From the NCBI GenBank assembly GCA_964016885.1, contig OZ024743.1:156674001-156738000 (forward strand): a DNA stretch of 64,000 bases. The letters are read 5' to 3'. The stretch is from Eledone cirrhosa. Taxonomy: Eukaryota. Within the stretch, counting starts at the first letter, position 1. Each line of letters begins with the position of its first letter. A model generated the notes under the pieces. The model saw nothing but the letters and a program-made list of their open reading frames with translations. It ran no database searches and was not told where the DNA came from. This document shows positions 1 to 64,000 of the stretch, piece after piece. The translations under genes were made by a program, and so were the position numbers.

Positions 1-965
1 GGTAAAGTAGTCTATCTTAGACCAACAACCGCTATATTGGCTCCCACTTTGAAGGATACGCTTTTTCAATTCAAGAACAGGAAATTAACACGAAATACCT
101 CATTCACAAAACAGATAGGGATGCAGTCAAAACACCTAGATGTGATAATAAGTGCTGACTCTGCAGAATTAACATCAAAGATGTCACGCATATCATCAGC
201 AGCTGTCCAAATATGTCATCGTGGTACGATCTACCTATGAGGCATGATGCAGTGGGCAAACGACTGTACAGTGCAATCCCTAGAAAAGATAGCCCCGATA
301 ATAAACACTTAAGAATCTACAGCAATGTGGAAGACATCCATATACATAATATGAAAGAGTACTGATGGAATGTTCCAGTAAAATCCCCAATAAAATGCAG
401 GCATAACAGACCATATATTATGATATGGGACAGGGAGAAGAAAGCATGCACAGTAGTGGAAGTTAGCTGCCCAGCAGTTGCCAATATACTATCAAAGATT
501 AGCGAAAAGAAGAATATTTATGCAGAACTGATGATAAATCTGCAGATACTCCACCCTCATTACACCTTTAGATTTATGCCTGTGATTATTGGGGCACTTG
601 AGTATGTTAGTAACTGCGGCAATACAAATCTTGAGAAACTAAGCTTAACAGGAACTGAAAGAACACAACGTGTTAGGAAATTATAAGTACAATCCATTAA
701 TGGAAGAATAAAATTATGTAAAAACGTTCCAAATATTTTGCATTTAATCACATGTACAGATACAAAGCATATACACATACACACACAACTCAAAACATAC
801 ATATCCACACATACAATAACATCCATATCTACACATGCATGCAGGCATGCATACATAATCTACCTAGTCGATGTCCTGTAAATTCCAATGACAGCGTCTT
901 GCATCTATGTTAGCAACCGATTCTCTCTCTATTGGTAAGAATTTGAGAAATTATAAAACCAGAAG
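1..965 (+). mobile_element. 3' fragment of an R4/Dong-like (RLE-type) non-LTR retrotransposon, degenerate, with probable 3' UTR
   Basis: ORF 420-686 and its upstream frame read ..HNRP(Y)IMIWDREKKACTVVEVSCP..K..Y.....FMPVIIGAL, matching the restriction-like endonuclease motif RPD..D/E..K.KY..P+V+GALG. Zn-knuckle/RHD remnants lie upstream. Stops and frameshifts are present. Confidence 0.8.
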
Positions 966-1004
966 TATATACATACATGTATTCCTATATACTTACAAAA
1001 AAAA

Positions 1005-1580
1005 ACGACACAGATCTGGGATGTATTCGAGACCAAGCAAGCTGAGGAAAAGTTTGGGTTTTCCTCTGGATGCATCAGAGCTGACCAAATATACATACAG
1101 TGGACAATCTCTGAGAAACCATGGAATTCACGCTAAGAGGCATGTGATTTTGTTCTACGGAACTTCATATGGAAGGTTCTGCAGCTTTATGGCATCCATA
1201 CATCTTGTTGACCTGATGTTTCTATAAGAAGTCCCTAAAATTTGTATTCGGATAAATGGCGTAAATCGAAACCATTCAATGTGGGTGATGCAGTCGGCCA
1301 GGGCTAATTTCTATCACCTTTACTTTTCATAATATTTATAGAGGGGATTGGCAGGCGCAGCCATGCTGGAAATGGTGTCTAGTAGGGTCAGTCTTCTTGA
1401 ATTTGCAGACGACATAGTACTACTCAAATCACCAATAGTTAATATCTGACATGGACCTGATGAGGCTGTTGCCCAGTGCTGCATAGCAGGAATGAGAAAC
1501 AAGAGAGTGAATACTGAAATATACATCATCTCCAGGAAGCCTACGCAGTTCTCTTTACATGAAGAAAAAGAAAGTGAACT
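1005..1580 (+). mobile_element. RTE-clade LINE reverse transcriptase fragment (degenerate)
   Basis: The + frames give EEKFGF..G....DQI (RT domain 2), VGDAVGQG..LSP (domain 4) and RVSLLEFADDIVLL (YADD-type motif, ~1385-1425). Confidence 0.7.
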
Positions 1581-1677
1581 GATATGTCACCATATCCATA
1601 TGTTTCATCAGTTGTTTTCTTATCCAAACACACGTATGCACCTGCTCACAAACATACATGCATGCACTCATACCTAC

Positions 1678-1700
1678 ACACACACACACATACACACATT

Positions 1701-1782
<82 letters not shown>
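1678..1782. repeat. (CA)n/(TA)n microsatellite, representative of dozens of (AT)n, (GT)n, (GA)n and (TAA)n tracts in the window
   Basis: Directly visible. Other long tracts: 2045-2109, 2889-2959, 8066-8302, 19230-19340, 21820-21960, 42405-42585, 46200-46360, 49465-49675, 60925-61050. Confidence 0.98.
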
Positions 1783-1785
<3 letters not shown>

Positions 1786-2042
1786 GGATTTAAATGGATA
1801 CATTTCAGTATAAGGAATTTATTGACATATGTTTCAATAACAGTTATATAACCTGAATACAGCTGCTAACTACAAAGTATTAATTATGCAGACACTCAAT
1901 ATTTCAATGTTTTTTTCAACTACCATTTCATCAGAATAATATCATTGAGAACATGTTTGGTTTTTATAGAGAATATTAAGAGCGAGGAGTGAATTCTTTA
2001 TACACATCTTAGTGTGTTACACTTCTCTTTGTGTAATATATT

Positions 2043-2109
<67 letters not shown>

Positions 2110-2114
<5 letters not shown>

Positions 2115-2441
2115 TAAATCTACCAAAAGTTTACGGTAGTGTCCAACCCGTATGAAGAACTCAATGTAATCCGGATATCATGAAAAGAGAAGATGCATTC
2201 AAAGATTACTTTCGGTGAAAAATAAACGGAAAACAGAGTCAAGATAAATTATTAAAAAAATAATGAATAAACAAAGAAATAGTTCCTTATATTAAAAAAA
2301 TTCATTATTTTACGATCGTTTCTAGGATATACATGTGTTAGAGTTGGTATGCATATTCTATAGATCTATGTACAATATTTAAACAAACTATCAGAGGGAA
2401 TATACATGCCTTCACATATATATGCTGTCTTCAGAAATAAT
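2110..2441 (-). mobile_element. Solo Penelope-like pLTR/tail (family A) between (AT)n tracts
   Basis: Homologous to 13745-14044, the 3' end of a PLE with RT and GIY-YIG remnants. Carries an HHR. Confidence 0.75.
2304..2441 (-). ncRNA. Type I hammerhead ribozyme, family A, long stem II
   Basis: Minus strand: ATTATTT-CTGAAGA-[~105 nt closed by ATATATATGTG/CACATGTATAT]-GAAAC-GATC-GTA^AAATAAT. 7-bp stem I; palindromic stem III ACGATCGT. Confidence 0.75.
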
Positions 2442-2886
2442 TTATATATATATATATACAAATATATTACACAAAGAGAAGTGTAACACACTAAGATGTG
2501 TATAAAGAATTATTACAAGTGAGGTTAGATGTGTCGTGAACAGTATCCACATTTGCTGACTGAGGATCCTGTGACCTGTTATACTGCACATATCAGTGGT
2601 GAAACGAAGCGAGATTCGTATCAGCAAACTTATAGTTATAAGGTTGGTAATTTAAAACTCTAATTCAGAGATTTGATTCTGACTTAGTTTTTTTCTAGTT
2701 TTTTTAATTCGCAAACCTATAGATATTGTTCTCTATACAGTAACGGTAAAACTCACATAATTATTTACACACTTCTCTTTGTGAAATATATTTGCATTTG
2801 AGCTCAGAAGAAAATTGTCTATTCTTCTTTGAGCTAATACTATTATTATGGACTGCGGAATACTCTTAATTCCGATATTTGTATAG

Positions 2887-2957
<71 letters not shown>

Positions 2958-2960
<3 letters not shown>

Positions 2961-3425
2961 TTATATATATAAGTATGTATACCTACATACATATACGTAT
3001 ACAGACGTACAGTACAGTAGTATGTATATATATACATACATGCACACATCTATATATTTACGTATGGATTCACCGAACATTTATTATAATGCTCGGTTTG
3101 TTTGTAAACAAACATCCCGAATTACGCCGTACAGTGTTTAGCAACCATCGTTGCCCTTTTGTTCAACACTGACAAAGGGACGATGTACTTGTTTCAAGCT
3201 TATTAGCTATCGTCAGCACCGTATACCTTCTTGTCAGATGATTGAACGTCTGAAAATATATACTTTCCTTAATGCATATTAACGGCGGAGCAGCCTAATT
3301 TGCATATCGAGTGAGTTAATCAGCCGGGCGCACAGAAAACGATAAATGGAAAACGGCTTAATTCGGGATGTTTGTTTACAAATAAACCGAGCATTATAAT
3401 AAATGTACGGTAAATCCATACGTAC

Positions 3426-3472
<47 letters not shown>

Positions 3473-3911
3473 CATGTATGTATATACATACATACTACTG
3501 TACGTCTGTATACATATATGTATGTACGTATACATACTTAAATTTAAGTAACAGCCGTACTAAGATTGAGAAATGAAATTTCGTTTCATTTTTTCAATTT
3601 ATCGTTTTCGGTGCGCCCGGCCGATTATCTCATTCGATATGCAAATTAGGCTGCCAGCCGTTAATATGCATAAGGAAAGTATAAACTTTCAGATGTTCAA
3701 TCATCTGGCAGGAAGGTATACGGTCTTGACGATAGCTAATAAGCTTGAAACTTGTACATCGTTCCTTTGTCAGTGTTGAACAAAAGGGCAACGATGGTTG
3801 CTAAACACTGTACGGCTTAATTCGGGATGTTTGTTTACAAACAAACTGAGCATTATGATAAATGTTCGGTGAATCCATACGTACATATATATATATATAT
3901 ATGTGTACATG

Positions 3912-3930
<19 letters not shown>
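2958..3930. mobile_element. Family B HHR element in inverted arrangement (minus copy ~2958-3350, plus copy ~3353-3930)
   Basis: The two parts are reverse complements of each other and homologous to 8300-8977 and to the tandem array 46640-48652. Flanked by (AT)n. Confidence 0.8.
3181..3221 (-). ncRNA. Minimal type I hammerhead ribozyme, family B
   Basis: Minus strand: CGGTG-CTGACGA-TAGCT AATA AGCTT-GAAAC AA GTA^CATCG. The plus copy at 3721-3761 is degenerate (CGGTC-TTGACGA). Confidence 0.8.
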
Positions 3931-3980
<50 letters not shown>

Positions 3981-4053
3981 CAGAGTATAAAAGTTTTAAT
4001 ATAGATGAGATTCTACAGGTCTAGAACTGTGTTTCATTCATTAGAAATCATCA

Positions 4054-4098
<45 letters not shown>

Positions 4099-4218
4099 CT
4101 ACTGTACGTATGTATACGTATATGTATGTACATATACATACTTATAACTTATATTTAAATAAGAGTCGTACTAAGAGTGAGAGATGAAATTTCATTTCAT
4201 TTTTTCCATTTATATATA

Positions 4219-4513
4219 TATATTAATAAAAAGAATTACAAATTTGTCTGATTTTCTCGTTTTATTTACAATCCTTTGAAATTATAATTATATTATAATG
4301 AAATAGTATGCAGAAAATTGCAAACTTGACTGTCACCACTGAATTTGAACCTGAAGATTGCGAAAGCATGAAAGTACTTGTTCAATTAACACTTAACATT
4401 TAATATCCTACCATAGTATTTCATTATAATATCATTAACATATCATTATAATTTTAAAGGATTGTAAATAAAACGAGTAAATCAGACAAAGCTGGAATTA
4501 CTTTTATTAATAT
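4219..4513. mobile_element. Small fold-back element with ~90-bp imperfect inverted arms enclosing an HHR (family C)
   Basis: 4219-4310 is the imperfect reverse complement of 4412-4513 (e.g. TTTTATTTACAATCCTTT / AAAGGATTGTAAATAAAA). Confidence 0.7.
4345..4385 (+). ncRNA. Minimal type I hammerhead ribozyme, family C
   Basis: TTGAAC-CTGAAGA-T TGC GAAA GCA T-GAAA GTAC TT^GTTCAA. 6-bp stem I, GNRA-capped stem II, palindromic AGTACT stem III. Confidence 0.8.
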
Positions 4514-5026
4514 AATATTTTATATACAATCATACACACCCGTGTATATCTATATATCTATATATATATAAAATGTTTCTTCTCTCTTCATAATGTATTT
4601 TTAACTCTGATACTGGTTCAGTCTGGTTCAAACTGAATTGGTCTGTCCCAGTCATTCATTGAGCAACATCGGTGAAGTTGGCACCCTTAACTCACAGTTG
4701 GGTGCGGATGCATTCATGTATATATGTGTGTGTCCGCATGTATCTGTGTGTTTCTAAATATATTAATAACTCCCTCTGGTCGAGCAATCTTTGAGGTGTG
4801 GGGACAACTGGAAAGCTTCCATTACTCATACTTCTCGCCTTCTTCACTACCTCTTCTGCGGCCTCGATATGAATACCCCCTCCGCCTCCGTGGTATTTTC
4901 TTCGTGGTTATAAGAGGCTTAGCTCTGTTTCTCGACCGTTATATCGCGTGACTATCTCCCCCTCCGCCTTTTGGGATTCTTTCTCACGTCGTGTAGACGC
5001 GTTCTTGAGACTAGTAAAATGAGGTA

Positions 5027-5114
5027 TCCTCTTGATAAGTCGGCAGACCTCGCAAGGACTCTATATCTTTGATATATTGTTTTTGTTTATGCCACGAAAC
5101 TACGTAGTCGAGGA
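5027..5114 (+). ncRNA. Variant hammerhead ribozyme, family D copy 1 (U3-A8 core)
   Basis: TCCTC-TTGATAA-GT(C)GGCA[loop with two small hairpins]TGCCAC-GAAAC TACGTA GTC^GAGGA. Stem III palindrome ACTACGTAGT; predicted cut after C5109. Confidence 0.72.
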
Positions 5115-5617
5115 ATTTAGGAACAGTTTAGGTATGATACATTTTATTACTAATTATATCTAAATGTTTCTTCTCTCTTCATAATGTATTTTTAACTCTG
5201 ATACTGGTTCAGTCTGGTTCAAACTGAATTGGTCTGTCCCAGTCATTCATTGAGCAACATCGGTGAAGTTGGCACCCTTAACTCACAGTTGGGTGCGGAT
5301 GCATTCATGTATATATGTTTGTGTCCGCATGTATCTGTGTGTTTCTAAATATATTAATAACTCCCTCTGGTCGAGCAATCTTTGAGGTGTGGGGACAACT
5401 GGAAAGCTTCCATTACTCATACTTCTCGCCTTCTTCACTACCTCTTCTGCGGCCTCGATATGAATACCCCCTCCGCCTCCGTGGTATTTTCTTCGTGGTT
5501 ATAAGAGGCTTAGCTCTGTTTCTCGACCGTTATATCGCGTGACTATCTCCCCCTCCGCCTTTTGGGATTCTTTCTCACGTCGTGTAGACGCGTTCTTAAG
5601 ACTAGTAAAATGAGGTA

Positions 5618-5705
5618 TCCTCTTGATGAGTCGGCAGACCTCGCAAGGACTCTATATCTTTGATATATTGTTTTTGTTTATGCCACGAAACTACGTAGTC
5701 GAGGA
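5618..5705 (+). ncRNA. Variant hammerhead ribozyme, family D copy 2 (U3-G8 core)
   Basis: Same fold with core TTGATGA; predicted cut after C5700. Confidence 0.72.
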
Positions 5706-5774
5706 ATTTAGGAACAGTTTAGGTATGATACATTTTATTACTAATTATATCTAAATGTTTCTTCTCTCTTCATA

Positions 5775-5831
<57 letters not shown>

Positions 5832-6844
5832 ATATACGGATTAACAAATAATAGTTAAATGCAGTCCACTTAGGTGAAGTCCAGTTATGGTATTCCAGGT
5901 AGTGGATGATATTAACGCTTGGCTTGGTTTGACTCAACAAGGTGTTTTCATAGTGATGCTGCGGGTATGCTGTAATTCCTATGTTGTAAACACTTGGAGT
6001 AATAATAAATCACGAAAGAAGGTTTACATGGTTTGCAATACAAAAAAGTTTTTAATCACATAGCTTACATTTGTTTCACTGAACCTGTATGTCTAGAAAT
6101 CGCTATCCGCTTAATTTTGCGTTACTCGATCGCCAATACAGAATTATAACCAGTCAGATCTTCGGAGCATGCAAGAATGAAGAAAATACACAGGCAAGAA
6201 AAGAAAAAAAATACAGGCTACTATATGGAGTAGTAATGGCATTCAATTAGAACAATAACAACAATTACAACAATGCTATCAATAAATTATTTAAGGAGAC
6301 CCTGACATTACTTAGGTGGGAGGTATATAATGTATCTAATGTTACGGCGTGAAAACTAGCTGTCATAAGGCAAAATGAAGCGTTGACATGTACAGAGTAT
6401 CGTAGTGTGTATCAATTTTAAATTATAAAGATGAGCTAGTTTTTACAGTCTTTCTCTTCATCTTCAACAGTATACATGAGTGGGACCACTGTCAAAGCTA
6501 AATAGTTGTAGAGTTAATACAGAGGTTAACGAATTAATATACGCATATATCTACGCACACACACACACATACACATACACACATACACACATACACACAT
6601 ATATATATATATATAAATATATATACACATATATACACATGCATGCGTACATAGACACATACATACACATCAATATACACTCGTACAAAAATATACATAC
6701 ATGCAAAGAGAAAAGCGTGCTAATTGTAATTATGGCAAAAAGAAGGTAAAGTAACATTGTAGTAGTGAAATGAGAAAAACTAGGATCTAGGATCAAATGA
6801 TTGCAGCAGCTGAGAAGGAGTAAGATTTTAAGAAAAGATGATAT

Positions 6845-7126
6845 GTGCACAGGCACACAATGAAAAACCGTGCACTTATGGGTTCCACCACCCTCGCCAG
6901 AACAATATGGGAATTGAAGGACAGCAACACTAACTACAGTATCAACTGGTCAAACTTGTCGGCTGCTAAAACCTATAGTACAGGGATGTCCTATTGCGGG
7001 CTGTGTGATCTTGAGCTATTGTATATCCTTAGAAATGTTAAAAGGCTACTTAATAATAAGTTAGAAAGATCTATCTTCTGCAGACATAGAATAGTCACTA
7101 AATTCATAAGATTCAAACCTCCGTGA
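6845..7126 (+). pseudogene. C-terminal part of a PLE GIY-YIG endonuclease
   Basis: STTLARTIWELKD..YSINW..L..A..Y......CGLCDLE...I......N...E....CRHR is the typical PLE endonuclease tail. Truncated at its 5' end by the inverted arm. Confidence 0.85.
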
Positions 7127-7898
7127 ATCGAACCAACATAACATAGCTTTAAATTAGGATACCTAGTACCCACAGAAATATATTCATTAAGTATACTATA
7201 TCCTTCACAATTCTATACCACACAATTGTCTGTAAGTACCTCATCTACCAACAATCTTACTCCTTCTCAGCTGCTGCAATCATTTGATACTAGATCCTAG
7301 TTTTTCTCATTTCACTACTATAATGTTACTTTACCTTCTTTTTGCCATAATTACGATTAGCACGCTTTTCTCTTTGCATGTATGTATATTTTTGTACGAG
7401 TGTATATTGATGTGTATGTATGTGTCTATGTACGCATGCATGTGTATATATGTGTATATATATTTATATATATATATATGTGTGTGTGTGTGTATGTGTA
7501 TGTGTGTGTGTGTGCGTAGATATATGCGTATATTAAATCGTTAACCTCTGTATTAACTCTACAACTATTTAGCTTTGACAGTGGTCCCACTCATGTATAC
7601 GGTTGAAGATGAAGAGAAAGACTGTAAAAACTAGCTTACTTTATAATTTAAAATTGATACACACTACGATACTCTGTACATGTCAACGCTTCATTTTGCC
7701 TTATGACAGCTAGTTTCCACGCCGTAACATTAGATACATTATATACCCCCCACCTAAGTAATGTCAGGGTCTCCTTAAATAATTTATTGATAGCATTGTT
7801 GTAATTGTTGTTATTGTTCTAATTGAATGCCATTACTACTCCATATAGTAGCCTGTATGTTCTTTTCTTTTCTTGCCTGTGTATTTTCTTCATTCTCG

Positions 7899-8010
7899 CA
7901 TGCTCCGAAGATCTGACTGGTTATAATTCTGTATTGGCGATCGAGTAACGCAAAATTAAGCGGATAGCGATCTCTAGACATACCAGTTCAGTGAAACAAA
8001 TGTAAGCTAT
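7899..8010 (+). ncRNA. Variant hammerhead ribozyme, family E (CCGAAGA core, long stem II); mirror copy at 6059-6171 (-)
   Basis: CATGCT-CCGAAGA-T CTGACTGG[~60 nt]CCAGTTCAG T-GAAACA AA TGTA^AGCTATG. Confidence 0.62.
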
Positions 8011-8062
8011 GTGATTAACAACTTTTTTGTATAGCAAACCATGTAAACCTTCTTTCCTGATT

Positions 8063-8131
<69 letters not shown>

Positions 8132-8194
8132 TATATAAAACAGAGGTGTGTTAAGTTACCAGGCTCCATCTGGTTCCTTACCACAATTCCTTTG

Positions 8195-9036
<842 letters not shown>

Positions 9037-9039
<3 letters not shown>

Positions 9040-9497
9040 AAAGTTTTATTTAAAATTGTTGGGTTACAACGGGTAAATATTTTATAACTGATATAAAAGC
9101 ACTCAACTGGTTTTGGAGTAGGTTTACGATATTAAACAAATGGAAACTATATTTACAAAACCATATTTATTTCATTATATATATTTCTGGGATATCATAT
9201 TAAAAATATTTTTTGTTTTCCTCAGACAAAATACAATATATAAGCCGTTTTATGAATAAATTTGACATACCTTAAAATAATGCAACTTCCATTTAAAAAG
9301 TTGATTTGGTAGCTACCAAATCAACTTTTTAAATGGAAGTTGCATTATTTTAAGGTATGTCAAATTTATTCATAAAACGGCTTATATATTGTATTTTGTC
9401 TGAGGAAGTCAAACCATATTTTTAATATGATATCCCAGAAATATATATAATGAAATAAATATGGTTTTGTAAATATAGTTTCCATTTGTTTAATATC

Positions 9498-9500
<3 letters not shown>
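9037..9500. mobile_element. Family F fold-back HHR element: 376-bp spacerless palindrome 9125-9500 plus tail 9037-9124
   Basis: Symmetry centre 9312/9313 (GGTAG|CTACC). HHRs at 9392-9457 (+; TATTTTGT-CTGAGGA..GAAATATATATA^ATGAAATA) and 9168-9233 (-). (AT)n on both sides. Confidence 0.88.
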
Positions 9501-9562
<62 letters not shown>

Positions 9563-10464
9563 CATCGGTGTATGTGTGTGTACGTGTTTGTATACACGAA
9601 GTGGTTCCGTACAGCTCTAGTCGTTCCATTTAAGGATATTACAAAGAGTGCATGCGGTGAGATTAAAGTCTACGTGTGGTTAATGGCATTTGCATTGCGT
9701 AGATTGTTTATACTTGTATCAACTGCAAATATAATTCACATTAATTAAGTAATAACTATATGTATTACATAACTGGCCTCTGGAGCACAGCCTCTGCGGT
9801 TGATCACCCTCCTCAAAGGCGACTGTACTTGTATAAGTCGTTTGGTTAAACGACTCTATAAAGTCTAGTTGCTGACATACAATTAGTATAGCAGTTTCAG
9901 ACTAACATGTGACAACCCCCAAAGCGGATGTCGGTCTCAAACCGACCATTGTGAGTGAAAAACTTAGCGGAAAATTGAAAAGGTCTCCCTCGGGCTACTT
10001 ATGAAAAGAGCAGAGACAGACCTGCAAAATATGTATATAAATTGAACTAAAATAAATTAAAATGTTCAACTCATGATCAAAAGCAAGATAAAATAAAATC
10101 TGTTTACACGATAGTCGAAGAGAATCCATGCAGATCCGACTGAGAATTATTCAATGATATTAAAAGAAATGTAATTTAGAAATGTAAATGTATAACAGTG
10201 CACACATATGTTAACAGTAAGAACATGTTGCAAATAGTGATACTTGTATATCATATAAACCTGAATTGGCGACAGTTGGTGTTCCGAAGGGAATCGGGAA
10301 GAGAGTACATTTAGCAGAGAAAACTATAATTGAAATCAGTTATTATTAATATAACGTCGAAACTGTATATTCAAATGTTAAGATTTAAAATCACATAATG
10401 TACAGTAAAACAAAAGTTTCTATTAATGTGGCATATCAATTAATGAAACTTTGATCAAAGGTAA

Positions 10465-12150
10465 TTGTAATGAGAAAGCTACTGCACTTACCGCAATTCT
10501 GCCAACTCACTCAGCGAGCTAGGCTCATCCACGTCGATATAATACCTTCGCCAAGTTGCAGCTCGCAATTCGCACCTCCGTCCGTTGGGGGTTAGAGCCG
10601 AAAGAGGACTCACGGATGCTCCTGGGAACGCATCTCAAGTCACTTCCCCTTCCGCCTCCGGACGATCGACCCCAGCTTCCGGTTTCCTCCTCCACACCAC
10701 CACACCATCCCCATACGCCCCCCTGATCTCAAGGATCAATCCCCCCCCCCTCACACTGCTGCATGTGATAATCTGCCGTCCAGCCAGGCGGTCGGCAATC
10801 TCGATGCGATCTCCGTAATGTTGGGGCGGTGCTTTGGATTTCCTCATCCTCGGAGTCCGTCGACACAGCCACTCTACACACATCCAGGATATGACGTGGC
10901 ACTCCGGCCACGGACACGTTATTCTTGGAATTTACGGCCGTTACCGTTCCCTTTCCCCATTGAGAAGTGAAACAGACTTCTTCTCCCACCTGTACGAATG
11001 CGTTGTCTCTCTCCACAGGCCGTTGTGGTACAGTGCACGGGTGCTGCCACTCGTATCTGTATATTGTTCTGTGTGGCACCGATTCCTCAGCCTGTCCCAC
11101 CCGAGGGGACATGTTGTACGAAAACACTGCTTGCATTGGTAATATGTGCCGCCGCCCCTACATTGCTTTGATTGTGCGATGGTTTTGCAACACGATTCCA
11201 TTTCCGCTCAGCCTGTATGCTGCTCTGAAGAAGCAGTCCACCTTCCACCCATCAAGCATCTCCCTCAGCACCTCCGAGCGGAACGCTGCGTTGTTGTCCA
11301 TCAGCAATTCATCCACAGGGCACCGTTCCAAGCATATCTCTCTCAACGTCCGTGTGTTTTACTCCGCAGTTCCCGCCTTCATTTCCCTCCATGTACCCAT
11401 ACGTCCCGGTCCACAGTCAACCATCGAGAGGTATGTTACCTGTCGGTAGTGTGTTACGTCCACCGCCAATCGCTTCCAGTCGCGAGCCACCGGGAGACTT
11501 CCCGTCTCGTGCACACCCGGGAATCGATAGACTGACATCGGACGCAGTCTCTGTCCTAGCACGGCTCCTCCCTCCAACGCCACCGGCGGCTTCGCAGTCA
11601 ATCCGTACCCTTCTAAATGGCTCGTGACCTCCGCCGCCGACACTAGAGTCTCATCCACTAGGATGTCGTCGATGTAGGAATTGGTGGTCCACTTCATCTT
11701 GTCGGCCTTTCCCAGAATGGTCTTAAACACCGCCGCCATGATCTTCGGTGCAGAGTTCAGCCCGAAGCCGAGCCTGGTCAAGCAATATGTCCGACCCTTA
11801 CACATGACCAGCTCATACTGCCACTGCTTCTCCTCCACGTGTAGATATGCCGACTCTTTTGTTGTTATAGATGCCGAAATAGCTTGTAATGAGAAAGCTA
11901 CTGCACTTACCGCAATTCTGCTAGCTCACTCAGCGAGCTAGACTCATCCACATGGGTATAATATGTTCGCCAAGTTGCAGCTCACAATTCGCACTCCATC
12001 CGTCGCGGATAACAGCCGAAAAAGGGCCCACGGATGCTCCTGGATACTCATCTCACGTCACTTCCTCTTCCACCTCCGGAAGATCGTTCCCATCTTCCGG
12101 TCACCTCCTCCACACCACCACACCATCCCACAGTAATGCCGGCAGTGTAC
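10465..12150 (-). mobile_element. Internally deleted Ty3/Gypsy LTR retrotransposon
   Basis: Minus ORF 11359-11838 has RT motifs (YCLTRLGFGLNSAP, YIDD). Integrase core lies in 11158-11500 (LAVDVTHY, ELLMDN..AFRS, SGNGIV). Direct repeats 10465-10710 and 11860-12150 are the LTRs. A polypurine tract (G11 on minus, 10741-10750) abuts the 3' LTR; the 5' LTR ends ...ACAACA at 11860. Confidence 0.88.
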
Positions 12151-12698
12151 TGTGAGTTTTGTAGTTCAATTCTCACTGTCATCCCTGTCAACGTGTGTCC
12201 GTCTATTTACAAATATACACAAAACATGACATAGAATGTCACTGTTTGTTACAGGTGACATGGCAAAGTCATATGTTTATGGAACTGTTCAGCTAATGAA
12301 TTATGTATGTTGAAGGAAAATACGTGTCATGTTATTCTAATTATACTAAAAGAAAGTTGACATATAATACATTTCTATACGATATGTGTAGCTGATAGTA
12401 GAGAAAATATTTTTTTACGTAACATATGGTTACAAGTCAACAACAAGAACAACAACAGCTACACAACTTACAAAAGCAATTGCCATAACAACTTGTTTCA
12501 AGTTTGGCTTCGATGTAACGTTTCTCTACTTACATTAAACATGACGGTAGCATAGTGACTTATTCATGATGATGGTGATGCTGACCATGATGATCATGAT
12601 CATCATCATGATGACGATGAAGATGATGATGATGATGACGATGATGGTTGTGCTGGTGACGCTGATGTATATGACGCTAATGGCGGGAGTGGTGATCA

Positions 12699-12724
12699 TC
12701 TATATATATAAATCTGAGGATGTC

Positions 12725-12782
<58 letters not shown>

Positions 12783-12790
12783 CGTGTGTG

Positions 12791-12834
<44 letters not shown>

Positions 12835-13373
12835 ACTTAAATCTCGAGAAGTAACCAACCGAATTTTTTTCAAACTTTAGATGTGTATTACTTATGTTTC
12901 ACGGAGTTTTATGCACATAAATAAATTCAACTGCGTTTTTTCAGCCTTTTGGGGGGTTTTAGAGGCGTTACGTGAGACCGATTTCCTTAAAATTGTAACT
13001 ATGTATTAGTCAGTCTCTTCTTCATACTGTGAGCAAAGAAAATCCAACTTTTTCATGGCCTAGGTGAAACACCTCATTTTTTCAGCTTTTGAGGGCTCTT
13101 TTGAGGCGTTACGTGTAGCCGATTTCCCGACATTTCAAGGCATATTGAGTACATAAAAAAATTCATTTTCTTGATCCCCTAGGGCTCGCATTAGGTGAAA
13201 ACATACATTTTTACTGCTTCATCGAGGAAATTCTTAAAGATTATCCAGCCATCAGAGTATTCGGTGTATTTTCTTTACATATTGTCCAGGTATGCACTGT
13301 TTCCACGATTAGGTCCATTGGCGGCCCGCGTCCCAAAATACGTATCCCGTGCAACGCCGGGTACCACTGCTAG
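12699..13373 (+). mobile_element. Complete non-autonomous Helitron
   Basis: 5' A|TCTATATATATAAA, internal (GTCT)/(GT)n, subterminal hairpin CCCGTGCAACGCCGGG (13346-13361), 3' CTAG|T. Inserted between A and T with no TSD. Confidence 0.85.
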
Positions 13374-13688
13374 TAAATTATTTAAAAAGATATAATCTTA
13401 AAAAGACGAATGGCAAGCATGATTTTTTCGTTATCTCCCAATACAAAAATCACTTAAATGAACTAGCAGGAGAATATTTCTGGAGAGCCTTCCCGAACAA
13501 GTTGATAAATTTCATGGAATTTTTCAAAAGTAATTTCAATTTAATGTTATAGGAATATTCTATAGATGTGTTGGAATATGTATTTAATTATTTTTGTTTG
13601 ATTTGAAGAATTGTGGAGGAAATGTAGGACTGTATATATGAATTATCTCTCTCTTTCTGTCTCTTTCTCTCTCTCTCACTCTCTCTCC

Positions 13689-13742
<54 letters not shown>

Positions 13743-13744
13743 GC

Positions 13745-15490
13745 AGATAAATCTACCAAATTATACGGTAGTGTCCAATCCGTATGAAGAACTCAATGTA
13801 ATCCAAATATCATGAAAAGAGAAGATGTATTCAAAAATGTTTTCGATGAAAATCACAGGAAAACAGAGTCAAGATAAATTAATAAAAACAAGGAATAAAA
13901 ACAAGGAAACAGTTTCTTATATTAAAAAAGTCATCATTTTACGATCGTTTCGAGGATATATATGTGTGTTGGTATGTATATCATATATATCTATGTAAAA
14001 ATGTTACAAACTAAAAGAGCAAATATACTGTCTTCAGAAATAATTGTTTCTACTTTTGGCACAAGGCCATCAATTACCGAGTACATTACTGGTACTTTAT
14101 TTTATCGACCCCGTAAGGATGAAAAGCAAAGGATATTTGTTTATTGAAAAGAAACCAACAGAGATTTAATATAATAGGTCTGTTTTGGAACAGGCTTTGA
14201 ATTGACCAATAGAAAAGTAGTAAGTGGTCAAGTTGATAGAATATTAGTAGTAGAAATTTAATTTAGGGGTAGAGGAATGCAGACTTAAGTTTTGAATGGA
14301 AAGATTACTTTGAATGAAAAGATTACTTTGGGGATGAAAAGAGGTCAAGCCGGTGAAAGGTACACAAACATTTGATGTTATTAAAGAATAATGCTAGTGT
14401 TAAAATCGAAGGAGAATAACATTTTAGGGTAATTGTGTTAGTGAGAATTTACCAATCTTATTTAAAACATAAGGAATTTAGATCTATAAAAAGAAATTAA
14501 ATTTATTTAAGTGATAGGTATACTTATAGGGATACATTTATATTAATTATATAGATGTGATAAATAAGTGTTAGATGTTATTAAAGAATGTTGTTAAAAA
14601 CGAAGGAAAAAAATGTTGGGATAAATATATTAGTGAGAAATAAAAAAGTTATATAGACTACAAATTAGGTTTATAATATTTGAAATTTCTTCTAATTCTA
14701 TGATTACACGATATAAATAATTATTGTCCCTTCTTTAATAGGATATCCTTAGATTTCATTATTTCAAAAAGTTCCTGGGAACATAATCTACACTCATATG
14801 TGTTATTTTGATAAGGCGTGGCCCTTTTGAGCACAGTCCATGTCAGGTTATAATCGATATTCTTTTTTCTATAATTATTAATTATTTCAGCCAAGGATGT
14901 TGTATTAGCTAATGCGGCATTTTTAAAACTATGTTTGTGGGTATTAAATCTTACTTAATTGGTTAGAATTAGCTCCTATATATGAATAAGTTGAGTCTTT
15001 AGTACTAATTTTACATTTATATACTATGTTATTAATAAGACAATTTCCATTTAATGGGCAATTTCCTTTGTTTCTATGGGTTGTATGTTTGAAGTATTAT
15101 TGGTGTAAGGTATATAGACTAATTTGTTTTTGTGGCCGCTTCTAGCTAAAACTTCGTTATAAAATGTTGCATTTTTATCGAATACATCCTGGTTAGATGA
15201 AAGGTTAGAAATTCTGAGTGAGATATTATATGGTAGGTTTTTAAGGATAGATCTAGGGTGATTGGATTGTGAGTGTATGTGATGTAAGTTTTGTTTAGGT
15301 CTATGGTAAGGTTGGTAGATACCCGTAGATAAGTCTAAAGTTATATCAAGGAAATGAACTGGTGTTTTCAAATATAATAGTAAGACTATGAGGAAATATA
15401 ATAGTAAGTCTTTGAGGAAAGTTCTAAGTTCTGAATGTTTTAATATAAGGAACTGTTTCTTTGTTTTTGTTCATTGTTATTATTAATTTA
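13745..15490 (-). mobile_element. 5'-truncated Penelope-like element, family A (RT C-terminus, GIY-YIG, 3' pLTR with HHR, short inverted pLTR piece at 15435-15490)
   Basis: ORF 15051-15371 (-): FLDITLDL..G.YQPY.RP......H..SNHP.SI.KN.P..IS.RIS (PLE RT C-terminus). CPLNGNCL..NIVYKC....YIG and C.LC follow at ~14730-15060. HHR at 13933-14044 (-). SINE fragment inserted at 14043-14130. Confidence 0.88.
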
Positions 15491-15507
15491 TATATATATA
15501 TAGATAT

Positions 15508-17250
15508 AGTACAATTTAAAAAAATATGATCAACACTAATGTGTTGTTTTTTTTTTGCAAAATGACAATCATTTTTTAGCCAGATAGAAATACCTTAATT
15601 CAAGTACATATAGTCCGCCTGTATCGATCTAGAAAATATTAAATATTAAATCTATACTTACAGACATAAAATGGCAATTGCCTGGTGCCTAGACAAGTTT
15701 AAATTTCAAAATTCAAACCTTTTCAGCAGATCGGTCAGAACTTCAAAACATAAACCTGTTTCACGAGGGATGGTATACTAATAAAATAATTGATTAATTA
15801 CGGAACAACTATTTATAAAATAATTATTAGTGAAGTAATCAATTTTCTGTGATTTTCAATAGGCACCCAGATAAATTATAGTTACTTCTCCTAAGATAAG
15901 AATCTTAGGCGGACTATATGTACTTGAATTAAGGTATTTTCTGGCTAAAAAATTATTGTCATTTTGCAAAAAAAAACACATTAGTGTTGATCATATTTTT
16001 TTTAATTGTACTGTAATGCTCAGAAGTATTTTCTTAGAGCTTAATAATTGTATTTGACTACTAAATTGAAATAAATCTGCTCCTTCGGTAGAACTGAATT
16101 CATAATCCCATATTTACGGCTGTTATTTCTAGCGCCATGGATATGAGCCTTAATGCTGAGAAGGTCGTGTGCAAAAGCACATGTATTAGGCTTGCGACAG
16201 ATCAGTCTTAAGATTCTTATCTTAGGAGAAGTAACTATAATTTATCTGGGTGCCTATTGAAAATCACAGAAAATTGATTACTTCACTAATAATTATTTTA
16301 TAAATAGTTGTTCCGTAATTAATCAATTATTTCATTAGTATACCATCCCTTGTGAAACAGGTTTATGTTTTGAAGTTCCGACCGATCTGCTGAAAAGGTT
16401 TGAATTTTGAAATTTAAACTTGTCTAGGCACCAGGCAGTTGCCACTTTACGTCTGTAAGTATAGATTTAATATTTAATATTTTCTAGATCGATACAGGCG
16501 GACTATATGTACTTGAATTAAGGTATTTCTATCTGGCTAAAAACGTATTGTCATTTTGCAAAAAAAACACATTAGTGTTGATCATATTTTTTTTAATTGT
16601 ACTGTAATGCTCAGAAGTATTTTCTTATAGCTTAATAATTGTATTTGACTACTAAATTGAAATAACTCTGCTCCTTCGGTAGAGCTGAATTCATAATCCC
16701 ATATTTACGGCTGTTATTTCTAGCGCCATGGATATGAGCCAGAATGCTGAGAAGGTCGTGTGCAAAAGCACATGTATTAGGCTTGCGACAGATCAGTCTT
16801 AAGATTCTTATCTTAGGAGAAGTAACTATAATTTATCTGGGTGCCCATTGAAAATCACAGAAAATTGATTACTTCACTAATAATTATTTTATAAATAGTT
16901 GTTCCGTAATTAATTAATTATTTCATTAGTATACCATCCCTTGTGAAACAGGTTTATGTTTTGAAGTTCCGACCGATCTGCTGAAAAGGTTTGAATTTTG
17001 AAATTTAAACTTGTCTAGGCACCAGGCAGTTGCCATTTTACGTCTGTAAGTATAGATTTAATATTTAATATCTTCTAGATCGATACAGGCGGACTATATT
17101 TACTTGAATTAAGGTATTTCTATCTGGCTAAAAACTTATTGTCATTTTGCAAAAAAAAACACATTAGTGTTGATCATATTTTTTTAAATTGTACTGTAAT
17201 GCTCAGAAGTATTTTCTTATAGCTTAATAATTGTATTTGACTACTAAATT
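15508..17250. repeat. Non-coding ~591-bp tandem array (15908-17250, ~2.3 units) preceded by an inverted partial unit (15508-15907)
   Basis: GGCGGACTAT recurs at 15908, 16497 and 17088; GCTGAGAAGG at 16155 and 16746. 15508-15907 is the reverse complement of part of the unit. Bounded by AT-type microsatellites. Confidence 0.92.
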
Positions 17251-17949
17251 GGAATATATAGATATATATAGATATATATAAACATACACATACATGTATA
17301 CATATACACAGATACACACACATTGAATTCCCAAGGATAAACACAAGGACTATTGCAGCCCTACGTTATATAATTACCGATTCTATCAAACTCTTTATAT
17401 GTACATAATCGTTTGCGAAATTGTCTTTAAAATGTTATTCTTTAAGAAAGTAACAATGAATTTTCAGTTGCATATTTTGAGGAAACATTAAATAGTTTAG
17501 TATTTTTTAAAACGTCTATCATCTCAAATCAACAGATAGATTTGCAAATTGATTTTAAAGATTGTTGACATCGGCATAACGAAAAACAAATTGTATTTAA
17601 AATATAATTATTTTCGTAGGAGAGATATAGATTTTCCATTTTAACAAAAGTGAAATTAAGCCTCAGTTAGTGTGGTGCTCACATTGTAGACGCTCGCCAC
17701 CAAAAGATGATTGAAGTAACTTATAGATTTGAAATAAAAAAAACATGGATGTGCAACCACGGAACCATTGTATATAGTATAATTCCAAATCTCTCCTTTT
17801 TATTTCATTTACAATAGTAAATAAAGGAAAATAGATTTACTATATATTTCAAAACGCAATGTTGAATCGTTTAGGGTTTATTTGAGAATCTGGGGATATT
17901 TCACTCCATCCCACTTACGTGTCAAGTGTATTTCTCTAAATGCGTTAAA

Positions 17950-19050
17950 TGTGTCAAACGTGGCTTCATCAGAAGGTACAATATGCTATTAATAATTGCT
18001 GATGTTGTTTATGTCAACACAATATAAGGATCGACTTATTTTATTATTTTTAAGTTATTTTTATTTGTTTGGTTTTACCATGTCCATGATGAATAAAGTT
18101 GACTCTGCTATTATAATGTTGTGTTAGTATTGCTTTTGGATTTTATGTATCGTTCAAAGTTGTGTGGTCGTCTTTCACGAAGTGAGGCGGACATTAGCAT
18201 TTGTAACCTCTGGAATCTCCAAGTAGTTCTTTCCTTTAAATATTTTTGTTTCAATTTCCATGTTGACTGCATTTTCTTTTTGAATGCGTAGGGATTATTG
18301 CGTCTAGTTATTTATTGTGAATTTAATTGTTGTACGGATAGAATTGGCATAGTCCCTGATGGAACTAATTTATTATTAAGACATTAGATCTGTTTCTTTC
18401 TGATGTCCAAATGATTTACCTGGAACTTTTCTGAGTACCTGTGTGCTTCGTTTAGCTTTCGTTAAAAGGTCATTTCAAAACAATAGGAATGCTGCCAAAA
18501 ATGTATATAACAACAAGTGTTGTATTTTATGTGTTCATTATATGATTATGTTGTTCAATGTCACCTTTCGGTATATTTGATCTTCGCTATCTTAGAATAT
18601 ATGACGGAAACATGGTGTGTAGGTAACACATTTCTAGATTATATAAACGAGGTTGAAGCAGCTGTTTACCATTGTCTTGGCATTGGCGAAATTACATATG
18701 TTGTCAACATATGTGTGTATCATTTGTTTTTCTTTGTGCGTGTGGGAGGGGGGGGGGTGTATAGGTTGAGATGGGTGGAGGAGAGAACAGATACTTGTAC
18801 TTCAACAATCTGGAATTTGCTAGTTCGGAATAATAATTTATAGCCAGCTTTCTGAGTTTCTTATCAATGTGGTTTCGAATATTCGTTGTATAGGTGTTTA
18901 ACCGATTAACAATTATGCTGTTGACAATAAAACATCTGGTAAGTTTTGTGTTTTGACGGTATGCTGAATGTAATATGGTCTCAATCTGAGTTGTAGTTTA
19001 TATTTTAGAAGAGTTGTGTGCGTTTTTATCTTAAATATTAGCTCGTTTGC
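17950..19050 (-). mobile_element. Highly degenerate LINE (RTE-like) RT region
   Basis: Only weak minus-strand remnants (PQGD/LF-like stretch, TYVDN at ~18700, KLGS-like stretch) with many stops. Confidence 0.35.
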
Positions 19051-19245
19051 AAATGTTTAAGGTGTCAATAGAAGGGTTATGCGCCTGTGTCATGTCACAT
19101 TACTGTTTTTATTTTCTCTTGTAAAGAATCATTAAAGTCTATGTGTCATGCAATGTCATATACACAATCACAAAACATACGCGCATACTCACATACACAC
19201 AATACCTATTCACACATACACATACACACATATATATATATATAC

Positions 19246-19341
<96 letters not shown>

Positions 19342-19573
19342 TCATTAGTTAAGCAAAACAAGATCACAAATTTCACAAGGAAGACATTATTAAAATATTG
19401 TCAACAGATTTTAGTTTGATGTAAGGAATGTAGAGAATAATAATAATAATAATATTAATAATAATTGTTTCTACTTTAGGCACAAGGCCAGCAATCACCC
19501 AGTGCATTGCTGGTACTTTTTTATCGACCCCGTAAGGATAATATTAATAATAATATTAATAATAATAATGTCC

Positions 19574-19693
19574 GTTTACAATTGTTTCGCTACTCCATAT
19601 AATATTTCTGGATCAGATGACTATATATCATAATTGATCTGGTTCAGTTGAAAATAATTAACATATTGAAAAAACAGAGCGGCTCATCGGAAC
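19574..19693 (-). ncRNA. Variant hammerhead ribozyme, family G (CCGAUGA core, ~95-nt stem II); mirror copy 21177-21295 (+) has lost one core G
   Basis: Minus strand: GTT-CCGATGA-GCCGCTCTGT[..]ATGGAGTAGC-GAAAC AATT GTA^AAC. Palindromic stem III ACAATTGT. Confidence 0.62.
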
Positions 19694-20007
19694 TTCAAAG
19701 GAATATAAATAAAATAATGAGAGAATGTTGGTGTCTTGGTTGCATCAGTTGTCAGTCATAATCAAGCAGTATTCATCTGTTGAGGCTGCATTGTGTGAGA
19801 TCTTCCTATAGGTAACAAGATGGCTGCCAAAAGTCATATTTACCTTAATAATTAGAGGGGGCTTTCAGGGGAAGTAACTCCACGAGATATTAGAAATTGT
19901 GGGTATTTATAGTTAAGTGCTAATTTTTAATTTTTTTAATTGAGAGACAATGTAGGGGAGGTAACTTATAATTATCTAAGTTAGTCATAGGAATAGATCT
20001 AGAAATA

Positions 20008-20799
20008 TCACCTGGCTTAACCCCTCATTCTCATCTAATCTAGCCACTAATATCCCTAAACTCTTCTTCTCTATCCTATCTAAACATTTCCCCCCCCCCC
20101 AACCATAGGTATTACAAATTCTTTAATAAAAATAACATTAAAATCTCATTCTCCACAACAGCTAACCTAGCTAGCCACATCGCATTCAGTAACCATCATA
20201 AACTAAGACAGTATAACTCCCACATCGCGGTACCGCCACCCCTATCAAATACACCACGCCACTACACGAATAATTACTATAGTAGCACACCTCCCCCATC
20301 TAATCCTTCTAGCACTGACCTACCGCTTAGGTTAAACTACCCTACTCTCACTAACCGCAGAAGCAACTGCAACTGCCGTTACCCTAATGCATGCCCATTA
20401 AATGGACACTGCCTGACACCCAACATAGTCTATAGGTGCACGGTTAAAACTGCTTCGAATACCAGCTCTTATATCGGGTCTACCTCTAACCCTTTTAAGG
20501 TACGCTATAACGCGCACACTTTTTCCTTCCGAGACCCTAGCAACAGATGTTCGACATCGCTAGCTAGGCTCATTAAAAACCTTAAATTAAGCAACGTTCA
20601 ACACTCACTAAAATGGGATATCGTGTCTAGGGCCCAACCGTTCAATGGACGAGGAAAATCTTGTGATCTCTGTATTACAGAAGCATATTACATAACTCTA
20701 TCACGACCTCTACCGATTAACGATAGAAAGGAGGTAAATATTAGCTGTCAACATCGAAGGGCTAATTCCTTCGCCAATAGAATATTTGACCCAACTTAG
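20008..20799 (+). pseudogene. PLE RT-EN linker and complete GIY-YIG endonuclease domain (no start codon, so absent from the ORF track)
   Basis: Hand translation gives TWLNPSFS..TNI.K.F..IL.KHFP, a frameshift in the C-run at ~20090-20100, then stop-free 20101-20799: ..CNCRYPNACPLNGHCLTPNIVYRCTV......SYIGSTSNPFKVRYNAHTFSF..STSLA..W.I..CDLC.TE..N.R.E...SCQHR..*. Confidence 0.9.
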
Positions 20800-21319
20800 T
20801 CATCTAGCCCCATTTTTACTTGTAGCTAATAAGTTAAATAGCTATGACTCACTTAGATAATTATAAGTTACCTCCCCTACATTGTCTCTCAATTAAAAAA
20901 TTTAAAAATTAGCACTTAACTATAAATAGCCACAATTTCTAATCTCTCGAGGAGTTACTTCCCCTGAAACCACCCTCTAATTGGTAAGGTAAATATGTCC
21001 TTTGGCAGCCATCTTGTTACCCATAGGCAGATCCCACACAATGCAGCCTCGATAGATGAATACTGCTTGATTATGGCTGACAACTGATGCAACCAAGATA
21101 CCATAGCGAAAAACCAATATATGGAACATTATATTATGTAACATTCTCTCATTATTTTAATTTAGATTCCTTTGAAGTTCCGATAGCCGCTCTGTTTTTT
21201 AAATTTGTTAATTATTTTCAACTGAACCAGATCAATTATGATATATAGTCATCTGATCCAGAAATATCATATGGAGTAGCGAAACAATTGTAAACGGACA
21301 TTATTATTATTAATATATT

Positions 21320-21510
21320 AGGGCGGTGGATTGGCAGTATCTGTAGAGGGTCTGACGCCATGCTTTGCAGCAAAGAGTTACGGCCCTTTACGATCTGAGT
21401 TCAAATCCCACTGAGGTTAACTTTGCCTTTCATCCTTACGGGGTCGATAAAATAAAGTACCAGTAATGCACTTGGTAATTACTGGCCTTGTACCACAAGT
21501 AGAAACAATT
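21320..21510 (+). mobile_element. tRNA-derived SINE (~190 bp), full length, inside the family G pLTR
   Basis: A-box-like TTGGCAGTATC..TAG, B box GAGTTCAAATCCC, central GCCTTTCATCCTTACGGGGTCGATAAAATAAAGTACCAG (resembles the Meta-SINE domain; tentative), tail ..GTAGAAACA(ATT)n. Confidence 0.85.
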
Positions 21511-21814
21511 ATTATTATTAATATTATTATTATTATTATTCTCTACATTCCTTGCATCAAACTAAATTATGTTGACAATCTTTTAATAATGTCTTCCTTG
21601 TGAAATGTGTGGTCTTGTTTTGCTTAACTAATGAATATTTCCAGCTCTGCGCACCTAACTTCTGCATGAACCCAGCCACCTAGCTGCTTTCTACTTCATA
21701 TTGCACATTGCGCACATGCCTTTACGCTTTGGCTTCTAACTAATTCACCAATCTCTTCTCTCATATCTCCTTTCCTATCTCCATCTAATCTCTTTAAGAT
21801 TGGTTACTCTTGAA

Positions 21815-21931
<117 letters not shown>

Positions 21932-23089
21932 TGTGTGTTTGTGTGTGTTTGTGTGTGTGATTGCATAAGTGCGGTGCATGTCATTATGTTTTATACATAA
22001 AGGGGAATGTGAAGTCGCACCATTTAGTGGCAAAGGTCAGTCGTATCCTTCCGAAAATATAAAGTAATAAATGTATGTCTATCCTCTTTTAGACACAATT
22101 TCGATATAGTCAGCTAAATGTCTAGAAAGCAGATCATTTCTGAGGCATGAAATAAAAAAAGGGAATAAAAGAATACAAATATGACGGTGCTAATTACGGT
22201 GCTAACATTTACGGTGCTAACATTTCGGATCGAGTAAGAACATGAACAAACAAATAACACTTCTACATGAAAAATAAAGACACTGAAAATAGTTATATCT
22301 ATCTAAATTATGAAATAAATTAAAGAGATCAGAACTCTGTTGTCCTTATTCTTCGTGTTTATTCGCTCTTTTTTTCTTTCTTGTTGTACGTTTTGTTCAT
22401 ACCTAGGCACATATATGAACACAATTATCTTAGCCCTAACGTTTTGCTCTTCTCTCAGTTTATTGAAAAAAACCATTAGCTTGTGCATTGTTCACCTACT
22501 CTAGATGATGCTAGAATATAATTTGAGAGATTTATCTACGATTACTAGCAAGTCTCACAATCGAGTATAGGCTTCATAGTTCGTTTGAGTGTACCAGTAT
22601 GTGTGTTCCTGCTATATCTGAATTGCATCGATGTATTTCATATTTTACTCTACATATCCCCGACTATGCTCTGTTTAAGCATACATAAAGGACTTCCCAC
22701 CTGTATTTGCCACTCCTCGTATTTCATGTAATTAGTATTCCTTTTTACAATCTGTCATTCTAGTTTTCAGGATAGCAAGAAAACAAGGATTCGATGTCAT
22801 TTTGGCTGTTAATTCTACTAGTACAATTGACCGCCTATTCACCTCTTAGATGATCCGTATGACTACAAATACACAGTTTTAAATACACACAATATTTGTA
22901 CTATAATATGTTTGAGAATTGCTTGAATTTAATAATTTGAAAAAAGAAACTTTTAGTCACTTGGTGTTATGAATATAATTCCAGAAAGGTAGTATTTCCT
23001 AATGTAGATTATTGAGATGTGACTCCGAATCGAGTTCCACTTCTATGACAAATATATGCTAATATAGCTTTGTGGATTAAGTACAAGAA

Positions 23090-23530
23090 CTACAGGAGCT
23101 GGTGCAGCAATGCACCAGCTTTAGCATTCGGTAATCAGATGAAGGGAGGTAGATGTAAAAGCCAAACTCACTACCTTCAGTTCAATATTTGTGCCAAACA
23201 TCACTTATCGTCCTGAATATTGTGTAATGACCGAAAGAATATGATCGCGAATGCTAGCTGTCCGAAGGGTACTTTGGAGTAATTTTACTCGATAGAGTGC
23301 ATAGCTTGTTAATCAGAGAGTCATTCCAGGTAGAGCTACTACTTCTTCGAATTAAGAGATCACAGCTCCGAAAATAGTGGCATGTGATTAGAATGTCTCA
23401 GGAAAGAATCGCTGGACAGATTTACGGGCAAAACCAACCGGCAGGAGACACAGGTGTGAATCCCAAGCAAGATGGTTGGATAACATCCATGAGCTCTCAC
23501 TTGGGGATCCAGCCGGACCTGTTGGAAACA
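23090..23530 (+). mobile_element. RTE LINE 3' fragment (degenerate)
   Basis: KAKL..F.SIFVP.+TY..E..VMTER, then LR...HV.RM..ER: the post-RT region of RTE/Expander-like LINEs. Homologous to 30480-30720 (-). Confidence 0.65.
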
Positions 23531-26500
23531 GTTTCTATATATGCTGTACTATTTAGTGCCGGCATGCTCCTAAACATTTCTCAACTCGAACAAGGAATAT
23601 GTGAAACATTGTTGCTACAATAAAACAATACATCCATCCGAGCTTAAATATTAACAAACATAAGTTGACTATTTGTTATCTACTTCTTTCCATTCAAAAT
23701 GAATCTTATAAGCAAAGATAGGAGAATGTGCAGCAATGGGTAAGTGAAAATTATTCTGAAGGACCTAACCGACAGCAGTTATAAAAATGTATTTCTGTCC
23801 ATTAAATTGCCATCTGAAAAATGTGGTTTCTAACGACGTTCAGAAATATTTCAATCGATTAAAATTTAGTATTTTAACGTGATCATTAAAATGAATACAT
23901 TTTACACGCAACTGATTGTACCAATATCAGAGAGTTCTCCTGGAACGGAAGGGAATTAGTCATATGGCAAATATATGTTTCTTGGTATACCTCAATTCGA
24001 AAACACAATTATATTGTTTAGTTGTGTAATAGAATTAGTTGGGAAACTTTGACTAACTGAGTTTATCTAAGCATTTAGCAACTAAATGCTCCCTCTGCGG
24101 CTAGTTAATATGTAAAAACGTGATGCAATCCACCAAAATACTTAGAAATTATAGATAATGTAGAGAGGATATGGTCTTTAAAGCCAACAGTCGACGGCAA
24201 TAGATACGTTTGTTCATAATTTTGTTTGTCTCCTAATTGTTACATAACTTACGTTGATGGAATGTTTTCAACTCACTACGTTCCATTCACCTGAATATAT
24301 TAGAATTGTCCAATAATACACCTACAATATGAAATATAGTACACTGTATCAGACTTATGTTCTTGTTGATTAACTAAAAGCGATTTTGTTTCTTGAAGGG
24401 AAGCAGAATTCGGTTAGGAATATTTGAAAGCCTAGATTCTGATTATAATTATTAATTTGACTTTTCCTATTATCTGACTTCTATCAAATACAAAGAGTTA
24501 TTATTTGGATATTTGATAGACTATCTTAAATCTAATATCTCTGTCTGGTTAATGAGGATCTGGCTATATAAATGAAGTGACATATTTTTACGAGAAGATT
24601 TTAACTAGTCAGATAATAGTCTCTTCTTTTGATAAAATATTATCATCAGCGCGGTGTCATGGCCGAAAGCACCCCATTTTCTATTTTGTTATTGTTTATT
24701 CACAAATTGGGTATTGAGTACAGTCAACCATTTTCAAAAAGGTCAATTAAAGTTTAAGTTTGGTTTGGCTGTAATGTCAAGCAGGTATTCTTGTTAAAAC
24801 ATTTGATTTCGTAACTGATGTGTGTAATACTTCATACGTGAACTGCTTTATATCCATGAAAATAAATCCTTTTATTTAAGTGTGTATGAGCAAATATTTC
24901 TATGTTTATGAAATGATGATTGATACAAATATGAGCACATCACTTTTCCTAAATTTGATATTTTTATTAATTCAGACGCATTTGCTTGCATACTAGTGAA
25001 TGTGCTCATATATCTGAATGCGTTTATGCAATGTAGTTATGTGCAGAATGGACTTGTGATACACTGAGAAAATATAATTGCCTTGTCTAACAAAACATTT
25101 TATCTCTGAACCAATGTATTGTTTTGAATTACACCTATTTTGTTTGATACGTTTAGCGTGGCATTTGGTACAAAATAAATTAGGTACATACTTTGGAATG
25201 TATCGTGAATATTTAAAAGGATTTTGGTCAAGTCGCAATAAATTGTGAAAATGGACAGGAACTTCCGCCTAGTGAAACAATGTTCATTTTTTTCCTCGAC
25301 GCTAGTTTCTATGAATTCTTCTCCTGGTAAGACCTTTCCTCTAATAATTGGTTGCCAAATGGATTATTAAATATTTACGTGTTATTTGAAACAAAATAAA
25401 CCATATCATCGTATCTAACAAAGGTATCTCTAGTTGGATTAGTATTCTTTAATTCATCCACTAAAACAAAGTACACACCACATTACATTGCTGGTAGTGT
25501 TGGATGTATTCTCTTCATTTCTTTTTCTACGTAGTAGTTTTTTTAATCTCATATACAGTATATAAAAAGAGATACATGTACACAATATTGGATTATTTGA
25601 CTCGTGTTATTAAGCTCTCTTATATTCACGCGCGCATTTACCTTCTACAGATAGTTGTGCTCCGTCATGAATCTGAGACAAATTGATGACTAGCCCACAT
25701 TGTATTGCTATATATGCAGATATGTGTGATCTGTTGGCGTTGAGGGTTAAAGGGGTGTATGTTCATTCATGTAAATTGAAATAAATGTATCTAAAATTAT
25801 ATATGTAGAAACATTGAAGCAGTGTTTATCTTTGATCATGTACGTTTAGCTGTTTGTGTACATATGTGGCCCGTGTATAAGAATGCGAGAAGGAAAAATA
25901 GACATACTATTTCATGTGAGAATCAATATCAGGAGTGTAAATGGTTCAATTATAATTGTGCGAATATGTATTTCAATATTTATGTGTAGAATATATATAT
26001 ACAAATCGTAAAGATTAAAGAATATAACATTAAAAGAAAATTATTTGAACCCCACCTGCCACTCCTACCCACTTTCTATCAACAACAGTTGGCAGACATC
26101 AATAATACAAAAAAGCAATTTCTTCTTTGACACATACATCATACACCTACCCATAATCTTTTCGAATCAATAATTTAATAGAATTGTTGCAAATTGTCAA
26201 TGATTATGGCTTTATAAATGTTTATTGCAACAAATAACTGAACATATCTTGTATTTATTATTTCACATTATCTTTATCTCAATCATTCTTTCATAGCTTC
26301 AACATCACAGTTGTTTCGTCTACATGTATGTATGCGTCTGTATCCCCATATGTGTATTGTGTTTAACTGTGTTTGTGAAGAATAAGAGGATATATTTTCA
26401 TGTGCGTTGCTATATGTTTAAATGTCTGTGTTTTTATGGAGTTTATTTCTATGTCTAGACCGATGCGTTAATCATTTCGCTTCCTATTTTTCAGTTATCT

Positions 26501-26754
26501 ATTTGAATATATCTGTCTTGTCTTTTATGTTACACAACACGTCTACATGCAACCGAACCACACATGTACACTGACATATACACATATGTGTATTAATTCT
26601 TACATATAATTTCCCTTCTCAAACTAGTTCACATTAATGTTATTTGACCATCATGGGACACTAAAGAGGGAGTTTTATACACCGACCTCATGTTTTTCTT
26701 TTGCTATGATATAGTTCAATGCAGTAACTTACATCATATTATGTTCAACTAAAG

Positions 26755-26856
26755 ATTGAATATGGCGTCGTTCACCACACGTATATGTTTAAACCTCCTG
26801 CAATTTCAGCCAAACAGATTACAGTAGCTGTTCCTCGCCATGTAGGGAGATATCGG
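26755..26856 (+). CDS. Candidate internal coding exon of an unidentified host gene (34 aa, phase 0-0)
   Basis: AAG acceptor at 26752-26754, open frame IEYGVVHHTYMFKPPAISAKQITVAVPRHVGRYR, strong donor CGG|GTAAGT. Lies in repeat-poor DNA. Peptide not recognised. Confidence 0.35.
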
Positions 26857-27519
26857 GTAAGTGGAATTCTGCAGTAACGCCCATTTCCGCGCTCAGCAGA
26901 ACGTATGATGAGTGTTTAGTCTCTACTTTGCCAAGTATTATTATGTATTAATTACAGTATAAATTACGATCCTTTGTCCCACACAAGTAAGGATCTAAAA
27001 TGTTTAACCTCTCTCAGTACTTATAACATTTAAAGAAATATCTTTGTTCTGTTGAACTGTTGCTCTAATCTCCCCAATGTATTAGTGTACTTTACGATAC
27101 ACAAAGCTGAGTACAAAGGAGACATATTATAGAGATAGCCTACAGAATTTCACTGCAAATTCCTCTTTGAATTGCTAGATGATGTTGGATGCAACTTGTG
27201 GTTTGCCGCTAAAACGTCACCTCCTACAATTTTACTGACCAATTCAGCTGTTCCTGATTACGTGCATACATGCACGCCCTTAGGGTGCAGCATGTGAAGA
27301 GGTTGTTTTTAGGTTGTGCACTGATTTATTCATCCATTGTTATGGAGGTATTTAACTTCTTATCTCTTTGTCTGAGCTAGATTAAGCGTAATAATTTTGA
27401 GATACTAACTTCAGAAATTCTGTCAGGCTATTATAGGGATTTAATAGTTAGCCAGTTTTAAGTACACCCATCAGTGGTTACGTAGCTGAGGACTAAACGC
27501 AGAAAGGGAAGGCTTCATC

Positions 27520-28477
27520 TTAGCTGCTCAAGATCAGAGAATCAGAGTGATGTTGCTGTTCCATGCAACCATGCCTTTTGAAGTGTTCCCAAAAAGGGGG
27601 ATGGACAAATGTTCGTTAACCATCGTTGAACATTCTTTGAGATAGTATCTAGTGCTCCTATTACAATCGGGACGACCTTCATTTCATGGCAGTCCCATAT
27701 CTTTTTCAATTCACACATGAAATACTGGTATCGGTTAATTTTCTCCTCCTTTAATTGCATTCTACAACTAAGCATGATCTTTTTTCCTTGCTAGGTGGAA
27801 TCTATTGAGTTTTAATTTCTTGTATTTTTGTATCATCAAATCCCATAGCACCTTCACTTGATCGCCTTCTATCAGCGACTCTGGCTTATGCTCACACCAC
27901 TTCTCAGAATGTGGTAAATTATTTAGTTTACATAGATGCTAGTGAATCACCTTTCCTATTATAACGTCCCTCCACCCTTTACAGTGTGTCTGCGCTAGGT
28001 GTTTCCACGCCGATACGATGTGAGCTACATTTCCACTCTCTCTCCACAGATCCTTGTCAATATCGTGTTTCATCCACTTCGCTCTGAGGGCCTACTCCAG
28101 TGCAGCCATAAGCATTCATTCTGTACCTTTTTTAAAGAAGGTCTCCTATTTTTAGCCAGCACTATGTCTGTAGAACTCTGAATTTCGTTTTCTTATTAAA
28201 TTTGCTATGAAGGGATTTTTCATGGAGGTTGCTCTTCCTCTGTGTTGTTACTTCTTCCTTTGATATTCCTTGGTCAATTGTATTCTTCTTCAGTACAACC
28301 TTGAGCATCGGCTCCCTACTCTCAGATACATATTTGTGCAGACTTCCCTTCTGCATCTGAACAGAGTCCACTACGCTAATACAATTGTTTCCATATTCAG
28401 AGCTCTTTAACTAGAGTCTATCAACATCACACCTCTTGTAGAATAAGCTGTAGGTAGTCATTAGCTTCCTAGTCTTT
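27520..28477 (-). mobile_element. R4/Dong-like RLE LINE 3' portion, degenerate
   Basis: ORF 27542-27775 (-): EEKINRYQ....ELKKIW.C...KVVPIVIGAL.T...LQKA.L.GTA. Upstream remnants include CDVDRLY and K.LH..F. Same family as 40505-41545. Confidence 0.85.
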
Positions 28478-30333
28478 GTGAACGCATTCGAGAGTGTGAA
28501 CAATCGGTACCTGGAGGCTGTCCTCAAGACAGCTGGCTTCGGCCCCGTCATCAGAAGTTGCATCACTGCAATGCAAAGCGGCATCTGTTCGGTGGTCAAA
28601 GTTAATGGCCACCACTCGGAGCCGGTTCAGATCTCCCGGGTGCCATTTTCCTCTCTTCTGTACGTATTGACTCTCAACCCTTTACTGCGGAAGCCAGAGC
28701 TGTTGCTGCCCGTACCGCTCGAATCGGGACGCGAAAAGGCCTTGTCGGTTAATGTGGATGACATCAACGTGATGGTGTCGGACACCGCGGAAATCGAGTA
28801 GGTCGGCACTGTATTGGAGGAATATGAAAGATTGACGGGAACGAATCGTATCCTGGAAAGGTTGGTGGTCTTGCAGCTCAGCACCTGGAGAGGCAAGTCC
28901 ATGACTTCCAATAACGTCAGTGCGAGCTGGACGGACGGACCACTAAGATTTCTCGGAGTTTTATTCGGACTAGCCCTCCAGTTTGATGAGAATTGGGACG
29001 AGGTGACGATTAGAATAGCCAGTCTCACCCAGAAATGGGCTACGAGGAAGCTGCCACTGAAAGGTTGGGTGTAGGCGGTGAATGCGTACATCATGTCCGT
29101 CATCTACTACCACCTGTCTGTCGTGCCTTGCCCCCGTCTGCGTCTCGCCAAGTTGGAAGTGCTCCTCTTCAAATTCTTGTGGGGGGGACAGTTTTGTTGG
29201 TGAGGTGGTACATCTGCTGCCAGCAACATCTACCCAGAGGACTGGGTATGCTGTGGATAATGATGCTCAGACATGTGCTGAGGTTGCGGCATCTCCAGAT
29301 AATCTGGCTAAATGGTTTACAGGTAAGGTCGATGTTTGTTAGATAGGGCTTTCCGCAGCTCATCTCTTTGACTGAGCTACAGTCCTCGGTGAAGAAGAGA
29401 CCGAGACTGGGTGACTGGCATCTGGAATGGGCAATGCGGTCAGTGGAACTTCCACCCTCGATTTCTATAAAGAATTGGTGGTAGGTAAGTGCGACGACGC
29501 ACTCAGAGAGGTTCTGGTCATAGACGAAATCGAACTGACCGGTCTGTTCCGGAGGACTTTCGTTCTGGGAACCATGAATTACTTCCAGAAATCCCACGCT
29601 TGGCAGTGCTACCGGGGCGGAGGGGGGGGGGGGGCTACTGCCTGTTCGAAATGAACTCTACAGGCATTGAAGGGCTGTCAGACGGACCTGCATGAGATGC
29701 GCGCAGATCGACGAAATCATTCTACATGCACTCGTCCAGCGTCCGTGCATTACTGACTTCTGGAGTTATGTCGAACAGATGTTGTCGCTTGTAGAACCGA
29801 TCCTTCTATCGGCCGCCCTCTTTTGACAAGGAAGGGCAGGCAATTTTCTTCTGTCTGGTGGCAGAGCGAAAGACGCTGTATCGTTGACCAAGGTGAAAGG
29901 ACTGAAGACAGATACTTTTCTTTTCGGCCAATCCCTCATCAACCTTTTCAAATTTCACTTGGAATGGAAGGTGAGGCTAAAGAGAGAGAGAGAGGTGGTA
30001 CCCATCACCCCAGTACATTTGCTAAAATATAGGTGAATGTGGCGAGAATGGCCTGTGTGATTGGCCTACACTGACCATGTGCCTGTAGGGATGTTAATTT
30101 GAGGAGGAGAGGGATGCCCTTCAATGGTGCCCTCGAAGCGTCGGGTGGTGCAGGATTGGTAGGGTCCCCGAGTCAACAGAGTCTGGTTAACGCCCCGATT
30201 GGGAAATGTTCATTGATGTAATTTTCTTGTTATTTTGGTATTGTATTTTTTTTTTTACACATTATATATGTTAAATCCCACTGTCCCTTTCTGCTCCCTA
30301 TACTTCGGCATTGGAGGCCAATCAATGAAACTC
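28478..30333 (+). mobile_element. 5'-truncated Tx1/L1-like LINE (RT to 3' UTR), degenerate
   Basis: AFESVNNRYL..VL...GFG (KAFD motif), VNG..S.P..I, SLLYVL.L.PL, VDDI (YADD), LGV.FG, W..R.L.LKG, C-terminal CCHC remnant ~29690-29770. Homologous to 32570-34300 (-). Confidence 0.85.
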
Positions 30334-31330
30334 TCTTCTTCTTCTTCTTCTTCTTCTTCTTCTTCTTCTTCTTCTTCTTCTTCTTCTTCTTCTTCTTCTT
30401 CTTCTTCTTCTTCTTCTTCTTCTTCTTCTTCTTCTTCTTCTTCTTCTTCTTCTTCTTCTTCACCCATTTATTCCTGAGAGCGTCCTGGGTGCAGAGTACT
30501 CAAACATTCCTTCCAGCGAATCTTTTCAGAAGCAACCCTTTCCAACTGATCCAGCTGGGTCCCCAAGCAAGACCAGCTGAGATCATGGATGTTATCCAAA
30601 TATCTTGCTCATGCGTACCACTGCGTCTCCTGACGGTTGATTTTGCTGATAAGATCTGTCCAGCGATTCTTTCCTAGACATTCTACCCACATCTCCATAG
30701 TAACGGAGTTGTGAAACGTTTGCGGGGACAGAGTAAGCAAACGCTCTTTCCAGCAGGTTCTGTCAGAATCAACCTCTTCTAATTGATACGCCTAGATTCT
30801 TAAGCGAGACTAGCCGAACTATTAGGTGTTATCCAACCATATTCCATCGGGTGTAACACTGGGTCTCCTACCCGTTCTTTTAGACTATAAAATCAGTTCA
30901 CTTTGTTCCCACATGAAATAGTTTCCATTTAGTACCATTTATCCGATCACAAATACTTTGGAATTCGTATAGAGATATCAGGGTAACAAAAAGCTGACAA
31001 TCAATCACAACACCCGCAGGACCTTCCTGATCAGGTCCCGTGGAACGCAGTATGTGCATTTTCGAAATCTTCAAAGCAAGAATACATTGCTTAGAAATAC
31101 TCCCACGAATTCCCAAAGATCTGTAGCAGTGTGGATATTTGGTCTTCTGTGCTGAATCCGGACCTAAAACCACAGTGTTCATCAGCAACGTTGGACTCGA
31201 CAATATCCTTATATCTCTTTGCCTGACACGTAGCATAGAATTTACCGGGGAGGGGAGAGGGGAGTCATAACAAGAAATCCCTTCTATAATTGGTGTAATA
31301 TCTCTTGTTTCTTGTTTCCCTTTTTGAAAA
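30334..31330 (-). mobile_element. RTE LINE, internally deleted, with (GAA)n tail
   Basis: A minus frame reads GKFYA....R.KDIVE....DEHCGFRSG.ST.DQI.TL.QIF..SWEY...YSCF.DFE.A (RT domains 1-3). The 3' region is 30480-30720; the (TTC)n at 30334-30461 is the (GAA)n tail on minus. Confidence 0.78.
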
Positions 31331-31987
31331 TTGAAATTACCAATCCGGACTACCATTACTCAGCCTCCAAGAGATTACCCATCGCTCCCAGAAGTAATTC
31401 GTGTACATCAGAAGCTTATATTATGATATAATTAATGAGATCAGTAACGTGATCTCTCCAACTCGTGAGAATGTGCCTCTCTCGGAAGAGAGGAGAACAC
31501 TAGACGAATTATTGACAGGTTTGGAGGGGGACATGTTACTGATAAAAAAAATTTCAAGCTCTTCGTGAAAGTAAAAAATTTAAGAAGAAATAAAACGATG
31601 GAGATAATATTTGTCCACTCTTTTTTAAAAAAGTCATGAATTCCAACATCAACATGTGACTATATAAATGTGAAAATTTAAAGCACATGCCCGGAATCGA
31701 GGATAAACAGAATTTTCTGTTTAGATATCACAGAATGTCTGTGATATCTATTTTGGTAACATATTATTAGAAGCATTCGCATACTCATGTTATTTCGAGA
31801 GTGAACCCATTATTTTATTCTATAAATATATGACATTTATAATGTTGTTTTGTTGGAGCTCCTATAGCAAATGTTCCTATTGCATCATTAGTATATTGTT
31901 CCTGAATTTGTGTGTATGTATAAGTCTTTCTTTCTATGTAACAAACCAAACCAAGCTATTTAAACTTTATTAGTTACTATACTCATA

Positions 31988-32540
31988 AGGTTGACTTTGC
32001 CTTTCATCCTTACGGGGTCGATAAAATAAAGTACCAGTAATATACTGTTTAATTGCTGGCCTTGTGCCTAAAGTAGAAACAATTATCATATTGTCAACAA
32101 CCACATCAACTCCAACATTTATAGCAGCAGCAACGACAACAGCAAAAGACAATATCAACACCCGCAACAAGAAAACAACAAAAATAGCAATGATAGTTAT
32201 TTCTACTTTAGGCACAAGGCCAGAACTTTGAAAGGGAAGGGGAAAGTCGATTAAATGGACCCTAGTGTATTACTGGTGCTTTATTTTATCGACCCATGAA
32301 AGTCAAGACTAACCACGATGGTCTTTGAAATCAGAACATAAAAGGCCATAACTTTAAGCTGCAAAGCATGATGTTTTACGCTCTACCGATACAGCCAATA
32401 CACAGCCCTGATAATAATGGTTTCTGATTTAGGCACAAGGCCAGCAATTTGGAGAGATGGGAAAGTCAATTAAATCGACCCGAGTGCATTACTGGTGCTT
32501 TATTTTATCGACCCCGTCAGGATGAAAGGCAAAGCTAACC
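31988..32540. mobile_element. Cluster of three SINE copies/fragments (31988-32085 +, 32198-32410 -, 32415-32540 -)
   Basis: All share the GGGTCGATAAAATAAAG.ACCAGTAAT and GGCCTTGTGCCTAAA motifs with 21320-21510. Confidence 0.8.
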
Positions 32541-32569
32541 ATTCCTGTTTTGCCACAAGGGCTTATACG

Positions 32570-35500
32570 GGGGACACGGGGGTGGGTTACAATAAAATTG
32601 TGTAAAAATGTATATAAATAACAACAATAAACAACAACAATACAGAGTACAGAATTCCCCAATAAGAGAAAGAACAACTTACGGGTGACTAAGGTACCCC
32701 ACTAATTCTGAGCCATCTGACGCTTCGAGTGCAACGTATCTCCCACTTCAAATAAAGTAACCTACATGTGCATGCTTAGAGTAGGCACATTCATATGGGC
32801 CAATCTCGCCACATTTACCCACCTTTTAGAAAATATACTTGGGGGCAGCACTTCCCTCTTTACCCTCACCTTACTTTACAAGTGGAACTTGAACAAGTCG
32901 ATGGGGGTTTGGGCACAGAGAAAAGTCTCTGTCTTTAGTCCTTTCAACCTGTTCCACCACAAAATCGCTATCATGTCATTACCATCATCAGACAGAGGAA
33001 ATTGCCTGCTCGTCCCAGCCAAAAGAAGGCAGAGGGGCGATTTTCACTTGGGGCTGTGTTGATAGCCGGATCCGTACTACACGTGACAACAGCTGTTTGA
33101 CACAACTCCACAAGTTAGCAATGCATGAGAACAGGATGAGTGCGTGTAGAGTTTAGTAATGCCATGTTAGGGATTTCTGGAACGTATACATAGTGCCCGG
33201 CTCGAAATTTCTCCGAAAGAGACTAGTGATTTCGACTTCATCGATGCCCGGATTTTCATAGAGTGCCCACAATTAATCCTCTATAGAACTCGTCAGTAGA
33301 AGTTCCACTAAATACATTTCCCGCCTGGTAGAGGGCAGTGTGCGTCTGGCAACATTTCATATGACAGACGTCTAGTAAAGCTCTCTTTAGATAAGCTGCG
33401 GAAAAGCCTGTTTCACCAAAGGCGACAACACCTATTCGCCATTTAGGCAAAATATTTGGGGATTCCACTGTCTCAGCTCTTTTTTGCGCATCAATAGCCA
33501 CTAATTTCCCAATCCTCAGCGAAGAGCGTTTTGGCAGCAGATGAACCGCCTCACATAACCCAAGCTGTCCCCTCCAAAAGACGTTGAAGAGGAGCTGTTC
33601 CAATTTAGTGAGGAGCTAACGGGGTCTAAGCATGACGGTCAGGCGGTAGCAGATGACATACGCTTATACGCGTTCTCCATCTCAGCCCGACGTTTCAGGG
33701 ATAGCTTCCTCTCGGGCCATTTCCTAGAGTGTGTGGGTACCCTGATGATAAACTCGTCCTAATTGTTATCCACCTGGATGTTTGGTCCAAACCAAGTCCA
33801 GAAAAACTTTAATGGTCCGTCGGAAGAGCGCCCAATAGAGCTGTTGGATGGCATGGACATGCCTCTCCAGGTGCTGAGCTGCAAGCCCACTGACGCATCC
33901 GGATTTAGTTTCGCTCACGTTAACATTTGATATTCCTCCAAGAAAGAGCCTCGATTTCCGAGGTGATGTTGTCAGCATAAACTTACACAGCCTTTCGCAT
34001 CACGGTTTGACTGGGATGCCGTGCAAAAGCTCCAGCTTTCGCAGTAAAGGCTAGCACAGAAGGGAGGAGAGTGTGCACCCTTGACAGAACGATCGGGAGT
34101 TCTTAATTAGTTTCGAATGATGGCATTTAAACATAACTACCCAGCCGAGCCACTGTGTATTGCAGCGATCCAGCCACTGAAGACGAGATTGAAGTCAGCT
34201 ACCGGGAGGACAGGCTCTAGATATCGGTGGTCGATCTTATCGAAAGCTTACGATTGATCTAAATTGACCAGAGCCCCACCGAAGCCAGGTTTACTACCTA
34301 CCCTCTCTATGATGTATCACATATTTATGGCCTCACCTACCAAATCCTCGACGGCAAGCGTCAGCCTCTTTGCTGACACTGACCAAGTTTTAAACTCTGT
34401 CTAGCAGAGTTATGGGCCTGAAGTCATCTAACCTATTCGGCTTGTTCTCCTCTTTCCTTAACAGCGTCACTACGGCTGAGCTCACAGAACTGGGAATACT
34501 TCCGTTCTGCTACCAGAATATCTACGTAAAATTCGGAGGGCAGACCATCCAAACCGGGTGTCTTGCACCCCGTGTAGCCCACTTAGGCATCCCGATACTT
34601 GGCTAAATTCATCGGCCATTTGCAGTGCTCAACATTGTCCGTCGAGGTGTGGAATGAAAACCGCTACCGCCTCGAACACTCCTCCCCACCTCTCTCCCCG
34701 AACAGCTTGGCAAAGTGATAGCGAAAGGCCTCACACTTCTGACAGGAATCGTTCAGTTCGCGTTCATCTCGGTCCGTCAAAGACCAAAGGGTGGTTTTAT
34801 TACCACGCTGCGCATCTTCCACACCGGCACATCGAACAGCTTTAGTTTCCTCGTTTCTTAGAGAACGCACCTTAGCTCCGACAATTCAATCTTCGTATTT
34901 AACCTTAACGAAATGGTCTAATGCCATTCTCGCCACTAGCACGTCTGTTGCAATGCCACTACATATATATCCTCGTCTAATTTAGCTAAAAGCTACTCCC
35001 GCTCTTTTTTATTTTTCTCTAACGTACCAATTTTCTCAAACTTATCGAAATTACTCTAAGATCTCGTTTGAGGGCCCGCCACCACCTGTTGTTTATGAAC
35101 CTCCTGTCAACTTTGGCTTAACTAAATTGTTGTCCCGGTCCCTGTAAGCCTTACGTGACGAACACATTTTCAGCTTCCAGTAACCAGGCCTTAACCTGAA
35201 CATCTTATCTAGAATAACGATAGATATCTGAAACTTGTGATCTCAATAGGAAACCGTTTGAAGGTGAGGACAGCCTACACTATTCTTATCTATTCTTAAT
35301 GAAAAAATGTATATATATGATGTCCCTATATGATTGGTCCACGTTCACAATTGTGCATTAGGGAAATCTAGTCGTAACTCACAGACAGTTGGAACTGGCT
35401 GATCAGGTACTTGAGACTTTTACAACGCCTGCTCCTATCAACTACACCCACACAATTCCAGCGTTCGGTTAAGATGCCGTTCCGGTGCCCTGCTAACAGT

Positions 35501-37200
35501 AAATGGCGAGATGTGCCTAGAAATGCTTCCAGGTGCCTAAACAATACCGGCCGGCTGGCTCCGATTAGGGCATAGATGGCTACACGTCTAAATGCACTGA
35601 CTCCGCTATTGTTTATGTCCAAGACCACCAACTTACCATCTGAGTCCCGGAAGATCGACCTTACCTTGAGATCCAGACCTTTCCCAATCAGCTTTTCCAC
35701 CCACGTCCCATTCCCAGCTGACTAAGAGATGCGAAGATCCAATAATCGAAGATGGGAGCTGCGGCATGTGTGTCAGAAATCCTGGTTTCGCTGACGGCAA
35801 TCATATCTATATCTAACGAAGTTAGATCGTTGAGCAGGCACTCTGCTTCCAGGACGACCCCAGGTCACGAACATTTAAGTATCCTACTCTTAGGATTGCT
35901 AATTTGGCAGGCTAAAGGAGAGAGAGGAATGGTTTACTTACCACCCGTGAGCTTGTGGATGTCCGATGGATCAGCGTTCTTAAGAGGTCTACTTGTTGCT
36001 TTTATATTCTCATCCCTTTATGTGAGTCGAGCGACATTCTTATTTGAAACAACTCTACTGGTCCGCTAGATTTGCTCGCTCTAAAATCTCTTCTTTCTCG
36101 ATCTTTTTTGCTTCGTGTTATGAGGGCCATCTATTCCTTGTTGGCCCTTCTCACAAGTACGATGTTTTGTGCGCTGTTGTGATTTTATTTGTTTGCGTGT
36201 CAGTGATTGTGTGATGATGGTTTTGTTGGTGTTCTTTTGGGTTGCTGTCTCTGCTGTGGAGGTGGTGTCTGCGATTGTAGTTGTTTGCCTGTTCTTTTGT
36301 TCTTTTGTTCTTTGTGATTTCTTGCGTTTGGAGTATTGTGGTGGTGGTAGTGAGGATGTTGGGGAAGTGTTGAATGGGTGTAGTCTGCATTTTCTGTTGT
36401 GGATTTTTTGTGATGCGTGGAGTTTTATTTGTGTGTCTATTTTTGTTTTGTTTTATTTATTTTGTGCCTCCTCTTCGCTACTGGAAGACGAGCGGTCTAT
36501 ACCTATATGTGCGTTTTTGGGGGGAGGGGAAATAGGAGCACTTTCTTCATTTTTTGACCTGGGTTGCTTTTGATGCCCGTCGTGGCGTTAGAAGCTGAGG
36601 AGGGTTACGACCTCTTGCAATTTTCAGTTGACAACAGAAGGCTCGCAATTGCGTTGTTTAGGTACAATCGAAACACTGTGGCCTTTCGAGCTTCGTCATT
36701 ACATAGAGAACCACCCAATTTTCAAGATGGATGTAATCTGGAATTTATCTCCAATTTTCAAGCCTGATGTACAGGAATGTATCCCGATCAAAGCCGGACC
36801 AGCCCCCCCCTCCCCCCTGTCGGTAGATGTCACCTCTGTTGGGACGACATCTGTCACCTCCATAATCCATAATTAAGAATCCCAAGACCCAGGACTTTTC
36901 TAGTCATGGGAACATAGCTGTATGCAAATTCTTTCTGTTCCTTTTTCCATGTGGGAGGGGTACATAATAACCGTGCTAGTTTTGAAAGGGGTAACTGAGG
37001 GCTTCACAGTGAGTCTTTCTGAATTAAACAGCACCAAGATAGTGCCGTAATTTCTCAGGTGCATCTCTGATACACATCAGCACAGCTTCAATTTATCTTG
37101 TGGAATTTTTACCGCTTATTTGTGTGCGCAGATATGCATCTGAAGTGCATCGTTCTTCTCTTCCCCGCCTATATATCTGCAGTTGGTTTTTGATTTTTAA
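32570..37200 (-). mobile_element. Near full-length, degenerate Tx1/L1-like LINE (ORF1, APE endonuclease, RT)
   Basis: Minus strand: I.AVSETR and D.DGKLVVLDI....FR.VAIYA, LLLAG..N (APE, 35368-35830); PGYWKL; GL..LDQ.KAFDKIDH.YL; RQGC.LS.LL; YADNI (~33970). The low-complexity T/Q/K-rich region ~36000-37200 fits ORF1. Confidence 0.85.
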
Positions 37201-38009
37201 CATATTTAAAACAATTGTGATATAACAATTCGTATTACAAATGGGACATAAGGCACCAGGTTAACCCCTCAGGAAATGAGGCCCATAATATCCTGTTATA
37301 TCGCTCAAATATTCAATTTTGCATTATAAATTTTATATTCAAAAAAGGAAATGGGTATAAATGGAAGAAAACTTCCCTCTGTCTACACTATATAGAACAG
37401 GCAAATAACAGCAATTTCACCACCACCACAACCTAGATACACCACCTATCCAACCACCCCTCTATGTACACTAAATAGCACAGCCAGATAACGGCAATTT
37501 CACCACTACCACCACAATAATAATAATTACTATTATTGTATCTCAAGTTTTCTCAAAATGTTTAATTCAAATATTAAGAAAATATGTCAATATATATATA
37601 TTAAACATAGGCGACAAACCGTATATATATATACAGATCAAACAAACGCACACTAGCTACAGTCTATTCAAAAGAACTAAGTAACGACAACGCCATAACT
37701 ACAGTCAACGCCGCAACCACTCCATCATTGCTACCACTATCCCATAACCGCCGCCACCATTACTACCCCACTACCTTCTGTTAACTTAAGAATGGGGAAG
37801 GTGCCGGTATCACTAGAAAAGGGAGAGAGTAGCAAAATATATATATATAGACTGACTTGGTGACCCGGTCAAACGTCAACGACTATGGCAATGCTGGACC
37901 CCCCCCTTCCCCACCAACAATTGAAAAAGCCCCAGCACCACCACTGATATAGCCAACAGCAACAGGCAATTTCAACAAAAAGTATATCATATTATTAATA
38001 ATAATTTTA

Positions 38010-40456
38010 TTCTTAAGCCACGCAGTGCTCACATGAAGGAACCACTTAGGATAATAACAATTTAAAAAAGAAAACAAAAAAAGAAAACACCGTGACCAAG
38101 AAATACCGGGATGGCGGCCGGTGGGAATAGCCGTGTCTCTAGGGGAGGACGACCCCTCTAGTCTTGGTTGATACTCGTCCTAGGAGTGGTAAAACGAAAT
38201 GATTACCCCTTGGCGGTTAAGGATACAGCGCAACAAAATAAAGTCAATGTCAAATGATAAAATCTCATACCGGATCAGCCATCACCCGGGTCCAAAAGGG
38301 CCGCGTCACTCAGAGAGGAACCGGACTGGGGTCGAAAAATCAGCTAATGGTTCAAACCTAACTGAATATACATATGACCACCTGATAACAAATGACACGT
38401 TTCCCATTGAGCAGAAAGGGTGTAAACGAGGCTCATATGGCTGTAAGCATCAACTTTTGGTTAACAAAATGATACTGGAAGATTGTCATAATAGACACAA
38501 TAATATATTCGATAGTTTGCCACACGGTTGGATTGAAAAATGTTTAGAGATTTTCAAAATATCTCCCGTTGTTAGGAGGTTTTTGTCGTTCAGTATGAAG
38601 ACATGGAAAACGACACTCATTTTGAATAGTGAAACAAAATCACTGGAAGCTGGAGAAGTTAATATTAATTGTGGAATTTTTCAGAGTGACTCTTTATCAA
38701 CGCTTTTATTCTGCATCGCACTTATACCATTAAGTAAAATACTCAATGAAACAAAACATGGATATAAAGTCATTGACAAAACCATTAATCACTTGTTCTA
38801 CATGGATGACCTGAAACTATTTGCAAAAAATAATAAAAAATTGCACTGTGGAGCAGTTCAGTGATGACATTAAAATGGAGTGTGGACTAGATAAATGCGC
38901 CAAAGCAACGTTCACCAGAGGAAAGCTGCTGAAAAGTTCAGACATTAATCTTGATCAAGAGAATGTGATAAGAGAACTTGATCAAGGGGAAACTTACAAA
39001 TATCTAGGTGTTTGTGAAGGAGACGGGATCAAGCACTCGACAATGAGGGAAAGGATAAGGAAGGAATGTTACCGCAGAGTCAGAGCAATCTTAAGAACGG
39101 AATTGAATGTAAGGAATAGGATCGATGCCATAAACACGATTGCCATACCATTTGTAACCTACAGTTACAATGTCATCAACTGGTCAAGCACAGAGATCCG
39201 TAGGCTCGATACAAAAATTAGAACATTCTTAACCATGCACAGAATGCATCACCCTAAGGCAGACATAGATAGAATATGTCTCCCTAGGAAAGAAGGAGGA
39301 CGTGGGTTAATCCAGTTAGACATTGCGTTGAAAACTGCAACAATTGGATTATCCACATATCTAAGGGAATCACATGATTGGATGATCAAACTCGTTTTGA
39401 AACACGAAAGCACCAAAAGATCATATTCTATTACAAAAGATGCACAAAGATACAGTAATGGACTACAAATTTCAGAAGTCCCATTTACTGCTGAAATGGA
39501 AAACACAGAAAAAGCAAAGCAGGTAAAAGTAACTGCAAAGAAAGAACTGCTACAGAAACTGGCTAAGAAATGACAAGAAAAGCCTCTGTATGGAAAATAC
39601 CCAGAGCGAGCTAACAATCCTGATGTTGACAAAACTTTAACCCATCAGTGGTTGGCATCCTCTGGACTGAAATCGGAGACTGAAGGACTGATTATATCCG
39701 CACAAGATCAGTGTCTGCCAACAAAAAATTACCAAGCCAACATAATAAAAAATGGGTGCAACCCATTATGCCGTGTATGCAAAAAACAACCAGAGACCAT
39801 TGACCATATAATTTCAATGTGCAGTCCTATAGCTCCAACCGAATACCTAAACAGGCATGAGAGAGCTGCACAATACATACATTGGATAATGTGTAAGCAT
39901 TTTGACCTGCCCCATCAAAAGAATTGGTGGGAGCATCAACCACCTCCCATACTTGAAAAAGATCACATCTCAATCTTGTGGAACTTTAGCATCCAAACAG
40001 ACCGAAAAATAGATGCAAATAGACCTGATATAATATTGAAGGACTTTCAAAGGAGGGTATGCCTGCTAATTGATATGTCAGTTCCAATAGACAAGAATGT
40101 ATCTATAAAAACATTTGAAAAATTGAGCAAGTATAAGGACCTGGAGATAGAAATTGGAAAAATGTGGAAATTGAGAACTAAAACAATACCAGTGGTTGTA
40201 GGCGCTCTGGGAATGATACCTAAGGGGTCTAACGACTACTTATCGCAAATCCCAGGAAACCCGCGTATAGGAGAAATACAAAAGATAGTATACTAAGGAA
40301 GATCCTGTCAATATAAGTACATCACAAGTCTAAACACTAAGGATGCATTTGTGAATATGTATGTTCTTTCTTGAACATGGCGGACCTTGTTGTCTCTTGA
40401 GGTCACTGGTTGTGACTTGGTGATAACTCGTATAAACATAAAGCAAGATAAATGCA

Positions 40457-40503
<47 letters not shown>
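38010..40503 (+). mobile_element. R4/Dong-like RLE LINE: 5' UTR retained, internal deletion, RT + CCHC + RLE, (TAA)n tail
   Basis: EQKGC, GIFQ.DSLS, HLFYMDDLKLF (38199-38864); YKYLG, HPKAD..R..LPRKEGGRGL (38821-39573); AQDQ, CRVC...ETIDHIIS.C, RH, RPD, KY, PVVVGALG (39652-40296). One frameshift and one stop split the ORF. (TAA)n at 40458-40503. Confidence 0.93.
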
Positions 40504-40504
<1 letters not shown>

Positions 40505-41037
40505 CACCTGTGCAAAGTAAACAATCTACCACATTCTGAGAAATGGTATGAGCATAGGCCAGAGGCGGTGATGGAGAACAGTCAGGTGAAGGTGCTGTGG
40601 GATTTTAGGATACAGACGGACAAAAAACTGGAACACAATAGACCTGACCTGGTGGTTGTGGACAAAGAAAAAAGATCGTGCCTGATTGTGGATGTGGCCT
40701 GCCCGTTCGACACGAGAGTGCAAGAGAAGGAGAGGGAGAAAATTAACCGATACCAGCACCTAAAGTGGGAGGTGAAAAGGATTTGGAACTGCCATGAAGT
40801 CAAAGTGATCCCAATTGTAATAGGCGCACTGGGGACTATCTCCAAAGGTTTCCAGGGATGGTTAAAGAAAATCGGCCCCTTCACGCTTTTTGGAACGCTT
40901 CAAAAGGCATGCTTGCTTGGAACGGCAAGAACCCTCCGATACGTCCTGAATATCTGAGGCTGCAGGTAGTGGCTTGATATTCAATCCAACGGACTTTCCA
41001 GTTAACCAACATCAATGACTGAGATTCAAGGAATAAC

Positions 41038-41075
<38 letters not shown>
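40505..41075 (+). mobile_element. 5'-truncated R4/Dong-like LINE (second family), RLE domain plus (TAA)n tail
   Basis: ORF 40568-40957: LWDF.IQTD..LEHNRPDLVVVDK....IVDVACP.D....KE.EKI.RY..L...PIVIGALG. Confidence 0.9.
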
Positions 41076-41078
<3 letters not shown>

Positions 41079-41079
41079 T

Positions 41080-41574
<495 letters not shown>

Positions 41575-42093
41575 AAGAAGAAGAAGAATATGTTTATTAT
41601 CAATGCCGTTGTTAATGTTGTTGTTTTGTAAACGTCCTTTATGTTGCTTTCATATTAATGGTTTTTAATTTTATTGATATTCTTTTTATTCCATTCTAAA
41701 AAAAATTACTTTTACATTATTTCCACGAGATATTTTGCGGTGTCACCTGAAATTGGATCAATCTAAGAAAGTACTATGTAATTGGTTCCATTGTGATATA
41801 TTTTAGCTTAATTCTGCCATTAGTTAGATCAATAATGGTTAATTGCATTGCAGAAATATGTATTCTATTCCTAGACATAGAAATGCTATTATTCATAGAA
41901 AATGGGGTATATAAATACAACCAGAGAGAGTCAGGGCGTATCATACCGGGAACATGGGAAATAAATCAGAAGTACATATATACATAAAATATGTTTCAAA
42001 AATCTGACACACACATATTCATATTCATATTTAACTGTACATATTTATGTATATATATTTATGTATACGTATTTATCTGTATATATATATATA

Positions 42094-42400
42094 TACGATA
42101 TTAATAAATGGAAACTATATTTATAAAACCATATTTATTTCATTAAACATATTTCAGGGATACCAAATTAAATTATGGTATGCCTTCATCAAACAAAATA
42201 CATTTTGTATTTTGTCTGATGAAGGCATACCATAATTTAATTTGGTATCCCTGAAATATGTATAATGAAATAAATATGGTTTTATAAATATAGTTTCCAT
42301 TTATTAATATCGTATATCTACTCCAAATACTTGTCGAGTGCTTTATATCAGTTATAAAAATATTTACTTGTTGTATCCCAACAATTTTAGATAGTACTTT

Positions 42401-42402
<2 letters not shown>
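42094..42402. mobile_element. Family F fold-back HHR element (palindrome 42094-42314, tail 42315-42402)
   Basis: Centre 42204 (3-nt loop). The tail is the reverse complement of 9037-9124. Flanked by (AT)n. Confidence 0.88.
42208..42272 (+). ncRNA. Type I hammerhead ribozyme, family F, canonical core
   Basis: TATTTTGT-CTGATGA-AGG C ATACCA[10 nt]TGGTAT C CCT-GAAA TATGTA TA^ATGAAATA. Confidence 0.85.
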
Positions 42403-42459
<57 letters not shown>

Positions 42460-42461
42460 AA

Positions 42462-42584
<123 letters not shown>

Positions 42585-42654
42585 AATATATTTAAAACTG
42601 ATTTAAAACTGCACTATCCAAAAGTGTTTTTAACCTTCATATCATATCTTTCTA

Positions 42655-42722
42655 TTTTATCTGATGAAAACACAAATGTTATTGCATGATGATATTTGTG
42701 TTTTGAAATGCGCATAATAAAA
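42655..42722 (+). ncRNA. Type I hammerhead ribozyme, family H, in a solo ~170-bp pLTR fragment (42590-42760) between (AT)n tracts
   Basis: TTTTAT-CTGATGA-AAACACAAATGTTA..TGATATTTGTGTTT T-GAAA TGCGCA TA^ATAAAA. Palindromic stem III ATGCGCAT. Confidence 0.85.
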
Positions 42723-42756
42723 TACATGGAACTCTTTTAACCATGTTTTGATCTTA

Positions 42757-42844
<88 letters not shown>

Positions 42845-43451
42845 GTACACACACATGTGTATTTTCAATGTCAATTTTTTTACCAACGTGAATCTCTGTT
42901 TGGTGAGACCTGGTTTACTTCCTCTTTCATGCGACGTCACGCGTCACTAGGGAGCTTAATACTACTACCACGTGCCAGTGGTAGCTGACAGAGCTTAGAC
43001 AGAGAGGCTACCACCCGCTGACGAAACGGCTAACGCCAAATTACTTATTATATACTATCATTACCTAATATTCTGCACATGAACTTACCTTCCAGGGTAC
43101 GATCATCAGATCGAGCCCTTGAAAAATGATATAGCAGTCCAGGTAACGTATCATCTTACCCATACGAACAAGTTTCCCTCGCTGTTTAACGAATTTTAGT
43201 AAGAATGTAGCTTTCCATTGAGTGATTGAGGAAATGGCGGAAGTTACATCTATTTTATTCGACTTGCTTCGTCTCGTCATTGTATACATATATATATACA
43301 TATTTGTGTGTGTGTGTATGTGTGTGTGTGGTTGTGTGTGGGTGGGTGTGCGTGCGTGTGTGTGTAAAAGGTAAACAAAAATAACAACAGACTCGGTACA
43401 GTATATGGAAGGACTAAATTAGGTTAACGCTTTAAATAGAATGAAGAGTAT

Positions 43452-43486
43452 CGTAACGTTTCGGAAGCTAGTCCTTCATCAGAAGA
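43452..43486 (-). ncRNA. Minimal PLE-type hammerhead core, family I; stem I not evident
   Basis: Minus strand: CTGATGA-A GGA CTAGCT TCC-GAAACGTTA with palindrome AACGTT. The flanks do not pair, so it is probably decayed. Confidence 0.5.
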
Positions 43487-46192
43487 AAGAATGAGAAATT
43501 AGAAATATTGAAGGGACAGGTGGGGTGGAATTGGAAAAAATGAGTTTTTTTTTTATTTTTCAAAATGTAAAAAAAAAAGAGTTGTCCTACACGAGTGAAA
43601 GTATAAGGAAATCGAAAATGCAACTGGAGTCTTTTTAATAATATTTATTTGTTTCCTTTACCGGTTTCACAGTTCTTATGCTTTTCAAAAGTAGAATTGA
43701 GATGGAGGTTTTGTGGTTTTTTCTCGCATCTGGTTGCTGTTCGAATGTTACTTCTGTTTTATGTGGAAAAAAGTGGTTCGAAATGGTAGATTTTTTAGAA
43801 AAGTAATTTGGCTGCTTGATGACTGTCTCGTGAATAAGTATAATCAGTTTTGCGCCAGTTCGCGTTACACAGTTCTCATTATATTTGCATTTAAAGGGGG
43901 GGGGGTCAGATTGTTTTTTCAGATATGAGTGAAATTTGTTTGATTGATGAGGTCACGTGAATAAGCACATCAACTTTCGCGCCAGTTCTTTTCATTTAAA
44001 AAAGTGGCTCAAAATGTTGTAATTTGATTGGTTATGACTGTGCATAGGTACATTAAATGTCGCGCAAGTTCTTATTTGTCTCCCCCTTTTTTATTTTTTC
44101 TTACTAAATGTTATGTTTAAAATAAACATCTATGTATTGTGTGTGTAAAATAAATTTGCAAACTAAAGATCTCTTGTAATGTTAATAATACATCCGTTAA
44201 TGTATGGATGCATAGAAGTGCAAAATGTTCATACACTCTTTTTCACATCGCTTTTGCTATGCTTTGCCGTTCCTTTCCAATGTGCTCATAGTATGAAGGT
44301 ATGTCTTGCATGTATTAATGTTGAATCTTATAACAACATGTAAATGCCTGAGGATATGTAAACCGATGGATACCGACAGATACCTCGTGTATATCGTGGC
44401 ATGGCTCGCCGTTATACATTGAAACATATGTATAATTAAAATAATGTATAAGTTGATTATTCTCTCTCCAATAATAAAATAATAATTAGGTAAATCTTTT
44501 TAATCGTTTGGAAACCTCAACAATGCAAATGGGTAAATCTCCGAACAGCGGAGGACGCGTTTCGCACCTTTCTGACAGACAATCTTTCCCCCACCCCGGA
44601 AAAAAACCCCCAGTTGATGGATGTGAATCCGAAATATATAGGGACAATTAAATCTCTCCCAAGGTAACTCTCTCTCGTGTTGTTATTTTATTTTATCCTT
44701 TATGCTCTTTCCCTCATTCCTCTACACGTCTTATACACGCCACGCATTTCAACATACACCCACTTATATCTCTCTCTCCACCACCGGATCTTGTTACCCG
44801 CAGATTTACCCATTTGCATTGTCGAGGCTTCCAAACGATTAAAATAACGTACCATATTATTCCACAATGCTTCAAGCAAACTTCAATACTCTCTTAAAAT
44901 AATAATTATTATATTTATTATATATAGCATTTTGTGCCGTGCTTTTATCCATTAATATTTCTATGTGTACGTGTTTGTTTGTATATGTGTGTAGATAGGA
45001 ATGCATAGATATGTGTGTACACCCATACTATTCTTTATTCCTCTTTCTTTTCGTGTATATTGTATATTATATGGGTCATATATTCATTATAATTGGACAC
45101 TACCTAATTGTAAAGCTTGACAATTTAATCGATATTTCTGAATTTTTTATGATTAATTAAAATTTCTAGCTTCTTGCCATCAATTTATCTATTTTCCTAT
45201 TTATTTATTCGCTTAATTCTTTCGTCGGTATAAGCATTTGCGGTCACCGTGGTGACAGAGATTGACCTGCCAGACAATAGTGGGAGAGGCGCTGATATAC
45301 ATGCCCCCACCAGAATTTTAATTCAATACTATTCGTGACTAGAACCCAATAATATAGTAAAATATCTTATTCTTAATTGCAATGTTTGACCATTATATCT
45401 CATGAACCTTCGAGGTGGTGGGTTTTGATGTGTCAGGTAGGCTAGACTCAATAGTTCTAACTACTTATGAGAGTGGCGGATATCGGTGCGTATTTGATTA
45501 CTCCACCATTTCCACGCATGAGCACAACTATAGAGTGGAACTAAAGTTCACAAAAGAACGGATCTTAGTAGTGAAAACCTCATACATGTCATTTTACTTA
45601 TTTTTAGCGTGTATTGCATTCGAAACAACTTCATTTCATGAATGACGTCTGGGTTTAATTTTTATTTGCGTTGTTATTCTATAGGTTTCTAGTCTTAAAG
45701 GTTTCTATGCCATGCCGAGTTATACCCTGATGTACTGTTTTTTGTCGGATATGGTTTTTATTTTCCAATCAATGAACGCAACTTATTTTATCTTTGTTGC
45801 CACTTATGAAAAAAAGAAAAAACCGAAAACGCGACGTAAATCGTGTTTGAATATAAATGAGATGTCCATAGGATATTGTTTCGGTTTGTAATTGGATATA
45901 AAGAATATTCCCTTCTTGATGAATTGCTGGTCTGAATTAAAAAAACCGCATGGATATGAAGGGGAAACACTAATGTTTGACAAGATATGTATATGACGAC
46001 TCAGCGGCTACTATCTCGTGTGCGGTTCCGTAGAGTTTTGAGGATGCACTGTCATCCTTTATCGGATTGTCAGCCTCATATTCCGTGGTAATAATAAATA
46101 TTTGCTCTACGGGCTTATATATGGTATATCGAGTCCTCCTTGGATTTTAGGTTTTGCATATCTTATTATTTCTATATGCATATATATGTATT

Positions 46193-46342
<150 letters not shown>

Positions 46343-46566
46343 TGTGTGTGTGTGTGTGTATAGAAGATATAGCACAATAGCTAGTTCACGATACTGAGAA
46401 CAATTTTTTCACCTTAGCGGATCCTCAGATCGTAATGGTCATTACTTCTACCTCACTCGTGCCATGGACTGAGTGCTCTACCACTACGGATATTACCTTC
46501 CAATGTTCTACACCCCTCTCTCTCTCTCTATCGCTCTCTCTCACTCTCTCTCTCTCTCTACCTCTC

Positions 46567-46639
<73 letters not shown>

Positions 46640-46642
<3 letters not shown>

Positions 46643-47495
46643 AGTATGTATGTATACGTATATATATATATATACATACATACAGGTACACATACATATA
46701 TGTACGTATCAGTTTAGCGGACGTGCCAGGTGCGCCTGGCCGACTGAACTCACTCGATATGCAAATTAGGCTGCTCAGCCGTTAATTTTCATAAGGAAAG
46801 TATATACTTTCGAACGTTCAACCATTTGGCAGAAGGTTATACGGTGCTGACGATAGCTAACAAGCTTGAAACTAGTACATCGTTCCTGTGTCAGTGTTGA
46901 ACAAAAAAGGTGACGTGGTTGCCTTAACACCGTACGGCATAAATTCAGGCTGTCAGTTTGTTTACAAACGGACAAAGCGGGCGTTATAATAAGCGTCCGC
47001 TAAACTGATACGTACATATATGTATGTGTACCTGTATGTATATATATATATATATATATATGCATGCTACTGTACGTCTGTATACATATATGTATGTACG
47101 TATACATACATATTTACATTTAAGTAAGTGCCGTATAAAAGAGTGAGAAATGAAATTTCGTTTTCATTTTATTACAACTTATCGTTTTCGGTGCGCCTGG
47201 CCGACTGGACTCACTCGATATGCAAATTAGGCTGCTCAGCCGTTAATATTCATGAGGAAAGTATATACTTTCGAACGTTCAACCATCTGGTAGAAGGGTA
47301 TACGGTGCTGATGATAGCTAACAAGCTTGAAACAAGTAGATCGTTCCTGTGTCAGTGTTGAACAAAAAAGGTGACGTGGTTGCCTTAACACCGTACGGCA
47401 TAAATTCAGGCTGTCAGTTTGTTTACAAACAGACACAGCGGGCGTTATAATAAGCGTCCGCTAAACTGATACGTACATATATGTATGTGTACCTG

Positions 47496-47551
<56 letters not shown>

Positions 47552-47981
47552 TGCTACTGTACGTCTTTATACATATATGTATGTACGTTTACATACATAC
47601 TTACATTTAAGTAAGTGCCGTAATAAGAGTGAGAAATGAAATTTCGTTTTCATTTTATTACAACTTATCGTTTTCGGTGCGCCTGGCCGACTGAACTCAC
47701 TCGATATGCAAATTAGGCTGCTCAGCCGTTAATTTTCATAAGGAAAGTATATACTTTCGAACGTTCAACCATTTTGCAGAAGGTTATACGGTGCTGATGA
47801 TAGCTAACAAGCTTGAAACTAGTACATCGTTCCTGTGTCAGTGTTGAACAAAAAAGGTGACGTGGTTGCCTTAACACCGTACGGCATAAATTCAGGCTGT
47901 CAGTTTGTTTACAAACGGACAAAGCGGGCGTTATAATAAGCGTCCGCTAAACTGATACGTACATATATGTATGTGTACCTG

Positions 47982-48044
<63 letters not shown>

Positions 48045-48473
48045 GCTACTGTACGTCGTTATACATATATGTATGTACGTATACATACATACTTACATTT
48101 ACGTAAGTGCCATACTAAGAGTGAGAAATGAAATTTCGTTTTCGTTTTATTACAACTTATCGTTTTCGGTGCGCCTGGCCGACTGAACTCACTTGATATG
48201 CAAATTAGGCTGCTTAGCCGTTAATTTTCATAAGGAAAGTATATACTTTCGAACGTTCAACCATCTGGCAGAAGGGTATACGGTGCTGATGATAGCTAAC
48301 CAGCTTGAGACAAGTACATCGTTCCTGTGTCAGTGTTGAACAAAAAAGGTGACTTGGTTGCCTTAACACCGTACGGCATAAATTGAGGCTGTCAGTCTGT
48401 TTACAAACGGACAAAGCGGGCGTTATAATAAGCGTCCGCTAAACTGATACGTACATATATGTATGTGTACCTG

Positions 48474-48537
<64 letters not shown>

Positions 48538-48651
48538 TGCTACTGTACGTCTGTATACATATATGTATGTACGTATACATACATACTTACATTTAAGTAA
48601 GTGCCGTACTAAGAGTGAGAAATGAAATTTCGTTTTCCTTTTATTTCAACT

Positions 48652-48652
<1 letters not shown>
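46640..48652 (+). repeat. Family B tandem array: ~4 units of 461-492 bp, one HHR and one internal (AT)n per unit, with a short inverted piece at the 5' end (46640-46722)
   Basis: HHRs at 46842-46882, 47303-47343, 47789-47829 and 48281-48321 (spacings 461, 486, 492; the repeated 66-aa minus ORFs show the same spacings). Length differences come from the (AT)n. Confidence 0.93.
46842..46882 (+). ncRNA. Minimal type I hammerhead ribozyme, family B (intact; 47789-47829 also intact)
   Basis: CGGTG-CTGACGA-T AGCT AACA AGCT T-GAAAC TA GTA^CATCG. Palindromic stem III ACTAGT. Confidence 0.85.
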
Positions 48653-48684
<32 letters not shown>

Positions 48685-48811
48685 GTATATATATATATGT
48701 ATATATATATATGCAGCTGTATGCATATAGAAATAATAAGACATAAAAAACCTAAAATCCAAGGATGACTCTATATAGCATATATAAGCCCATAGATCTA
48801 ATAGTATATAT

Positions 48812-48998
48812 GGGGCGACGGAATGGGGGTATCGGTAGAGGGACGGACGCCATGCTTTCCAGCATAGTTACATCCCTTTACGATCAGACTTCAAATCCCG
48901 CTGAGGTTGACTTTGCCTTTCATCCTTACGATGTCGATAAAATAATGTACCAGTAATGCACTGGAGAAAATTTCTGGCCTTGTGCCTAAAGTAGAAAC

Positions 48999-49040
<42 letters not shown>

Positions 49041-49092
49041 GTTTCTACTTTAGCCACAAGGCCAGTGCATTACTGGTACATTATTTTATCGA
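48812..49092 (+). mobile_element. SINE copy (48812-49002), then (AT)n, then an inverted partial copy of its own tail (49037-49092)
   Basis: Same SINE motifs as 21320-21510. AATTGTTTCTACTTTAG.CACAAGGCCAG is the reverse complement of the SINE end. Confidence 0.8.
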
Positions 49093-49131
49093 ATCGAATG
49101 TTATTAATATTCGAAAAACTCATATTACATT

Positions 49132-49165
<34 letters not shown>

Positions 49166-49467
49166 TGTAATATGAGTTTTTTGAATATTAATAATAACAT
49201 TCGATTCGTTAGAATTATGCAAACGAGACTCATTTTTAAAGCCATGTTAGTAGAATGAAACCTTCATTCTTGCTCTTGTGTTGGCATATAAAAAGAACTG
49301 CAGACACTAATGTTTCTGGGTATCATTCCTCTGACACGGCTTTAAAAATGAGGCCCGTTTGCATAATTGCAAACGAATTGAATGTTAATATTAATATTCA
49401 AAAAAACTTAGATTACATTTATTGTCTTCAGCAATGTAGAGCGAACTTTTTTTCTTTAATATATACA

Positions 49468-49574
<107 letters not shown>

Positions 49575-49599
49575 GTATATATATATATATACATATATG

Positions 49600-49677
<78 letters not shown>

Positions 49678-50461
49678 AATATGTAGTAATATGAAATACG
49701 TTCCTTCACGCACAAGGCGCCAAGGTACGCTTGTATTGTCCAACCAAATGCCAGTGTGGTTCAATGGCGGGTTAATAAATTAACGAGCCCGAACAAATAT
49801 AAACAAAGTTTAGCAAATAATGAAAAAGTTTGAAAATAAATTTTAAAAAATTGACTTTACCTACTATAGTTACCTTTAGCGAGGACACTGGAAACTTATT
49901 AAAAAATAATTCATTTATAATTTTCTTATTTTACGTCTCTTATATTATTGTTCTGCAACCCCATGCATTGAACCACACTGTTATTAAGACAACACCTATA
50001 TATTTGCTAGCATTGATATGCATCTGTATGTATATATATGTTACTAGATATGAATTCTTTATTATTATCTCCAAATTATTTGTCGAGCAATATTGGCCAT
50101 GACTGCTGCTACGGTTGTAGGCAGGCCGCTGTTTTATTAGCAAACCACTTTCCACTGATTGACCTCGATGTCACGTGTTCGATTCTTTTTGAATTTGCCA
50201 CAGACGTAGATGCAGTGATTTTCTCAATGGCTTGGAATTCAGTCCACGCTTTGCTACTTCCTATCCACTGATTTATTTTTTAATAAGTTTCCAGTGTCCT
50301 CGCTTTGCCTGGAAACTTACATGAGAATCGACTTTCCTGACGACGGAATGCTTCTCGATATTATTCTTCGGAAAATATATTTACTCCATTCCAGAAACTA
50401 ATTAGTTGGAAGTGATATTTTAGTAAGTAAGTTAATTTTATAATTTTCTTATTTTACGTCT

Positions 50462-50539
<78 letters not shown>

Positions 50540-50541
<2 letters not shown>

Positions 50542-52565
50542 GTAGGAGGTGAGTTTTATTGTAGTACAATAAAGCAATGCAGATATCGGATAAGAAGCAC
50601 TCTACAGTTTGTGAGACTGGAGTATGCATAATATAAGATCAAAAGATGGTTAAAGGAGTTCCATATATTTTATTATGCGCATTTCAAAAACAAACATCAT
50701 CAAGCAATAATATTTGTGTTTTCATCAGATAAAACAGGAGAACATGATATGAAGTCTAAAAAACACTTGTGGATAGTGCAGTTTTAAATCAACATATGAA
50801 AAGTGGTTTTAGATTGATGTGTGATATTGGGAAAAATATTTTATTTAGAGAGGGGGGGGGGGAAAGGATGAAAAGGGAAGGAGATGAGAGGGAGAGATGG
50901 GTGATAGAGAGAAAGAGATAGTTTTTATAACTGAGAGGAGATATATTTTTTACATAGAGGGGTTGAAAACCGTTGGAAGATACTGTATAAATTAAAAATT
51001 TTGAAAATTAACGAAGGGAGGATATGTGCGAGGAAAAAATATTTTATTTAGGGAGGGTGGGGTGGAAAGGATGAAAAAAAGGGGGAGGAGATGAGAGTGA
51101 AGGTGGAGAGGGAGAGATGGGTGATAGAGAGAAAGAGATAGTTTTTATAACTGAGAAAAAGATATATTGTTTTAATATAGAGAGGTTGGGAACCGTTGGA
51201 AGATAATGTATAAATTAAAGGAATTTGAAAATTAACGAAGGGAAATTATGTATGAAGATAGAGAGAAAAAAATAATAATTGTGGGTGAATATTCTAACGT
51301 CAAAAGAAGAAATGTATGTATTGTGGCAATTTCAAAATTAGCGAAGAGAAAAATTGTTAAGGTTTGTGTGTAGAAGGATTTGAGAAAAATAATGTGAAGT
51401 TAAAGTTTGTATATTGAATTGATAATATGTGCGAATAAAGAGTTGATATGTATTAATAATGAGTTCGTTGATGGGGAGAAAAAAAAGATAATAATAAATT
51501 AAGGATGAAATTGAGATTAAAAAGATTTATGATAGAGAGAAAAAATAATAATGATTGCGGATGAATATTCAAAATGTCAAAAACAAATGTTATTATTTTA
51601 CGAGAAGATAGAATGAGGGTAATGAGTAAACGAGTATTATAGAGTGTATAATGCCCTTTAAAAGTAAGGTAGATGGGTATATTTTAAAGAGGTGTATGTA
51701 TATGTGCCTTTTAGAAAAGATTCTAAATTGATAAAGAATTGAATATTAACTGTATACTTTGTGAAAAGTTCTATGGAATTTATGCAGGCAGATAGAAAAC
51801 AAATCTGAGCGTCTATTTATTATAGAATCTAGGTTAGAGATAATGGTAAATTTTTCACTTAGGCAGAGATTACAGATTGCCACAATACATACATTTCTTC
51901 TTTTGACGTTAGAATATTCACCCACAATTATTATTTTTTTCTCTCTATCTTCATACATAATTTCCCTTCGTTAATTTTCAAATTCCTTTAATTTATACAT
52001 TATCTTCCAACGGTTCCCAACCTCTCTATATTAAAACAATATATCTTTTTCTCAGTTATAAAAACTATCTCTTTCTCTCTATCACCCATCTCTCCCTCTC
52101 CACCTTCACTCTCATCTCCTCCCCCTTTTTTTCATCCTTTCCACCCCACCCTCCCTAAATAAAATATTTTTTCCTCGCACATATCCTCCCTTCGTTCATT
52201 TTCAAAATTTTTAATTTATACAGTATCTTCCAACGGTTTTCAACCCCTCTATGTAAAAAATATATCTCCTCTCAGTTATAAAAACTATCTCTTTCTCTCT
52301 ATCACCCATCTCTCCCTCTCATCTCCTTCCCTTTTCATCCTCCCCCCTCTCTCTAAATAAAATATTTTTCCCAATATCACACATCAATCTAAAACCACTT
52401 TTCATATGTTGATTTAAAACTGCACTATCCACAAGTGTTTTTTAGCCTTCATATCATGTTCTCCTGTTTTATCTGATGAAAACACAAATATTATTGCTTG
52501 ATGATGTTTGTTTTTGAAATGCGCATAATAAAATTTATGGAACTCCTTTAACCATCTTTTGATCT

Positions 52566-52573
<8 letters not shown>
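50540..52573 (-). mobile_element. 5'-truncated Penelope-like element, family H, with ~700-bp inverted arms (50628-51330 / 51876-52573)
   Basis: Minus 51746-51880 reads CNLCLSEKFTII.....INRRSDLFSICLH (GIY-YIG C-terminus). HHRs at 50668-50734 (-) and 52467-52533 (+). The arms are near-identical reverse complements. (AT)n on both sides. Confidence 0.88.
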
Positions 52574-52607
<34 letters not shown>

Positions 52608-53021
52608 ATATATATACAATTTTTTAACCTATCCTGCTGTCCGTGTATAAGTATACATGTTGATGGATTGCCTCATGCATGCGTTGATATTAGTCTTTTT
52701 TGTTTTATTGCATCATGGTGGAACGATGAGGGATGACAATCCTTCCCTCAATATGTATGTATATTTAATCTCATATCTTACAGAAACCCTCCTATCACTA
52801 ATTGGTTTGGTAATGATGGCCATATCATTCCATTGATGTATTCTTTAATTTAGAAACTGTAATCAAATTGCAGTCAGGGAATTTTGGTCAGGATCCTTAT
52901 ATTTTGGTTGCTTGAATGTGGGTATATCCTGAAGGAATGATGCTTGTGAAGGGTTATTTTGAATACTTTACTTGGTTGTAATAAAGGAATGGCATTAACT
53001 GGACGGATGTATCGTTGTCAC

Positions 53022-54460
53022 AACTTGACAACCGCACCCGCCTACAAGCCCACAAAGATGGCCTCAAGTGTCATTAGGGAGTCATCTGCTATTGATATAA
53101 CACCAAATCAGCAGGCTGTCCCGCCATTAAATTTCTAAAGTGAATTTTCCAGTCCAGCCTTTTGTTGTTATTTTAAGAAATACTTTTAAAACGGAGCAAG
53201 GTATTCATTAAAACAATATATTATTATTATGATACTAAGCTGCATATACTATAATATTCAGTGACCCCTATATTCAGTAAAAGCAGCAGATTTAATTTGA
53301 CCATCATTTGATTTATTTTAATTTGAACTTTTGAAATAACTTCAGCTATACACTTACATCTTCTACCTAAGTATGACTATATTGAACAACTTTCTCTTAA
53401 TTTATAGCACCATGCGGCAACTAAGATTATGTAATATGCAACCTGTATATCTATCATCTTATAATTTGTGTCGATATTATGGGTGTTTGGGAGGTACTTT
53501 AATCCATCGACCAACAACGTGTAGTCTTTTTAGTAACGCACTGTTCAGACAAACTGTGTTATACATCTCGTGTACTTGGAATTGATTAACTAATCAATTT
53601 TCCCCTCCCTTAAATTGTTTAATATACTCGGTCACTAGTAACCTATTTACTTTGGACTTCGCATTGAAAAGCTGTACTACGTGGCTGGTTGAAAATAAAC
53701 CACACCAAATTTAACCTTCAACGCAAGAGCACATATATACGCACGACATAGCATGACAACCCTTTATTTCCTCCGATAAAGTACGTTCGTAAACAAATTA
53801 CTGGCTCTTTTAAAATGTATTTAACATAACTTTAGCACATAATGTTTGCAAATTCAACTAAACTTTATTGTTTTGAGGATTCCTTAATGTTATCATTATT
53901 CTTGCAACCTTCCATCCTTTATGAGATTTTGTATATGGTTATATCTTATGAATAACCCTATTCTTGTCCCTAATTATCTTTTATTTATCTTTACAATTTA
54001 CTTAGTTCTGTTCATCGTTAAATACCGTCATCGTTGACAGACTTGTCTGAATGACGTCCAATAGATTAACAACATTTGATCTCTACGGCAGAAAAGCACT
54101 GGGTGTAATGAATGAATAGCAATCTCTGGACTGACGTATCACTGACACTACTTGACAACCGCTACCTCATGGTCCACGTCCACCAGCCCACAAATCTGGC
54201 ATCAATGGTCATTAGGGGACTGTCTCTTATCGATATAACACCAAATTAGCCCCAAATTTTCCATTTTCTATCTTCTATTTTTCTTTCTTCTATCTTCCAT
54301 TCTATGTAGTTCTGTTACATAATTCTGCAATTAACACATGATGAAATCGTCTAATCAGGCATCTTAATTGGACGATAGAACTGGGCCATCGAAATATGAG
54401 TATAGCTTTCGCCGTATAACATTTCTGAAGTAACTTTTCCAGTCCCACCTTCTGTTGTTA
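53022..54460. repeat. Diverged direct duplication (53022-53180 vs 54150-54460), probably old LINE debris
   Basis: Shared ACTTGACAACCGC..GCCCACAAA.TGGC.TCAA..GTCATTAGGG..GATATAACACCAAAT and TTTTCCAGTCC..CT..TGTTGTTAT. Confidence 0.55.
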
Positions 54461-54658
54461 TGAATACTTTATCCGTTCCTGTCCCATCTACCGGATACCA
54501 CATCTATGTTGGTTGATTTGTATAACATTGAGTGCTTTAAATAATTTGTTGCATCATTGTCTACCAACGTGATCTGATACTACAGCGAAGACATAACACG
54601 GAGAAATCGAAGAACGTGCGTTCCATTAAGCAAACTCAACTTATTCATCTTATATAAT

Positions 54659-54845
54659 AATTGTTTCTACTTTAGGCACAAGGCCAGCAATTTACAATGC
54701 ATTACTAGTACTTTATTTTATCGACCCCGTAAGGATGAAAGGCAAAGTCAACCTCGGCGGGATTTGAACTCAGATCGTAAAGGGTCGTAACTATGGCGGA
54801 AAGCATGGCGTCCGACCCTCTACCGATACTGCCAATCCACCGCCT
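54659..54845 (-). mobile_element. tRNA-derived SINE, full length
   Basis: Reverse complement of the 21320-21510 SINE with intact B box (GAGTTCAAATCCC on minus). Confidence 0.88.
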
Positions 54846-55169
54846 TATATAATAATGAGGAAATCAGTATGCTTGAATCTTGCATCATTTTATCGATTAC
54901 CATATTACTGATATATTTATTTCTGTCGTAACTCTTATGTAATGGATATGAACACATCAGGCAACTATTTTGTAGCCTTCAGTTTAACATGCTATATCCC
55001 GTTTGATGTTGCTCCTCGAACGCTCTGCGTACATATGGATTTGATATACGACACGTTAACTACCATCACTTAGCGTAACATGTTCATTCAATCTTATTGT
55101 TTGATTTTTCCTTATCTGTGTGACCATTCCCTTTTTGAACATATAACGTATATATATATATATATATAT

Positions 55170-55358
55170 ATAACGAAGGAAATGTGGTAAGGAACCAGGT
55201 GGACCATAACGCACCAAAGTACTCAATACTTGAGGTAGTAGAGTGGGTAATAGGAACCAGTAAGACCCCGACAGCTGAGCTCAAGCCGTTTCGATGGCTA
55301 ATTCTGGAATTAGCCGTCGAAACGGCTTGAGCTCAGCTGTCGGGGTCTTACTGGTTCC

Positions 55359-55361
<3 letters not shown>
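55170..55361. mobile_element. Small fold-back element: 112-bp palindrome 55250-55361 plus tail 55170-55249, between (AT)n tracts
   Basis: 55-bp arms, 2-nt loop (55305-55306), one mismatch. The tail end is homologous (reverse complement) to 8165-8198. Confidence 0.8.
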
Positions 55362-55401
<40 letters not shown>

Positions 55402-56103
55402 TGTGTGTGTGTGTGTGTCCGTGTCTTTTTGTATAAAGTAGAATATATATATATATCATATATTATATATATATCTGTGTTTAAATTCGAAGCAATCGTA
55501 AATTGTCCACCTATTTCTTAATCTTCACCATAGTCCGCAATATGTGGTTTTTCTACACTAATATTATAGTGAAGTTTAAAAGATGTTTCTCATATTTTTA
55601 ACAATTTCAGAGATCACTGCAAACTGGTTTGCAAACCATATTTTTTTAAAATTATAACTTCCTTACATCATCGTATTCATAGGATGCAAGTTTCTCAAAT
55701 ATGATATAACCACATGAATATGACACCACTACAGCAAATCGAATACACAAAATGAAAAGTATAGTAAAAAAATATTTCTATTTCTAACTCACTATGCTCT
55801 TAGTGTATCATATTTTTTTTCCTTTTGCTCTCCTATTTTGTCTGATCAGTAAATGAATAAAAAGTATCAAGTGTAGAGTTTAGAAAAATAACAAGCTATG
55901 ACAACCTAAACAAAGAACTGAGATATTGCTGGGAGGTCTAAAAAGTGAAACCATACAAGGGAAATTAAGTTTCTTGGTCAGAACATTTAAGTGATATCGA
56001 TTATGCAGTCCATTCACATAGATGAGTTAATATAATTTTACATTTGACATAAGGAAAACAAGGAGATATATGCACACATACACACACAATTATACATGCA
56101 TGC

Positions 56104-56230
<127 letters not shown>

Positions 56231-57536
56231 TACCGTTAGCATACTATTGATTTGAACTGAATCTGAAGTTTTTTGTGAGGCGGTCAGAGATAGGAGATCA
56301 TTGAACACGAAATAGAGAAACGTATATAATATGAAATGAACTCTGTGTAAAACGAAAAACCGTTTGTATATTATTGATCAAAGAATGTCAATACAATAAA
56401 CAATCGAAATTCTGATTCGGGTTTAATGTTTTGGAAATATATTCTTATTTCTGCGTTTGGTGATTTAATGAAAACCTAATATGTACTTATTTGTATCAAA
56501 ATTAACGCCTATTCGATTAAAACCTAAGAAATACATAACATATTACATAAGAGGGCAGACCGATCATATCCAGCTCAACAGAGGCAATTTATAATTGTAT
56601 AAGCCGTAGAAGAAGGAAAGGTAGAATTCACTCTGGTGGGAATTTGAACTGAGAATGTAATTCAATTTTAAGTCAACAATTCTCTATATTTTATCCAACA
56701 ATAGATGTATTTTGCCAGGTTGGCGACCTATAATATTGGTGTTGATGTTGATTTCTAATTTAGCCAAAAGGCCAACAAATTTGAAAGGGATGGAAAAGTT
56801 GAACTCAAATATTTGTCTTGCACGGAAAGATGAAAGTCAACGATGACCTTCGCCTGAGTTGAAAATAGTATGTTAAATCCCAGGATGATTATCGCAACGG
56901 TATTAAATCCGATACCCTACCATTTCTACCAATCCAGCGCTCCTGCTTTTAATGTTGCACGCATTGTTACTCCACGTGCGTGTTCGTTGTAAAATTGAGT
57001 CCGAAGTATTCCAACATCCCCTTCAATTATATATAAAACATCCTTACCGAAGGCACCAATCAAAAACACCTATGCAGCTATATTTTAATAATTATCTTTA
57101 CGTATATTTCCATCAGATCATTATTATAAAGTATAGTTCAATATAGAGTTAAAGACGTTTACATAATATTTTTCTTTCATTCATAGGCAACACTAAATTG
57201 CAACTAGGTTAGGATCTCACTAGTAATTTAGTTCATACGTTAAGGCAGGTATGAGAAAATACTTAGGCGTGAAGGCCGCACTGAAATGTTTGAAATCTCA
57301 TGAGGCCACATATTGAAAAACATCTATAGTCTCGCTATGCCTGAGATATTTTACCCTCTTCTCTACTATAACAAAGAAGGGCGCTTTATTGTATCTCTGC
57401 GATATTAATAAAATCAATATTGTAATTAACTATGGAAATCATCAGCAACATTGTAGGAAATTACCTGTCGTGCTTCATGTACTTATTATTCAGATTTTCA
57501 TTCATCAAAGGCAAGACATATATATATATAAGGCAA

Positions 57537-57606
<70 letters not shown>

Positions 57607-57795
57607 TACGAATATGTAAACAAAATGGGTTTTTACAACAATGTACTCGGACATTTTCAATTAAAAAATTTCTCGGCGGGTTTGACGACTATGCTCTCTG
57701 TTGGTTACATCAATCTGGTTTCTTAGCATCAATCTTCAGAACATTTTTTTAATTTATTTGTTTAATTTTATTTTATTTATTTTTTTTTTTTTATG

Positions 57796-58183
57796 TGGAT
57801 TGGCAGTATCGGTAGAGGGTCGGACGCCATGCTTTGAAGCATAGAGTTACCTCCCTGTATGATCCGAGCTCAAATACCGCCGAGGTTAACTTTGCCTTTC
57901 ATCCTTACGGGGTCGATAAAATAAAGTACCAGTACTGCACTGGGTAATTGCTGGCCTTGTGCCAAAAAGTAGAAACAATTATTTTTATCCACCAGGGCGG
58001 TGGATTGGCAGTATCGGTAGAGGGTCGGACGCTATGCTTTGCAGCAAATATTTACGGCCCTTTATTGTCTGAGTTCAATCCCGCCGAGGTTAACTTTGCC
58101 TTTCACCCTTACGGGGTCGATAAAATAAAGTGCCAGTAATGTACTGGCTAATTGCTAGCCTTGTGATGAAAGTAGAAACAATT
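57796..58183 (+). mobile_element. Two tandem SINE copies (57796-57980, 57995-58183)
   Basis: Both carry the GGATTGGCAGTATCGGTAGAGGGTCGGACGC head, the central domain and the GTAGAAACAATT tail. Confidence 0.88.
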
Positions 58184-60025
58184 ATTTTTATTCGTCCCTA
58201 GTTATCTGGAGAACCCGGGTGGAGCGGTAGAAGAATTGATACAATTTAATCTCTCCTCTCTTATTATAAGCTTCTCTATAATTTAGTGACTACGTCAATG
58301 TTGCTTTTTTGATATATAATGTAGATAGATGCTCTGGAAACTAAGTAAAGCAATCTTAGTTTTTTTTTAATTCATTTAAACTAGATATGTAAGCACCGAG
58401 ATTAAACAACTCAACTGTTAGTCGATGCTGAGTTTTTATATCCATGAGAATTACAGGAACAGAAATGATTGGTCTCAAATATAGCATATATGCATGATAG
58501 CTGTGTTTGCATGTGTGTATACATGTGCTGGTGAGTAGCCAATAGAGTGTGTTATTTGTGTTTGTATACATTCGGACTTTGTGCTAATGTACATACAACA
58601 ATCACACATGTACACAGATATCAAATGTATACGCACATATTTTAGTAATCGAAGTTTTGAATTGTCCCCGCGGCAAACGATTCATCGAGGAATGTCACTG
58701 CAATCTATAGTGTTCTTGACAACATTTGGATTTAACGCACACACTTCTTACTAAATTAGTAAGGCCCAGCATTCGGACATGCACCCCAAAGCTTATGTAT
58801 GGGTAGAGCCAGATTTGAAGACACATTGGAAACAATTAACTTACTCGATAACTCAACCCTCAAGATATAGCAGTCAAGTCATCTATATAGAAGATTCTCT
58901 ATTGTTTTAATATTGGAAGTGCATATTGGATAACGTGATTCTAGATGTGTGGTACATACATCAAAAGCTTTCAATCATTTGATCATAGCTCTGCTCAATG
59001 AGAATTGGCCTGAAGTGAAATTGAAACACCAAAAGCCCAAACCACCATATATCTATTTGCCATACATATTTTAAAACGTACACATGTATACTTACATATA
59101 TCAAACGAAATTGTAAAATATCAGGCATATACATGGATATGAATTACATAAATACACACCTCAGCAACGAAAACCGCATAAATACGTGTTGCAAAATAAA
59201 CATTCACAGACAAACCTGTAGAGACAATTCAAACAAATCCTCTCATACGAACATAGACTAACGCTACACATTCACACAGACAAAATTAGATGCTGATATA
59301 CAATACAGACTTAAAATAAACAATATATAGATTCATAAAAATAGATACCCACAAAACTTCTAACACATGCACTCCTGATGTTCAATCAAACGAATAAAAA
59401 TAAATTTAGTAATTATTTTAAATTAAATTTCTCTGGGCCTCATTAATAATTGATTAAATATTTTCCACTTTAACATTTGTAGACAAACGTCTGTTTTTTA
59501 TTATGGAAGCTTTTTATACATTTTGTTTTTTATTGAAATTTATAGTAAATTAATACGTAGAAAAAACAAGCCAATAGGACAAATATAACATCGAAATATG
59601 TTTTCCATGTACAACAAATGTTAATGATATTTTCATATCTAAATATATTAAGTCTTATTATTTCGTTAGAAAAGGAAACAATAATAGTTTTAGAAGTCTG
59701 AAATTGCTCGTATATTTCGATTAATTGAAGTATAACAAACGAAAAATAGGGAAATGTTTAATTCCTCTGAAAGTGGCGTATTTTAAGTTATCCCAAACTA
59801 TTGATTTTAATAAGGAAATTAACGTTGAAAGACAATGCTTTTGTACCTTTATTAAAATTAGTTTCTCAACATTAATTTTGTCGATGAATATGTGGAGGAA
59901 AAGAGTCAACAATTCCGAAGAAATTCTTATTGATTGACTATGAAAAAATATTAAAAAAATTAAAGTACATTCAAAATACACAACTTCCCCAACGGTTTTA
60001 ATAATACGGTTGTTTATATATGTAT

Positions 60026-60092
<67 letters not shown>

Positions 60093-60097
<5 letters not shown>

Positions 60098-60412
60098 ATA
60101 TTAAATAAATGGAAACTATATTTATAAAACCATATTTATTTTATTATATATATTTCAAGAGTACCAAAAGACATTGGTACGCTTTCTTCAGATAACATAC
60201 AAAATTTGTTTCATAAATAGAGACAATAGAGATAACATACAAAATTTGTTTCATAAATAGAGACATACCCAGGAAAATCATACCTTAACAGTTGGATATC
60301 CAAAGGTATGATTTTCCAGGGTATGTCTCTATTTATAAAACAAATTTTGTATTTTATCTGAAGAAAGCGTACCAAATTATTTTGGTACCCTTGAAATATA
60401 TATAATTATTAT
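60093..60412. mobile_element. Family F fold-back HHR element with HHRs at 60137-60199 (-) and 60350-60412 (+)
   Basis: Inverted arms around ~60283-60302 and a 40-bp duplication in the left arm. Plus HHR: TATTTTAT-CTGAAGA-AAG C GTACCAA..TTGGTAC C CTT-GAAATATATATA. Confidence 0.85.
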
Positions 60413-60833
60413 TTTTATTTTTATTCCTATTATGCTTATTTATATTTAAACTCTTAATAAGGTTTAATTTGTGCTGTTAATGATGGAAATGTGTATTGAT
60501 GTATATATATATGTGCGTACGTGTGCGTATATATATACATATGTATATTGTGCCTCTTAATTTTAATTTTATTATTGTTACAAGTATATTATATTATATT
60601 ATATTGTATTACATATAGTACTATAATTCCCGCTCTATATAACCACCTTTGTTAAGCTCTAGTTTTTTTTGCTTTGGACTATATTTGTAATATGGTTCAA
60701 AATGTTATCCACCTCCTTAGTGATTTTTATTATATATGTTTACCCATAATCTTCCAATACTTTAGTGTATGTACACTCCATATTCTTCGGAGTTTTCGGC
60801 TTGTATTGGCCGATAGTACTTCTTGTGGTTTTG

Positions 60834-60878
60834 ATTGCCCTGATGAGTCCTTAATAGGACGAAACATTGTTGGCTAAT
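60834..60878 (+). ncRNA. Minimal type I hammerhead ribozyme, family J
   Basis: GCC-CTGATGA-GTCCT TAAT AGGAC-GAAAC ATT GTT^GGC. Fully canonical core with G10.1-C11.1. AATAAA follows at 60876 and (AT)n ~45 bp later. Confidence 0.85.
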
Positions 60879-60919
60879 AAAGACTTTTGATGAATTGAAG
60901 GCTTCTTTGTTTTATTTTC

Positions 60920-60971
<52 letters not shown>

Positions 60972-60977
60972 CATATA

Positions 60978-61053
<76 letters not shown>

Positions 61054-62099
61054 AAGGGACTGAAAAGACAAAACCAACGCCAAAAAGCGGACGCACCTTC
61101 TCTTCGGATAACTTCTATAAAACTGTATACATCTGGTGCATTAAAATTAAACCATTCATTCTAGTGCACACCGGATATTAAAGCGCAATATAGGCCGACA
61201 TAGAAAAAAATGTGTCTTTCGACGAATTACGCAAATAAATCAAAACTAAACATATGCTACCAGTCTGTATGCTTCAATTGAAAAATAATTTTCTGTAAAA
61301 CGCTACAATCACATCGTATATGCAGTTATACAATAGGCCTTGATTCTGATATATAGCATCGATTGCATTACATAATACGAGTAATATTTGTACACTGTTA
61401 TACTTGGGTCAGTTGAGTTCTGTATATGTGTTTTTGTGCATGCAGTCTTGTTCATTATTTACAGAATACTTGAAAGCGTGAACATGTAGTTGCCTTGTAA
61501 TTAAACTAGCAAGAATTGTGACACAAGCTCTAAGGCGATTTAACTCTTTGCTGGCTTACATATTTGTAATAATTTTTTTGTCAGAATATTCTAGTGTCAA
61601 ATATCAAAAGAATAATAGGAATGAAAGATAATGATAAAGTGCAAAAGTAAGAAAGGGAGGAGAGGAAGACAGAGAGGAAGAAAGAAAGAAAGAGTAAAAG
61701 GCTCGCAGTCAGAGAGATATGGAACGTAAACATAAATATTTTTTTTGTTGAAAACTTTATCAATCTAGCGAAATCTGATTTGGATTAATTCAGTGTATTT
61801 GCATAAGATTAATTGTATTCAAAAGGGTTCTTTGAAGCAGATCTGGAGCCGTTTAAATCTCAAAAGGTATGAATTTCTTGTGATTTTATTAGGAAATTAT
61901 TTGTATTTATGAATGATGAGTAACCAGCTGATTATTAATTGAAAATATAAAACAATTTGCGCAAGTCTAGAAAGTGATCACAAATCCAAATTTAAAATGT
62001 TTCGAAATCTCGAATTCTAATAGGATCTGTATATTTCATTTCATTATGAATATACAAAAGACAAAAGAGAAACAGGGAGATACAGAGAGAGAAAGACAA

Positions 62100-62164
<65 letters not shown>

Positions 62165-62687
62165 GAGAGAGAGAGAGAGTTACTGCTCCACTGAATTGTA
62201 AGTGAAATTAATTGAAGGGAGTTAAGGGATAAGAGGTTAATGGAAATTTTATGAGATAATTTTACAATTAGCATGCCATGCATAACATGGATTGAGAAAT
62301 AAATCTATTGACATGTATGTGACTGAAACATAAATATATATATTATTTTATTAAATGATAATTTATATATCATGCGTTGGCCTTTATCTCATCGTCTTCT
62401 TCCGCGTATTTTTCATATGTTCGATTATGTTATCATGGACCTTAACGGCGAGACAGTGTAGCTTCCTACGACTTACTCCTAACAATAGAATTACGAATTA
62501 CCACACTATGGACATCAAGACATGATATTTGAATTTGACTATATCTATTTGGTTGTAGCTACTTTATTTCAATGTAGTACGATTTAATGCAAAACTGATG
62601 GACGAAATAAAAACATTGATTCACAAAGTAGTATTTGTATATTGTAAACGATGTAAATTATCTGAAGTCCATTGACAAATTTCATTA

Positions 62688-63800
62688 TCTCTATATATAA
62701 AACAGATGTATGTCTGTCTGTGAAACCGCATGCATTTCTACATTTTACAACCGATTTGCACCAAATTCCATACATTATCTATTGAAGTTCACATTAAAAC
62801 TGTATTAGTACCTAATAACTTTTCAAGCTTACGTTCGATTTAAACTTTACCGGACACATTGGTTACCCATTGACTAAAGATTATGTTGAAAACACCTGGA
62901 ACAAGCAAGGGGACCCCAGGGGGCAGTAATCCCCGGCGAGTCATTTATTGAATTTGGCTATTGTAATGTAACAAACCGTCATAGCTTCGATAATTGGTAG
63001 TCCAGTAAAACGAACTTTGACTTAGTTGTTATTCATGTACTACAGATGAAGATACAGTGAGGCACATTTACTTTCATTTCAATTCTGCAAGAGGACCCTC
63101 CTCAGGGACAATGAGCCCAATTCATTAACCTATAAAAGTTCAAAGTGCCACAATAAAAAGCACTATAACCTCAGGAGTTTATACTTGATTCTTCCAAATA
63201 CTAAACAAAATGGTTTTGCGTGCCATAAGATAAAGCACCACACATTCGTTATCACTTGAATTTTGAAAGGGAACCCCCTAGGGGGGGGGGCGGTGAGCCC
63301 CTTTGGACCACTTTTAAAGTTCATATTATGGTTGCGGCAAAGCATTTCAACTTCTGGAAATAAAAATCAATGTAAATGAAAGTTGACGCATCGGTTACTC
63401 ATGCCCTACAAATAGAGTAGCGAATTTTTAAATCCCACTGACTTAACTTTAGTTTGTTTAGTTAACTTTAGGATGATTGAATTTAATTTTGCACACGGTT
63501 GTCTCCCACGTGTAATTGCACCACAATTAAGTACAGAATGGGGAGTTACATTTTTTTCCTTGAACTTTGGCGTCATTTCACACTCCTAACCAAGAAATCA
63601 CGATTTAACCCAGGTGTAAATGTTAACGCCTACTGTATGTGGATCGTGGTATTTCACACTCATGCCTAAACTGTGCGAATGATTGATTAGTTTTTGCACC
63701 TGGTTGTCTCCCCCGTTTAATCGCACCTCAATTAAGTGCGAAATGGCGACTTCTGTCCAACCACACATCAGTGAGTTGTGTTCAGTAGATTTTATCACAC
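62688..63800 (+). mobile_element. Probable non-autonomous Helitron; 5' end seen, 3' end not located
   Basis: A|TCTCTATATATAAAA, (GTCT)n and ..AACCGATTT..CAAA.T resemble the 12699 element. Internal ~55-bp repeat at 63487 and 63691. The right boundary is a guess. Confidence 0.5.
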
Positions 63801-64000
63801 TTATTTGTATTATCTAACCTATCAGACAACTCGAGTGTTGTTCATTGAGCGAAATCACTCCTATTTATATCGGTGAAGTCCGACCTAGGATCACACTTCT
63901 TTTTTGGCTTTTGACAAGTGGTAGGTTTTTTTACATAAGTACTCTCATAAGCTACGCCATGTTTCTGAAATGTATGCTTCTTCAACATTTTTCACCTTAA

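What the first reader, a model, noticed from the sequence alone, without database searches (positions are those of the whole stretch)
4571..5780. 591-bp tandem HHR element with a non-canonical core that toggles U3-A8 / U3-G8
Seen: two near-identical units differ at very few positions, and one is core position 8: TTGATAA (5032-5038) vs TTGATGA (5623-5629). Stem III is a perfect 10-nt palindrome and stem II carries a branched insert. Known: positions 3 and 8 form a tertiary Watson-Crick pair (normally C3-G8), and U3-A8 is a functional compensatory variant. Inferred: copy 1 has a proper U-A pair and copy 2 a U-G wobble, so either compensation or decay is captured within one array. Predicted monomer RNA is 5110-5700 (591 nt).
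Basis: partly seen in the sequence, partly recalled or inferred. Interest (0 to 1): 0.75.

Follow-up and report, generated by a model that had tools for sequence, protein, structure and literature searches.

The report
Penelope-type hammerhead repeat with U-A core
A 591-base non-coding repeat, scattered through this animal genome in thousands of short tandem arrays, carries a hammerhead-ribozyme motif whose usual C-G core pair is U-A in 99.6% of copies; it is likely a hitch-hiker of Penelope-like jumping genes, and the A/G difference between the two copies here is a private mutation of one copy, so this is a new member of a known kind.

Summary
The sequence facts hold. Window 4571-5780 is 2.04 tandem units of 591 bp that differ at 3 sites, one of them core position 8 (A at 5037, G at 5628).

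The "toggle" reading does not hold. Across the genome, 5,741 of 5,763 copies of the core context are U3-A8, 7 are U3-G8 and none is C3-G8. All three differences between the two units are private to copy 2, so G8 looks like ordinary decay.

The U3-A8 core is the family's real state. A subfamily only 79% identical keeps it. So does an unrelated hammerhead in the terminal repeats of an autonomous Penelope-like element (PLE) in the same genome (6,254 copies).

In the 24 loci sampled, the 591-bp family shows the PLE insertion signature:
- insertion into (TA)n tracts
- variable 5' truncation
- head-to-head inverted arms
- two fixed 3' ends, usually one of each per pair, as in the autonomous PLE

It is most likely a non-autonomous, PLE-mobilised retrozyme-type element whose hammerhead is predicted to act as a dimer. 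U3-A8 PLE hammerheads were published in 2014, so this is a new member of a known kind. Self-cleavage and circular RNA remain untested because no RNA data were available.

The parts
4571..5780 (+). Whole insertion: 2.04 tandem units of the 591-bp family, as a single arm with a short-type 3' end
   Evidence: Period-591 identity over 4571-5189 and 5162-5780. Same anatomy as L001.
4545..4570 (.). Imperfect (TA)n tract abutting the 5' end of the insertion (target microsatellite)
   Evidence: Sequence.
5778..5836 (.). (TA)n tract abutting the 3' end of the insertion. The last 3 nt of the element cannot be told from the tract.
   Evidence: TRF row 5778-5836. 33 of 35 visible 3' ends in other loci also run straight into (TA)n-rich sequence.
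4571..5109 (+). 5'-truncated first unit (unit positions 53-591, counting from the predicted cut site)
   Evidence: In 24 loci the 5' starts are spread over positions 1-536.
5110..5700 (+). Full unit between the two predicted cut sites (predicted 591-nt monomer RNA)
   Evidence: Motif positions. Folds at -174.3 kcal/mol, z = -5.26 against 100 shuffles.
5701..5780 (+). 3' terminal module after the second hammerhead, ending at the family's short 3' end (unit position 77-80)
   Evidence: 16 of 35 visible 3' ends lie at position 80. Loose ends into (TA)n at 5189 in run contigs.
5027..5114 (+). Hammerhead-like motif, copy 1 (U3-A8). Helix I is 5027-5031 with 5110-5114. Core is 5032-5038 (U3 at 5032, A8 at 5037). 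Helix II with its 57-nt hairpin is 5039-5095. G12-A14 is 5096-5098. Palindromic helix III is 5099-5108. C17 is 5109.
   Evidence: Descriptor hit. Constrained hammerhead fold is -21.5 against an MFE of -22.6 kcal/mol. Two copies co-fold into a double hammerhead at -58.9 kcal/mol.
5618..5705 (+). Hammerhead-like motif, copy 2 (U3-G8, G at 5628)
   Evidence: G8 is found in 7 of 5,763 copies genome-wide.
5319..5319 (+). Private substitution of copy 2 (T; other copies G in 66 of 67)
   Evidence: All four run contig sets read G here.
5598..5598 (+). Private substitution of copy 2 (A; other copies G in 72 of 72)
5628..5628 (+). Private substitution of copy 2 at core position 8 (G; other copies A in 88 of 88 sampled)

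Best explanation
Window 4571-5780 is one insertion of a high-copy, 591-bp non-coding repeat whose hammerhead-like motif has U3-A8 as its consensus core pair. The family is likely a non-autonomous retroelement of the animal retrozyme type, copied by the enzymes of Penelope-like elements (PLEs), and the G8 of copy 2 is a private point mutation.

Shown:
- The family has thousands of dispersed short arrays at (TA)n tracts.
- The core is U3-A8 in 99.6% of copies and C3-G8 in none.
- The same core is kept in a 79%-identical subfamily.
- An autonomous RT plus GIY-YIG PLE in the same genome carries an unrelated U3-A8 hammerhead in its terminal repeats.
- Both families have the same insertion architecture: variable 5' truncation, head-to-head arms, and one short plus one long 3' end per pair.

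Inferred:
- Array transcripts would be cut after C17 by two hammerheads pairing through the 10-nt palindrome (a double hammerhead).
- The 591-nt monomers would be religated into circles by a tRNA ligase, as shown for other animal retrozymes.
- A PLE reverse transcriptase/endonuclease would copy the uncut or circular RNA from nicks in (TA)n, starting at two preferred sites about 80 and 245 nt past the cut site. This would give arrays longer than one unit at the moment of insertion.
For: Copy number and dispersal:
- 161 matches at 98-100% identity among the 40 scored of 890 candidates, on many contigs.
- 5,763 exact hits to the 29-nt core context with positions 3 and 8 left free.

Positions 3 and 8:
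- U3 with non-A8: 12 copies (G 7, T 4, C 1).
- Non-U3: 10 copies, all with A8.
- Hence U3-A8 in 5,741 of 5,763, and C3-G8 in 0.
- Copy 2's three differences are private: other copies read G 66/67, G 72/72 and A 88/88.

Conservation:
- In the 79% subfamily the unconditioned 3' half of the motif is 27/28 identical, against 413/521 for the rest of the unit and 27/42 for distal helix II.

Covariation across families:
- With all 16 combinations at positions 3/8 allowed over 320 kb, only C-G (4 families) and U-A (3 families) rise above shuffle level.

Autonomous PLE:
[quoted passage not shown] Atlas neighbours are animal HTH_animal/DUF8422/GIY-YIG/RVT_1 clusters.
- The ORF is flanked by two identical U3-A8 hammerheads 4,979 nt apart, inside repeats 98.6% alike.
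- That motif has 6,254 genomic hits, and the first 100 listed are all U3-A8.
- GIY-YIG: 10,596 candidates, and 150 of 150 scored pass the cut-off.

Architecture of the 591 family in 24 loci:
- 35 visible 3' ends: 16 at unit position 80, 17 at 245-250, 2 at 64 or 69.
- 37 5' starts spread over positions 1-536.
- 14 of 24 loci have an inverted second arm.
- 11 of 12 complete pairs have one short and one long end.

Same rule in the PLE: 8 of 8 head-to-head pairs have one short end (about 82 nt past the cut) and one long end (about 146 nt), both in (TA)n. These hallmarks are the ones described for PLEs in the passages read from PMC8557442.

Folding: two motif copies co-fold into a double hammerhead with a 10-bp intermolecular helix III, at -58.9 against 2 x -22.6 kcal/mol.

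Literature (passages read): natural U3-A8 PLE hammerheads and their dimer mode in PMC4209133; retrozyme circles and RtcB ligation in PMC7229834; retrozymes as PLE derivatives in vertebrates in bioRxiv 10.64898/2026.07.22.740005 (abstract and passages).
Against: - No Rfam hammerhead model scores the motif at any threshold tried. The same models also miss a canonical-core motif in this window and the PLE's own motif.
- Cleavage, circles and expression are untested here.
- PLE minimal hammerheads cleaved poorly in vitro (PMC4209133).
- Apart from the kind of hammerhead and the end motifs, the unit shows no nucleotide or protein similarity to the PLE copies examined: 30 GIY-YIG loci and 5 long-ORF loci. 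The partner is therefore inferred from architecture alone.
- The conservation test rests on one diverged subfamily (about p = 0.01).
- The 24 loci were the best-scoring matches, and the 8 PLE pairs were picked because they were close inverted pairs, so neither is a random sample.
- At 591 nt the unit is longer than the 150-450 bp given for animal retrozymes.
Confidence: 0.75

Rival explanations
1. The motif is hammerhead-shaped but not catalytic in this family. It would be conserved for another reason, for example as a fold the PLE reverse transcriptase recognises near the 3' end, and the element would spread from uncut transcripts.
For: Nearly all arms keep the predicted cut site intact inside the DNA copy, as expected if the template RNA was not cut. 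PLE minimal hammerheads had low activity in vitro, and the most successful PLE clade lacks canonical hammerheads (PMC4209133; PMC8557442). Rfam models do not score the motif.
Against: The catalytic-core letters and the 3-8 pair are kept where flanking sequence diverges. Across families only the Watson-Crick combinations C-G and U-A are enriched, which is the pattern expected for the tertiary pair of an active core. Religated circles would also keep the cut site intact.
Confidence: 0.15
2. The 591-bp unit is the terminal repeat (pseudo-LTR) of an autonomous PLE that was not sampled, and the arrays are solo or tandem terminal repeats left by 5' truncation.
For: PLE insertions are mostly 5'-truncated and leave terminal repeats carrying the hammerhead. 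The autonomous PLE of L062 leaves thousands of such short head-to-head stubs.
Against: In the first 100 places listed, same-strand neighbours within 10 kb are 590-607 bp apart, apart from one 1,959-bp gap between two separate insertions. None shows the 2-7 kb spacing of repeats flanking an ORF. Arms reach about 6 consecutive units. No similarity to the unit was found in 35 PLE loci other than one inserted copy. The only ORF in the unit is 75 aa.
Confidence: 0.07
3. One reading: the array captures a functional switch or compensation between U3-A8 and U3-G8 cores.
For: The two units do differ at position 8. A U-G wobble could in principle still pair.
Against: G8 is present in 7 of 5,763 copies, never in two units of one array. 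Position 8 is not a hot spot. All three differences in this array are private to copy 2. No subfamily with G8 was seen.
Confidence: 0.02
4. The G at 5628 is an assembly or base-call error.
For: It could not be excluded. The site lies in a 99%-identical repeat and only collapsed contigs of public runs were available.
Against: Copy 2 carries two further private changes, as expected for a slightly aged copy. Six other loci carry the same change independently. The question has no bearing on the family's biology.
Confidence: 0.05

Closest known systems
Hammerhead variants of Penelope-like elements, including the U3-A8 core variant of Schistosoma mansoni Cercyon PLEs (Cervera & de la Pena 2014, PMC4209133; passages read)
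   Same: Type I topology. Short helix I (5 bp here; 4-5 bp there). Long helix II with an unpaired nucleotide near its 5' end. Small palindromic helix III that implies dimer action. U3-A8 in place of C3-G8. Thousands of genomic copies. Pairs on opposite strands.
   Different: Here the motif sits in a 591-bp ORF-less unit repeated in tandem, not in the terminal repeat of an ORF-bearing PLE. Helix II carries a 57-nt hairpin. Helix III is a full 10-nt palindrome rather than absent or 2-6 nt.
Animal non-LTR retrozymes (Cervera & de la Pena 2020, PMC7229834; Li, Clavereau & Pollet 2026 preprint 10.64898/2026.07.22.740005; abstracts and passages read)
   Same: Dispersed tandem repeats with a type I hammerhead in every unit. 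Low GC (42%). No LTR or coding capacity. A highly self-paired predicted RNA (z = -5.26). Co-resident autonomous PLEs. Proposed PLE dependence.
   Different: The unit is 591 bp against the 150-450 bp reported. The core is U3-A8, whereas the passages I read describe retrozyme hammerheads as canonical. Circular RNA was not shown here. Arrays here are short (mostly 1-3 units in the sampled loci) and carry PLE-type ends, which the passages I read do not describe for retrozymes.
Autonomous PLE of the same genome (L062/L063 type)
   Same: U3-A8 core. Palindromic helix III. 4-5 bp helix I. Hammerhead about 80 nt before the short 3' end. A second, longer 3' end. One short and one long end per head-to-head pair. 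(TA)n target. Long ends share the motif TTTCTAA followed by a TA run.
   Different: It encodes RT plus GIY-YIG. Its helix II is compact (4 bp plus a 5-nt loop). Its long end lies about 146 nt past the cut site against 245 nt. There is no alignable sequence similarity.
Rfam hammerhead families (type I/III and variants)
   Same: Core letters U4 G5 A6 N7 A9, G12 A13 A14, A15.1-U16.1 and C17, and the three-helix layout.
   Different: No score at any threshold. The U3-A8 pair, the 57-nt helix II and the loop-less helix III lie outside what these models describe.

Membership tests
Hammerhead ribozyme (type I) | Conserved core C3 U4 G5 A6 N7 G8 A9 / G12 A13 A14 / A15.1-U16.1 / H17 | tested here: inconclusive
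   All core letters are present except the 3-8 pair, which is U-A in copy 1 and U-G in copy 2. U-A keeps the Watson-Crick pair and is a published natural variant.
Hammerhead ribozyme (type I) | Three helices around the core, with helix I open | tested here: met
   Helix I has 5 bp. Helix II has 6 bp with one bulged C, plus a long hairpin. Helix III has 3 bp with a 4-nt loop as a monomer, or 10 bp between two copies.
Hammerhead ribozyme (type I) | Match to a curated covariance model (Rfam) at gathering score | tested here: not met
   No hammerhead hit at gathering, at E<=10 over 1.5 kb or over 126 nt. The same models also miss a canonical-core motif and the PLE's motif.
Hammerhead ribozyme (type I) | Site-specific self-cleavage 3' of position 17 | not testable with these tools
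   No RNA run was listed, and contigs cannot show RNA ends.
Hammerhead ribozyme (type I) | Core and helices kept or compensated in diverged relatives | tested here: met
   In the 79% subfamily the 3' half is 27/28 identical against 413/521 elsewhere. Helix II changes are G-U to A-U. Among families only C-G and U-A at positions 3/8 are enriched. This rests on one subfamily and on a descriptor that demands pairing.
PLE-type hammerhead (Cervera & de la Pena 2014) | Short helix I, enlarged helix II with an unpaired nucleotide near its 5' end, absent or small palindromic helix III | tested here: met
   compared with the passages.
PLE-type hammerhead (Cervera & de la Pena 2014) | Location in the terminal repeats of an RT/GIY-YIG element | tested here: not met
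   No ORF-bearing element with this unit was found. The co-resident PLE's own hammerhead does meet this feature.
Animal non-LTR retrozyme | Tandem repeats with a type I hammerhead in every unit, low GC, no LTR/PBS/PPT, no coding capacity | tested here: met
   The motif is in both units here and in every unit of the arrays aligned. GC is 42%. The only ORF is 75 aa. PBS and PPT were not searched for.
Animal non-LTR retrozyme | Unit size of about 150-450 bp | tested here: not met
   The unit is 591 bp, with subfamilies of 590-607 bp.
Animal non-LTR retrozyme | Expressed as linear and circular monomer RNA | not testable with these tools
   No RNA holder was listed.
PLE-mediated insertion (Craig et al. 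2021) | 5' truncation, partial tandems, adjacent inverted 5'-truncated copy, an extension (tail) at one end only, microsatellite target | tested here: met
   for 24 loci of the 591 family, for the autonomous PLE, with the description. The 'tail' here is 165 nt against the 30-40 bp described.

The most novel reading that the evidence does not exclude
The arrays are born at integration, not by later local amplification. A PLE enzyme nicks both strands of a (TA)n tract. It then primes reverse transcription at two fixed sites of a ribozyme-processed, religated 591-nt RNA circle, the short site on one strand and the long site on the other. It runs round the circle up to about six times, and the two cDNAs meet head to head. 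The same footprint in the co-resident autonomous PLE would mean that PLE pseudo-LTRs themselves are rolling-circle products. That would give the long-puzzling PLE hammerhead a job: making the circular template.
Probability: 0.3. Interest if true: 0.6.

Novelty: new member of a known kind. Interest (0 to 1): 0.35.

Why it matters
This family gives a clean natural data set on the hammerhead's 3-8 tertiary pair. Two unrelated high-copy families in one genome (about 5,700 and 6,300 copies) use U-A, other families use C-G, and no family uses a mismatch.

It also ties a retrozyme-type repeat to PLE machinery by insertion architecture rather than by sequence similarity. Both families obey the same rule of one short and one long 3' end per head-to-head insertion. 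That rule is a concrete, testable constraint on the still unknown PLE integration mechanism.

For annotation, thousands of such motifs are invisible to the Rfam hammerhead models.

Tried and rejected
- **RNA evidence.** The look-up of sequencing runs listed no RNA holder. Six runs of unknown kind hold the unit under three organism labels.
- **Contigs of four runs.** X1 and X6 each give a 620-621-nt self-overlapping contig, which a tandem array or a circle would both produce. No variant of 5% or more was listed at 5032 or 5037. Loose ends run into (TA)n at 5189 and 5354. None of this can show RNA ends or confirm the single base at 5628.
- **Rfam.** No hammerhead hit in five searches. I treat this as a limit of the models, because a canonical-core motif is missed too.
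- **Partner by sequence similarity.** blastn of the unit against 30 GIY-YIG loci gave only low-complexity hits and one inserted copy. blastn and tblastn against five long-ORF PLE loci gave nothing significant.
- **Hammerheads near GIY-YIG hits.** The descriptor found almost none within 1.5 kb of the 30 GIY-YIG hits. They appeared only in the 10-kb loci.
- **Branched helix II.** Rejected.
- **Coding role.** Only a 75-aa ORF per unit. Not pursued.
- **Earlier findings of this scan.** Nothing for this genome or this sequence. Two notes from other genomes on PLE-type hammerheads were not used as evidence.
- **Biochemistry of U3-A8.** The primary papers (PMC1986816, PMC2151028) are not held. That C3-G8 is a Watson-Crick pair confirmed by two studies comes from passages of PMC3884650. 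That U3-A8 retains activity in engineered ribozymes is my recollection only.
- **Literature searches.** 'hammerhead' + 'U3-A8' found 1 paper. 'hammerhead' + 'C3-G8' found 2. 'C3U'/'G8A' found nothing useful.
- **Supplements.** Those of PMC4209133 and of the 2026 preprint were not seen. They may show whether a U3-A8 variant was assayed, or whether similar families are already catalogued.

Full report
**The observation**

Window 4571-5189 is repeated at 5162-5780 with a period of 591 bp. The two full units differ at three sites: 4728G/5319T, 5007G/5598A and 5037A/5628G. The array is flanked on both sides by (TA)n.

Each unit holds a type I hammerhead-like motif. For copy 1 the parts are:
- helix I: 5027-5031 paired with 5110-5114
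- core: 5032-5038
- helix II: 5039-5095
- GAA: 5096-5098
- palindrome ACTACGTAGT: 5099-5108
- C17: 5109

This predicts cuts at 5109/5110 and 5700/5701 and a 591-nt monomer.

A descriptor of my own allowed C-G, U-A or U-G at positions 3/8 and one bulge in helix II. It found 7 motifs in the window against 0-1 in each of 20 block-shuffled windows. The minus strand of this region gave none.

One detail fails. The 57-nt helix II insert folds as a single interrupted hairpin, not a branch. A diverged subfamily breaks the small hairpin that a branch needs, but keeps the long one through G-U to A-U changes.

No Rfam hammerhead model scores the motif at any threshold. The same models also miss a canonical-core motif at 42661 and the hammerhead of an autonomous PLE. 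I therefore read this as a limit of the models.

**Positions 3 and 8 across the genome**

The window lies in a 3.0-Gb assembly. The 29-nt context around the core, with positions 3 and 8 left free, has 5,763 exact hits and none in the reversed-pattern control.

| Core state | Copies |
|---|---|
| U3 with non-A8 | 12 (G 7, T 4, C 1) |
| Non-U3, all with A8 | 10 (C 4, G 4, A 2) |
| U3-A8 | 5,741 (99.6%) |
| C3-G8 | 0 |

The seven G8 copies lie at seven separate loci, and none is adjacent to another.

Position 8 is not a hot spot:
- Allowing one mismatch anywhere raises the count from 5,741 to 7,342. That is 1,601 single-mismatch copies over 29 sites, or about 55 per site.
- Two neighbouring non-core sites together carry 44 variants.
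- Positions 3 and 8 together carry 22.

At all three sites where the window's units differ, other copies carry copy 1's base: G 66/67, G 72/72 and A 88/88. Copy 2 is simply a slightly decayed copy, and nothing toggles. An assembly error at 5628 cannot be excluded, because only collapsed contigs of public runs were available.

**Is U3-A8 meaningful?**

Three lines of evidence say yes.

- *A diverged subfamily keeps it.* A subfamily 79% identical to the window unit (L015, minus strand) keeps helix I, the core with U3 and A8, the base of helix II, GAA, helix III and C17. The 3' half of the motif, which my search did not condition on, is 27/28 identical. The rest of the unit is 413/521 identical and distal helix II is 27/42. 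This is one subfamily, so the weight is modest (about p = 0.01).
[quoted passage not shown] The ORF is flanked by two identical compact hammerheads 4,979 nt apart, inside repeats 98.6% alike. That motif also has U3-A8. It has 6,254 genomic hits, and the first 100 listed are all U3-A8.
- *Only Watson-Crick combinations are enriched.* I allowed all 16 base combinations at 3/8 over the 320 kb of sequence held at that point, a sample biased toward these families. Only C-G (4 families) and U-A (3 families) stood out. The other combinations gave single hits at the level of shuffles.

This is the pattern expected for the Watson-Crick tertiary pair between positions 3 and 8 (PMC3884650, passages).

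It is not new. Cervera and de la Pena (2014) reported a U3-A8 covariation in PLE hammerheads of Schistosoma mansoni, with about 1,300 hits (PMC4209133, passages).

**What the element is**

The unit is dispersed on many contigs at 98-100% identity. In the first 62.7 Mb of contig C1 there are about 60 loci.

I mapped the arms in 24 distinct loci taken from the 30 best matches. Unit position 1 is the base after the predicted cut.

| Feature | Result |
|---|---|
| Arms mapped | 38 |
| Visible 3' ends | 35: 16 at position 80, 17 at 245-250, 2 at 64 or 69 |
| What the 3' ends abut | (TA)n-rich sequence in 33 of 35 |
| 5' starts | 37, spread over positions 1-536 |
| Loci with a second, inverted arm joined head to head | 14 of 24, often with 1-16 nt of overlap |
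| Complete pairs with one short and one long end | 11 of 12 |
| Arm length | 0.04 to about 6 units |

Most arms cross the predicted cut site at least once.

These are the hallmarks described for PLE insertions: 5' truncation, partial tandems, an adjacent inverted 5'-truncated copy, a tail at one end only, and a microsatellite target, (TA)n for some clades (PMC8557442, passages).

PLEs are abundant in this genome. GIY-YIG gave 10,596 first-look candidates, and 150 of 150 scored pass the Pfam cut-off.

I then looked at eight close inverted pairs of the autonomous PLE's hammerhead, chosen from the listing. All 8 have one arm ending about 82 nt past the cut site and the other about 146 nt past it, both in (TA)n.

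The 591 family's short end lies 77-80 nt past its cut site. The long ends of the two families share TTTCTAA followed by a TA run. Otherwise there is no alignable similarity between the unit and the PLE copies examined.

No ORF-bearing element with this unit turned up. Same-strand neighbours within 10 kb are 590-607 bp apart in the first 100 places, with one 1,959-bp exception between two separate insertions. The unit's only ORF is 75 aa.

I therefore file the family as a non-autonomous, retrozyme-type element that is likely mobilised by PLE enzymes. The L062-type PLE is the best candidate partner. The partnership is an inference from architecture.

**How it probably works**

The predicted 591-nt monomer is strongly structured (-174.3 kcal/mol, z = -5.26).

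As a monomer, the hammerhead fold of a 100-nt segment costs only 1.1 kcal/mol over the MFE, but its helix III has just 3 bp. Two segments co-fold at -58.9 kcal/mol, against 2 x -22.6, into a double hammerhead with a 10-bp intermolecular helix III and unpaired cores. This is the dimer mode proposed for PLE and amphibian retrozyme hammerheads.

By analogy with animal retrozymes, cut monomers would be circularised by an RtcB-type ligase (PMC7229834, passages).

The DNA copies span the cut site and often exceed one unit. The template was therefore either uncut or religated RNA. Rolling reverse transcription on a circle, primed from both nicked strands of a (TA)n tract, would explain the arrays, the fixed 3' ends and the head-to-head arms.

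None of these RNA steps could be tested. No RNA run was listed.

Two things remain unexplained. Initiation uses just two sites, although other TA runs in the unit are not used. And each pair takes one site of each kind.

**Comparison and verdict**

The closest known things are the PLE hammerheads with the U3-A8 variant (2014) and the animal non-LTR retrozymes (2020). A 2026 preprint on vertebrates derives the latter from PLE terminal repeats.

The family differs from published retrozymes in three ways:
- unit size: 591 bp against 150-450 bp
- the U-A core
- a large helix II hairpin

The passages I read of the preprint propose local amplification of arrays and do not describe insertion architecture. 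The short/long end rule shared with an autonomous PLE may therefore be an addition, but I saw neither the whole text nor the supplements.

Overall this is a new member of a known kind. The headline "toggle" is ordinary decay.

Noticed in passing
window 42592-42757 (+), 52400-52566 (+), 50545-50800 (-): A second hammerhead-bearing repeat family, with a canonical C3-G8 core, an 8-bp helix I, a long helix II and the palindromic helix III ATGCGCAT. It is inserted in (TA)n. Two copies end about 47 nt past the cut site and one carries a further ~88-nt tail, the same short/long dichotomy. Rfam does not score it.
   Followed up: partly
window 50623-51330 and 51876-52578: The copies at 50728(-) and 52473(+) are the outer ends of a head-to-head inverted pair. 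The arms are about 700 nt long, 94-99% complementary and 545 nt apart, with one long and one short 3' end.
   Followed up: partly
window 60191 (-), 1934 (-), 42216 (+): Further descriptor hits with C3-G8 cores and palindromic helix III (ATATATAT, ACATATGT, ATATGTAT). They are AT-rich, so some may be chance.
   Followed up: no
L062 (G000:C1:145867300-145877299), minus strand: A tandem autonomous PLE: a 938-aa RT plus GIY-YIG ORF between two U3-A8 hammerheads 4,979 nt apart. A third U3-A8 motif, with a 12-nt palindromic helix III, lies on the plus strand near position 700.
   Followed up: partly
L075-L082 (contig C1): The autonomous PLE's hammerhead very often occurs as inverted pairs only 70-150 bp apart. 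These are extreme 5'-truncated head-to-head stubs, and each has one short and one long end in (TA)n.
   Followed up: yes
L083 (G000:C1:2952000-2955100): A head-to-head array of the 591 family lies about 300 bp from a stub pair of the autonomous PLE, with a (TA)n tract between them, as if the same microsatellite was hit twice.
   Followed up: no
G000:C5:39920683 and 39921280: Two adjacent units of one array both carry U at core position 8. This is the only non-A8 state seen shared within an array, so it was either inherited from the template or copied locally.
   Followed up: no
window 40649-41512, 47035-48654, 57795-58191: Other long-period tandem repeats: 432 bp x 2.0, 492 bp x 3.3 (which embeds (TA)n), and 204 bp x 1.9. 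My descriptor found no hammerhead motif in them.
   Followed up: no
window 4724-4951 and 5315-5542: A 75-aa ATG ORF in each unit. Not compared with the subfamily or with any library.
   Followed up: no
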